From UHGV virus genome UHGV-0135379: DNA of 44,739 bases. One strand, given 5' to 3'. Both the position numbers and the translations under genes were made by a program. Each line of letters begins with the position of its first letter. The first letter of the stretch is position 1. Under the pieces are notes generated by a model. It made no database searches, was not told where the DNA came from, and saw only the letters and a list, made by a program, of their open reading frames with translations. Of the stretch, positions 1 to 44,739 are shown piece after piece. Source of the DNA: a virus.

Positions 1-629
1 AGCTGCTGCTTACGCGCCTGCGCATAAACGAAGCTGTGCATCGCGATAGCGCCAAGCACTTCACCACCGTTACCCATCAGCGCATCGCCCATAGTCTGGG
101 TAGCATCGATGAACGCGCCGGAGTCGAAGCCCAGAGTAGCGGACACGTCAATAACCATGTCGTTCTGCTCGTGGTACGCATCGGTAGCCGCTACGTTATC
201 ATTGTACAGACCGAGCGCGGTAGCAATAAGACGGCGTTGTGCCTGACGCTGCCAGAAGTTATCCAGACGGGAAGCCACGGATTGCAGCGGATTCTGGCTG
301 GTCAGTTCTACCGTCAGGTCAGCCTGACCAAAACCTTCGTTCAGGTAAGCTACGCGAACATCCATCTCACCGGTTTGCACGTTACGCGGGGTGGCGACGT
401 CCTGATATACGTCGTTCGAGTAGTTCGGCTCGATAGAGGTATCAATAGCTTTCCAGTACGGCAGGACCGCTTTGTTGGACGGGCCGTTTGCGATAGCGGC
501 GGCATACGGAGTCGAGGTAAGGATACCGGACTGGAAGAACGCGGTTTTCTCTACCGGGTCCTCTGTCATGTAGGACAGGATTACCGATTCTTTACCAGTT
601 ACGATGTCGCCGATAGTAGTAATTGCCAT
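1..629 (-). CDS. Major capsid protein, N-terminal part (gene runs off the window start and continues in frame at 44319-44739)
   Basis: ATG at 629 overlaps scaffold stop (TAATG), RBS GAGGA upstream; frame open to position 1; follows scaffold gene. Confidence 0.7.
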   Translation of the reverse strand, partial: MAITTIGDIVTGKESVILSYMTEDPVEKTAFFQSGILTSTPYAAAIANGPSNKAVLPYWKAIDTSIEPNYSNDVYQDVATPRNVQTGEMDVRVAYLNEGFGQADLTVELTSQNPLQSVASRLDNFWQRQAQRRLIATALGLYNDNVAATDAYHEQNDMVIDVSATLGFDSGAFIDATQTMGDALMGNGGEVLGAIAMHSFVYAQARKQQ

Positions 630-1333
630 TATTTTTTCCTCAGGGCTTTAAGTTGCCGTTCAAATTCGGCAGGGTTCGATTCGTACAGAGCGATACGCTC
701 CGCTTCACTCATGTCTTTAAACGCTGGTGCGGCCCCGCCGCCTTTGCTACCGGAAGCCCCGCCGCCGGAAGCTGCATTTGCTTTAATCAAATGTGAAAAC
801 GCTTTGTGTTCTCGCAAGTATTTGCGGAACTGTTCCGGGTCAGTCGTGATTACGTTACCGTCTGCACCAACAAACTTAGTAACCACATCATCGCCTTCGA
901 ACTCAGTCTTAACGAACGGCGCAAGAATGTCCACTGCTTCTGGGGTAATAAAGTCACCCGCGAAAGAGCCTAGCACCGCTTTACGTTCGCTGCCGAGGAT
1001 ACGCTCTGCCATTCTGGAGATGCGACCGTCTTTCTCGGCTAACACCGGGTCATACTGGCTACGAATCGTCTTTTCGAACTCATCCATCTTACCAGCGGCT
1101 TTTAACGCCTCCTGGTGCGCGCGCTGCCGTTCTTCTTCGGCCTCTTTTGCTTTGCGAGCGGCTTCTTTCTTCTCCGCCAACAATGCTTCCTGATTAGCCT
1201 TAAGCCCGGCAACTTCTTTCTCAATCAGCGCCTGAACTTCTTCAGCAGTGAACATTTTCGGCGCATCACCGCCACCAGCTTTATCTTCTGCCCCAGCTTC
1301 TTCCTGGAACGGATAACGTAAAAAACGATTCAT
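629..1333 (-). CDS. Capsid scaffolding protein (234 aa from ATG at 1333; track ORF extends to a TTG at 1387)
   Basis: Ala/Glu/Lys-rich coiled-coil-like composition, lies between portal-side genes and capsid gene, stop overlaps capsid start. Confidence 0.65.
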   Translation of the reverse strand: MNRFLRYPFQEEAGAEDKAGGGDAPKMFTAEEVQALIEKEVAGLKANQEALLAEKKEAARKAKEAEEERQRAHQEALKAAGKMDEFEKTIRSQYDPVLAEKDGRISRMAERILGSERKAVLGSFAGDFITPEAVDILAPFVKTEFEGDDVVTKFVGADGNVITTDPEQFRKYLREHKAFSHLIKANAASGGGASGSKGGGAAPAFKDMSEAERIALYESNPAEFERQLKALRKK

Positions 1334-1415
1334 AGTCAGTATGTCCCCTGGACGTTGGAACCCGGGCCACCCGGATTTACATGTCAAGAATAAATTATTC
1401 CAACATGCAAGGCAA

Positions 1416-1679
1416 CTATTCCAGAATATTCCTCACGTAATCCTGCAACATGAACACTTTCAGCCGCAGCTGCCGTACGCATTCAGCGTTCTGAACGTCG
1501 ATAGCTAAATCCTCGTCAGCGTCGCTACTCGGCGGTGCCAGCTTGCACGGAGGCTGCATCATCGTCGTATCCGGGGATGGAATTGGCGTTTGCGACGGCG
1601 CGGGATTTGAGCAGGACGCGAGCATCATCGAAAGTGCACACGCTGCGACCAGGCGTTTTAATGTACTTAACGACTTCAC
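1416..1679 (-). CDS. o-spanin (Rz1-like outer-membrane lipoprotein), GTG start
   Basis: Signal peptide with lipobox LASC, Pro-rich mature part, starts inside the i-spanin ORF in another frame. Confidence 0.6.
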   Translation of the reverse strand: MKSLSTLKRLVAACALSMMLASCSNPAPSQTPIPSPDTTMMQPPCKLAPPSSDADEDLAIDVQNAECVRQLRLKVFMLQDYVRNILE

Positions 1680-1911
1680 GGGTGATTACCTCGGTTTCGG
1701 TCTTGCCTTTTGAGTCGGCGGCGGCGGCCTTTGATTCGTCCTGCTGCTGCCGTTGTGTTTTCTTCGCTAACTCAGCCTGCGCTTTCTGCTGTTGCTGCGA
1801 AACGAGATTCGCCCGGCCTTCGCTCCAGCCGCTGCGATACTGGTAAATGCCGTGGGCGTAAGCCAGGATGATGAAACATGCTCCCGCTACGACAGTTGCT
1901 TTAAGATTCAT
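1525..1911 (-). CDS. i-spanin (Rz-like)
   Basis: N-terminal TM helix then charged Gln/Ala/Lys-rich periplasmic region; ATG with AGGGGA RBS; embeds o-spanin start. Confidence 0.65.
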   Translation of the reverse strand: MNLKATVVAGACFIILAYAHGIYQYRSGWSEGRANLVSQQQQKAQAELAKKTQRQQQDESKAAAADSKGKTETEVITREVVKYIKTPGRSVCTFDDARVLLKSRAVANANSIPGYDDDAASVQAGTAE

Positions 1912-2011
1912 GTTTCCCCTTTCTCGATAAGTAAAGCCCTGCCTTAAAGCAGGGCGCTAGTCCTTATCATTTAAACATAGAAACGGCGTAATCTCAGTAA
2001 ACCCGTTACTT

Positions 2012-2164
2012 TTTACACAAGCAATAGAGTATGGCCCTTCCGAACGCGTCAGCGTAACTACACTCAGGACTTACGTCCCGCTCCGTTACCTGCCCGCGCC
2101 GCGGTCGCTTGTTCATACTTCACAAGCTCAGGTGGAGCTTAGCACATTTTTGGTGAAAAGTCAA
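2012..2164 (+). repeat. Copy A of a ~150-bp non-coding element (perfect 51-bp core at 2099-2149)
   Basis: About 85% identity to 14230-14376 with a perfectly conserved core; no ORF; followed by an AT-rich tract. Confidence 0.8.
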
Positions 2165-2230
2165 CTATTCGAATAGTTTATTCCAACATTTACAATTGAG
2201 TGGAATAACCGGAATACATAAACAAATAGT

Positions 2231-2259
2231 TTGCGCACCCCAATATAATAGGGTACTAT
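2231..2259 (+). promoter_or_regulatory. Promoter TTGCGC-N17-TACTAT carrying palindrome AATAG-GGTA-CTATT (2247-2260); drives lipoprotein moron
   Basis: Near-identical 30-bp element also at 4374-4402; 17-bp spacer; about 30 nt upstream of ATG 2287. Confidence 0.6.
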
Positions 2260-2286
2260 TCATTCTATCGAACCGGGGAGGCCGTC

Positions 2287-2388
2287 ATGTTAGTCGTTAT
2301 TTCAGTAGTAATTGCAGTTGATGCGGTGATGTTTCTTTGGGCTTGTAGCGGTATTGGTGACATTGACACGGGTAATGGTGAACTATGA
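2287..2388 (+). CDS. Small hydrophobic peptide (33 aa), first gene of the lipoprotein moron
   Basis: ATG with GGGGAGG RBS directly downstream of promoter 2231-2259; stop overlaps next start (ATGA). Confidence 0.4.
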   Translation: MLVVISVVIAVDAVMFLWACSGIGDIDTGNGEL

Positions 2389-2729
2389 AATATATTAAAT
2401 TAGCAGTAGCAGGTGTTGTAGCCGTTTGTTTGAGTGGTTGTGTAAGGTCGTTGCCAGACCCGGCTTTACAGGTTTATCAGGCAGGGGATACAACGGCAAC
2501 ATGTAATCAGTTACTATCGAGAATCGCCACGACAAAACAAGCTCAAGCCAACGCTACGCACCGTGTTAATAAGCAAATAGGTACTAACGTTGTACTCGGT
2601 GTTACAGGCGCATTCCTGATTGTTCCGCTGTTCTTTATGGACACAGGCGCTGGGCCTTCTATGGACGAGATGACAGCCGGTAATCGTCTGTCGCAGTTAC
2701 AACAAACATACGACGAGAAATGCAAATGA
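2385..2729 (+). CDS. Lipoprotein of unknown function (114 aa); moron, candidate superinfection-exclusion protein
   Basis: Signal peptide with lipobox LSGC; plus-strand gene inside minus-strand late region; AT-rich. Confidence 0.7.
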   Translation: MKYIKLAVAGVVAVCLSGCVRSLPDPALQVYQAGDTTATCNQLLSRIATTKQAQANATHRVNKQIGTNVVLGVTGAFLIVPLFFMDTGAGPSMDEMTAGNRLSQLQQTYDEKCK

Positions 2730-2790
2730 CAAATAGTGTGATGTTTTATGTTGTTTTGTGGGTATCGGCTGCGGTTATCACCGCGATGTT

Positions 2791-2820
2791 CATATAAAAA
2801 TAAAGCCCCTTTCGGGGCCT
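2791..2820 (-). terminator. Rho-independent terminator after the Ig-like gene
   Basis: GC hairpin (GCCCC-TTTC-GGGGC) followed by a T-run on the minus strand. Confidence 0.55.
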
Positions 2821-2824
2821 CTTA

Positions 2825-3283
2825 TCATTCGGGCTTAATAACCTTCGCCGCTTTACTGAAGGCCTCTACGCCATCGGCATCGGTAACTTTAACGAAGTAT
2901 TCACCCACCGCGTTAACCGTCAGAGACAGAGCCTCTGCAGGGGCGTTTACCACTTCCTTACCGTCTTTGTACCAGGTCAGCGCGTATGGTGCTTTACCGG
3001 CCTTAACTTCGACAGTGATAGTCGCGCTGCCGTCTGTCAGTTCTGTGTCTTTCGGTTGTACAGAGAGATACACATCGCCTGCGTCCGCCAGATACGGAAT
3101 CTCATAGAGCATACCGGCCGCAGGCAGCGCAATGCCGGTTTTATCCGCAAACGGCATGTCGTCTACCGGTGTACCTAGTACACTTTCATCTTCAATAAAC
3201 ACCACGTTCTCACCAGAGCCAGACACGCGGGCGTACTGGACTACGCGACGCGACGGTACATCAGTTACTTTGAAAAAGCCCAT
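2825..3283 (-). CDS. Ig-like (Big-type) domain protein, probable virion accessory or decoration protein
   Basis: C-terminal Ig-like segment paralogous to 43598-43948 (shared APY..WYKD motif); ATG with AAAGGGGA RBS; terminator follows. Confidence 0.6.
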   Translation of the reverse strand: MGFFKVTDVPSRRVVQYARVSGSGENVVFIEDESVLGTPVDDMPFADKTGIALPAAGMLYEIPYLADAGDVYLSVQPKDTELTDGSATITVEVKAGKAPYALTWYKDGKEVVNAPAEALSLTVNAVGEYFVKVTDADGVEAFSKAAKVIKPE

Positions 3284-3285
3284 CG

Positions 3286-4329
3286 TTATTCCCCTTTCAG
3301 ATAATCAGCAACACGTTTATCGAGTTCCGCCATCTGCTTAAGCGTCAGCGGATTCCCGAAACCATCTACAGATATTACGCGAAACTCTTCCGGCGATATA
3401 CCGCTGTTGCGGAAAATCTTACCTCGCACCGGGCCTAGAGCCTGGTCCTGAAACCATGCAGGTTGTTGTTTCAGGAACTCGTAGTAAGTGGTGTCCGCGC
3501 TTACCTGAGTACCGCCGTCCGCACCCTTAGCCGCACGTTTCGCACCTTTATCCAGGAAGTCGAACTCTGAACTGATTACAGGCGCAGTGGTGCTTCGGCA
3601 ATTCGGGTGTGCTGGGGGCATTGGCCCTTTACCGATTTCCCACGTCATCCCGTCTCTGGCTCTGCAAATAGTACTGGTGCGGCTGTCCAGCGTTGACACC
3701 CACTCGTACTTCTCGATGATGTCGTCGTTCTGGCGGTACGTCTCGTTACGTGCTTCGTTGGACACGTGAGACAGCGCGGTGCGGATTACTGTGGCTGCGT
3801 TACGTTCAGAGATGTCTGCCAGTCCGCCAGCGCCTACGACATTTTTAACAATCTGCCGTGTTGTCTGGCCTTGCACAAAACCCATCTTAACGCCGGTTAC
3901 AAGGCGAGAGACTTCTGTTTCACCCCAGCCGTCCATCAGCTTGGTGAAGTCTACTGGTTTGTCGCTTAGCGATAATGGTTGAAACTCCGCAGCAGCCCAC
4001 ACCTGCTCGGCGGTAGGTGTGATAAATTCTGCATTAACGTTAGTTGTCAGCGTTTTTACGTTCCACTCAGCCTCATATGTCGCCAGTTCCTTAAGGTCTT
4101 CTGTCAGCTTTGTTTGCCAGTCAACTGTAAGTCCTGCCAGTGCTTCTTCGAGGTCGCGTAACATTTTATTCAGTCGCGCGGTGCTGCGACCGTCGTCACC
4201 GAATAACAGCACCTGCCGTTTGATTTCGTCCCGCATTTCCTGAATAAACGGTGCAAGGTCTTTCACTTCTCCGGAAGCGGTTCGTTGCAGCCATATCTGG
4301 TGGCTGATTAAGGATGTAAGTAAGCTCAT
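3286..4329 (-). CDS. Head morphogenesis protein (phage Mu F-like / SPP1 gp7-like minor head protein)
   Basis: Conserved STLDSRTSTICRARDG-type motif; downstream of portal; ATG at 4329 with AGGAGGG RBS (track ORF extends to a TTG at 4386). Confidence 0.8.
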   Translation of the reverse strand: MSLLTSLISHQIWLQRTASGEVKDLAPFIQEMRDEIKRQVLLFGDDGRSTARLNKMLRDLEEALAGLTVDWQTKLTEDLKELATYEAEWNVKTLTTNVNAEFITPTAEQVWAAAEFQPLSLSDKPVDFTKLMDGWGETEVSRLVTGVKMGFVQGQTTRQIVKNVVGAGGLADISERNAATVIRTALSHVSNEARNETYRQNDDIIEKYEWVSTLDSRTSTICRARDGMTWEIGKGPMPPAHPNCRSTTAPVISSEFDFLDKGAKRAAKGADGGTQVSADTTYYEFLKQQPAWFQDQALGPVRGKIFRNSGISPEEFRVISVDGFGNPLTLKQMAELDKRVADYLKGE

Positions 4330-4373
4330 AAGCCCTCCTGTAGTATCGACAGTGTAACGCATAAAAATAATAT

Positions 4374-4402
4374 TTGCAGACACCAATATAATAGGGTACT
4401 AT
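4374..4402 (+). promoter_or_regulatory. Promoter TTGCAG-N17-TACTAT with AATAG-N4-CTATT box (4390-4403); drives the 63-aa moron
   Basis: Shares a 21-bp identical core with 2242-2262; correct spacing to ATG 4431. Confidence 0.6.
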
Positions 4403-4430
4403 TCAGTTATCGGAACGAGGAGATACATAA

Positions 4431-4622
4431 ATGTTATATTCTAAAGAATGGTATGAAATCATGGAATTATTCGAGAAGAACTGCAAGGGGCGCTTCCGCT
4501 TCGATCGTGAAACAAAAGAAATGTGGAAAATTGGTGCATACTATGAGAACGGTGAATGCAACGAATGGTTTAAAATGTATCTCGCGGGGTATATGGCGGG
4601 GCGAGCAGCGTACCTTAACTAA
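4431..4622 (+). CDS. Hypothetical 63-aa protein; moron with its own promoter and terminator
   Basis: ATG with GAGGAG RBS, promoter 4374-4402 upstream, hairpin plus T-run downstream; AT-rich; inserted between portal and head gene. Confidence 0.6.
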   Translation: MLYSKEWYEIMELFEKNCKGRFRFDRETKEMWKIGAYYENGECNEWFKMYLAGYMAGRAAYLN

Positions 4623-4627
4623 AAACT

Positions 4628-4652
4628 AAGGCCCCGTTATGGGGCCTTTTCT
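4628..4652. terminator. Bidirectional terminator between the 63-aa moron and the portal gene
   Basis: Hairpin AAGGCCCC-GTTA-TGGGGCCTT flanked by T-runs on both strands. Confidence 0.6.
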
Positions 4653-6125
4653 TCACTCCTGTTGTTGCCGCGCCGACTGCGGAATTTCTCCCGCTACCTG
4701 AGCAACAGAACCCAACGGCAGAGGTGCGTCTTCAATAGCGTTCTGAATGTCCTCATCTGTCCAGTCAGTCACACCTGCCTTGCGCAACGCAGCATAGTAA
4801 GCGGTGGCGGGTAGCAGGCCAGCGTTAATATCCGCCATCCACTGAGCGCGGTCCTGAGCTGTCATAGGTTGCAGGAAGAATTCCATATTCAGCTTGAACT
4901 CAATCTCAGTATCTTCACTAAGCCCAAGCATACCCGCAACCCAGCGCAACGCATCGGTATACGCCATGCTTACATTACGTGCTATTGTTGCCATGACTGA
5001 CGTGTCGGCGCCGCGTTGCAGGCGGGCCGATTCCGCGGTGATTTGCTGCGTCGGGGTGATAAGCTGCGCGCCAATCTGGATGGCCTGATTCTCTTTATCC
5101 CGCATATTCTGTTTGGCGAGGTTAGTTTCCGCCGCCTGAACCAGAAACGCATTTCCGCCGGAGCCGATGTTGTGGCCTGAACGCGACCCCATGCGTATGC
5201 CGTGTGGGTTGGCTTCTTTCCACTGCTCCATGCTCATGTTCTCGCCGGGGGCAATGAACAGTGTCGGTTGACCTACTATAAAGCTGGCCTCTTCCACATC
5301 GGCCGAATTTCTGAAGTGTCCTATATTTAGCTCAGCTAACGGCAGTAAAGGCGCATCGTCTATAGTGGCGTCGTTGTTGCTTGCGCCAATGAACGTGAAC
5401 GGGATTTTACCGCGCAACTGTTCGCCGAGTTCCGGGAAGATTTCGATTACTTCATCCTGTGCGCCACCTTCGGCATCGAAGCGGTAGATGCGCTGGCGGT
5501 AGCGACCGTCAATCAGGTCAAGGACGCGGTATTGCTCGCCGAATTTTGTTTCAAACTCAGCGCCTGGTTCCGAGTATTCCCATGCCTCACGCAATACAAC
5601 CATCGTCACGCGGTTCACTGAACCGATGCGGGTGAGTCTCCAGTTGATAATGTTCTCCGCGGTATAGAATGCGATTACCGGGTTTAATAATCCCGCGTTC
5701 TGCTCTGCCGCCGTTGCTGCGGCTGTTTCCGGGGCGTCCACCAGCAACCCGCCACGGCCTATCGAGTTAATCTCCATCAGCGTATCCTGCGCGTGCTGCC
5801 ACAGCCCGACACCTGAACCGTCAGCGTTGTGCAACAGGTACTCAAGTTCAGGCGGGATAATCTGCTCAGGGTCTTTGCGCATCACTGACCCCGTCATCCC
5901 CGCCAGCGTGCGTTTGGTGAAATTGTAGCAGATAGCGCCGTTCTCGTATTCTTCCTGTCGCTGTGCTGCGTAGGTCTGGTCAGGCTCGTTCTTCCCGACG
6001 TTGCGCAGATAGCGGATAAGGTCGCCTTCAAGAGCGTGGCGTACCTTCTGCCATTTATCGAAGTGATGCAGCCATTCCCGGTGTTTTGTCTTAACACCCT
6101 GATTCTGACCGTTCATAGTTAACAT
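4653..6125 (-). CDS. Portal protein
   Basis: 490 aa, directly downstream of terminase large subunit; ATG with AGAGGA RBS. Confidence 0.8.
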   Translation of the reverse strand: MLTMNGQNQGVKTKHREWLHHFDKWQKVRHALEGDLIRYLRNVGKNEPDQTYAAQRQEEYENGAICYNFTKRTLAGMTGSVMRKDPEQIIPPELEYLLHNADGSGVGLWQHAQDTLMEINSIGRGGLLVDAPETAAATAAEQNAGLLNPVIAFYTAENIINWRLTRIGSVNRVTMVVLREAWEYSEPGAEFETKFGEQYRVLDLIDGRYRQRIYRFDAEGGAQDEVIEIFPELGEQLRGKIPFTFIGASNNDATIDDAPLLPLAELNIGHFRNSADVEEASFIVGQPTLFIAPGENMSMEQWKEANPHGIRMGSRSGHNIGSGGNAFLVQAAETNLAKQNMRDKENQAIQIGAQLITPTQQITAESARLQRGADTSVMATIARNVSMAYTDALRWVAGMLGLSEDTEIEFKLNMEFFLQPMTAQDRAQWMADINAGLLPATAYYAALRKAGVTDWTDEDIQNAIEDAPLPLGSVAQVAGEIPQSARQQQE

Positions 6126-6137
6126 TGAATAATCCTC

Positions 6138-7409
6138 TTAAAGTGCGAAAGTCACCGGGACGTTAATAACTGGTTTGCGAATCGGCATTTCATACGCGAT
6201 AGGGTATGTGGTTCCATCATTCTGGTGGTCCACACCGCCTGATTTATCCGGTTCGCCGTTCTTGTCGTAAGCCTGTTGCTCCAGGCATCGTGCGGTAACA
6301 GGGCAAGCCTGTTCATTAATCATGACCATACCAGATTCAAGCGCCTTATTCATCGCCGCTACGCGGTCTTTAACCGGTGGGTTTGTCGATTTAGCGCGCA
6401 CTTCGAAGCCGGCCTGCTGTAACTGGGCAATATCAGATGTGCTGGCGTTGTTACTTTTACGGTTTTTACCGCTTGCGTCGGGGTACATAACGATATAGTG
6501 GCCATTACTTTTCCAGCGCTCTGTTACGGCTCTCACCACATCGGGCGTATCGAACATATCCACCAACTCGGCGACTGCATGCCAGACTTTGCCACGTTGC
6601 ACGTAAACTGTACTAGCCATGTGGCCTACGTTAAAGTCCTGCCCGATATACAGAGTCTCGCCTGGTTTTATTGTTTCGCGGCTGCTGTTTTTCCTGCGGC
6701 CATAGGCGTAATAGACAGTCCCCGCCGTCAGGTTGACGAACTCGCCGTTGATGTAGGCGTCAATCAACTGACCTGGGTATGTGTCGCGTAACGACTGCAC
6801 ATAATCTTCTGGCAGGAACGGGTTAGACAGGGTGGACGCCTGAATCATCTCGTAGCCTGGATTCTTTTTGACTACCCAGCGGTCATGTACGAAACGGAAT
6901 CCTTCCGGGGTAGTGAACACGGAAACGGTATTAGCAGGTTTCGGTGTAATAGGTTTATATGTCCGCGGCAACTGGCGGTTACGGGCGATGACTTTGTTCC
7001 ACGCGTGCTCGGCGTGCTCCATGTTAAGGGTGTCCAACTCGTCGATTTTCGCACGAAACGATTCGTAGCCAACGATTCGTGCTGGATTATCAAGTGTACG
7101 CAGAACAAAATCCCCAAATTGTCCGGAAGACGTATAGATTATGTTGTCAGACTTGTTGTATTTGTACCGGATACCCCAGTCGGTGAGCTTTTCTTCCATA
7201 CGCGGTGCAAGGATGAGGCGCACCAGGTCATAAGTCGGCTCATACATGGCGATGATAGAATCGCTACCACCTTCCATGCTGTCGAGTAGTGCAGAGTTGC
7301 ACATAACTTCGGATTTACCCGTACCGAAGCCAGCTACGAATGCCGGAAACTTGCAATGCATACCGAGAAACGCGCCTTGCGGCTCCGTTGCCGTGATATT
7401 AACGTTCAC
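6138..7409 (-). CDS. Terminase large subunit (GTG start at 7409; alternative ATG at 7361)
   Basis: Walker A FVAGFGTGKS, ATPase then nuclease-like C-terminal half; AAGGTGG RBS before the GTG. Confidence 0.85.
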   Translation of the reverse strand: MNVNITATEPQGAFLGMHCKFPAFVAGFGTGKSEVMCNSALLDSMEGGSDSIIAMYEPTYDLVRLILAPRMEEKLTDWGIRYKYNKSDNIIYTSSGQFGDFVLRTLDNPARIVGYESFRAKIDELDTLNMEHAEHAWNKVIARNRQLPRTYKPITPKPANTVSVFTTPEGFRFVHDRWVVKKNPGYEMIQASTLSNPFLPEDYVQSLRDTYPGQLIDAYINGEFVNLTAGTVYYAYGRRKNSSRETIKPGETLYIGQDFNVGHMASTVYVQRGKVWHAVAELVDMFDTPDVVRAVTERWKSNGHYIVMYPDASGKNRKSNNASTSDIAQLQQAGFEVRAKSTNPPVKDRVAAMNKALESGMVMINEQACPVTARCLEQQAYDKNGEPDKSGGVDHQNDGTTYPIAYEMPIRKPVINVPVTFAL

Positions 7410-7908
7410 CGGACACCACCTTAATTGTTACTTCGCTGATTGGATCGTCGCGTACTTCTTCGGCGACAACTGTTTTATTCAGGCCCAGTTTCGCGGCAGC
7501 AAACGTAGCAGAGATGCCCGCGGCCCCCGTTTCAGTGAAGTATGCCTCTTCCAGCGCCTGTGCTGTCTCCCAGGCTTCTGCAAATGCGGGAATCTCACGC
7601 AGCCAAAGCTTAATAATCGGGATAGTGACTCCGATGTGTAAGGCGAAGCGGGCCAGTGACGGTGGTTTATCCTGAATCAGCGGGCGTTCGTCACCCTTAG
7701 ACGTAGGCACAAGCTCCCACGACGTGCGGTCGAAGAACTCGATTAGTGCATCGCAATAGCCCGGGTCCCACAACGCGGCGGAATTACGGGATGATTGATA
7801 AAGGCTCTGTTTACCGCGCGGTCGTTTACGGCGGCGGTTTGCGCTAACAGCTTCTTCATGTGCAGCTTGTACCACCTCTGGTGATGGCTGCTTAAGTTTC
7901 AGCTTCAT
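7399..7908 (-). CDS. Putative terminase small subunit (169 aa from ATG at 7908)
   Basis: Immediately upstream of and overlapping terL; basic N-terminus; AAGGGGA RBS. Confidence 0.55.
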   Translation of the reverse strand: MKLKLKQPSPEVVQAAHEEAVSANRRRKRPRGKQSLYQSSRNSAALWDPGYCDALIEFFDRTSWELVPTSKGDERPLIQDKPPSLARFALHIGVTIPIIKLWLREIPAFAEAWETAQALEEAYFTETGAAGISATFAAAKLGLNKTVVAEEVRDDPISEVTIKVVSGER

Positions 7909-7999
7909 AGAATCCCCTTGCATATGCGTCTGACCATCAGAGCGCACCAGACGCGCCCTACGCGTCTAAATGGATTATATAAGGGGATTGGGCGGGATG

Positions 8000-8026
8000 T
8001 ACAGAAAAGCCCTCCGTAGAGGGCTT
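8000..8026 (-). terminator. Terminator-like hairpin closing the leftward small-ORF block before terS
   Basis: 8-bp stem AAGCCCTC/GAGGGCTT followed by TTTTCT on the minus strand. Confidence 0.5.
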
Positions 8027-8035
8027 GTGGGTTGG

Positions 8036-8191
8036 TTATTCTGTTATATCGCCGCCGTCTACCAGTGCGATTGGTATTCTCACTTCACCGTTGAATGTTT
8101 CGGCATACCAGAACTTTTCACACTGCGTTACGCTGAAAACATCGAGTTCTGACGTAGCCCCTGTTTTCCAGTAGATAGTTAACTTTTTCAT
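8036..8191 (-). CDS. Hypothetical protein (51 aa)
   Basis: ATG with AAAGAGGAGAG RBS, start overlaps upstream stop (ATGA); hairpin terminator follows. Confidence 0.45.
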   Translation of the reverse strand: MKKLTIYWKTGATSELDVFSVTQCEKFWYAETFNGEVRIPIALVDGGDITE

Positions 8192-8424
8192 TCTCCACTC
8201 TCCTCTTTAGCAATACGTTGCTCAGTCTTTGTGATACCGCGGCGCGTGAATAACACCGGGCTTGTCTTAACGTGCGTCATAAGGCGGTTATTATAAATTA
8301 CATGGCGCTCGCATTTCACGTCTTTGCTGTACTTCGCAATCGTCATTTCGTTGAGGCCTGTTTGTCGGCACGTCTCCGCCATCGTGCCAAATTCTTCAAT
8401 CAGGTTCGGAATGCTGGTAATCAT
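8188..8424 (-). CDS. Hypothetical protein (78 aa from ATG at 8424)
   Basis: Track ORF 8188-8448; internal ATG overlaps the stop of the upstream small ORF (ATGA). Confidence 0.5.
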   Translation of the reverse strand: MITSIPNLIEEFGTMAETCRQTGLNEMTIAKYSKDVKCERHVIYNNRLMTHVKTSPVLFTRRGITKTEQRIAKEESGE

Positions 8425-8591
8425 CCTAAGAAATTCCTCGTCGTCCACATCGCATTCGGATATTTGTTATCGCGGTCCTGTACTACGGCAATCATGTTAC
8501 CGCGTTGTACCAGGCAGAAGTGCCGCTGCTGCTCGCCGTTGTAGCGACGCCAGATTGCTTCTTCGATTGCCGCGTTGATGTCGCTGAACAT
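8421..8591 (-). CDS. Hypothetical protein (56 aa)
   Basis: ATG ORF translationally coupled to 8188-8424; weak RBS. Confidence 0.35.
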   Translation of the reverse strand: MFSDINAAIEEAIWRRYNGEQQRHFCLVQRGNMIAVVQDRDNKYPNAMWTTRNFLG

Positions 8592-8678
8592 TAGTATCTA
8601 CCCCACACAAAACCAACCAATACGCCGATAAAATAGCTTGCCACTACAAGACCAATAACCGCCTCAAGACTCATACCC

Positions 8679-8861
8679 TCACCCCACTATCTCATCACCG
8701 AGCCACGCCGTTTCTCGTATATCATCGACCACACAGGCAGCATGCTCACGGCTAATTGCAAAAATGTAGAAGCTGAACTTCTTCCCGTCGGCGTCGATGT
8801 GGTTAACCGAGTATGGTTTCCACAGGACGCCATCAATAACTACTGGCTTAGGCAACTCCAT
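8679..8861 (-). CDS. Hypothetical protein (start uncertain; track ORF extends to 8945)
   Basis: Open frame; several candidate ATGs (8861, 8912, 8927), none with a strong RBS. Confidence 0.3.
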   Translation of the reverse strand: MELPKPVVIDGVLWKPYSVNHIDADGKKFSFYIFAISREHAACVVDDIRETAWLGDEIVG

Positions 8862-9087
8862 ACGCTTTACCGCACTTAATGCATGTGGCGCGATGTAACC
8901 CACCAACCACATGTAGGTAGTAGTCATGCGCACAAGGCTTTTCACCCTCTTTCAACTTATCAAGTAATAACTTAAACGCCTCCAGTTGAAACTCACCGTT
9001 AATTGACAGTTGCCCGCCTAACGTCTGTTTCTCTGACTCAAGGACCAGAATACGACGCTCAAGTGACGCGATTGTGATTTTAGGCAT
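8848..9087 (-). CDS. Hypothetical Cys/His-containing protein (79 aa)
   Basis: ATG overlaps upstream stop (TAATG); C..H...C..C spacing suggests a small zinc-binding fold. Confidence 0.5.
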   Translation of the reverse strand: MPKITIASLERRILVLESEKQTLGGQLSINGEFQLEAFKLLLDKLKEGEKPCAHDYYLHVVGGLHRATCIKCGKAYGVA

Positions 9088-9311
9088 TATTCGGCTCCCT
9101 CATAAAAATCGCCATTTCGGTAATCCCCATCGAAATCGTCAGAAATAGCGCGCCCCTTGTTCAGGTTGAAGCGGTTAATCAGCTCACGGCGGCGTTCCAT
9201 AAGATTATCCACCTGCCGTAAGTGGTGTTCGATGTGGGCGTCAATCCACGCTATTTCAGATTCACCGGTCGCGGATTCGACGCATGCTTTTTCATATTCG
9301 TTATTAGTCAT
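9087..9311 (-). CDS. Hypothetical acidic protein (74 aa)
   Basis: ATG overlaps upstream stop (ATGA). Confidence 0.5.
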   Translation of the reverse strand: MTNNEYEKACVESATGESEIAWIDAHIEHHLRQVDNLMERRRELINRFNLNKGRAISDDFDGDYRNGDFYEGAE

Positions 9312-9466
9312 ACTTTACGCTCTCCCCACATGCGATTGAGATACTTGTTCTTGTCCGGCCCAGGGAAACTGTTACGTTTCATCAGTTCCTCGCGTGTCGG
9401 GAACGGGGTGTGGCTGACTTTACGGCCTACCCGTAGTGGTTGGCTTACTTGACCTTGTTCGCTCAT
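9308..9466 (-). CDS. Hypothetical protein (52 aa)
   Basis: ATG with GGGAG RBS; stop overlaps next start. Confidence 0.45.
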   Translation of the reverse strand: MSEQGQVSQPLRVGRKVSHTPFPTREELMKRNSFPGPDKNKYLNRMWGERKV

Positions 9467-9660
9467 TCTACAATCTCCCATTTAACGCCGTGGAAGCCAT
9501 CACCTTCATCGTTACCAAAGTCTATGAAAATACAGCAGTCGTCGTCGGAGTCTATATAACCGAAACCAGTAGCTGTCGGGTTGTACACATCGTACACTTT
9601 ACCCTCTGTCACATAGTCAAGGGCGGCTAACCAGAGAATTTTAGCGGCTTTAACTTTCAT
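9463..9660 (-). CDS. Hypothetical acidic protein (65 aa)
   Basis: ATG overlaps upstream stop (ATGA). Confidence 0.5.
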   Translation of the reverse strand: MKVKAAKILWLAALDYVTEGKVYDVYNPTATGFGYIDSDDDCCIFIDFGNDEGDGFHGVKWEIVE

Positions 9661-9806
9661 TTCTTCTCTCCTGCATAAGCTGCTTTAAGTGTCTGCAGCG
9701 CAGCGAACCAGAACGCGTCCGCTGGAATGCTGTTGCTCAGGTTACTAACTGCGATGCGCGCCATCAGTTGCGCGTCTTTGAATGCTTCGATATCTGTGAT
9801 TTTCAT
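9657..9806 (-). CDS. Hypothetical protein (49 aa)
   Basis: ATG overlaps stop of 9806-10006 (TAATG); stop overlaps next start. Confidence 0.4.
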   Translation of the reverse strand: MKITDIEAFKDAQLMARIAVSNLSNSIPADAFWFAALQTLKAAYAGEKK

Positions 9807-10006
9807 TAGTTATTCTCCAGTATTTCTAACGCTTTCACGAGGTAACGTTTACGTAAAACATCAGTCTGCGCGCTATTAGCCCTGCGTATGTAGCCCGCAG
9901 CAGCCCTCATCTGTAGTTTTTCCACCGAACCATTCCCTATTATAGCTGATGCGATACATTTAACTTCGAGTTCTTCGGTTATTTCTATCGTCGATACGTT
10001 GCCCAT
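9806..10006 (-). CDS. Hypothetical protein (66 aa) sharing a C-terminal domain with 12123-12737
   Basis: ATG with GGAGTAGAGAGAA RBS just downstream of promoter 10041-10069; shared motif GYIRRANSA.TD.LR..YL.KALE.L. Confidence 0.55.
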   Translation of the reverse strand: MGNVSTIEITEELEVKCIASAIIGNGSVEKLQMRAAAGYIRRANSAQTDVLRKRYLVKALEILENN

Positions 10007-10040
10007 TTCTCTCTACTCCGTTCTCGTTGTCGATGAAGTA

Positions 10041-10069
10041 AATATAATAGGGTCGAGGATAATAGTCAA
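10041..10069 (-). promoter_or_regulatory. Promoter TTGACT-N17-TATATT on the minus strand, upstream of 9806-10006
   Basis: 5/6 and 5/6 matches to sigma70 hexamers, 17-bp spacer, right after the lysis-operon terminator; carries only a half-box (CCCTATTATATT). Confidence 0.55.
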
Positions 10070-10090
10070 CTAGTCATCACAGAAAATAGA

Positions 10091-10123
10091 TAAAAAAAAT
10101 CCCGGCTGGGTCAGGGCCAGGAT
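10091..10123 (-). terminator. Rho-independent terminator after the endolysin gene
   Basis: Hairpin followed by a T8 run on the minus strand. Confidence 0.6.
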
Positions 10124-10187
10124 AAAACTGGAGAGCAGAGGGATGGAGCAGGAGGTGATTTAAGTATCGTCGGATTAGTCTTATGTG

Positions 10188-10673
10188 TCAACCTTTCACC
10201 GCGCGCCCGATAGCCTCAGCCTCCTGCCACGGTTTACCGTCGAACAGCGCCAGACGACCGGCGGTACGACGACGCAGTCCAAGTATCGGTTTGCCGTTCT
10301 GGTTGATGAACAGCGCCAGCTTAGCCCGCAGAGTCGTGACGTCACCAGAACGCAGCGCCTTACCTGTGCCCGTGGTAGCGGCAATCACGCCAGCGCCTGC
10401 GTTGTAGACCAGGTCACACACAGCGTCGAACTGTGCCTGTGTCAGTGAATGGTGCGCTGCCGCATCAACCGCAGCTACGGCTTTAGCCATATCGCGATTA
10501 AGTAACAGGAGGCCTTGTCCTGGAGTGATGGTCTGCCCCGCCTTAACATGCGGGCCATAGCTTCCATACCCAATAGTCAGGTACTTCTCATTCGGTGTAG
10601 CGCGATACGCGGTTCCGCGGAATCCCTCGAACGCGGCGGTGAATTTGATGCCATTGTTGCTAATGTTTCTCAT
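10188..10673 (-). CDS. Endolysin (T4/P22-type lysozyme-like muramidase)
   Basis: N-terminal ISNNGI..FEGFRG..Y motif typical of phage lysozymes; ATG overlaps HNH stop; terminator follows. Confidence 0.85.
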   Translation of the reverse strand: MRNISNNGIKFTAAFEGFRGTAYRATPNEKYLTIGYGSYGPHVKAGQTITPGQGLLLLNRDMAKAVAAVDAAAHHSLTQAQFDAVCDLVYNAGAGVIAATTGTGKALRSGDVTTLRAKLALFINQNGKPILGLRRRTAGRLALFDGKPWQEAEAIGRAVKG

Positions 10674-11203
10674 AAAGCACCTTCCCGTAATTTATGGTTC
10701 GCGAAAACCCCGTGTATCTTCTCTCTAGCTTCTTCGGCAACTAGCGCGGCTAGTTCTAGGTCCGCAAAGTATCCGTAAAAATACTTAATCTTATGTATTT
10801 TTAATTGAACGTACCATCCTCCTTGTTGCTTCTGCCACATAACGTTCTTAATACCGGATTTGCTGTCCTTTCTTGGCCCTTTGTTGCATCCGTTTTCGGA
10901 TTTGTTGGCTTCACGTAAATTACAGAATCTATTATCACGACCATCGCCGTTTATGTGGTCTATTAGGGAGTTGGGCCATTCCCCTGTCATGTATAGCCAA
11001 GCGAGACGATGCGCCAAGTACCGCTTCCCACCGAAGGCTATGGAGCGATAGCCTGCACAATGGTTGGCGCCAGCCTCACTTCCCGCCCGAGCATTGTGCA
11101 CACGTGTAGCTTTCCATGTAAAAACTCCGGTATCGGGGTCGTAGTGTAAAACCTCGCGCAGCTTATCTGCGGTAAGTCCATTATCTGAAATGTTTCGAGA
11201 CAC
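10670..11203 (-). CDS. HNH homing-type endonuclease (GTG start)
   Basis: LHYDPDTGVFTWK N-terminus and H-N-H/Cys cluster (DHINGDGRDNRFCNL); sits between holin genes and endolysin. Confidence 0.8.
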   Translation of the reverse strand: MSRNISDNGLTADKLREVLHYDPDTGVFTWKATRVHNARAGSEAGANHCAGYRSIAFGGKRYLAHRLAWLYMTGEWPNSLIDHINGDGRDNRFCNLREANKSENGCNKGPRKDSKSGIKNVMWQKQQGGWYVQLKIHKIKYFYGYFADLELAALVAEEAREKIHGVFANHKLREGAL

Positions 11204-11453
11204 GCTTATGTCCTCCGTATGACAGCCACGACTGACGAATCTGTCGCAGCGCTACCAGGGTAATTAATGTCTCAGGCAGCGTCGGTGACATGCTGCCCTG
11301 TAACAGGTGGATACAACCGGCGGCGCAGACAATAGCAGTGAGGATATACAGCACACGACCAAACAGGCCATCATCTACGCTGGGGTGGTATACGTTAAAC
11401 AGCGATGTGCTCCCGATTGCGAGCATACCACCAAACCAGAATAACTCATTCAT
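11181..11453 (-). CDS. Two-TM membrane protein (90 aa from ATG at 11453), possible holin partner or antiholin
   Basis: Two hydrophobic helices; ATG overlaps holin stop (ATGAATGA); track ORF extends to 11546. Confidence 0.45.
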   Translation of the reverse strand: MNELFWFGGMLAIGSTSLFNVYHPSVDDGLFGRVLYILTAIVCAAGCIHLLQGSMSPTLPETLITLVALRQIRQSWLSYGGHKRVSKHFR

Positions 11454-11754
11454 TACCACCTCCGCGACGTGCGATGTATTCTCCGGCGACAATGCCAGAG
11501 AGACGGGAATAAATTGGCATCCAGAGAATAGCAATGATGAATCCAAGGCCCGCTATTTCGCGTTCACCTGCGATACCGAACCATTGAGCGGCGAGAGGCG
11601 CACCGAATACGGCGCACGCAAAGCCAGTGGCGAGAAAACAGAGAGCATCGACAGGGCCGGTAATAGTGGCTTTGTGTTGCCGTAAGCCTATTACCCCACC
11701 AGCTAGTGCGGCAGCGAGAAGCCACCCCGTCACTGTTTCAGTAAATTTATCCAA
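11446..11754 (-). CDS. Putative holin (TTG start with GGAGGA RBS)
   Basis: About three predicted TM helices and a charged C-terminus, 102 aa, upstream of endolysin. Confidence 0.55.
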   Translation of the reverse strand: MDKFTETVTGWLLAAALAGGVIGLRQHKATITGPVDALCFLATGFACAVFGAPLAAQWFGIAGEREIAGLGFIIAILWMPIYSRLSGIVAGEYIARRGGGNE

Positions 11755-11829
11755 GATGAATCCTCCAGGTGCGTATTAAGTATGCAGTAACTGGAGGATA
11801 GCACGGTTAGGAATTATCTTAATAACGGT

Positions 11830-12123
11830 TTATTTATGACGCCAGATGTATTGTCGTCTCTGCGGTTTAGTCGGAATATCATCGTATCCGAGCGATTTCC
11901 AGTAATTAAATAACCGATTAGCGATAGCTGCGCGTTCCTGTGTTTTAAACTCTCCTAGATTCACGGCCTTTCCGTTCTGGAATCCACAGGCGCGGACCGC
12001 TTTGCGCCTGGCCTGAATCTCGGGGTACAGCGCGTTACGGCGGCGCTTGTGTATACGTGTCTTCGCTCTCGGTGACAGCGGCGCAAGGCCGCTTCGTTTC
12101 AGGATGTCAGTTGCAAGAGACAT
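11830..12123 (-). CDS. Hypothetical basic protein (97 aa)
   Basis: ATG overlapping upstream stop (TGATG); Arg/Lys-rich. Confidence 0.5.
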   Translation of the reverse strand: MSLATDILKRSGLAPLSPRAKTRIHKRRRNALYPEIQARRKAVRACGFQNGKAVNLGEFKTQERAAIANRLFNYWKSLGYDDIPTKPQRRQYIWRHK

Positions 12124-12737
12124 CACTCCACCCCCTCCACATGTGTAACTGACCCACAGTTATCACAGACTACAGTGTTGCCGTAGTAAGTTCCGCAGTG
12201 AGCCGGAATGCACGAGCATACAGGTAGTTGAGCGTCTTCCTTTCGGCAACCGGATTGTTCTGGCGCATCCTTACATCCGAGTTCCTCAAGTGCTTTGCTA
12301 AGGTATTGGCGGCGCAGGGTGTCAGTCATTGCACTATTTGCCCGCCGGATGTACCCAATCGCGCCTTTAGGGTCCAGGTCAACGATTGAACGAAGACACA
12401 TAACCTCGTTATATAAACTATCTAGCGCGAGCGTCAACTCCTTAATCTGCACAGACTCGTCACCAGTGGCCTTAGCCAGTCGTTTTACCAGGTCCCCGAC
12501 TTGCGCTTGAAAGCGCAACGCATCATTGCGATACGCGGACAATTGCCCGGTCAGATGTGATATATGGTCGGATTTCTTAATGTTGTCTTCCTGCAACTCC
12601 GCCACCAGCGCCGACGCATCACGTAACTGATTCTTAAGTGACAGCACCTCATGTGCCAGGTCTTCGCACCGGTTGTTATTTACCTGCTGCCGTAGCTGGT
12701 CAATCAGGTACTCGAATACTTCGTTTTTGTTACTCAT
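12123..12737 (-). CDS. Coiled-coil protein (204 aa) with C-terminal domain paralogous to 9806-10006 plus a Cys-rich tail
   Basis: ATG at 12737 with GAGGAG RBS; track ORF extends to a TTG at 12794. Confidence 0.55.
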   Translation of the reverse strand: MSNKNEVFEYLIDQLRQQVNNNRCEDLAHEVLSLKNQLRDASALVAELQEDNIKKSDHISHLTGQLSAYRNDALRFQAQVGDLVKRLAKATGDESVQIKELTLALDSLYNEVMCLRSIVDLDPKGAIGYIRRANSAMTDTLRRQYLSKALEELGCKDAPEQSGCRKEDAQLPVCSCIPAHCGTYYGNTVVCDNCGSVTHVEGVE

Positions 12738-12858
12738 CTTCTGGCTCCTCAACACCTGCAGTGTAGGCACGTTTGAGGTCCCCGTCACAAACAACGACCC
12801 AACCGTGTGTGGCGTAAATCTCTGTTAATTTAGTTACGTCTAAAATTTCGTATTTCAT
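12730..12858 (-). CDS. Hypothetical protein (42 aa), first ORF after promoter 12890-12918
   Basis: ATG with AGAGGAGAGA RBS; end overlaps next start. Confidence 0.4.
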   Translation of the reverse strand: MKYEILDVTKLTEIYATHGWVVVCDGDLKRAYTAGVEEPEDE

Positions 12859-12889
12859 CTTCTGTCTCTCCTCTTGTTTGTGTAAATGA

Positions 12890-12918
12890 ATAGTAGCCTA
12901 TTCTATCTTAGTGTGCAA
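12890..12918 (-). promoter_or_regulatory. Promoter TTGCAC-N17-TACTAT (minus strand) with AATAG-N4-CTATT box (12889-12902)
   Basis: Same architecture as the moron promoters; followed by strong RBS and ATG at 12858. Confidence 0.6.
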
Positions 12919-12998
12919 GTAAATTTTATTGGTGTTTGTATTGTTGCATCTCCTGCAATAGTCGCTTCGATTGTTGCGTTTGGTGAAATAGAACAAAA

Positions 12999-13032
12999 AT
13001 GAGAAAAATGATACGCTGCTGTGTAGCAGCGT
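12999..13032 (-). terminator. Rho-independent terminator after gene 13066-13251
   Basis: Perfect 8-bp stem ACGCTGCT/AGCAGCGT followed by a T-rich run on the minus strand. Confidence 0.6.
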
Positions 13033-13065
13033 AAGTCACTCAGTAAAATCCCAAACTATTGAACA

Positions 13066-13251
13066 TCACACCTCCGGCGGCTCAGGTAACGGCATCCAGT
13101 GCGTTATATCACCGTGATATAAACTCTTTGCGGGCCCCCAGTAGCCATCTGAATTAACACGCATAACCTCACAGCCAACAAAACAATCAGTTACAAGAAC
13201 GTATTCATAAGGCTCCGGCATCCGCTCACTACACTTAATCCACTTGCTCAT
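13066..13251 (-). CDS. Hypothetical Cys-containing protein (61 aa)
   Basis: ATG overlaps upstream stop (ATGA); hairpin terminator downstream. Confidence 0.5.
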   Translation of the reverse strand: MSKWIKCSERMPEPYEYVLVTDCFVGCEVMRVNSDGYWGPAKSLYHGDITHWMPLPEPPEV

Positions 13252-13409
13252 AAATCGCCTCTCTTCTCAAATGCGCCAGCCATTACATTCGCACCAGCTT
13301 TCCACGCCCGCCACGCGAGACGCGTCTTAACGTTCAGGTACTCTTTCTTCGAACCCTTGTTAACCGGCAGACCCTCTACGACTGCCCACCGTTCGAATGC
13401 TTCTCTCAT
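13248..13409 (-). CDS. Hypothetical protein (53 aa)
   Basis: ATG with GAGGA RBS; translationally coupled to 13066-13251. Confidence 0.4.
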   Translation of the reverse strand: MREAFERWAVVEGLPVNKGSKKEYLNVKTRLAWRAWKAGANVMAGAFEKRGDL

Positions 13410-13412
13410 AAC

Positions 13413-13604
13413 TTAGTCCTCTAGAACTTCGCATTCACAGGAGTGCACAACCACATATCCGGCGTCACATTCGATAATGAACATATCGGAACCGGCCCGG
13501 GAAACCTCAAACACATCACCAAGGGCGACTCCCCAGTAACTAAGCGACAAATCGTCGCCATCGCGCGGGTCCACATAATCAACATCAGTTATACGAATTC
13601 TCAT
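13413..13604 (-). CDS. Hypothetical acidic protein (63 aa from ATG at 13604)
   Basis: ATG with GGGAGG RBS overlapping upstream stop (TAATG); track ORF starts at a TTG at 13613. Confidence 0.5.
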   Translation of the reverse strand: MRIRITDVDYVDPRDGDDLSLSYWGVALGDVFEVSRAGSDMFIIECDAGYVVVHSCECEVLED

Positions 13605-13819
13605 TAACGGCAACCTCCCTCAGAGTCGTCGGCACAAGCATCATTATTCGATGCCGGTTCTAGTAAAACGGTAACGCCACTTGCCTTCGTCAGAATGATA
13701 TAAACCGTCTGCAAATGTACGTACTGTTTTAACCAGGGACCTATTTCGGATTCACTGTTGAATTCTTTACTGGCTACAGTTTGTTTTGTCTCTTTCGATT
13801 TAATCTCCACCTTAATCAT
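13604..13819 (-). CDS. Hypothetical protein (71 aa)
   Basis: ATG with AAGGGG RBS, overlaps upstream stop. Confidence 0.5.
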   Translation of the reverse strand: MIKVEIKSKETKQTVASKEFNSESEIGPWLKQYVHLQTVYIILTKASGVTVLLEPASNNDACADDSEGGCR

Positions 13820-14004
13820 CACTTCGCCCCTTTGAATTTAAAATTGTTGCCGATGAGTGTTAAATTATCTCTGAAAGCGTAACCATGTTTCTTTCGTACA
13901 AGACCCCATACGTCTACAGCGGTACTATATTCATCCTCATTCTTGGTAACTATTACGTACTGTCCGCCGCGTTTTGTTTTAACCAACCGACCCTTCTTAA
14001 ACAT
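13819..14004 (-). CDS. Hypothetical basic protein (61 aa), first gene of the leftward early unit
   Basis: ATG at 14004 at good spacing from AGAGGAG; directly downstream of promoter 14039-14067. Confidence 0.5.
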   Translation of the reverse strand: MFKKGRLVKTKRGGQYVIVTKNEDEYSTAVDVWGLVRKKHGYAFRDNLTLIGNNFKFKGAK

Positions 14005-14038
14005 AACCATCACTCCTCTGTCTCGTTCCGATAAGTGA

Positions 14039-14067
14039 ATAGTATCCTATTATGTTGGGGTGTGCAA
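14039..14067 (-). promoter_or_regulatory. Leftward early promoter TTGCAC-N17-TACTAT with AATAG-N4-CTATT box (14038-14051)
   Basis: Near-identical to the element at 2231-2262 in reverse orientation; upstream of gene 13819-14004. Confidence 0.6.
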
Positions 14068-14229
14068 GATAATAGTTACGTTGCCGTTGTGATTCTTTTG
14101 TTTCTTTAAAGAGTACGCAACGCAGCGGGTGGGCTTTAGCCCACCCCAGCGGAGTGAAGTACTCTCTACCTTGCTTACGGCAACTATAGAAACTTTTAAT
14201 TATTAGTGACTTGGGCTATTTAGACGGGA

Positions 14230-14376
14230 TTTACAATAGATTATGGCCCTTCCGAATGCCGGCAGCGACACTACACTCAGTGCTGACGCACCGCTCCGTT
14301 TCCTGCCGCACCGCGGTCGCTTGTTCATACTTCACAAGCTCAGGTGGAGCTTAGCACATTTCTTAGTAAAAGTCAA
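14230..14376 (+). repeat. Copy B of the ~150-bp non-coding element (perfect 51-bp core at 14311-14361)
   Basis: Same orientation as copy A; lies in the 470-bp divergent early intergenic region. Confidence 0.8.
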
Positions 14377-14423
14377 TACCATTAGCATCTTTTGTATATT
14401 AGTAACTTTGTGTGGTGTTTTGG

Positions 14424-14452
14424 TTGCTTTTACATTCACGCTATCCTATACT
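14424..14452 (+). promoter_or_regulatory. Candidate rightward early promoter TTGCTT-N17-TATACT
   Basis: AT-rich region, 17-bp spacer, about 30 nt upstream of ATG 14484; no palindromic box. Confidence 0.4.
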
Positions 14453-14483
14453 CGTTTTCACCAAACAAACAGGAGATATAAAA

Positions 14484-14666
14484 ATGCAGCATTACATGAC
14501 ACAGAATGAAGTGGCTGAACGTATCGGGGTGACACGTCAAACAATTAATAACTGGTTGCGCAGCGGTAAATTCCCTGATTGCTGTATTAAGGTTATGGGT
14601 CGCCGTTTACCAGGAACATTTGACCGTAATAAAGTTGAAGCATGGATTAAGGAGAACGTGAAATGA
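14484..14666 (+). CDS. Small HTH DNA-binding protein (AlpA/excisionase-like fold), 60 aa
   Basis: Motif RIGVTRQTINNW; ATG with AGGAGA RBS; first gene of the rightward replication block. Confidence 0.6.
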   Translation: MQHYMTQNEVAERIGVTRQTINNWLRSGKFPDCCIKVMGRRLPGTFDRNKVEAWIKENVK

Positions 14667-14875
14667 TTGGGCGTATGGGTTGTTACTTTGAAAACTGTAA
14701 AGTTAAATACCGGTTTAAGTTTGCGCCGGAAATTACTGACAGCGGATTCTATGCGGAAATATGTAAGCCTAATCATTTGTTGGAACCGACACGCATTATT
14801 AAGATGCCAATCGAGGCTTTAAGTAAGTGTCGTTTCTACGCTTCGGAGCGTGCGTGGATTGCGGGCGTTAAGTAA
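14663..14875 (+). CDS. Hypothetical protein (70 aa)
   Basis: ATG overlapping upstream stop (ATGA). Confidence 0.5.
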   Translation: MIGRMGCYFENCKVKYRFKFAPEITDSGFYAEICKPNHLLEPTRIIKMPIEALSKCRFYASERAWIAGVK

Positions 14876-14943
14876 AAGAAACCCCAACGCCAGAACGTCG
14901 GGGCTAAAGTACAAATCATCAAAGTAAGCATAAGGATTATACA

Positions 14944-15072
14944 ATGACAAAGTTAATAGTTCCACAGCTACGCCGCCAGAAACACGGCGCTGACTTCTTC
15001 GCACCGGTAAAGATGAACCGCGCAATGCGCCGTATGCAGGAAGCCTTAGAACGTGCGGAGAAAAAGAAATGA
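14944..15072 (+). CDS. Hypothetical basic protein (42 aa)
   Basis: ATG with AAGGA RBS; stop overlaps primase-helicase start (ATGA). Confidence 0.4.
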   Translation: MTKLIVPQLRRQKHGADFFAPVKMNRAMRRMQEALERAEKKK

Positions 15073-17321
15073 ATATTGTTTTTGCAACGCTGCGCAACAC
15101 ATTCGATAAAAACCCTGTAGCGCGTGAGATGCCGCTCGAGCAGTTTGTGGAGTATGTCTGCGATACATCGAAGCGTTTATCCGTGGATCCGTCGTGGTCT
15201 AAGGAAGAGTACGACGCTGCCAAGATTAAGCAGAAAGCTATTGCGCCTGTTGGGGGTCGCCGTAAAAACGCTATCCTGGAAGACAGTGTGGTTAAGTTCG
15301 ATTTTGACCATCTCAACCGTACTCAGTACCGCGACCTTACCCGCAAATTCAAGAACGCACCGTTCTTCAATATTCTGCATACAACGGCATCGCATCAGCA
15401 TGTGTGTAAAAACGGTGATTACGCCTTCCGCGTTCTGGTTCCGGCTCGCACGCCGTTTAACTCTAACGACGCGTGGATGGTCCAACGGGCTATTTGTGCA
15501 GAGTTAGAAATAGATGAAGCCTTGCGTGACCACTGCACGGAAGACGGCAACCGCCTTATCTATCTGCCACATAGAGAGTCAAAGATAACGGTTACAGAAG
15601 GGCGTGTTATCCGTGCCGAGCGGTACATCAAGAAAGCCGAAGAGATGGGGTTGAGTAAACGTGAAGTTAAGACACTTGCCGCCGATGAGTATGGGCTTAA
15701 CGCTGATATAGCGCATTTCTGCGAAGCCGAGCTTGGCCTTGACGCTTTATCTTCCGGGCGCGGGTACGAAGTCCCATGCCCTAACGAACATCTGCATACA
15801 GGCAAAGGCTCCACAAGCATCATGCTTGATGGTAAAGAAGTGCGCTTTGTGTGCCAGCATACAAACAACGGCGCTTGCACCGAGCTTAACCGCCGACAGC
15901 ATTTGGCCCTGCGTATGTGCGGCCTGCCAGACGAGCTTAACGTAGACAAGCAACCTATCAGTATTAACAGCATTCGTGCGGCTCTGCCTGATTTACCGGA
16001 TGAAGAGATTGAAGAACTGCACCGCACAGAGAACGAGGAGCCTGTAACTTGCACGCTGGAAGACCTTGAAGAAGAGGACGAGTTACCAGAACCGGTAAAG
16101 GCTGATTTCGTCGTTGAGGGGTACATGCCGTCGGATTGTATCTGGGATATTGTCGGGGAATCCGGCACGTACAAATCATTCTATACGCTGGGGATGATGT
16201 ACCTGAGCGCCGCCGGGTACCGGTTTGCGGGGGCTGACACCCAACGTTGCCACCATTTCTATATTGACGGCGAGGGTGGTGCAGCTACACGAACACGTAT
16301 TGATGCACTCGCGGCTAAATATGGCGAGGAAGGTAAAGATTATGTACATGTCATCGATATGGGCGAAATACTCGCTACGCATGGTGATAAAAAAATTCCA
16401 GCTCTAATCCGCAGGATGCGCGAAACCGCAGGGGATGAACCTATTGGCATGGTTGCCTTCGACACCCTTAACCAGACGCTGGCCCTGACGATTGATAAGT
16501 TCGACGAGAACAGTTCATCAACGGCAATCGGTATGGGTAAAGTTATCGCCATCCTGAAAGAAGTGCGCGATGCAACTAAAGCCGCTGTCGGTGTCGTTCA
16601 CCATACTCCGAAGGGCGGAAAGAAAGCCCGCGGCAGTGGAGCATTGTATGCGGGTGTCGACGTGGAACTGACAATCGAACGCGCTACCGACCGTCAGATA
16701 AACGTATACCACTCTAAATTTAAGCACGGTCCGCAACAGAAGACGGTTGGCATGGTACTGGAGTCTGTACAGTTCCGTGAAGCACCGCCGCCGAAAGAGT
16801 ACCGCGCGGTTGAGTTCCTCGGTAGCACAGAGGAATACGGCACAATAGTAAACCTCGACCTGCCTGAGCCGCACAAGGCGCTTGTATTGATGCCGTGGGG
16901 CTTCGAGCCATTCAAGACCGACGAGGAGAAAGAGAGGGAAGAAGGGTTAACTAACGAAGGTAAACAAAATGTACGTAAAACCATAGAGAACGCCGTCAAC
17001 AGTTCCGAGGCCACGATACTCGCGGCGTTTGAACTGGCGGAGGGGACCTACAACGGCAACGAGGGCATCACGGTATCCGCAGCGAATAAGCTCGCGCAGT
17101 CTGACCCCAACGCAAAGGCGTTTAACTCCAAAGAAGCCATAGAACGCGGGAAGATTAAGAAAATGGTTGAGGCTGGGTATCTTGTTCCGGGTACTGACGA
17201 AAACAATCAGATAATCCCAGGCCGTTACAGACTGAACACCATGATAACAGATAACAAGATTCCGAAGACAATATACGAGCCGAATGAAATGCTGACAGTG
17301 ACCGAGGAGGATTTGGAATGA
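15069..17321 (+). CDS. DNA primase-polymerase (AEP-type) fused to a RecA/DnaB-like replicative helicase
   Basis: N-terminal DxD and sxH motifs (FDFDHL, ILHTTASH) plus Cys/His zinc cluster; C-terminal Walker A (GESGTYKS) and Walker B (VAFDTL). Confidence 0.8.
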   Translation: MNIVFATLRNTFDKNPVAREMPLEQFVEYVCDTSKRLSVDPSWSKEEYDAAKIKQKAIAPVGGRRKNAILEDSVVKFDFDHLNRTQYRDLTRKFKNAPFFNILHTTASHQHVCKNGDYAFRVLVPARTPFNSNDAWMVQRAICAELEIDEALRDHCTEDGNRLIYLPHRESKITVTEGRVIRAERYIKKAEEMGLSKREVKTLAADEYGLNADIAHFCEAELGLDALSSGRGYEVPCPNEHLHTGKGSTSIMLDGKEVRFVCQHTNNGACTELNRRQHLALRMCGLPDELNVDKQPISINSIRAALPDLPDEEIEELHRTENEEPVTCTLEDLEEEDELPEPVKADFVVEGYMPSDCIWDIVGESGTYKSFYTLGMMYLSAAGYRFAGADTQRCHHFYIDGEGGAATRTRIDALAAKYGEEGKDYVHVIDMGEILATHGDKKIPALIRRMRETAGDEPIGMVAFDTLNQTLALTIDKFDENSSSTAIGMGKVIAILKEVRDATKAAVGVVHHTPKGGKKARGSGALYAGVDVELTIERATDRQINVYHSKFKHGPQQKTVGMVLESVQFREAPPPKEYRAVEFLGSTEEYGTIVNLDLPEPHKALVLMPWGFEPFKTDEEKEREEGLTNEGKQNVRKTIENAVNSSEATILAAFELAEGTYNGNEGITVSAANKLAQSDPNAKAFNSKEAIERGKIKKMVEAGYLVPGTDENNQIIPGRYRLNTMITDNKIPKTIYEPNEMLTVTEEDLE

Positions 17322-17632
17322 ATATTTACGATTTTATAGATAACCCGTTTAAAGCAGTGAAGGCAGGATACCGCCCGTCATACCTGACATGTGTTTCCGC
17401 TGTAAGCAACAACTGGTGGACTTTTTGTGTGTATGCAGCGGGGATTTTTGCGGAGTTTAAAGACATTTTAGACATGACGCTGGCAGAGATTATAAAGTGC
17501 CTTTTCAAATTAATTATATCGATAACTATTGTTATAAGTTTTCCTGTAAGTGCGTGGTTTCTCGCCTGGATTCAGTACCTGAACGTGCAACACACTATTA
17601 AGAATTTGGAAGAACTCGATAAGTTGCTATAA
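17318..17632 (+). CDS. AT-rich membrane protein of unknown function (104 aa)
   Basis: ATG overlapping upstream stop; hydrophobic helices; markedly lower GC than flanks. Confidence 0.55.
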   Translation: MNIYDFIDNPFKAVKAGYRPSYLTCVSAVSNNWWTFCVYAAGIFAEFKDILDMTLAEIIKCLFKLIISITIVISFPVSAWFLAWIQYLNVQHTIKNLEELDKLL

Positions 17633-17656
17633 AAAGAAAGGGGCTTTAAGCCCCTT
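17630..17656 (-). terminator. Terminator hairpin overlapping the end of the Cro-like regulator gene
   Basis: Stem AGGGGCTT/AAGCCCCT followed by TCTTTTT on the minus strand; no T-run on the plus strand. Confidence 0.5.
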
Positions 17657-17861
17657 CACCTAACGCCAGCCACTTGGCGTCTACTTCCAGAACTTCCGCC
17701 AGTTTGAACAGCGTTGCCGGGCGGACGTCCTGAGTTACTCCAAGTGCCAGTTGGTTAATCGCGCCCTGGGAAACGCCGGTCAGGGCCGCCAAACGGCGCT
17801 GGGAGATGCCGAGTTCTTTACGGCGTTGTTCTACACGGATACCTAGTTCAGATGGTTGCAT
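17646..17861 (-). CDS. XRE-family HTH regulator (Cro/CI-like, 71 aa)
   Basis: Motif QRRLAALTGVSQGAINQL; transcribed divergently from the rightward genes across an operator-bearing promoter region. Confidence 0.8.
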   Translation of the reverse strand: MQPSELGIRVEQRRKELGISQRRLAALTGVSQGAINQLALGVTQDVRPATLFKLAEVLEVDAKWLALGEGA

Positions 17862-17891
17862 GTCAATTACTCCTTAGTCAGTTGATATGTG

Positions 17892-17905
17892 AATAGTACC
17901 ATATT
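17892..17905. promoter_or_regulatory. Degenerate operator copy (AATAG-TACC-ATATT) next to the start of the Cro-like regulator gene
   Basis: One intact half-site; lies 30 nt from the regulator ATG at 17861 and 30 nt from the operator at 17936-17949. Confidence 0.4.
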
Positions 17906-17925
17906 AATTATTTTAGAAAAGCCCA

Positions 17926-17954
17926 TTGACATGTGAATAGTTCGCTATTATAGT
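17926..17954 (+). promoter_or_regulatory. Strong rightward promoter TTGACA-N17-TATAGT with AATAG-TTCG-CTATT operator in the spacer
   Basis: Consensus -35, 17-bp spacer, 5/6 -10; divergent to the regulator gene; RBS and ATG 17983 downstream. Confidence 0.7.
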
Positions 17955-17982
17955 TAGCCCATACCAAACGAGAGGGGCGGAT

Positions 17983-18210
17983 ATGAACACAATAACGGGA
18001 GCCATAGCTAAAGGTTTTCTAGCAATTTTCGGAGAATCGCAGGAAGTGTGCACAAAACATAAATTTGTACTTTCTTGCGTAGTCGGGGACGAGTTTGATG
18101 GGTTCGATAAACTTGTTGTCTGCGACCATTGCGGGCAAGAAGCTATACAACACTCAAACGGTAAATTTGAATTAATAGACGATAGCCTTACAGAAGGCGA
18201 CGGCGAGTAA
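17983..18210 (+). CDS. Cys-rich small protein (75 aa), first gene after the strong rightward promoter
   Basis: ATG with GAGAGGGG RBS; C..C...C..H..C spacing suggests a zinc-binding fold. Confidence 0.55.
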   Translation: MNTITGAIAKGFLAIFGESQEVCTKHKFVLSCVVGDEFDGFDKLVVCDHCGQEAIQHSNGKFELIDDSLTEGDGE

Positions 18211-18234
18211 CCCAAATAAACAGGAGAATAAATA

Positions 18235-18759
18235 ATGTTAGAGAAATTCTTAGTATTACTGGAACGTTTCGTAGTTGCGCACGAACTGATTGCCGCGAAC
18301 AGTGCACGCCGTACTGAACTGCCGAAGGCTATCACTGCGCAATATGGTAAAGACGTCGACAGTGGTGTTGCAGAAACTGCAACAATCACGCCTACTGTTG
18401 TAAAAGAAGAAACAAAAGAAATCCCGGTTGAAGGTGAAGACGTAGTTGACACCAAACCGGCAGAAGAAGAAGAAGAGAAGCCTAAACGCAAGCCGCGTAA
18501 AGCTAAAGTCGAGGAACCTACGCCAGAGCCGGAAGAAGAGAAAGAAGAAGTCGATTACAAGTCTCTGCGTGACCAGATTCAGGCCATCGACGATGCAATT
18601 AATGAAGGTCCTAGCGATGCCGCGTGCGATGATTCTGATGAACTGCTGGAAGAGTTCACAGGTAAGAAGATGAAGATTGCCGCGATTAAAGACGAAGACC
18701 TGGTTGAGTACCTGGAACGCCTGACAGCAATCAAGAACAAGTATTTCGAAGAAGAATAA
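18235..18759 (+). CDS. Highly acidic early protein (174 aa)
   Basis: ATG with AGGAGA RBS; long Glu/Asp-rich segments. Confidence 0.6.
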   Translation: MLEKFLVLLERFVVAHELIAANSARRTELPKAITAQYGKDVDSGVAETATITPTVVKEETKEIPVEGEDVVDTKPAEEEEEKPKRKPRKAKVEEPTPEPEEEKEEVDYKSLRDQIQAIDDAINEGPSDAACDDSDELLEEFTGKKMKIAAIKDEDLVEYLERLTAIKNKYFEEE

Positions 18760-18802
18760 CTATCTCGCGGCCTTCGGGCCGCTTTAACTGAGGGTCGGAA
18801 TT

Positions 18803-19075
18803 ATGATTTACCAACTCTACCGAGCCGTCGACAGGCGGGATAACACAGAGGCGCTATGGCTATTGCGTGCTCCGTCCGGTGCGCACCAGATGGAAGAGAT
18901 GGCGTACTTAGGAAAAGTACCACGGCCTAAAGATATAGGCCGTCACGTGTCACAGATTAAGCGCACAACTTTCGCCAAGCCTGACTTTTATGTCTTCGAG
19001 TCGATGTATGGGTGGGCTATGCACTGCGAACATAAGACCCGGCATTTAATTGACCAGTGGGAGGTAAGGGTATGA
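18803..19075 (+). CDS. Hypothetical protein (90 aa)
   Basis: ATG with GAGGG RBS. Confidence 0.5.
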   Translation: MIYQLYRAVDRRDNTEALWLLRAPSGAHQMEEMAYLGKVPRPKDIGRHVSQIKRTTFAKPDFYVFESMYGWAMHCEHKTRHLIDQWEVRV

Positions 19076-19230
19076 CGAACCGTAAAGCGCGACTTCTATT
19101 TGTTAGACGTCACCTGCCTTTTCGAGTGAGTAACTCAACTTGGCTGGTCATCTTCAACCGTAGTGGCGACACGTGCGCCTACAAACGAAAAACGCGTAAA
19201 GCTAAATGGGGCGGGAGTTTAAGAGCATGA
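19072..19230 (+). CDS. Hypothetical basic protein (52 aa)
   Basis: ATG with GGAGGT RBS; coupled at both ends by ATGA overlaps. Confidence 0.4.
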   Translation: MTNRKARLLFVRRHLPFRVSNSTWLVIFNRSGDTCAYKRKTRKAKWGGSLRA

Positions 19231-20492
19231 AACTAAAAGAACGCAGCGGCAACAACGACGTGCACGCCTTACTGTCGCCGTCAGGCGCTAAGAAATGGCT
19301 TAGTTGCGCGGCATCACTGGCCTGTGAGAAGGATATCCCTAACACGTCAGGAAAAGCCGCGGTATTAGGCACAGCAATGCACACCATCGCAGAGATGCAC
19401 CTCAACCAGTACATCAAAGGCACTGCGCTGCCGTTAGAACGTGAAGTCGGTGCTTATGTGCTGGATGAGGGCAAAGGCCAGATTAAGGCGCTAATCAGTC
19501 CGATGAAAGGCGCGGTGCTGATTACGGCTGACATGATTGAGCAAGTGCGCAAGTACACAGACTACTGCAAAGCGATTATAGACGTCGCGACTTACGCCAA
19601 GCTGGAAATGCGCGTCAACCTTACTGAGGTATTGCATCCTGGCTACATTCATAGCCCTAACGGACGGCAAGAAGAAATACAAACCTTCGGAACCGCGGAC
19701 CTTGTTGCCGTACAGGAACTGGCTAACACTGACGAGCACATGCTTATCATTGGCGACCTGAAAACCGGGCGGCATCGTGTCGAAGCGAAAGAAAACAAGC
19801 AGCTTATGCTTTACGCTCTCGGTGTTTATCGCCGGCTCAAGAGACGTTATAACATAACAACGGTTCGTCTGGTAATCTTCCAGCCGTATGCCGGAGGTGC
19901 GTCGGAGTGGGATATCTCGGTTGAAGGTATGGAACTGTTCGCTAAGTTCGCACAGAAACGCGCGCTGTTAGCCCTTGATGCTTATTCCCGTGGCAAGAAG
20001 AACCTTAAAGCGTCGGACTTCAAGCCGTCGGTAGATGGTTGTCAGTGGTGTCGTTTCTCGGAACAGTGCGCAGCTCGTACAAAAACCGTTAACGCGGTAC
20101 TGGCGGAAGAACTTGAGGACGACTGTGCGCTGGAACTTACGCCAGAGCAACTCGTCGCTGAGTATGAGAAGCTGCCGTTGTTGCGCCAGCACATCGACAA
20201 GGTTGAGAAAGCGATGGCTGCTGCTTTGCATTCAGGTAAGAAAGTGCCAGGATACAAACTGGTTGAAGGTCGCCCCGGTAATCGTGCGTGGAAAGATACC
20301 GACGCAGTATTCGAGAAGTACGGTACTATGCTGCAAAAGGTAGTTCTTATGACACCGACCGAAGCGGTTAAAATTGTACCGGAAGAAGAACTGAAAGACT
20401 TCATTACCCGTAAGCCCGGTGCGCCATGCGTCGCAACGGCGGATGACAAACGTCCTGAGTGGAATCAAGTTACAGAGGAGGATTTAGAATGA
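19227..20492 (+). CDS. PD-(D/E)XK family exonuclease with C-terminal Cys cluster (RecB/Cas4-like)
   Basis: Motifs IGDLKTG and QLMLYA, Cys cluster CQWCRFSEQC; ATG at 19227 with GGGAG RBS (track ORF starts at 19206). Confidence 0.7.
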   Translation: MKLKERSGNNDVHALLSPSGAKKWLSCAASLACEKDIPNTSGKAAVLGTAMHTIAEMHLNQYIKGTALPLEREVGAYVLDEGKGQIKALISPMKGAVLITADMIEQVRKYTDYCKAIIDVATYAKLEMRVNLTEVLHPGYIHSPNGRQEEIQTFGTADLVAVQELANTDEHMLIIGDLKTGRHRVEAKENKQLMLYALGVYRRLKRRYNITTVRLVIFQPYAGGASEWDISVEGMELFAKFAQKRALLALDAYSRGKKNLKASDFKPSVDGCQWCRFSEQCAARTKTVNAVLAEELEDDCALELTPEQLVAEYEKLPLLRQHIDKVEKAMAAALHSGKKVPGYKLVEGRPGNRAWKDTDAVFEKYGTMLQKVVLMTPTEAVKIVPEEELKDFITRKPGAPCVATADDKRPEWNQVTEEDLE

Positions 20493-20692
20493 TTCAAGTA
20501 AATGAAATGCCGACTGATAAAGATTTTTTGATGGTATGGCGCTGGGATGGGTATCTACACTCGGAATCGTTCACGTTCTTGAACGGTACCATGATGCGAT
20601 ACGACCCTGTAGAGGATGAGTTCGAACCGGCCAATATGCTTAATTTCGAGAACATAATCCCTATTGCAAAATTTTATTTGACACATGAATAG
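20489..20692 (+). CDS. Hypothetical protein (67 aa)
   Basis: ATG overlapping exonuclease stop, GAGGAGGA RBS embedded in the exonuclease C-terminal codons. Confidence 0.5.
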   Translation: MIQVNEMPTDKDFLMVWRWDGYLHSESFTFLNGTMMRYDPVEDEFEPANMLNFENIIPIAKFYLTHE

Positions 20693-20706
20693 TTAGCTAT
20701 TATAGT
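20678..20706 (+). promoter_or_regulatory. Promoter TTGACA-N17-TATAGT with AATAG-TTAG-CTATT operator; upstream of SSB-like and DNA polymerase genes
   Basis: Near-identical architecture to 17926-17954; overlaps the stop of gene 20489-20692. Confidence 0.65.
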
Positions 20707-20764
20707 TCTAATCACTGGCCGGGCAGATCCCGGAGTAAACTGAAACTGAAAAGCGAGAAATCAA

Positions 20765-21394
20765 ATGGGACTGAAATTAAATCTGCGTAAAGTAAACACT
20801 GCCTGGGTTAACGTATTCGAACGCGAAAAAGACCGTGAAAACGACGATGGCTCAATCACTAAAGGTCAGTACAGCGCTACTATTATCCTGCCGTCCGACC
20901 ACGCGCAAATCGACGCGCTCTACGACACCGTTTACGCGGTAGTCGAAGAAGCGTTAGGCGCCGCCGCTGCCGAGAAATGGATGAAGTCCAACTACGGCGA
21001 AGGTAAGCACATGGATAAATGTGCGATTAAAGACATTGCCGAGCGCGACAATCCGTTCGAAGACTTCCCGGAAGGCTTCTACTTCAAAGCGAAGGCACAG
21101 AAACAGCCACTGATTGTAACCTCTAAAAAAGGTGAGACTCAGGTAGAGCAGGACTTCAATGTAGACGGCGAACAGATTGAAGGTGAACAGGTTTACAGTG
21201 GCTGCGTTGCTAACGTAAGCGTAGAAATCTGGTTCAGTCAGAAATACAAAGTTCTCGGTGTTAACCTGTTGGCAATTAAGTACGTTGGAGAAGGTAAAGC
21301 GTTCGGCGGTTCTAAAGTCGCCGCGAGCGTCAATGACCTGGAAGACGACGAAGAGGATGAAGCACCACGCCGCGAACGTCGTCGCCGTGGTTAA
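20765..21394 (+). CDS. Putative ssDNA-binding protein (T7 gp2.5-like)
   Basis: Similar size and acidic C-terminal region (DLEDDEEDEA); sits just upstream of DNA polymerase; terminator follows. Confidence 0.5.
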   Translation: MGLKLNLRKVNTAWVNVFEREKDRENDDGSITKGQYSATIILPSDHAQIDALYDTVYAVVEEALGAAAAEKWMKSNYGEGKHMDKCAIKDIAERDNPFEDFPEGFYFKAKAQKQPLIVTSKKGETQVEQDFNVDGEQIEGEQVYSGCVANVSVEIWFSQKYKVLGVNLLAIKYVGEGKAFGGSKVAASVNDLEDDEEDEAPRRERRRRG

Positions 21395-21413
21395 TATCTG
21401 AATCTGTTTAACT

Positions 21414-21437
21414 AAGGCCCTTCATTGGGCCTTTTTA
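21414..21437 (+). terminator. Rho-independent terminator after the SSB-like gene
   Basis: Hairpin AAGGCCC-TTCATT-GGGCCTT followed by TTTTT. Confidence 0.6.
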
Positions 21438-21453
21438 CTAAGGGTCGAAAATA

Positions 21454-23625
21454 ATGAGTTACCTGTTCTTAGACTTTGAAACATTCTCCGAAGCCGATTT
21501 AAAGAAAGTCGGCTCCTACGCTTACGCCGAACACCCGTCAACCGAAGTGCTAATCTGCACATATGCCTTTGATGACGAGCCTGTACAGGTATGGGATTGC
21601 ACCGACGGCAGCGACATGCCGGGAGATTTGCACCGCGCCTTGCGCCGCCTGGTTAAGCCAAACAGCCGCACCAAGATGGTGTGGCACAACGGCTCAATGT
21701 TCGATAGGCTCATCATGAAGCACTGCTGGGGTTTTGATATTCCCGTAAGCAACACCATTGATACGATGATTTGGGCGTTTCGTCACGCGCTGCCAGGTTC
21801 ACTGGATGCCTTGTGCGAAGTGTTGGGCGTATCCGCCGACAACGCGAAAGATAAACGCGGCAAGGCGCTGATTCAGCGTTTCTCTAAACCGACACCGAAG
21901 AACTACAAAATCAGACGCTATACCGCAGAAACACACCCGGACGAGTGGGCGCTGTTCATCAAGTACGCCGTGAGCGACATCACCGCGATGCGTGAAGTCT
22001 TCCATAAGCTGCCACGTTGGGGTAACTCCGAGTTCGAAGACCGTGTACTGGAACTTGACCAGTTAATAAATGACCGCGGGTTTAAGGTTGACGTTGCACT
22101 GGCAGAAGCCGCGATTGAAGCCGTGGAGAAGCACAAGGCGCAGTTACAGGAAGAAGCCCAACGAAAATACGGTGGCTCTCTTACTGGTAAGGACTTCCTG
22201 CCGATTCTGCGTGAACTTGCGCCAGCGCACCGTATCCACAACGCGCAGAAGTCAACGCTTAACGACCTGCTGGCGGATGAGGATTTACCCGACGACGCCC
22301 GCACAATTATAGAAATGCGCCTCGGGGCCGCGTCCACTGCGTCAACGAAATATAACCCGCTGCTGTTGGGTCGCTCGTCGGACGACCGCCGCCGTGGTTG
22401 CATCCAGTACGGTGGGGCCAAGCGTACGTTACGGTTCGCAGGTAAAGGCTTCCAACCACAGAACCTGGCGCGCGGGTACTATCACGATGATGAACTGGAT
22501 AAGGGCATTTCAGCGCTACTTAAGGGTCGTGCGCATCGCCGTTTCGACGTAGCCAAGCTAACGGCGTCGACGGTTCGTAGCTGTATTATCCCGGAAGCAG
22601 GGCATAAGTTTGTCGTAGCCGATTACTCTAACGTTGAAGGCCGTGGTTTGGCGTGGCTGGCTGGCGAAGACGATTTAATAGAAGTATTTGTAAACGGGGT
22701 TGATGTGTATAAGAAACTCGCATCAACCGTGTTCAACGTTAGTTATGACGACGTAACAAAGGACCAAAGACAAATAGCCAAAGCAATGGTTCTCGGACTG
22801 GGTTACGCGGGGGGTGTAGGGGCTTTCGTCACGTTTGCTAAAAACTTAGGGCTTGATTTGAACGATATGGCCCGTACTTTAGACGGGACTTTCCCTGACC
22901 ATATCTGGGCCGCTACCGCACGAGGATATGAATGGGCGCGTATTCAGGAAGCCAAGCGACCGCCACGTCCTGGTGAAAAAGATGACCGACCATCATATAT
23001 TCTTGATAAGAAAGTTTGGCGCACCTGTGACGCTTTAAAGCGCATGTACCGGGAAGCTAACCCAGCAATAGTCCAATTCTGGCGCGATATTGAAGATGCA
23101 GCTATGGCGGCTATCCGCAATCCGGGTAAAGAGTTCACCGCAGGGCCGCGCGGGGTTAAGTTTTCGCGTAACGTAGAGACAGATAACAACGGCAACAAAG
23201 TCGCTGGTTGGTGGTTGCGTATGACGCTGCCGTCGGGTCGTGTTATGTCTTATCCAGGCGTCGGGTTAAGCGTATCAAAAGAGACAGACGAAGACGGGAA
23301 GGTGTCTACTAACGTGCGCATCAAGTACCAGGGCGAAAATCAGCTAACCCGACAGTGGGGGTTCCAGTACACATATTCCGGTAAACTCGTGGAAAACTGT
23401 ACGCAGGCGCTGTGCCGTGATTTGCTGGCTAATGCACTGCTGAACGTAGAAGCAAACGGCTACCCTATTGTACTTCATGTACACGATGAACTGGTATGTG
23501 AAACTCCAGATACGCCGGAATACAACGTAGCTGAACTGGAGAAATTAATGTGTGCGTTGCCAGAGTGGGCAGAGGGCTTCCCTCTTGTAGCAGAAGGTAG
23601 CGAAATGTACAGATACGCCAAGTAG
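21454..23625 (+). CDS. Family A DNA polymerase with 3'-5' exonuclease domain
   Basis: Exo I motif FLDFETFS; polymerase motif B (K...YG) and motif C (VHDE). Confidence 0.9.
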   Translation: MSYLFLDFETFSEADLKKVGSYAYAEHPSTEVLICTYAFDDEPVQVWDCTDGSDMPGDLHRALRRLVKPNSRTKMVWHNGSMFDRLIMKHCWGFDIPVSNTIDTMIWAFRHALPGSLDALCEVLGVSADNAKDKRGKALIQRFSKPTPKNYKIRRYTAETHPDEWALFIKYAVSDITAMREVFHKLPRWGNSEFEDRVLELDQLINDRGFKVDVALAEAAIEAVEKHKAQLQEEAQRKYGGSLTGKDFLPILRELAPAHRIHNAQKSTLNDLLADEDLPDDARTIIEMRLGAASTASTKYNPLLLGRSSDDRRRGCIQYGGAKRTLRFAGKGFQPQNLARGYYHDDELDKGISALLKGRAHRRFDVAKLTASTVRSCIIPEAGHKFVVADYSNVEGRGLAWLAGEDDLIEVFVNGVDVYKKLASTVFNVSYDDVTKDQRQIAKAMVLGLGYAGGVGAFVTFAKNLGLDLNDMARTLDGTFPDHIWAATARGYEWARIQEAKRPPRPGEKDDRPSYILDKKVWRTCDALKRMYREANPAIVQFWRDIEDAAMAAIRNPGKEFTAGPRGVKFSRNVETDNNGNKVAGWWLRMTLPSGRVMSYPGVGLSVSKETDEDGKVSTNVRIKYQGENQLTRQWGFQYTYSGKLVENCTQALCRDLLANALLNVEANGYPIVLHVHDELVCETPDTPEYNVAELEKLMCALPEWAEGFPLVAEGSEMYRYAK

Positions 23626-23659
23626 TAGATTTAGGAAATACGTTGTAGAAAATGTAAAT

Positions 23660-23692
23660 ACCGATATAGTGGCTATGTCGGTATTTTTTTTT
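23660..23692 (+). terminator. Rho-independent terminator after the DNA polymerase gene
   Basis: About 10-bp stem followed by a T9 run. Confidence 0.65.
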
Positions 23693-23702
23693 GGAGTTAT
23701 TA

Positions 23703-24398
23703 ATGAAAAAGTGTTCAAGATGCGGCGAAGATAAACCGGCGACTACAGAGTATTTTTCAAAGTCAACGCGCCTCGGGCTGCAACGCTGGTGTAAAGAGTG
23801 TGTAAATGCTAACAGGAAGGAAAAGTATGACGAAAAACTTAAATTACAAGGTAAATCCAGACGAGAAAGCCCTTGGTATGTTTTCACTGGGAAGCCTGTT
23901 AAATGCAGAAAGTGTGGGGAGGTAAAACCTTTAACAGAGGAAAACTTCAGGAAAGGAAATAAAAGTAATGGCTCTCATATCAGGAAAGATTGCCGGGAGT
24001 GTCTCAACAAGCAACGCAGGGAACTGGTGAATAAGGACCAAAGGACGCGGGCGTACGCGCTTTTGTTAGGATACAAAAGAGCAGATTCAGGAAAAGGGCT
24101 TATCTGCGATTTAACACTGGAAAGCGTTATTAAACTAATATCACAGCCATGCCATTATTGCGGAAGCACTACAAAAGTCGGGGTAGACCGCATAGATAAT
24201 ACAAGCGGGCACATAGTATCTAACTGCGTTTCTTGTTGTCAGACATGTAATCTTACCAGAGGACACCGGTTTACATTCATTGAAATGGTTACGGAGATAG
24301 GTCCCGCCATTAAAAGAATAAAAGCGGCGAGAGAAGTTTCACATATACCGTCTTTTCCTAATAGGTGGCCTGAAGGAGAATGTAGAGATGCCAAGTAA
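23703..24398 (+). CDS. HNH endonuclease with N-terminal zinc-ribbon repeats
   Basis: Repeated C..C pairs and HNH-like core VDRIDNTSGH...NCVSCCQTCN; AT-rich; ATG with GGAG RBS (track ORF starts at a TTG at 23691). Confidence 0.7.
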   Translation: MKKCSRCGEDKPATTEYFSKSTRLGLQRWCKECVNANRKEKYDEKLKLQGKSRRESPWYVFTGKPVKCRKCGEVKPLTEENFRKGNKSNGSHIRKDCRECLNKQRRELVNKDQRTRAYALLLGYKRADSGKGLICDLTLESVIKLISQPCHYCGSTTKVGVDRIDNTSGHIVSNCVSCCQTCNLTRGHRFTFIEMVTEIGPAIKRIKAAREVSHIPSFPNRWPEGECRDAK

Positions 24399-24519
24399 AC
24401 TAAGTATCGCGGTGCTGGCGGGATTCGCCGCTGGTGTCTACTGTCACGAGGGTCAATACGGCATGATGGTCGCCGTATTGGGTATGCTAGTAGCAATTTA
24501 TTTGTGGGTGCTGGAATGA
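24388..24519 (+). CDS. Small hydrophobic peptide (43 aa)
   Basis: ATG with GAAGGAGAA RBS; coupled to the next ORF. Confidence 0.35.
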   Translation: MPSKLSIAVLAGFAAGVYCHEGQYGMMVAVLGMLVAIYLWVLE

Positions 24520-24605
24520 AAATTTACTGGTTATACGAAGAAGACTGCCGAATCTGTCCGCGCTGCGGGATTGAGCATACGAAACGTGAGGGGTGCGTAT
24601 TATGA
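24516..24605 (+). CDS. Tiny Cys-rich peptide (29 aa)
   Basis: ATGA coupling at both ends; C..C....C..C spacing. Confidence 0.25.
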   Translation: MKIYWLYEEDCRICPRCGIEHTKREGCVL

Positions 24606-24754
24606 CAATGTTAGTATTCTGGACCATAGTAACCATGCTCGCACTGTTACTCGGCGCGGGAATAGCTGCGATGTTCTGTTACGGCCTGTTCTTTAAGTTT
24701 GTTGGCGTTGCCGTTCTCGGAGGAGCGTTTATAACCTGGGTTCTGCGCTCATGA
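24602..24754 (+). CDS. Small membrane peptide (50 aa)
   Basis: Two hydrophobic helices; coupled to the VRR-NUC start. Confidence 0.35.
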   Translation: MTMLVFWTIVTMLALLLGAGIAAMFCYGLFFKFVGVAVLGGAFITWVLRS

Positions 24755-25035
24755 CCCCGGAAGGCAAGATTCAGAAATACGCAAAAGAGCGATTCGAGGC
24801 CATTGGTGGCCTCGTTCGTAAACTTTCCTACGAGGGGCGCTCCGGTGCTCCTGACCTGCTGGTAATTCTCCCCGGCGGCATCGTCTGGTTCGTCGAGGTT
24901 AAGAAAGACGAAAATACGAAGCCAGACCCACACCAGTTACGTGAGCATGAGCGGATGCGTAAACGCGGTGCAAATGTTTTTGTCGTCGGTTCGTTTAAAC
25001 AGGTTGACGACCTAATAGCGAACTATTATAGTTAG
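24751..25035 (+). CDS. VRR-NUC domain nuclease
   Basis: PD-(D/E)XK-type core GAPDLLVIL...FVEVK; 94 aa. Confidence 0.75.
   Translation: MTPEGKIQKYAKERFEAIGGLVRKLSYEGRSGAPDLLVILPGGIVWFVEVKKDENTKPDPHQLREHERMRKRGANVFVVGSFKQVDDLIANYYS
25004..25032 (+). promoter_or_regulatory. Promoter TTGACG-N17-TATAGT with AATAG-CGAA-CTATT operator; upstream of 25066 and the SNF2 helicase
   Basis: Same architecture as 17926 and 20678; overlaps the last codons of the VRR-NUC gene. Confidence 0.6.
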
Positions 25036-25065
25036 CCTTACACCAACAATATAAGGAATTGAGAA

Positions 25066-25260
25066 ATGAAACACGAATATGACCGCAAACCAGCACGTGA
25101 CATCGTACCGGGTGACATGATTTTCAGCGTTAAGACCCGTCGGCCTGTTGCCGTTGATACTGTGTTTGTAGAGTCGAACGGTAAACTGGTTATCGAGGAC
25201 GTAACAGGTAACGTTACGGCGTTCGGGCGCAAAGAGCTGGTGCTCTACGTTAAGGGTTGA
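25066..25260 (+). CDS. Hypothetical protein (64 aa)
   Basis: ATG with AAGGA RBS after promoter 25004-25032. Confidence 0.5.
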   Translation: MKHEYDRKPARDIVPGDMIFSVKTRRPVAVDTVFVESNGKLVIEDVTGNVTAFGRKELVLYVKG

Positions 25261-25262
25261 GT

Positions 25263-26687
25263 ATGTCTAAATTTATCCGTCGAGAGTACCAGAAGCTCAT
25301 GACCTCGTTCATGCTGCAACACCCGCGCTGTAATATCTGGTGCGGAATGGGGGGAGGTAAAACCTCCTCCACTATGTGGGTGCTCAACCGCCTGTTCCGC
25401 AACGGGCAGCTTACAGAAGAGGACCGCGTGTTAATCCTCGCCCCGTTGCGCGTTGCGTCCGGTACATGGCCTGCAGAACAAGAGAAATGGAAATTCCCTT
25501 GTCTGCGCGTCGTAGATGCAACCGGTTCAGAAAAGCGCCGCATCGCAGCGCTGGAGTCTGATGCTAACGTGGTGTGCACTAACTACGAAGTTATCGAGTG
25601 GCTGATTGACTACTACGGCAAAGACGACTGGCCTTTTACCGTTATCGTTGCCGATGAAAGCACGAAGCTTAAATCGTTCCGCAGCCGTTCAGGTGGTAGC
25701 AAGAGGGCGAAGGCGCTTAGCAAGGTTGCGTTCGGCAAGGTTAAGCGTTTCATCAACCTTACGGGTACACCATCACCAAACGGCCTCAAAGACCTGTGGG
25801 GGCAGAACTGGTTTATCGACGCTGGCGAGCGCCTCGGTTCTTCGTACACAGCGTTCACTGACCGCTGGTTTAACTCGGTACAGAAAGGCAAATCGGCTAT
25901 GGCACGTGAATATCACGCACGCCCGGGTGCAGATAATGAGATTCATCAGAAGATGAAAGACATCAGCCTGACCATAGACCCCGCCGAATGGTTCGGTTGT
26001 GAAGCGCCGATTATTGTACCGGTCGAAATCGACCTGCCGAAGAAAGCGCGTCAGGCGTACATTGATATGGAGGAGAAGTTATTTGCGGAACTGGAGAGCG
26101 GGGAAGTTGAAGCGGCTAACGCCGCGGCGAAGACGTCGAAGTGCTTGCAAATTGCATCCGGTGCTGTGTATGTGTCAGGACCAGACGGCGAAGCGACCAA
26201 AGACTGGGAGAAAGTGCACGACACGAAACTGGATGCGCTTGAGTCAATTGTCGAGGAGTTACAGGGCGCGCCGCTGCTTGTAGCCTATCAGTTTAAGCAC
26301 GAACTGGAGCGCATCCTTAAGCGATTCCCGCAGGCGCAGGCATTTGCTAAAGGCGCTAAAGGTAATAAGCAGATGGAAGCGTGGAACCGCGGGGAAATCG
26401 AAATCTTATGCGTGCATCCAGCGTCAGCCGGTCATGGTTTGAATTTACAGGACGGCGGGCATCATCTGGCATTCATCTCGCAAGGCTGGAACCTTGAGCA
26501 CTATTTGCAGGTTGTTGAGCGCATAGGCCCAGTCCGCCAGAAACAGGCGGGTCACGAGCGCCCGGTGTTCCTTTATCACATCGTTGCTAAAGACACTCTG
26601 GACGAGGTTGTCGCCGCGCGTACCGACGAGAAGAAATCGGTACAGGAAGAGTTGCTTAATTACATGAAGAGACGAGGTAAGAAATGA
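25263..26687 (+). CDS. SNF2-family (DEAD/DEAH-like) helicase
   Basis: Motifs MGGGKT, ADESTKLK, NLTGTP; ATG at 25263 (track ORF starts at a TTG at 25257). Confidence 0.85.
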   Translation: MSKFIRREYQKLMTSFMLQHPRCNIWCGMGGGKTSSTMWVLNRLFRNGQLTEEDRVLILAPLRVASGTWPAEQEKWKFPCLRVVDATGSEKRRIAALESDANVVCTNYEVIEWLIDYYGKDDWPFTVIVADESTKLKSFRSRSGGSKRAKALSKVAFGKVKRFINLTGTPSPNGLKDLWGQNWFIDAGERLGSSYTAFTDRWFNSVQKGKSAMAREYHARPGADNEIHQKMKDISLTIDPAEWFGCEAPIIVPVEIDLPKKARQAYIDMEEKLFAELESGEVEAANAAAKTSKCLQIASGAVYVSGPDGEATKDWEKVHDTKLDALESIVEELQGAPLLVAYQFKHELERILKRFPQAQAFAKGAKGNKQMEAWNRGEIEILCVHPASAGHGLNLQDGGHHLAFISQGWNLEHYLQVVERIGPVRQKQAGHERPVFLYHIVAKDTLDEVVAARTDEKKSVQEELLNYMKRRGKK

Positions 26688-27199
26688 TGGATTTCGAAGA
26701 GTTTCTACTTAAAGCTCATCTGCTGGCGCGTGGGTTTGACGCTGACCGTCTCCAGGTAGTCTTAGCCCCTGGAGTAGCTACGTTTTACCTGTGGGGGTTT
26801 GACGGTAGGCTTCGCGGATACCAGCATTACAAACCACATGCCGAAAAGAACTGTAAAAACCCTAAAGACGCGCGGTACTTTACCAGAACAACAAGGCCGT
26901 GTTTATGGGGGCTTGAGTATTTGCCGGAAAGCGGGGTGGTATTTGTTACCGAAAGCATATTCAAAGCCGTAGCCTTGATGAATTGCGGGTTCAATGCTGT
27001 AAGCGCACTGGGGTCAAATATATCAACAGACCTACGGCAGCAAATGTCACTTTTGCCGTATGACTGGGTGTGCGCTGGCGACAATGATAAAGCTGGATTA
27101 AAGTTCAGCAAAACATTCACCAGAGGATTTGTATCTAACGACCTTGATGAACTTTGTGAAGAAGAAATAACGTATCTTGCGAGGAAATTTACCAGATGA
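26684..27199 (+). CDS. TOPRIM-domain protein (primase-like)
   Basis: Conserved Glu (VFVTES) and DxD (AGDND) typical of TOPRIM. Confidence 0.5.
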   Translation: MMDFEEFLLKAHLLARGFDADRLQVVLAPGVATFYLWGFDGRLRGYQHYKPHAEKNCKNPKDARYFTRTTRPCLWGLEYLPESGVVFVTESIFKAVALMNCGFNAVSALGSNISTDLRQQMSLLPYDWVCAGDNDKAGLKFSKTFTRGFVSNDLDELCEEEITYLARKFTR

Positions 27200-27333
27200 A
27201 CATCATAGCCCCAATTCCGGCATTGCAAAAACGTATCAAGGAACTCGAAGAAGAGGTTCTGCGGCTACGTCAGCAAAGAGACGCCGCTAATGCGCAACTG
27301 GCGTTTGTACTGGAGAAGTTATCAGAAGAGTAG
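27196..27333 (+). CDS. Hypothetical coiled-coil peptide (45 aa)
   Basis: ATGA-coupled to the TOPRIM gene; terminator follows. Confidence 0.4.
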   Translation: MNIIAPIPALQKRIKELEEEVLRLRQQRDAANAQLAFVLEKLSEE

Positions 27334-27337
27334 AGAA

Positions 27338-27366
27338 AAGGCCCCGTTTGGGGCCTTAGTTTTAAG
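27338..27366. terminator. Bidirectional terminator between the replication block and the tailspike gene
   Basis: Hairpin AAGGCCCC-GTTT-GGGGCCTT with T-rich flanks on both strands; convergent genes. Confidence 0.6.
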
Positions 27367-29347
27367 CCAACGACATTCGGGAGTTAGCGAAAGCTAAAGC
27401 CTGAGCCTGCGTCGTAAACTCAGCGATGAAGAAGTCACTAAATCTGATAACAGCACCTGAACCTCCCCCAGTAGAGACGTACAGACCTACAGTACCGTTA
27501 GCGGAAGCTTTACCCACCCCAAATGTGCTAATCCACTCACCAGACTTAGTATAAACGCTACCCATAGTAATACCTAACGTTATACTCACATCTGCTGTTC
27601 CTGATTGGAGGCGAGAGTTGACGCCCCACACGTACCATCTACCGGATGTAAGTGTCGTTCTTGACGCTACCATTTCATATAAACCGGACCCAGGGAATGA
27701 AAATTCGGTACATGTAGCGGCGTGAAGTCCGTCAGATACAGTCGAACCGTTAACGGTACCGCTACCAGAAAAATTATGGCTACCTGAGTCAAATGTGATA
27801 GCTTTTAACTTATTCCCCGTCGGCGTATTAAACACTCGTCCCCTTGTTAAATTTCCTCGTAGAGACAAGTTTGTAGTGGCTATCGTTGCGGATTGCGACG
27901 CGACAGACTCTACAATAACGTCCTTTCCAGAGCTGCCGTTTAAATACACGTCGTGGGCTACGATGGTGCTTTGTGCATCCACTACAATATCCTGATTACC
28001 ATCGGCGTTGTCAAAACGGCAACCATAAGTTACTAAGTTGGAGTTGGATAGCTCGATGTTGTTGAGATAAGAATACTCAGCAAAGAATATCGCGGTGTCT
28101 ACCAACTTGAGAACTCGCGGTTTTTGCGCCACGCCGTCTACCTGAACAGCCGATGATGTTGCAATCGCTTCCGTCCATACATTGGATACCCCGCATGGAG
28201 ATGTAGGGCAGTCACCTGATTTGCTTTTTAAATATATCCCGCCGCCTCCGGAAGCCTCAATAATGGAGTCTTTAAGCCACCATCCGCCTATCCCGCCGTT
28301 ATCGACAGTGCCGTTTAGGTAGACGGCATAGGTGGAGATGCCGTCGAAGTGGATATTGTAGAGGGTATCGGCCCCGCAATGCATCTCTGAGCCACTAATC
28401 GCGTAATACCCCCAATCACACGTAGATACCCCAATATTTCTCCATGTATTACCGATGTTCCCGGAAGGCTTCTGAATGGCCTTGTTGATGTTGTGGATGT
28501 ATAAATCACTAAAATTATGACGTCCGGAATATTGGTCTGACGGGTCAAAACTAATACCTACGGCCCCAGTTGTACCTGTACCATCTACGGCAAAACCACC
28601 GCTGTGTCGAAACTGCCAGTGCGGGGTGGATAAATTAACCTGTACAGTATTTGCATAGTTTGCCGATGGTTTTAATATTGCAGCACCACCTACACCTTTT
28701 ATCTGCTTACTACCCAGAGTGATTGCTTCTGTATACTCACCCGGAGAAACAATTAAGTCGTTTTTAGTTAACGACGCATCTACCGCGGCTTGAAGGGTAG
28801 AAAAGTCGCCAGAATGCTTAATATCATTGTTACGTGCAAGCAAACTCCTTTCGCCACTGCCTATGTTCTTGGCACCTTCCGCGTCAGATAATGTTTCAAC
28901 GGTGTTACCGTTGGAAAAAGACACCAGTGAAGCCCCTAAACCGGCGGTACTTGACGCCAAATCATTACGCAAATTTGGGTCTGTCTGCGGCTTCCAGTTA
29001 GCGTTACCGACTGGATTAAAACTCGCGGGAACAACAACCGGCAACGTACCCGCATATGAGTACCACGTCTTGCTTACGGGGTCATACACCACTTTGTCGC
29101 GGTCATTAACTGTTAACGTACCGCCGGTGGAAAAGTCCCACGATACGGGAGAAAAACCGGCATCACGCAACACAGCAGGAAGCGTCTTCTGGGTCTGCCC
29201 GGTAACAGGGTTGGTCGCGTAATCAATATCGGCGCCACCAGCAACCCCGCCGGATTTACCGGTGATAACCTCGGCTTCAAAAATTTGGTGTTTCTTGGCG
29301 GTTTGTAAATCCGCCAGGCTTAAAACGTCACCGCATCCGCTTGACAT
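27362..29347 (-). CDS. Tailspike or tail fibre with right-handed beta-helix (depolymerase-like) domain
   Basis: 661 aa, last gene of the tail operon; Gly/Ser/Asn-rich repeats; ATG with AAAGAGGA RBS. Confidence 0.7.
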   Translation of the reverse strand: MSSGCGDVLSLADLQTAKKHQIFEAEVITGKSGGVAGGADIDYATNPVTGQTQKTLPAVLRDAGFSPVSWDFSTGGTLTVNDRDKVVYDPVSKTWYSYAGTLPVVVPASFNPVGNANWKPQTDPNLRNDLASSTAGLGASLVSFSNGNTVETLSDAEGAKNIGSGERSLLARNNDIKHSGDFSTLQAAVDASLTKNDLIVSPGEYTEAITLGSKQIKGVGGAAILKPSANYANTVQVNLSTPHWQFRHSGGFAVDGTGTTGAVGISFDPSDQYSGRHNFSDLYIHNINKAIQKPSGNIGNTWRNIGVSTCDWGYYAISGSEMHCGADTLYNIHFDGISTYAVYLNGTVDNGGIGGWWLKDSIIEASGGGGIYLKSKSGDCPTSPCGVSNVWTEAIATSSAVQVDGVAQKPRVLKLVDTAIFFAEYSYLNNIELSNSNLVTYGCRFDNADGNQDIVVDAQSTIVAHDVYLNGSSGKDVIVESVASQSATIATTNLSLRGNLTRGRVFNTPTGNKLKAITFDSGSHNFSGSGTVNGSTVSDGLHAATCTEFSFPGSGLYEMVASRTTLTSGRWYVWGVNSRLQSGTADVSITLGITMGSVYTKSGEWISTFGVGKASANGTVGLYVSTGGGSGAVIRFSDFFIAEFTTQAQALAFANSRMSLA

Positions 29348-29359
29348 ATAGAGTCCTCT

Positions 29360-31927
29360 TTAATTAAAACCATTGCTGAATCCGTCGGAGAAACCGCTGC
29401 CGTATGGCGCGACGCCGTCGTATTTATAGAATCCGTCATCATAGTTGTAGCCCGTAATCTTGACCGTGCGGTCGTCGCCGGGGTCGATTGAAGAAACAAC
29501 TATCTTCTGAGCATTATGCCTTGCTTCGTTGCCGAATGAAAACTCAGTTTTTAGCGCACTATTCCCCGTGTAGATTGCCTCCTCCGGCGCGGAGAGCATA
29601 ATCACTTCGCGGTCGTGGCTTCCTTTGATAACAGAAATACTCTGCACAGAGCCGTCGCGCTTCTTAAGAATGATGGAATGGTCATCACCAGGAGTAAACG
29701 TAACAGGCTGAGACAGCGTCAGCGTAAGGCCATTGACGGCAACAACATAACCATCCTGCGGCGCGATACGCGAGCCTTTAACCACACTGATTACGCCGCC
29801 GGGAGTAGCGAGAGCGCCTTCTTCGGTAGCTTCGAACTCTACGACAACTTTACTTAACGTGTTGCGCTGGTAGCGACGCCACGCCAGCCAGTACGCTTGC
29901 TGATAGTTACGTACACCCTTCGATTCGTACTCCTCGGTGTTCGCGCCGAGTTCTTCCGGGATATAAATCGTCTCCTGTACGTTTGTATCCGGGTCAATGT
30001 ACGAGAACGACAGGCTATCGTAGGTTGTCGAATCGTTGAACGTGCGCGTCCATTTCTCCGTACCGGTCGTTTTGCTGCGGTGGGTGAAAACCATCTCAGG
30101 CCCCGCAACAGGACGGTCGAATCGCAGCATAATATCAGCACCTTTACGGTATGCCGTACAAAACACGGCTTCCGCGATGGTCTGAACGATGTCTTGCATG
30201 GTTGTGTCGTAGTCGTCGAATGTGTAGCAGAACTGCCCGGCTAATTCACTGTCAAAATACGACTCAATTTCTTCCTGCACGGCAAGTAACTTGTCCATAT
30301 TTGCCGTTGTCAGTTCCAGATTACCCACCACAGGGTCACGCGCCAGCCTGATTAGCGACTGCACGGCCTGAGTGTTCGGTGTCATTACCGTATCGAATAC
30401 GCCGTTACCTAAGTATTTGTAGCACATCTCGGTTGCAATCATGCGCAGTTCCGGTTCGGACACCTCGGCTGCACGTGGGGTTTGTTTACGGGCGCAGTGT
30501 ACGGTAGTACGGTTGCCGTAGTGGGGGGTTGTGTCCAGCGACTGCCCATACAGATTAGTGAAAGTAACCTCGTCGCTAACAGTACCTTCAAAATCTTTAT
30601 CGGTGTCCGAAACACGACGCATACGGGCGCGGAATCTGGAAGCAGTTGGTAAACTTCCGTAAAGAGTAATCCCTGTGTAATCCGTGTTCCGGCCTGTTAC
30701 GGTTCCTCGTACGGTAAATATGTCACCTACAGGCTGTTTCAATTCATCTACCATCTGGTATTGCAGTTCGACTGTCACTGAAGCGCGGTTATAGTCGCCG
30801 TTGTATTTGTACATGCCGTTGCTGGCAGCCACATTGGCTACAACACGGTCGACGGTTCCGCGGGTGATGTACGCCCATTCAGAGAGGGAAGCCGCGTAAG
30901 TATCCGCCGGGCCTATAAGATGGTTGCCCTCTTCACCTATAAACCATACAGATGTTCCTAGCTGGTTCCATATTGATTGATTTGTACTGACGTCCACAAT
31001 AAGGGTCGTTTCACTAACAGAAAGAACCGTGTACCTCCCGTCCAGGTTAACCTCATTACCCAAAGACCCTGGGGTTGTATCTGCATATACGTTATCGAAG
31101 TATGCCAGGTCCCCGACCGCCAAAAACTCATCGAAACCAGCGTCATCGCCTACTACAACGCCGGTTGTTCCCTGCCGCTGGACAGTGTAGTCCTGCACGT
31201 CTATAGCGATATCATTAGGGGCGGGAAGAACAGCGCCATCGACATCGGCGTTTTTAAATGTAACGTACAATTTCTGGTCTATAGGGGCGCCGATATGCAA
31301 TTGTGGTGTGCTGGTGTTATTCGGCGAAGTGTAAGGAGAATACACCGTCACCGACGAGCCAGTTATCTCGCTGATTCGGGTATCTGCCTCAGTTACACCG
31401 TCTTCCTCAATATGCAGATACCCTCGACCGGCGTCATAGTACGCATATTCAATAAGCGCCCCCGTGGCGTTAAACACCTTATACGTCTGCATCAGGTCAT
31501 TGGGTATAGTCTGCACTGTCCCGCAGATGTCATAAGAACGTTCATAAGGACGTGGCTTGTTCGAGCGGTCAGTAAGACTGTTGTTAGGCGACGTAGCCTG
31601 ATTGTTGGTAGCGGAATAATTAGCGTTAGCTGCTGTGTTTAGCCCGAACAATTTGGCGATTGGCTTAAGGATGAAACTGAATACACTCCCGATGGCGTCG
31701 CCAATGCCGCCGCCAGCGCCCTCTATAATGTGGTACACGGCGTCCTCGTCTTTGAGCGCGTCGAAGTCGTCTGTAACATCAGTATCATCACCAATCTCGC
31801 CAAGATAGACGCGTACCGGAACGCCGTCCGGGATACGGTTAACGACAAACTCCATCGGCATCCCGACGTGTTTTGTACGGTTGAAAGCGCCATCAGCGTT
31901 TCGCGTGTAGTGCAGGATTATCGCCAA
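29360..31927 (-). CDS. Central tail tip / host-specificity protein (lambda J-like)
   Basis: 855 aa, follows K- and L-like genes; TTG start with GGAG RBS (alternative ATGs at 31861 and 31855). Confidence 0.7.
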   Translation of the reverse strand: MAIILHYTRNADGAFNRTKHVGMPMEFVVNRIPDGVPVRVYLGEIGDDTDVTDDFDALKDEDAVYHIIEGAGGGIGDAIGSVFSFILKPIAKLFGLNTAANANYSATNNQATSPNNSLTDRSNKPRPYERSYDICGTVQTIPNDLMQTYKVFNATGALIEYAYYDAGRGYLHIEEDGVTEADTRISEITGSSVTVYSPYTSPNNTSTPQLHIGAPIDQKLYVTFKNADVDGAVLPAPNDIAIDVQDYTVQRQGTTGVVVGDDAGFDEFLAVGDLAYFDNVYADTTPGSLGNEVNLDGRYTVLSVSETTLIVDVSTNQSIWNQLGTSVWFIGEEGNHLIGPADTYAASLSEWAYITRGTVDRVVANVAASNGMYKYNGDYNRASVTVELQYQMVDELKQPVGDIFTVRGTVTGRNTDYTGITLYGSLPTASRFRARMRRVSDTDKDFEGTVSDEVTFTNLYGQSLDTTPHYGNRTTVHCARKQTPRAAEVSEPELRMIATEMCYKYLGNGVFDTVMTPNTQAVQSLIRLARDPVVGNLELTTANMDKLLAVQEEIESYFDSELAGQFCYTFDDYDTTMQDIVQTIAEAVFCTAYRKGADIMLRFDRPVAGPEMVFTHRSKTTGTEKWTRTFNDSTTYDSLSFSYIDPDTNVQETIYIPEELGANTEEYESKGVRNYQQAYWLAWRRYQRNTLSKVVVEFEATEEGALATPGGVISVVKGSRIAPQDGYVVAVNGLTLTLSQPVTFTPGDDHSIILKKRDGSVQSISVIKGSHDREVIMLSAPEEAIYTGNSALKTEFSFGNEARHNAQKIVVSSIDPGDDRTVKITGYNYDDGFYKYDGVAPYGSGFSDGFSNGFN

Positions 31928-32283
31928 AATTCAATCTCCGTGTACGTGTCTCTGAGATCCGCCAGCCTGTCAAGCCGTACCTGACGGGAAGCAAGCTCGC
32001 AATGGCTCACCATCCCGTCGAAGTAAACTCCTGCGTGCCACACGATACGACCGCCGCGGCGATACCCCATAAGCACCGCACAGAAGTTTTCAGGCTTATC
32101 AATTTTTGTAAGCCCCTTCGTGTTGCGATGCCCTTCGTCAAACGCTTCGTTAATCGCCGTTGGGCTTGCAACGTCGAACGCTGGGGTTTCTAACCCGGCA
32201 TCCGCGCGGACAATGCGCACGTGATGCCAGCAATTACGTTTGCGAAAGTCGTAAGGTATTCCCGTGTAGTCGTTAATATTCAT
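31918..32283 (-). CDS. Tail assembly protein with NlpC/P60-like fold (lambda K-like)
   Basis: Cys/His catalytic-type residues (NCWHH...H); position in tail tip cluster. Confidence 0.6.
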   Translation of the reverse strand: MNINDYTGIPYDFRKRNCWHHVRIVRADAGLETPAFDVASPTAINEAFDEGHRNTKGLTKIDKPENFCAVLMGYRRGGRIVWHAGVYFDGMVSHCELASRQVRLDRLADLRDTYTEIEFWR

Positions 32284-32795
32284 GTAGTCAACAGGCCGCG
32301 TAATAACGGTATCTCTTTAGGTGTCATCAGTATACCAGTGCTTCGTTGGTTCAGCATAGGTGTACCGACATCCGCAGAGAACTCGCCCTTCTCCTGGTTG
32401 ATGGCCTGTAACTCGTACACGACAGGGCCATCCGCCGGGTAAGACAGGTCGGTGCTGACGTAACGGCGGAAGACGAACTTCGGCAACTCGGTATTGCTCA
32501 TCGGGATTTTATCCATCTCATCGTCAAGTTGATTGAGAATATCCGGTAAAGTAAATGTCGTCGTCTGGTCCATATCACTGTTGTTAGCCGCACCCGACGC
32601 TTCCATAGGAGTAGGTTCGAACGTGATTGTTTCTCCCGTCTCCAGCGTTGCCGTAAGTTCCTGTAGCCCGCGCACAAGATAGTACGTCTTTGACAGCAAC
32701 GGGTGGCTGATTTGCAACGTGATGTAGTCCATCTCGCCGTCGGGATTTGAGGCCAGCTTACGGCGATAGGCAGCTTCTACTGATTCCTGGCTCAT
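32280..32795 (-). CDS. Minor tail protein (lambda L-like)
   Basis: 171 aa, position between distal tail protein and K-like gene. Confidence 0.55.
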   Translation of the reverse strand: MSQESVEAAYRRKLASNPDGEMDYITLQISHPLLSKTYYLVRGLQELTATLETGETITFEPTPMEASGAANNSDMDQTTTFTLPDILNQLDDEMDKIPMSNTELPKFVFRRYVSTDLSYPADGPVVYELQAINQEKGEFSADVGTPMLNQRSTGILMTPKEIPLLRGLLTT

Positions 32796-32798
32796 AAA

Positions 32799-34196
32799 TT
32801 AACCGTCCACATTAAAATCAATACGAGTGATGTATTTACTACCCCACGCCGAATCCGCTTGGGGTATGGAGGCGTAACCGTCAACAGCCTGAACGTTTAT
32901 CACGGAGCCGTCGGAGTAGGTAATGTCAATGCTTGTCGCACCATTCATGGTTACTTTTGCTGATGCCGTCGTTCGGGTTACCGGTGACGATTCGGTTACT
33001 ATTGGCGACGTGGCAAAAGGTGATTTTTCTATTTGCATCGCGCACACTAATATCCCACTAACCCCGTCACCGACAAATGAACCAACGGCGGAGTTGTTGT
33101 ACACCCATGACGCTAAAAGCAGAGAAGATGCGCCGCCCTGGCGTATAGCTACCGTTTCTGTAAATCGATACCAACCATCGCCAAGCTCTGCTATATCGCT
33201 GCCGGGGGCGCCAGCGTAAATAACCCCTGTCGATAAGTTAGCAACACAATCCGCGATAAACCCAGCATCATCAGCGGCGCGAAGTCTCGCATAATTATAA
33301 CCATATGCCTTAGCAACGTAACTGAGAGTGTATACATCACCCTCCGCAAAAGCGGAAGACACCGATTGATATGCGAGATGGCTGTCGTTTGTCTGGGTCG
33401 GGACTAGTGAGAACGTACCGCCGTTTAGAAATCCGTCAACTGCGTCCGACACTGTTGCTCTAGTTTTAGCCCACGATGCGTCAGATAATTTCGACGATTT
33501 AATCAGGATATTGCTGGATGTGGATTCTGGCGGCACACGCCCGACCGCAACACCATCAATGAACGTAAGAGGCCATTCATTGGCGGCGGACTGCACAAGA
33601 TTGCCATTTCGGTTGATGTAGTAAACCTGTGGCCCATCGTAAACAATGCGGCTATCAAGAGTCGACGCCAGAAGGTTAATCGGTGGATACCCGGCAGGCA
33701 CTTCATTGCTCCAGATGCGCGGGAACGTAGTTTCGTAGTTCGCGTATATTTTCAGGAAACTACCCAGACAATCCCCGTAACAACCGTACAAATCTGGAAG
33801 ATTGTTAATCAGGCACTGGTTCTCGAGGTCCTGGAACGGTGATTTCTCAGCGGTTGCCGTGAAAGTAATCGTCCAGTTAATCCCGTCTTCAGTGGACTCC
33901 GCAATGGTGGACGTGATTGTCACCTGGTAGTCCTCAATACCCATGCCGAAGTCGTGCGCCATCCAGAAACTCGACGCACCACCGTCGACTTTCTCAAGGA
34001 ACGACAGAAACGCCTGCCGACCCAGCGCCGATGTAATCAGGGTTACGCTTACCGGGAACACGTCATAATACGTGTCACGGCCCTGACGCACCCCGCCACC
34101 GGCTAAATCTACGCTCCAGACGTTGTTACGTCTGGTCATTGAGTAGCCTTTCGACACCACCGGCTTAAGGCTACGTGGGAAATATAATTCGGTCAT
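32799..34196 (-). CDS. Distal tail / minor tail protein
   Basis: 465 aa, immediately after tape measure; start overlaps tape measure stop (TAATG). Confidence 0.5.
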   Translation of the reverse strand: MTELYFPRSLKPVVSKGYSMTRRNNVWSVDLAGGGVRQGRDTYYDVFPVSVTLITSALGRQAFLSFLEKVDGGASSFWMAHDFGMGIEDYQVTITSTIAESTEDGINWTITFTATAEKSPFQDLENQCLINNLPDLYGCYGDCLGSFLKIYANYETTFPRIWSNEVPAGYPPINLLASTLDSRIVYDGPQVYYINRNGNLVQSAANEWPLTFIDGVAVGRVPPESTSSNILIKSSKLSDASWAKTRATVSDAVDGFLNGGTFSLVPTQTNDSHLAYQSVSSAFAEGDVYTLSYVAKAYGYNYARLRAADDAGFIADCVANLSTGVIYAGAPGSDIAELGDGWYRFTETVAIRQGGASSLLLASWVYNNSAVGSFVGDGVSGILVCAMQIEKSPFATSPIVTESSPVTRTTASAKVTMNGATSIDITYSDGSVINVQAVDGYASIPQADSAWGSKYITRIDFNVDG

Positions 34197-36535
34197 TATT
34201 TGAACCCCGGCGCATTTCTTGTGGCCTTGCGGGCCTTGCTAATCTTACTGTTACTGTTCTGCAAAGAGGCAGCCACTTGCTCCTCGATGATGATACGCAA
34301 ACGGCCTTCATCATCTTGCTCAGTGGATACGTTGCCTATTTGAGAACTCGTGTTATTTACGATAGTAACATTAGATGGGCCGGAAGAAGACCCGTTTTGA
34401 CCCATAATTTCTTTCATCTGCTGCGCGGTGCGCACACGTGATGCACCAGCCGGCATGATAACTTCTGGTTTACCGCGCTCGGCGATGGTGGAAGCCTGTC
34501 CCGCAGATAACTGACCGCCCTGTTCACGCGCGGACCTGATAGCGGAAACCTGAGCCATACCTGCACCAACGGCAGCGGCAGCGGCTACAGGGGCCAGGAA
34601 CGGACCAACTACAGGGATAGCCGCCGTGGACTTGTAAGCCTCGATAGCTGCGGTGTACGTGGCTATGGTGGCCTGTACGATAGCGAATGCCTTATACGCA
34701 CCAGAAGCCTCGCCCAACGCAGACCCGATGTTTGACGCCATGTTACCGAAGGCGGTTGCCGTTGCGTCGGCTCGCTTGGTTGCGTACTGCTCGTTGATGG
34801 CGTTAAGCGCGGCCTGATACTGCTTCTCGCTAATAAGACCCTGTTCACGGTACTTATCGGCTACTGCCAGTTTCTGCTGTTCCTGAATATCCAGAAGCTC
34901 AAGCTCGGTGGCGTTCTGACCCATAATCTGAGCCATGAAATCCTCGCCTTTCTGCTGATTCTCCTGGGCCTCCTTCCTTTTCTTATCCAGTTCTTCCTGG
35001 CGGGCCTGTTCCGCGGATAACATAATCTGCGTCTTGGCGTTTTCGTACTGTTGGTCGCTAAGAAGCTTATTGCTATAGAAGTCCTGCAACTTAGACAGTT
35101 GCTCTTCCTGGTTAGCTTCTATTTTCTGAAATACGTCATCATTAAGATGGATTGACTGATAGTAGAAGTCTTCCGCCGCTTTTTTCTGGCGCTCGAACGC
35201 GTCCGCCGCTTTCTTAGCGGCTTTTGCGGCTGACCCGTCATCGTCAGAACCGCCGCCAGTTCCGGTTACCTTAAATTTGTTTAACCCCTCAGCTTTTGCG
35301 GACTCCTTATCGATGTCATACGCCGCGCGTTTTAACGCTACAATATCCTGTTGAGCTTCTACCTGTTCGCGGAAACTTTTACGCGTAACGTCGGTGACAT
35401 CGCGCTGGGTATCCAAAGCCAGGCCAAGCTGGAAGTTGATATTTTTAGCTACGTCTACTGATTCCCCGGGGGTAAAAGCGGCTCGTACAAGACGGCCCGC
35501 GTCCTGCGCGCCTTTAACCATATCTTCAAAGAATCTCTCCATCGCGGTGAACTCTTCCGCGATGAAGTCAAGCGCATCGGCGGCGGATTCAGCGATGGTA
35601 GTAGCCGTTTGTTCTCCGCTATCCGTAATACTCTTGCTGCTGAAATCCCACAGTTCATTAAGCCCGTTGATGGCATCGCCAACAAAGCCAAACGCAGCGT
35701 CGAATGACATCTCGATAGCGCTTCCTACTTCCGACGCGATGTTCCCCCACATCTGCATTTCAGCGGCTAATTCACCGGAAGCAACAGACGCGTTTAATTC
35801 CTGAATCAAGTCATCGATATACCTGATAGGTTCAGCAAGTGCGCCAACATCAAGACTGGTGGCAAGCGTCATTTTTAGCTGCGACCATGAGTCACTGGCA
35901 CTCGCGATAGCGCCGTTAAGGGTGTTGGCCTGGTCAGCCATAGCCCCCGCAAAATTTACGTTACCAATGTTAAGTAAATACTGCTCAATATCGGCAGCGC
36001 TTTTCTTAACTACGGTTGTCGTTCCCTGGAACGTAAACTCTACGTCGGTTTTGTTCTGCTTGGCTTTGATGCCGAATTCTTTGAGGCGTTCGAACTCAAA
36101 CGTACTGGCGTCGGCTACCGCCTCAATCATCTGATTAAGGTCCTTACCCATAGCCGATGCGGTATTGCCGTAGGACCGCAACGCCTCCTCGGATGGGGTA
36201 AGGCCAAGGGCCACCAGCTTACGGAAGCCTTCCACCGCCTGCTCCAGTCCGTATGGGGTGTCGCGTGCAAAATCTTGCAGGATACTTAGCGCCTGTTTAG
36301 CACCTTGGGTACTTCCGGTTAAGGTCTTCAAACTGGCGGACATCTTGTCCAGTTGCCGCTGTGAGTCAACTAGTTCTTGGGCGGCTTTATACGCGGTAGC
36401 CGCTACGATAGAAGCGAGGCCTGCTACGGCGGCCCCCGCTACTTTTGCGGACTTTGAAAGATTATCAAGACGGTCTGATGTGGCTTTCGCGCCTTGCTCT
36501 GATACTTTTACGACTAAACTAGCTACATCAGCCAT
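34196..36535 (-). CDS. Tail tape measure protein
   Basis: 779 aa, Ala/Gln/Glu-rich helical composition, follows G/GT chaperones. Confidence 0.85.
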   Translation of the reverse strand: MADVASLVVKVSEQGAKATSDRLDNLSKSAKVAGAAVAGLASIVAATAYKAAQELVDSQRQLDKMSASLKTLTGSTQGAKQALSILQDFARDTPYGLEQAVEGFRKLVALGLTPSEEALRSYGNTASAMGKDLNQMIEAVADASTFEFERLKEFGIKAKQNKTDVEFTFQGTTTVVKKSAADIEQYLLNIGNVNFAGAMADQANTLNGAIASASDSWSQLKMTLATSLDVGALAEPIRYIDDLIQELNASVASGELAAEMQMWGNIASEVGSAIEMSFDAAFGFVGDAINGLNELWDFSSKSITDSGEQTATTIAESAADALDFIAEEFTAMERFFEDMVKGAQDAGRLVRAAFTPGESVDVAKNINFQLGLALDTQRDVTDVTRKSFREQVEAQQDIVALKRAAYDIDKESAKAEGLNKFKVTGTGGGSDDDGSAAKAAKKAADAFERQKKAAEDFYYQSIHLNDDVFQKIEANQEEQLSKLQDFYSNKLLSDQQYENAKTQIMLSAEQARQEELDKKRKEAQENQQKGEDFMAQIMGQNATELELLDIQEQQKLAVADKYREQGLISEKQYQAALNAINEQYATKRADATATAFGNMASNIGSALGEASGAYKAFAIVQATIATYTAAIEAYKSTAAIPVVGPFLAPVAAAAAVGAGMAQVSAIRSAREQGGQLSAGQASTIAERGKPEVIMPAGASRVRTAQQMKEIMGQNGSSSGPSNVTIVNNTSSQIGNVSTEQDDEGRLRIIIEEQVAASLQNSNSKISKARKATRNAPGFK

Positions 36536-36887
36536 CGTTTCTACCCTCGAAAATAGCGTCTAAGCTCATGATGATGTCAGATTCGAACATCCCTATATTC
36601 TGGCCTGAAACGGTGCTGTACGCCACTAAATCTGACCATCGTAATTGCTCGCGCGGGTACATCTTGATGCCGTCGTCGTCCACTCGGCGGGTGAATTTAA
36701 TTTCCCTGTACTTCTCAAATGTGGTTAGTAGTTCAGGGGGGCATTCCGGCCCAGTGGCCTGCGTTGCGTCCGGCGCGTCTTGCATAACCCCCATAGCAAT
36801 TAGCGCGGCTTTATGCCCATCGGCGATACTGTCAAATTCCCGCCGTTTGTGGCGGGTTATGAAGTTCCAACGGGCGAACTGGAGCAA
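36528..36887 (-). CDS. Tail assembly chaperone T segment (-1 frame relative to G; probably expressed as a G-T fusion)
   Basis: -1 frame ORF overlapping the last codons of G, no ATG of its own (TTG only), overlaps tape measure start. Confidence 0.5.
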   Translation of the reverse strand: MLQFARWNFITRHKRREFDSIADGHKAALIAMGVMQDAPDATQATGPECPPELLTTFEKYREIKFTRRVDDDGIKMYPREQLRWSDLVAYSTVSGQNIGMFESDIIMSLDAIFEGRNDG

Positions 36888-36892
36888 CGCGT

Positions 36893-37309
36893 CTACTTTT
36901 CCTGTAGCTGGTGCAGTTGTTCGTTATGAAACACAACAACAAGTTCCGCGAGTCGTTTATATTGCGTCAGGAGTGTGTTCAGATTCTCTTTATTGAATTC
37001 GTCGTCAAGGCTCCACCCGTTAACCAATTCAACCGCTAACTGACGGTTAAGGTCCGTCGCCGCGTCTTCCATCTTCAGGTTGTATTCAGAGAAATCTTTC
37101 ATCTCTTCGCACTTATCACGAAGCGGTTTTAATTTCCCTAACACTGCCCGGTATGCAAGGGTGAACGCGCGCATAGCCTTAACGGCAACGTCTGCCTCAG
37201 GAGAAACAACATTAAGCCATTCCCCGGAATCGGTACCGTCTTTTAATGGTATCGGCATACGTGCACCCTTTTCAGCTTCAGCTTCGTAATAAAAATCAGA
37301 AAGTTTCAT
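36893..37309 (-). CDS. Tail assembly chaperone (lambda G-like)
   Basis: 138 aa acidic protein between major tail and tape measure genes; ATG with AAGGA RBS. Confidence 0.6.
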   Translation of the reverse strand: MKLSDFYYEAEAEKGARMPIPLKDGTDSGEWLNVVSPEADVAVKAMRAFTLAYRAVLGKLKPLRDKCEEMKDFSEYNLKMEDAATDLNRQLAVELVNGWSLDDEFNKENLNTLLTQYKRLAELVVVFHNEQLHQLQEK

Positions 37310-37416
37310 TCTTTAATCCTTTGGTTAAGAGGTTACTGGTTAAAGGAAATGCGCCAGACGGGAACCACCCGCTTTTCGTGTGCGACACTAGGCGCAAAAT
37401 TATTCTAACATACTAC

Positions 37417-37445
37417 TTGCACACCCTGATATAATAGCGTACTAT
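37417..37445 (+). promoter_or_regulatory. Promoter TTGCAC-N17-TACTAT with AATAG-CGTA-CTATT box (37433-37446); drives the 4-gene plus-strand island
   Basis: Same architecture as the moron and leftward early promoters; about 40 nt upstream of ATG 37488. Confidence 0.6.
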
Positions 37446-37487
37446 TCACTTACACCAACGATGTTATCTCAAATCAGGAGTTATGTT

Positions 37488-37679
37488 ATGACCGGTATCG
37501 CTATGTTCTTTTTAATTATTGTTGTAGGCGTTTATTTTATCCCGTTTTTTGTGGCCCATATGCGAAACCATAAAGCAAAGCTAGCGATATTCATGGCTAA
37601 CTTATTTCTCGGGTGGGTTCTGTTGCCGTGGGTATTCATTTTAATCTGGGCTTGTAACTCGAACGTGAAAGAGAAGTAG
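37488..37679 (+). CDS. Small 2-TM membrane protein resembling superinfection-immunity (Imm-type) proteins
   Basis: 63 aa from ATG at 37488 (AGGAG RBS); motif FIPFFVAHMRNH...LGW...ILIWAC; AT-rich; track ORF starts at 37461. Confidence 0.55.
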   Translation: MTGIAMFFLIIVVGVYFIPFFVAHMRNHKAKLAIFMANLFLGWVLLPWVFILIWACNSNVKEK

Positions 37680-37717
37680 GCTACTATAAGACAAATCCTA
37701 AACACGAGGAAGTAAGC

Positions 37718-38848
37718 ATGGCCCGGAAGAAAATAACCGACGAACAGTTACAGGAAGAATTGAACGCCGGAATGAAGAATGTAGACATCGCCCGTAAATA
37801 CGGCATCTCAGACCGCGTAATTCGTATCCGTAAAGCGAAGCTGGCTAAGAAAGGTGTAGGTCACGGACGTGATGTTAGCCACCTTGTCCCGGACGGCTAT
37901 AAGATTAAAGGAACGTCGTCACTGGTGGATGAGTTCGGCAACACTAAGTTGCAATGGGTTAAGACCGACACTGACGCCGAACGTCAGGTTGAATTGATGA
38001 AAGCCGTGATCGAAGGCATGAAATCGGAGATTACGCCCGTTGCACCTGTTAAAGCCGTTCGTGCCAAACGGGACGATAAGCTGCTCAATCTTTACACTGT
38101 ATCCGATTTCCATCTCGGTATGCTGGCCTGGGCCGACGAGAGCGGCGACGACTGGGACATGAAGATTGCGGAAGACCTGTTCTCTCGTTGGTTCGATGCA
38201 GCATTCCAGAAAGCACCGGATGCCGGTACTGGGGTTATCAATCTTCTTGGCGACTTAGCGCACTTCGATAGTCTTGATGCCGTTACGCCCGCAAGCGGTC
38301 ATGTCCTTGACGCTGACACGCGCTATCAGAAACTGGTCCGTTACATGATTCGTATGGTCCGCCGTGTCGTTGATATGGCGTTGGTTAAGCATAAAAATGT
38401 TCGCTTGCTTATCGTGCAAGGGAATCACGACGAATCGGGTATGATTTGGTTGGCTGAGATGTTCAGTACGCTGTACGACAATGAGCCGCGCGTGTTCGTC
38501 GATACGTCGCCGGATGTTTACAAGATGGTGCAACACGGCAAAACGACGCTGTTCTTCCATCACGGGCATAAAGCACGATTCGACGCTATCGAACCGGTTA
38601 TGATTGCCAAGTTCCGTAAAGCGTTCGGCGAGAGTGTTTACAGCTACGCCCACGTAGGCCATCTGCACCACCAGAAGATTGTAGAAAGCCGTAACATGAT
38701 TGTTGAGCAACACCGCACCTTAGCGGCTAAAGACGCCTACGCCTCTCGCGGCGGATGGATGTCGGGCCGCAGTGCAAATGTAATTACTTATAGCGCCGAA
38801 TATGGCGAGGTCGCACGTTTAACTATTTCACCGGAGATGCTGGGATGA
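37718..38848 (+). CDS. Calcineurin-like metallophosphoesterase with N-terminal HTH-like domain
   Basis: Motifs DFHLG, GDLAHFD, QGNHDE, HHGH, GHLHH; ATG with GAGGAAG RBS. Confidence 0.75.
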   Translation: MARKKITDEQLQEELNAGMKNVDIARKYGISDRVIRIRKAKLAKKGVGHGRDVSHLVPDGYKIKGTSSLVDEFGNTKLQWVKTDTDAERQVELMKAVIEGMKSEITPVAPVKAVRAKRDDKLLNLYTVSDFHLGMLAWADESGDDWDMKIAEDLFSRWFDAAFQKAPDAGTGVINLLGDLAHFDSLDAVTPASGHVLDADTRYQKLVRYMIRMVRRVVDMALVKHKNVRLLIVQGNHDESGMIWLAEMFSTLYDNEPRVFVDTSPDVYKMVQHGKTTLFFHHGHKARFDAIEPVMIAKFRKAFGESVYSYAHVGHLHHQKIVESRNMIVEQHRTLAAKDAYASRGGWMSGRSANVITYSAEYGEVARLTISPEMLG

Positions 38849-39333
38849 AAGATATTGTAATTTTCGATTTAGACGGGACATTGGCCGACGGTACCCATCG
38901 CTTACACCTGTTACCAAAAGATAACTACGGAGAAACGTGGGCGTGGAAGCCATTTAACATGGCCTGCAAAGATGACGCTCCGATATACGACAATATCCAT
39001 TTGTGTAGCGTACTGTGGCATTCCGGACTTACTATAATTATCCTTACCGGGCGAAGTGATGACGCTGAGGAGGAGACTCGCGAATGGTTACGAGAGAATA
39101 ACGTTAGGTTTGACACGCTAATCATGCGCAGCAAACACGACAACAGAAAAGACATCGTAATTAAAGAAGAGGTGTTGCGTGCTTTCGGACTGGAAAGAAT
39201 CTTGTGTGCGTTCGACGACTCTCCAGCGGTAATAAAGCATTTCCGTGACCTCGGCATAACCGCACACGCAGTTACCGAATACGACTGTAACGGGAACTCT
39301 ACACACTTAAAACCACACGGGAGCGATAAATAA
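38845..39333 (+). CDS. HAD-superfamily phosphatase resembling the 3'-phosphatase domain of T4 polynucleotide kinase-phosphatase
   Basis: HAD motifs FDLDGTL, ILTGRS, RKDIVIKEE, FDDSP in the same order and spacing as remembered for T4 Pnkp. Confidence 0.75.
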   Translation: MKDIVIFDLDGTLADGTHRLHLLPKDNYGETWAWKPFNMACKDDAPIYDNIHLCSVLWHSGLTIIILTGRSDDAEEETREWLRENNVRFDTLIMRSKHDNRKDIVIKEEVLRAFGLERILCAFDDSPAVIKHFRDLGITAHAVTEYDCNGNSTHLKPHGSDK

Positions 39334-39887
39334 TGGCTAAGGTAATTATTCTTAATGGCCCTGCGGGTTGCGGGAAAGACACGCTTGCTATGGCGCTGGT
39401 AGAAATGGGCTTTGCGAAAGGAACTACCAGTTTCAAGAATCCAATGTTCAATATTGCTTTGGCAGCGTTAGGCCAGGATGCTTACCACGAATTTCTCGAC
39501 GGCTACGACGACCGGGCGCGGAAAGAAAAACCCGAGGGTTTTCTTAATGGGTTGTCCCGCCGCCGGTTAATGATTGCCATTTCTGAGCAATTCATTAAAC
39601 CGGTATTCGGCGATGATTATTTCGGTAAGTATCTTGCTGAAAACTTGCCTGACGGCGACGAAGTTTTTGTAGTGTCCGATGGTGGATTCGCCAGTGAAGT
39701 TGCCCCTATCGTCGCCGCGGGGCATGACGTGCGAATCGTCCGCCTCCATCGTGACGGCTATACGTTCATCTGCGATAGCCGTGGCTATCTGTACGATGTT
39801 AGTGGTGTAAAAGATTACGACACCTACATCATACCGGGTGACGTTAAATCGAACGTTATAGACATTGCTTTAAAATTAGGTTTGTAA
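39333..39887 (+). CDS. P-loop kinase resembling T4 gp1 deoxynucleoside monophosphate kinase
   Basis: Walker A GPAGCGKDT and RRRLM motif; ATG overlaps HAD gene stop (TAATG); terminator follows. Confidence 0.7.
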   Translation: MAKVIILNGPAGCGKDTLAMALVEMGFAKGTTSFKNPMFNIALAALGQDAYHEFLDGYDDRARKEKPEGFLNGLSRRRLMIAISEQFIKPVFGDDYFGKYLAENLPDGDEVFVVSDGGFASEVAPIVAAGHDVRIVRLHRDGYTFICDSRGYLYDVSGVKDYDTYIIPGDVKSNVIDIALKLGL

Positions 39888-39918
39888 GAAAAAGGCCCCG
39901 AAAGGGGCCTTAGTTTTA
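39886..39918. terminator. Bidirectional terminator between the plus-strand island and the major tail gene
   Basis: Hairpin AAGGCCCC-GAAA-GGGGCCTT, T-runs on both strands; convergent genes. Confidence 0.65.
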
Positions 39919-41082
39919 TGCGTAGGTGATACGTTGAATTACGATAGACGACTGGTACTGATTGCCGGTAGCCTGGCCTTCAATGGACTGAGTGATTGAC
40001 TCAGGCCCACCAATCTCAGGTGTAACCGCCGTAAGCTCTGCACGTTTCAAACTGAAAGACATAGCCCCGTTTACCCCTGCCAGAATAGAGTTAATCTCTA
40101 CCTGCTGCTCGTTGATAAACTTCTGAATCATCGTCATGTCGTACAGCTTGCCAGAGATAGAGAATGTGTTAGCTGCGCGTCCACGTTCGACGAACGCCAC
40201 GCTACTGTTACCGAGTTCGAACTGCGCGGAAGCTCCGTTGTCGTTGGTGATGGTGAGAGTATCGCAACGCAACGGCGTGGAGCCATCGAACACCGACACA
40301 TCTACCGACGAGAACGGCTCATCGGTGAACGTAACCTGAGAGAAATCAGAGCCAGACGGCGGCGCGGTAAGAATCTCCTGACTCAGGCCGATGAACGGGA
40401 AGCTGCCGGTGACCATGGCGTTAACCGCCTGCTCTACGGTAAAGCCAGAGATTTCCACACCTTTGGTCAGCATGTACGCGTCCGGGTTACCACACTGGCC
40501 CTTGAACCACGTCAGGATGGAGAACGTCTTACACGCGTTACCGGTTTCCAGCTTGTCGCCAGTTTTTGCGTCAGTGGTTACTGTCTCTGCTGTCAGCGTG
40601 TGCTGAATACCTGCGCCCGTAACTACCAGAGCGGAAACCGCGGTCACGATAAACGGTTTTGCGTTGTCGCCGGTTAAGTCGGTGAACGCAATAAGGTCGC
40701 CAACTTCTACACCGTCAGTAATGAAGCTACCGGCAGCGCGGGTGAATGTTTTACCTGCTGGGGCGACCGTAATTTCGGCGCCAGTAATCTCTACCCCAGC
40801 TTGCCACGTAGAAGTCATCGCTCCCGCAAGGAAATCATCCTGGCTACGAGAGCTAAGTTCGATGGCGTACTCCCCGCTAACCTGTTTGTTACCGGTTCGG
40901 ATGGATGTAGTTTCACGGCTGCCGTCTAGTTCGTTGGAAGTCAGCGCATCGCGGGTTACGGCAGGAACACCGCCAGTGTTACGCAACGGCGACCAGACAG
41001 GGTTAGCCGGTGTTACGCCCGGGGTAGTTTCCGCCACATAGAATTGCGCGGTATTCGCGCCCTTAAAAGGAGTTGTAGCCAT
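39916..41082 (-). CDS. Major tail protein (tube), probable
   Basis: 388 aa from ATG at 41082 (AAGAGG RBS); last large gene before the G/GT chaperones; terminator hairpin after stop. Confidence 0.55.
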   Translation of the reverse strand: MATTPFKGANTAQFYVAETTPGVTPANPVWSPLRNTGGVPAVTRDALTSNELDGSRETTSIRTGNKQVSGEYAIELSSRSQDDFLAGAMTSTWQAGVEITGAEITVAPAGKTFTRAAGSFITDGVEVGDLIAFTDLTGDNAKPFIVTAVSALVVTGAGIQHTLTAETVTTDAKTGDKLETGNACKTFSILTWFKGQCGNPDAYMLTKGVEISGFTVEQAVNAMVTGSFPFIGLSQEILTAPPSGSDFSQVTFTDEPFSSVDVSVFDGSTPLRCDTLTITNDNGASAQFELGNSSVAFVERGRAANTFSISGKLYDMTMIQKFINEQQVEINSILAGVNGAMSFSLKRAELTAVTPEIGGPESITQSIEGQATGNQYQSSIVIQRITYA

Positions 41083-41084
41083 AT

Positions 41085-41501
41085 TCACAGCCTCTTGGTG
41101 AATGCAATAAAGTTAATTGACAATGGTCGTTTGGCCCATCCGTTTTCTACAATCAGCGGCCCCAGGCTAACCGATTGAACCTCGGCGCAGATGTCGTTAC
41201 GCGAAAATGCCTTACCTGATTTAAACGCCGTGTTAAGTAAGTCTGCCATTTTATTGATTGGCGCGCTACCTTTCACCGATGCGTAGTTAATGTCTATCTG
41301 ATAGACACCGGCGCGTTGTTCCGTGAAGAATAAGTCAGCCTGCTCGGTATCCGCCAGCAACATGTAACTTGCCAGATACGGCGTATCTGTTGACGTCGGC
41401 GCGTAGATGTTTTCAAGCGCTACCTTGATGCCGTTGGTGGTTCCGAAGGCTACCAGCGGCACATCAAACGCTTTTGTTAAGTCCTCAAAGTAGCCCATCA
41501 T
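41085..41501 (-). CDS. Putative tail terminator / tail completion protein
   Basis: 138 aa, immediately upstream of major tail gene; overlapping start and stop. Confidence 0.4.
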   Translation of the reverse strand: MMGYFEDLTKAFDVPLVAFGTTNGIKVALENIYAPTSTDTPYLASYMLLADTEQADLFFTEQRAGVYQIDINYASVKGSAPINKMADLLNTAFKSGKAFSRNDICAEVQSVSLGPLIVENGWAKRPLSINFIAFTKRL

Positions 41502-41893
41502 CTCACCTTGCTAGCTTCTTCGTTAATGAGTTGCTGGAAGCGGGACACGTTAGTCCTGACGAATCCTTGCGGGGCCTGTTGCGACCAGCCATACTCCAGC
41601 CGTTGTGCATACGGCAGGTTATTTGTCAGCGTGAACTCATGCCAGTCGGTGGCTTTCAGCACGAAACTTGTAGCGTTTCCGGTTGCTGTGTTTCCTGATT
41701 TATCCGTAGCATCCGTAATCCCGGAAGCAGGAGTACCGCCAGATGCCATCCAGTTCATGCGAAACCGACCAGTATCTACCGGACTCGCCTTTATAATAGC
41801 GGAAAACAGCTTGATAGACACCTGACGCATCACCTTCTCAGGGTTCTTCTTCGCCTTTTCCACGAACTTAGAGACGTCCAGCGCGAAACTCAT
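41498..41893 (-). CDS. HK97 gp10-like tail component
   Basis: Motifs SPVDTGRFR and YAQRLEYG typical of the gp10 family. Confidence 0.55.
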   Translation of the reverse strand: MSFALDVSKFVEKAKKNPEKVMRQVSIKLFSAIIKASPVDTGRFRMNWMASGGTPASGITDATDKSGNTATGNATSFVLKATDWHEFTLTNNLPYAQRLEYGWSQQAPQGFVRTNVSRFQQLINEEASKVR

Positions 41894-42249
41894 TTTCTCA
41901 CCTGAATAAAGTAGGACACAACATCATCGTTAACCACCTTCTTCTCAATGGCTACGACGGACCATTGCTCGCCGCCGAATTGCACTTTGTCTTCCATCTT
42001 AGGAACGACGCTGTAATCGGCTTTAACAATCATGTCACCAGCCTGAATCGTCGTACCGTTCACCAGACCCGCATTAACAGGAACCGGAACGGCCTTCAAC
42101 GGCAACACTTCATCCGCAGACCAGACGTACTCACCGAGAACTTCATCCCACACTTTCGAGCCAGCGCGAATCAGAGATACCGTGCTACCGAATTTGGTTA
42201 ACAGGCGTGTACCTACGCCTTGCATACGTTTACTGAAAGCTGTGCTCAT
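41890..42249 (-). CDS. Putative head closure / head-tail joining protein (119 aa from ATG at 42249)
   Basis: GGAGG RBS before the ATG at 42249; track ORF extends to another ATG at 42303 without RBS. Confidence 0.4.
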   Translation of the reverse strand: MSTAFSKRMQGVGTRLLTKFGSTVSLIRAGSKVWDEVLGEYVWSADEVLPLKAVPVPVNAGLVNGTTIQAGDMIVKADYSVVPKMEDKVQFGGEQWSVVAIEKKVVNDDVVSYFIQVRK

Positions 42250-42863
42250 CAGGCGGCCTCCAGTCTCGAGATAACCAGTAGCGCGGATGGTGCTGTACCC
42301 CATGCGGTTACGGTAGCCGCTTGCGGGTATACGCCGCCGAAGTTGCTTCCGGCGCTATCCCGCATAATCTGAACGGCAAAAGTCTGGCCTGCTGTTGGGT
42401 TAATAACAACGCGAGATTCAATCGGGATTGTGGTGTCCGCGCTTACCAGTTTCGTGGCGGCTGGTGAGCCGTACTGAGCGCCGTTTACTAAAATACGTGA
42501 TAGCAGGATTGACGTTCCGCTGGCACCTGTGCGGCCTGCCTGTAACTTGATGCGAACGGCGTAGTTACCGGCGGTGTTGAATGTAACCAGCCCCGCAGCA
42601 TTAATCATTACCGGGTCGGATGCACTACCCTGAGCTGCACCGAAAGTTAACTGCAATGCCGTATCTACCGCGGTAGGCGCTTGGGTTACCGTAGACGCGG
42701 CACGGAGAACTTCAACCTCTTTAACACCTGGAGTGGCGTAAATAGGTGAGTCAGCCATCTGTGTCATTACCTCGCGCAACGCTGCTGGGGTAATAAGCCC
42801 GGTAGTGTTATCGGGGGGGTTTGCGCCGATAAGAGTAAACATCTCTGATTTAGTCTTCGCCAT
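42249..42863 (-). CDS. Structural protein of unknown function (204 aa)
   Basis: In head-tail joining cluster; Ala/Thr/Gly-rich. Confidence 0.4.
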   Translation of the reverse strand: MAKTKSEMFTLIGANPPDNTTGLITPAALREVMTQMADSPIYATPGVKEVEVLRAASTVTQAPTAVDTALQLTFGAAQGSASDPVMINAAGLVTFNTAGNYAVRIKLQAGRTGASGTSILLSRILVNGAQYGSPAATKLVSADTTIPIESRVVINPTAGQTFAVQIMRDSAGSNFGGVYPQAATVTAWGTAPSALLVISRLEAA

Positions 42864-42865
42864 TT

Positions 42866-43378
42866 TTAACCCCGGTACACATTAAATGAGAAGCCGTTGT
42901 TAAGACCACCACACAGTAACGGGCGTAAGGCGTCGTCAGCGGCGGTAATCGCGGTTGTGGCCCCGCTGTTGCCGTTGTTGAAGTAGGTAACTGTTACCGC
43001 ACCCTCTACACGCTCGGTCTGCACGGAACGTCCATCGGAGTTAGCCCGAACATCAGTGCCCGCTCCATACGTAACAGCGGCGATTACCTGCGCCCGGATT
43101 AACTGCGGTGGGATAACATTATCAGCTACGGTGAAGCCGTTTAGTGTTGTTCCCGTACGCGGGTACGCCAGGGACTGCTCGGCGGACACACGGCGGCCGC
43201 ACATCTGCGGTTCTGCAAGCCCGACATAAGTAGCGCCGTTGCGCAAGGCTACTTCGGTGGCAGTATCGTCTTCCGGTAGCTCCAGGCCATAATTAGCCGC
43301 TAACGCGCGGGCGTCAGCCAGACTAACGTAACTGTCAGCGTTAGGTACTATCGACCCATCTTCCACGATTAGCGGCAT
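42866..43378 (-). CDS. Putative head-tail connector/adaptor (gp6-like)
   Basis: N-terminus LADARALAANYG...EDD resembles head-tail adaptor proteins; ATG with AGAGGA RBS. Confidence 0.45.
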   Translation of the reverse strand: MPLIVEDGSIVPNADSYVSLADARALAANYGLELPEDDTATEVALRNGATYVGLAEPQMCGRRVSAEQSLAYPRTGTTLNGFTVADNVIPPQLIRAQVIAAVTYGAGTDVRANSDGRSVQTERVEGAVTVTYFNNGNSGATTAITAADDALRPLLCGGLNNGFSFNVYRG

Positions 43379-43381
43379 AAA

Positions 43382-43561
43382 TTATTCCTCTGACTTACGG
43401 CGACGTCGCTTAGTACCACCACCGTTGTTGTGCGCTTCTTCGTTGTCCGGTTGTGTTGCAACCAGTTCTTCCGCTTCTACCGCACCGCGAACAGGCATCA
43501 CCTGACCGTCAACAACATCAACGTGGGTGTACTTTTCGCGGATTACATAATTATCTGCCAT
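43382..43561 (-). CDS. Hypothetical small protein with basic C-terminus (59 aa)
   Basis: ATG ORF just under the 60-aa track cutoff; AAGGAAAGG RBS. Confidence 0.35.
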   Translation of the reverse strand: MADNYVIREKYTHVDVVDGQVMPVRGAVEAEELVATQPDNEEAHNNGGGTKRRRRKSEE

Positions 43562-43597
43562 GACCTTTCCTTATTACGGCCCCGAAGGGCCGTTGTA

Positions 43598-43948
43598 TTA
43601 AGACACAGTTGCTACAGTGCTGCTGGAGATAATATTACCATACACATCGTGAACAACCACTTTATACGTACCGGAATCGGTAGTAGCGAGCGAAGTTTTC
43701 TCGTAGGTGGCGGCGGTAGCGCCTGGGATAGCGTTGTTATCTTTGTACCACTGGTATGTGTACGGGGCCAGACCGCCAGTTACGGCTACGGTAAGAGTCA
43801 TCGTCTGCCCCGTAGACTTGGTAGTGGTAGCGGCAAGTGCGGTAGAAAAAGATGCGGGCGAGATATTCGCCATATCGATTTCAACCTGACCATCGGCAGG
43901 AGAATCATCAGAAACACCAGTAATACGACGTTTGATTACATCAACCAT
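43598..43948 (-). CDS. Ig-like (Big-type) domain protein, candidate capsid decoration or surface protein
   Basis: Paralogous to the Ig-like part of 2825-3283; ATG with AAGGAG RBS. Confidence 0.6.
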   Translation of the reverse strand: MVDVIKRRITGVSDDSPADGQVEIDMANISPASFSTALAATTTKSTGQTMTLTVAVTGGLAPYTYQWYKDNNAIPGATAATYEKTSLATTDSGTYKVVVHDVYGNIISSSTVATVS

Positions 43949-43960
43949 TTTTAAGCTCCT

Positions 43961-44259
43961 TTAGCTTACAGTTCCTGCATTTTTAAGCGCAGTCAACAGA
44001 TTTGCTACGGTAGTGCGCAGCGCGGTTACATCAGTTCGAAGTTTGTTGTACTCGGCTACAAGGGCATCGAACTCGGTCTTAGTCGGGTCCGCAGCGGACT
44101 GCGACCCGGCGGCAGCGGTAATGGCCGCGGGGCGGCTACAGTAGCTGACTTTTTAACCCCACCAACTACGCTGGTAGTAGCCGGCGTTACTGGGATGTCA
44201 AAGTCGCCGAAGTCGACATTCTGAAGGCTGCGAGGCAAGCCTTTTCCGGTCTTAGCCAT
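43961..44259 (-). CDS. Small capsid-proximal protein needing a -1 shift at an A5 run (about 44150-44154) to join its two halves
   Basis: ATG at 44259 with AAGAGG RBS; frame 1 ends in Pro/Arg-rich junk at 44056, while the -1 frame continues as an amphipathic-helix peptide to a stop just before the next RBS. Confidence 0.4.
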
Positions 44260-44269
44260 AATTTACCTC

Positions 44270-44302
44270 TTAGTAAATGAAAAGAGGGACCGAAGTCCCT
44301 CT
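44270..44302 (-). terminator. Terminator or attenuator hairpin immediately after the major capsid gene
   Basis: 7-bp GC stem followed by TTTTCATTT on the minus strand. Confidence 0.5.
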
Positions 44303-44318
44303 CGATTATATCTTAACC

Positions 44319-44739
44319 TTAAGCCCCGACACCAGTTACCAGGAAGGCAATCGGTACATGCTTACGGTCAACCACACGGTTCCAGTTGGAAGCGTTCGCC
44401 AGGTCCTGCCAGGAAGCAGAGCGGGCGATAGTCTCGGTGCCGTTGCCGGTGATTACAGTGCTGGTGAAACTGTAACCAAACGGATGCAGCAACCAGGTCT
44501 TACGGGTCCACAGGGTTTCGACACCACCACCGTTACCGCGAGACGCTTCGCGCTCGTATTCCAGCGGGTTTGACGGAGAACCTTCGCCGTAACCGATAGC
44601 ACCGTTGCCGAAGATGATGGAGATGAACTTACGGCTGTTGTCAGTTCCGACTACGGTCATGCTGTCGTCAACAATCACACGATAGCCCTGGTAGGTGGCG
44701 AACATGGTGTTGTTGTCAGCGTCGCGAATGAAGTCGATA
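44319..44739 (-). CDS. Major capsid protein, C-terminal part (continues in frame from the window start)
   Basis: Frame open to the last base of the window; positions 2,1 plus 44739 form one codon (CTT) linking both parts into a 349-aa protein. Confidence 0.7.
   Translation of the reverse strand, partial: IDFIRDADNNTMFATYQGYRVIVDDSMTVVGTDNSRKFISIIFGNGAIGYGEGSPSNPLEYEREASRGNGGGVETLWTRKTWLLHPFGYSFTSTVITGNGTETIARSASWQDLANASNWNRVVDRKHVPIAFLVTGVGA

Follow-up and report, generated by a model that had tools for sequence, protein, structure and literature searches.

The head fibres of Bacillus phage phi29 are dispensable in the laboratory. The protein concerned, gp8.5 (PF11133; PDB 6qvk), is an accessory capsid fibre whose N-terminal part binds the capsid and whose helical part is a coiled coil, an arrangement resembling the one predicted for a family that stands much closer to the gene considered here, PHROG 4366 ("head fiber protein"), which includes K1G gp10 (YP_009168790) and the corresponding proteins of SETP3 and Bas75. 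We found neither virion proteomics nor a structure for the PHROG 4366 family, and the Guernseyvirinae, which include the K1G-like phages, have been described as structurally uncharacterised (PMC13243795).

Genes laid out in two frames have two kinds of well-described precedent. Programmed −1 frameshifts, such as those of the tail chaperone G/GT and of dnaX at A_AAA_AAG, have in common with the locus described below two overlapping frames, one protein and an A-rich run nearby, and true programmed frameshifts keep both this layout and the heptamer across relatives. The polyG tracts of Campylobacter phages are homopolymers in which frameshifts turn a virion surface protein on or off, and close relatives can be in either state; these and other known hypermutable tracts are far longer than 5 bases. 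One genome cannot tell a programmed frameshift from a mutation, and relatives settle the question fast. The original prediction for the small gene downstream of the capsid gene in a Kagunavirus genome, made from a single sequence, was that its two frames are joined by a ribosome slipping −1 at AAA-AAG or, alternatively, that one A is missing from the assembly. Here we compare this locus with its relatives.

Results

The head-fibre gene and its neighbours

The window, that is, the whole stretch of 44,739 nucleotides analysed, is a metagenome contig of a Kagunavirus (K1G-like, Guernseyvirinae; host group, E. coli phages), and all of the genes discussed lie on its minus strand. Over the 1240 bases around the gene, the best matches were the Escherichia phages vB_Eco_K-01 and phiEc3 (99.8% identity), Bas70 (97.7%) and K1G (96.2%), and over the whole window the identity to any GenBank phage was no better than about 94%. 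The ENA contig ERZ1031020 NODE_113 (44,794 bp; k-mer coverage, 14.8) equals the window over the 2180 nt compared, and in it the gene, on the reverse strand, has the same start, 44259.

The 3' end of the major capsid protein gene (44319-44739), annotated as major capsid or head protein in phiEc3, K1G and Bas70, is separated from the head-fibre gene by a strong terminator-like hairpin at 44282-44303 (GAGAGGGAC-TTCG-GTCCCTCTT), for which the scan gave a 9-bp stem and a 4-nt loop and which is followed by a T-rich tail. A terminator is annotated between the capsid and head-fibre genes in phages Snoke and Schulenburg, and the hairpin could reduce expression of the accessory genes relative to that of the capsid protein. 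Downstream lies an Ig-like (Hoc-like) head decoration gene at 43598-43948 (PHROG 4069, E=5e-58; Pfam Ig_3), which has its own RBS (AAGGAG at 43961-43956, ATG at 43948) and was intact in all loci examined. The order of capsid gene, head-fibre gene and Hoc-like gene is common to phiEc3, K-01, Bas70, K1G, SHAK7858 and 31 IMG/VR loci.

Some of the records compared have peculiarities of their own. In that of K-01 (L002, PQ435593, 625-798), two overlapping CDSs carry the annotation for the major head protein, and the locus exceeds that of the window by about 77 bases, which looks like an insertion, a duplication or an assembly problem in the capsid gene. In K1G, the 59-aa ORF and the adaptor gene are separated by a mobE-like homing endonuclease gene (7987-8736 of the K1G record; L004, 1714-1841) that is not present in the window or in phiEc3. 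The record OR594183 (vB_EcoM_SHAK7858, L043) has the taxonomy line Autographiviridae/Kayfunavirus and an "M" (myovirus) in its name, yet it is 94% identical to the Kagunavirus siphovirus of the window over 24.7 kb and is probably mislabelled. In the window itself, GC-rich intergenic hairpins (GGGGCC...loop...GGCCCC) contain small non-triplet indels with respect to relatives, at 2813 and 27359 in plus-strand coordinates; strains differ in the loop or stem length of these terminator-like hairpins.

Two halves of one protein in two frames

The gene starts at ATG 44259, 6 nt downstream of a Shine-Dalgarno sequence (GAGG, 44269-44266), which bears out the good RBS that had been noted for it. Frame 0 encodes 67 aa and ends at TAG 44058-44056. 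Its first 44 codons (44128-44259; MAKTGKGLPRSLQNVDFGDFDIPVTPATTSVVGGVKKSATVAAP) encode the conserved N-terminal arm of the head-fibre protein in the correct frame, identical to K1G residues 1-44; the remainder (44056-44127; RPLPLPPGRSPLRTRLRPSSMPL, then TAG) is a Pro/Arg-rich tail with no counterpart in any intact relative. The frame had been thought to decay after about 36 codons, but frame 0 matches the family as far as codon 44 (...KKSATVAAP).

The rest of the protein is stranded in the −1 frame relative to the ATG, which is the frame of the family. As predicted, this frame is open from 44152, is without a usable start codon and encodes an amphipathic-helix peptide, and its stop codon (TAA 43963-43961) overlaps the AAGGAG RBS of the next gene. 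The stranded part (43961-44128; residues 45-99, AAITAAAGSQSAADPTKTEFDALVAEYNKLRTDVTALRTTVANLLTALKNAGTVS, then the stop) is identical to K1G residues 45-99 and contains an Ala-rich linker and a predicted coiled-coil helix. Joined, the two parts amount to exactly 99 aa, the length of the protein in relatives and the length anticipated for the product.

In a tblastn comparison, a single family protein is matched by the two halves in different frames (−1 and −3), which is far beyond chance. Against PHROG 4366, the intact K1G form aligns over profile positions 1-91 of 91 (E=1.6e-42). The frame-0 ORF of the window covers only positions 1-36 with its residues 1-44 (E=1.3e-11), and the remainder matches in the −1 frame. 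Family members are single ORFs of about 94-101 aa; in the window, a frameshift at codon 45 limits the ORF to 67 aa. Apart from a one-base deletion, the window gene has the same sequence, position and RBS as the PHROG 4366 members, and its stop codon in the family frame overlaps the next RBS in the same way; unlike them, it has a frame broken after codon 44 and encodes only the 67-aa product. By these comparisons the gene is a disrupted allele of a PHROG 4366 head-fibre family gene. A role in capsid decoration had been proposed from the gene's position alone, and this part of the prediction gains from the annotation of the family as head fibre protein, from the location between the major capsid and Hoc-like genes and from the length of 99 aa; that the protein is an actual fibre on the virion is predicted from sequence.

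One base is missing from a C run

The locus was aligned with four relatives (phiEc3, K-01, K1G and Bas70), of which three, phiEc3, K-01 and K1G, are intact with a 300-nt ORF. The sole gap column of the alignment falls in a run of C at 44129-44132, which has four bases in the window (C4) and five in the intact K1G-type alleles (C5): intact genomes read GTA-GCC-GCC-CCC-GCG-GCC (V-A-A-P-A-A), and the window and Bas70 read GTA-GCC-GCC-CCG-CGG-CC. The frame is thus lost after Pro44 by a C5-to-C4 deletion, and the predicted C-terminal coiled-coil helix is removed. The A5 run at 44150-44154, the proposed slip site, lies 18 nt upstream of this gap, is unchanged in all four aligned relatives and is AAAAA in all intact relatives as in the window. 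The break had been assigned to the sequence around this run (44149-44157), where no length difference exists; the suggestion of a homopolymer indel was right in kind, but the base lost is a C, not an A.

A single-frame gene of 94-101 aa was found in 30 of the 31 IMG/VR loci, in 57 of the top 60 GenBank records and in about 75 of the 103 protein clusters from a large protein database; a 99-aa single-frame ORF is present in about 40 GenBank Kagunavirus records and in 30 of the 31 IMG/VR loci. Pro44 is invariant in an alignment of 39 sequences, every member of which is read in one frame, and the codons of the Ala-Pro-Ala site vary among relatives (GCA-CCT-GCG, GCG-CCC-GCG, ACG-CCC-GCA and others); the C run itself is missing from most family alleles. 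Looking at the gene in relatives had been suggested as a check on recoding; an ordinary single ORF in about 90 to 95% of the relatives sampled, with varied codons at the site, is an outcome that speaks against a programmed −1 slip.

Distribution of the C4 allele

By exact-protein look-up, the identical 67-aa product was found in at least 10 independent samples from ENA and Logan, on a total of about 17 contigs; two near-identical variants of it occur on three further contigs. Outside a shared block, the C4 contigs represent no fewer than six flanking backgrounds, with differences of up to 12%. The same C4 run is present in L048-L057, L058 and L059 and in the isolate Bas70, which was plaque-purified, is viable and was sequenced with Illumina 151-bp reads at 50-100x (PMC11990801). 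In L058 and L059 the change from C5 to C4 occurs on two other allele backgrounds, at a coverage of only 1.1 and 0.5, so that read errors are possible there. A metagenome scan for C4 and C5 gave two matches, both C5. The protein of L009 equals that of L047 (an ENA contig) and is absent from the exact look-up collection, as are the intact proteins of K1G and phiEc3; the collection is therefore incomplete, and the abundance of C4 relative to C5 was not inferred from absences.

The shared block is about 850 bp long (43598-44470 of the window, about −150 to +700 from ATG 44259) and nearly identical in the window, L049-L055, L045, Bas70 and K1G (L004). It extends over the capsid gene's 3' end and the genes for the head fibre and the Hoc-like protein. 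Outside the block the sequences diverge by about 10%, and the block looks like a sharp-edged recombination module. Within the block the C run is the only difference between K1G (C5) and L049-L052 (C4), and the window (C4) differs from L047 (C5; ENA assembly ERZ1031911) at 5 of 2180 positions. Two or more haplotypes of the block, slightly different from each other, carry C4, a pattern that recombination inside the block could also give, and the allele may have had a single origin and spread with the block, may have originated repeatedly, or both. Intact alleles are the large majority of the family: the commonest intact sequences occur on 25-26 contigs each, and one intact cluster comprises 139 distinct sequences and another 66.

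Other lesions in the same gene

The C run is not the only place at which the gene is damaged. Frameshifts were seen as CC to C at about nt 76 in the isolate KMB36, as GG to G at about nt 171 in L034, as A5 to A6 in L060 and L061, as A5 to A9 in L062 and late in the gene in P0072; the gene of Salmonella phage PSP2-22 is frame split, and P0069, P0079, P0089 and P0100 have in-frame internal deletions. The A9 run of L062 (601-786; Logan SRR22877668), whose product occurs on two contigs, is long enough for transcriptional slippage, and some of the transcripts could regain the frame. P0084, P0086 and P0101, which come from some Logan assemblies, are in-frame fusions that begin with about the first 32-55 head-fibre residues and continue into the C-terminal half of the Hoc-like protein; they look like the result of deletions between short repeats coding for Ala/Thr, with parts of both decoration genes lost.

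Among the IMG/VR loci and the GenBank tblastn matches, 4 of 91 copies of the head-fibre gene were frame split, against 0 of 91 for its Hoc-like neighbour; for the capsid gene, the 59-aa ORF and the adaptor gene the count was 0 of 31 each. The contrast with the Hoc-like gene is suggestive rather than decisive of a preferential breakage of the head-fibre gene. A comparison with Hoc-like homologues covered the best 120 of 507 matches, below which truncated forms would rank, and was uninformative about breakage.

What the truncated protein lacks

In an AlphaFold monomer model built on the family alignment, residues 1-60 are extended and of low confidence, and residues 61-94 form one helix (pLDDT 85-87) with hydrophobic residues in regular a/d heptads (F64, L67, Y71, L74, V78, L81, V85, L88 and L92). 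From this monomer model we infer that the helix would form a trimeric coiled-coil fibre. The frameshift at codon 45 retains the N-terminal arm and removes the Ala-rich linker and the amphipathic helix of about 34 residues. In the more distant loci L037-L042 (IMG/VR; gene from 1501), similarity is confined to the first 24 or so residues (MAKTGKGLPRSLQNVDFGDFDIPV), which are followed by unrelated C-terminal modules in ORFs of 84 or 120 aa. This suggests that the N-terminus is a conserved capsid anchor, presumably binding the capsid, and that the distal part of the fibre is exchangeable.

No solved homologue was found in the PDB by sequence or profile search, which returned only low-complexity and coiled-coil noise; the profile match to phi29 gp8.5 (6qvk) was not significant (E=0.42). 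The match to PF11133 is weak (E=0.012; 15.5 bits against a cut-off of 24.6) and confined to the C-terminal 24 residues, and precomputed PF11133 matches exist only for the internally deleted relatives P0069, P0079 and P0100. The K1G-type protein is also much shorter than gp8.5 (99 aa against 280 aa), and with a similarity below the Pfam cut-off, homology of the two is not established.

Discussion

The layout of the locus invites an explanation by recoding, of which two forms can be considered. In the originally proposed form, dnaX-like programmed −1 frameshifting would take place at GTT-AAA-AAG, where AAA-AAG corresponds to the 3' portion of the classical slippery motif A_AAA_AAG and where the −1 frame opens exactly; however, (i) the A5 run is the same in intact relatives and there lies in frame with both protein halves, (ii) the run reads G_GTT_AAA_AAG in the zero frame, giving the heptamer T_AAA_AAG, on which the P-site tRNA is unable to re-pair, (iii) no stimulatory structure was found at the locus, and (iv) the slip would encode VSYCSRP (VKK-VSYCSRP-AAIT; predicted junction peptide VKKVSYCSRPAAIT) instead of the conserved SATVAAP, a sequence that no relative encodes. 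Comparison with relatives rules this candidate out, and we give it next to no credence. In the other form, the slip would occur at the C run itself (GTAGCCGCCCCGCGGCCATT, GTAGCCGCCCCGCGGCCATTACC): with the rare Arg codon CGG pending in the A site, tRNA-Pro in the P site would move back one base from CCG to CCC, and the C4 allele would make an anchor-only 67-aa form together with some of the full wild-type 99-aa fibre, an outcome either tolerated or selected. A −1 slip at C_CCG gives the family sequence exactly (VAAP-AAIT; predicted junction VAAPAAITAAAGSQSAADPTK, in place of VAAPRPLPLPPGR in the product made without a slip), and CGG, a low-usage codon in E. coli, is rare in the genome of the window as well (4.1 per 1000 codons). 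The C4 allele is, moreover, as frequent as the commonest individual intact alleles (about 17 contigs versus 25-26), and the downstream frame is undamaged in every C4 copy; this last point weighs neither way on neutrality, since divergence within the block is very low and the copies, 0-2 substitutions apart, are too alike for purifying selection on the stranded part to be detected. Against such a slip, the junction (GCC_GCC_CCG_CGG) has no X_XXY_YYZ heptamer in the zero frame and no Shine-Dalgarno-like element at a useful distance, the 96 nt downstream of the site are no more stably folded than shuffled sequence (z = −0.6), and the sole good hairpin (GGGUCGCAG-UCCG-CUGCGGACCC) begins about 20 nt after the slip codon, not 5-9 nt. 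The two-frame layout is likewise unconserved, most relatives being without even the C run, and the other broken alleles have lesions at unrelated sites that no slip of this kind would rescue. We consider recoding at the C run improbable, although a low level of it could yield some full-length protein from the C4 allele. Because the relatives are single-framed, the codons at the site are varied, Pro44 is invariant, and both a heptamer and a well-placed structure are missing, the two-frame layout is not that of a programmed ribosomal frameshift, which would have kept its layout and heptamer across relatives.

The remaining alternatives concern the C run as a mutable tract, either in the sequencing or in the phage. 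If one C had been dropped from the contig, the phage would be truly C5, with an intact gene of 99 aa; homopolymers are the classic site of indel errors, the C4 call in the window rests on an assembly at a k-mer coverage of about 15 (NODE_113), and the near-identical sister contig L047 has C5. Several pipelines, on the other hand, independently gave the same allele, in about 17 contigs that come from at least 10 samples, and Bas70 has it at 50-100x on an Illumina platform, which seldom miscalls a 5-base run. The rest of the window is also clean: a tblastn search with every ORF of at least 60 aa from three whole-genome relatives revealed no other frame-split gene in 44.7 kb with 103 homopolymer runs of 5 or more, and its other non-triplet indels either compensate one another in pairs within divergent stretches or are located in intergenic hairpins. 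An assembly artefact is very unlikely, and because of the many independent assemblies, the several backgrounds, Bas70 and the otherwise clean window we conclude that the missing C is a real, circulating allele whose carrier phage is viable. A real allele could also be one state of a contingency (phase-variable) switch, in which the A5 and C5 tracts reversibly turn display of the head fibre on and off and populations keep both states. As in the Campylobacter phages, ON and OFF states occur in near-identical genomes (the window and L047; K1G and L049-L052 within the block), and frameshifts recur at both tracts on several backgrounds, including the expansion to A9. The tracts are, however, A5 and C5 or C4, below the usual 7 or more bases, with A9 in one relative; the C5 run is lacking in most alleles, no reversion was seen, and homopolymers are the expected sites of null mutations in any dispensable gene. 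Hypermutation and reversibility of these short runs would be hypothetical, and we regard such a switch as improbable. Taken broadly, the idea that the C4 allele is not simply dead, being kept either through the tRNA-Pro slip at C_CCG or through a population-level on/off switch at A5 and C5, likewise seems unlikely; if it were true, phages could adjust or lose a surface fibre that pays off under some conditions and is a burden under others.

We thus favor, with good confidence, a real one-base deletion (C5 to C4) in a dispensable capsid accessory gene of Kagunavirus, arising by replication slippage, giving a truncated 67-aa product and tolerated by the phage. In this explanation, the deletion at codons 43-44 most likely arises by slippage of replication on the C run, and translation from the normal ATG would then yield 44 conserved N-terminal residues followed by 23 out-of-frame, Pro/Arg-rich residues. 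Since phage growth would not require the full-length fibre, the deletion would be tolerated, and the C4 allele would persist and circulate with the recombination block of about 850 bp, by repeated origin, or both. The varied damage to the gene, at homopolymers and elsewhere, fits a dispensable decoration gene, and since isolates with broken copies are viable (Bas70 and KMB36), we infer that the full-length head fibre of K1G-like phages appears to be dispensable.

The gene family is already known and annotated, and the same truncated ORF is present in GenBank as Bas70_0012, a 67-aa virion structural protein. What is mildly new is that fibre-less alleles are common and recurrent in natural Kagunavirus populations. 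The 67-aa ORF should accordingly be labelled as a frameshifted head-fibre gene with its lesion at the C run, and not as a recoding site or a novel small protein. Fibre-less Bas70, set beside the near-isogenic, fibre-bearing Bas75, K1G and phiEc3, provides a ready pair with which to probe a widespread and uncharacterised capsid accessory protein.
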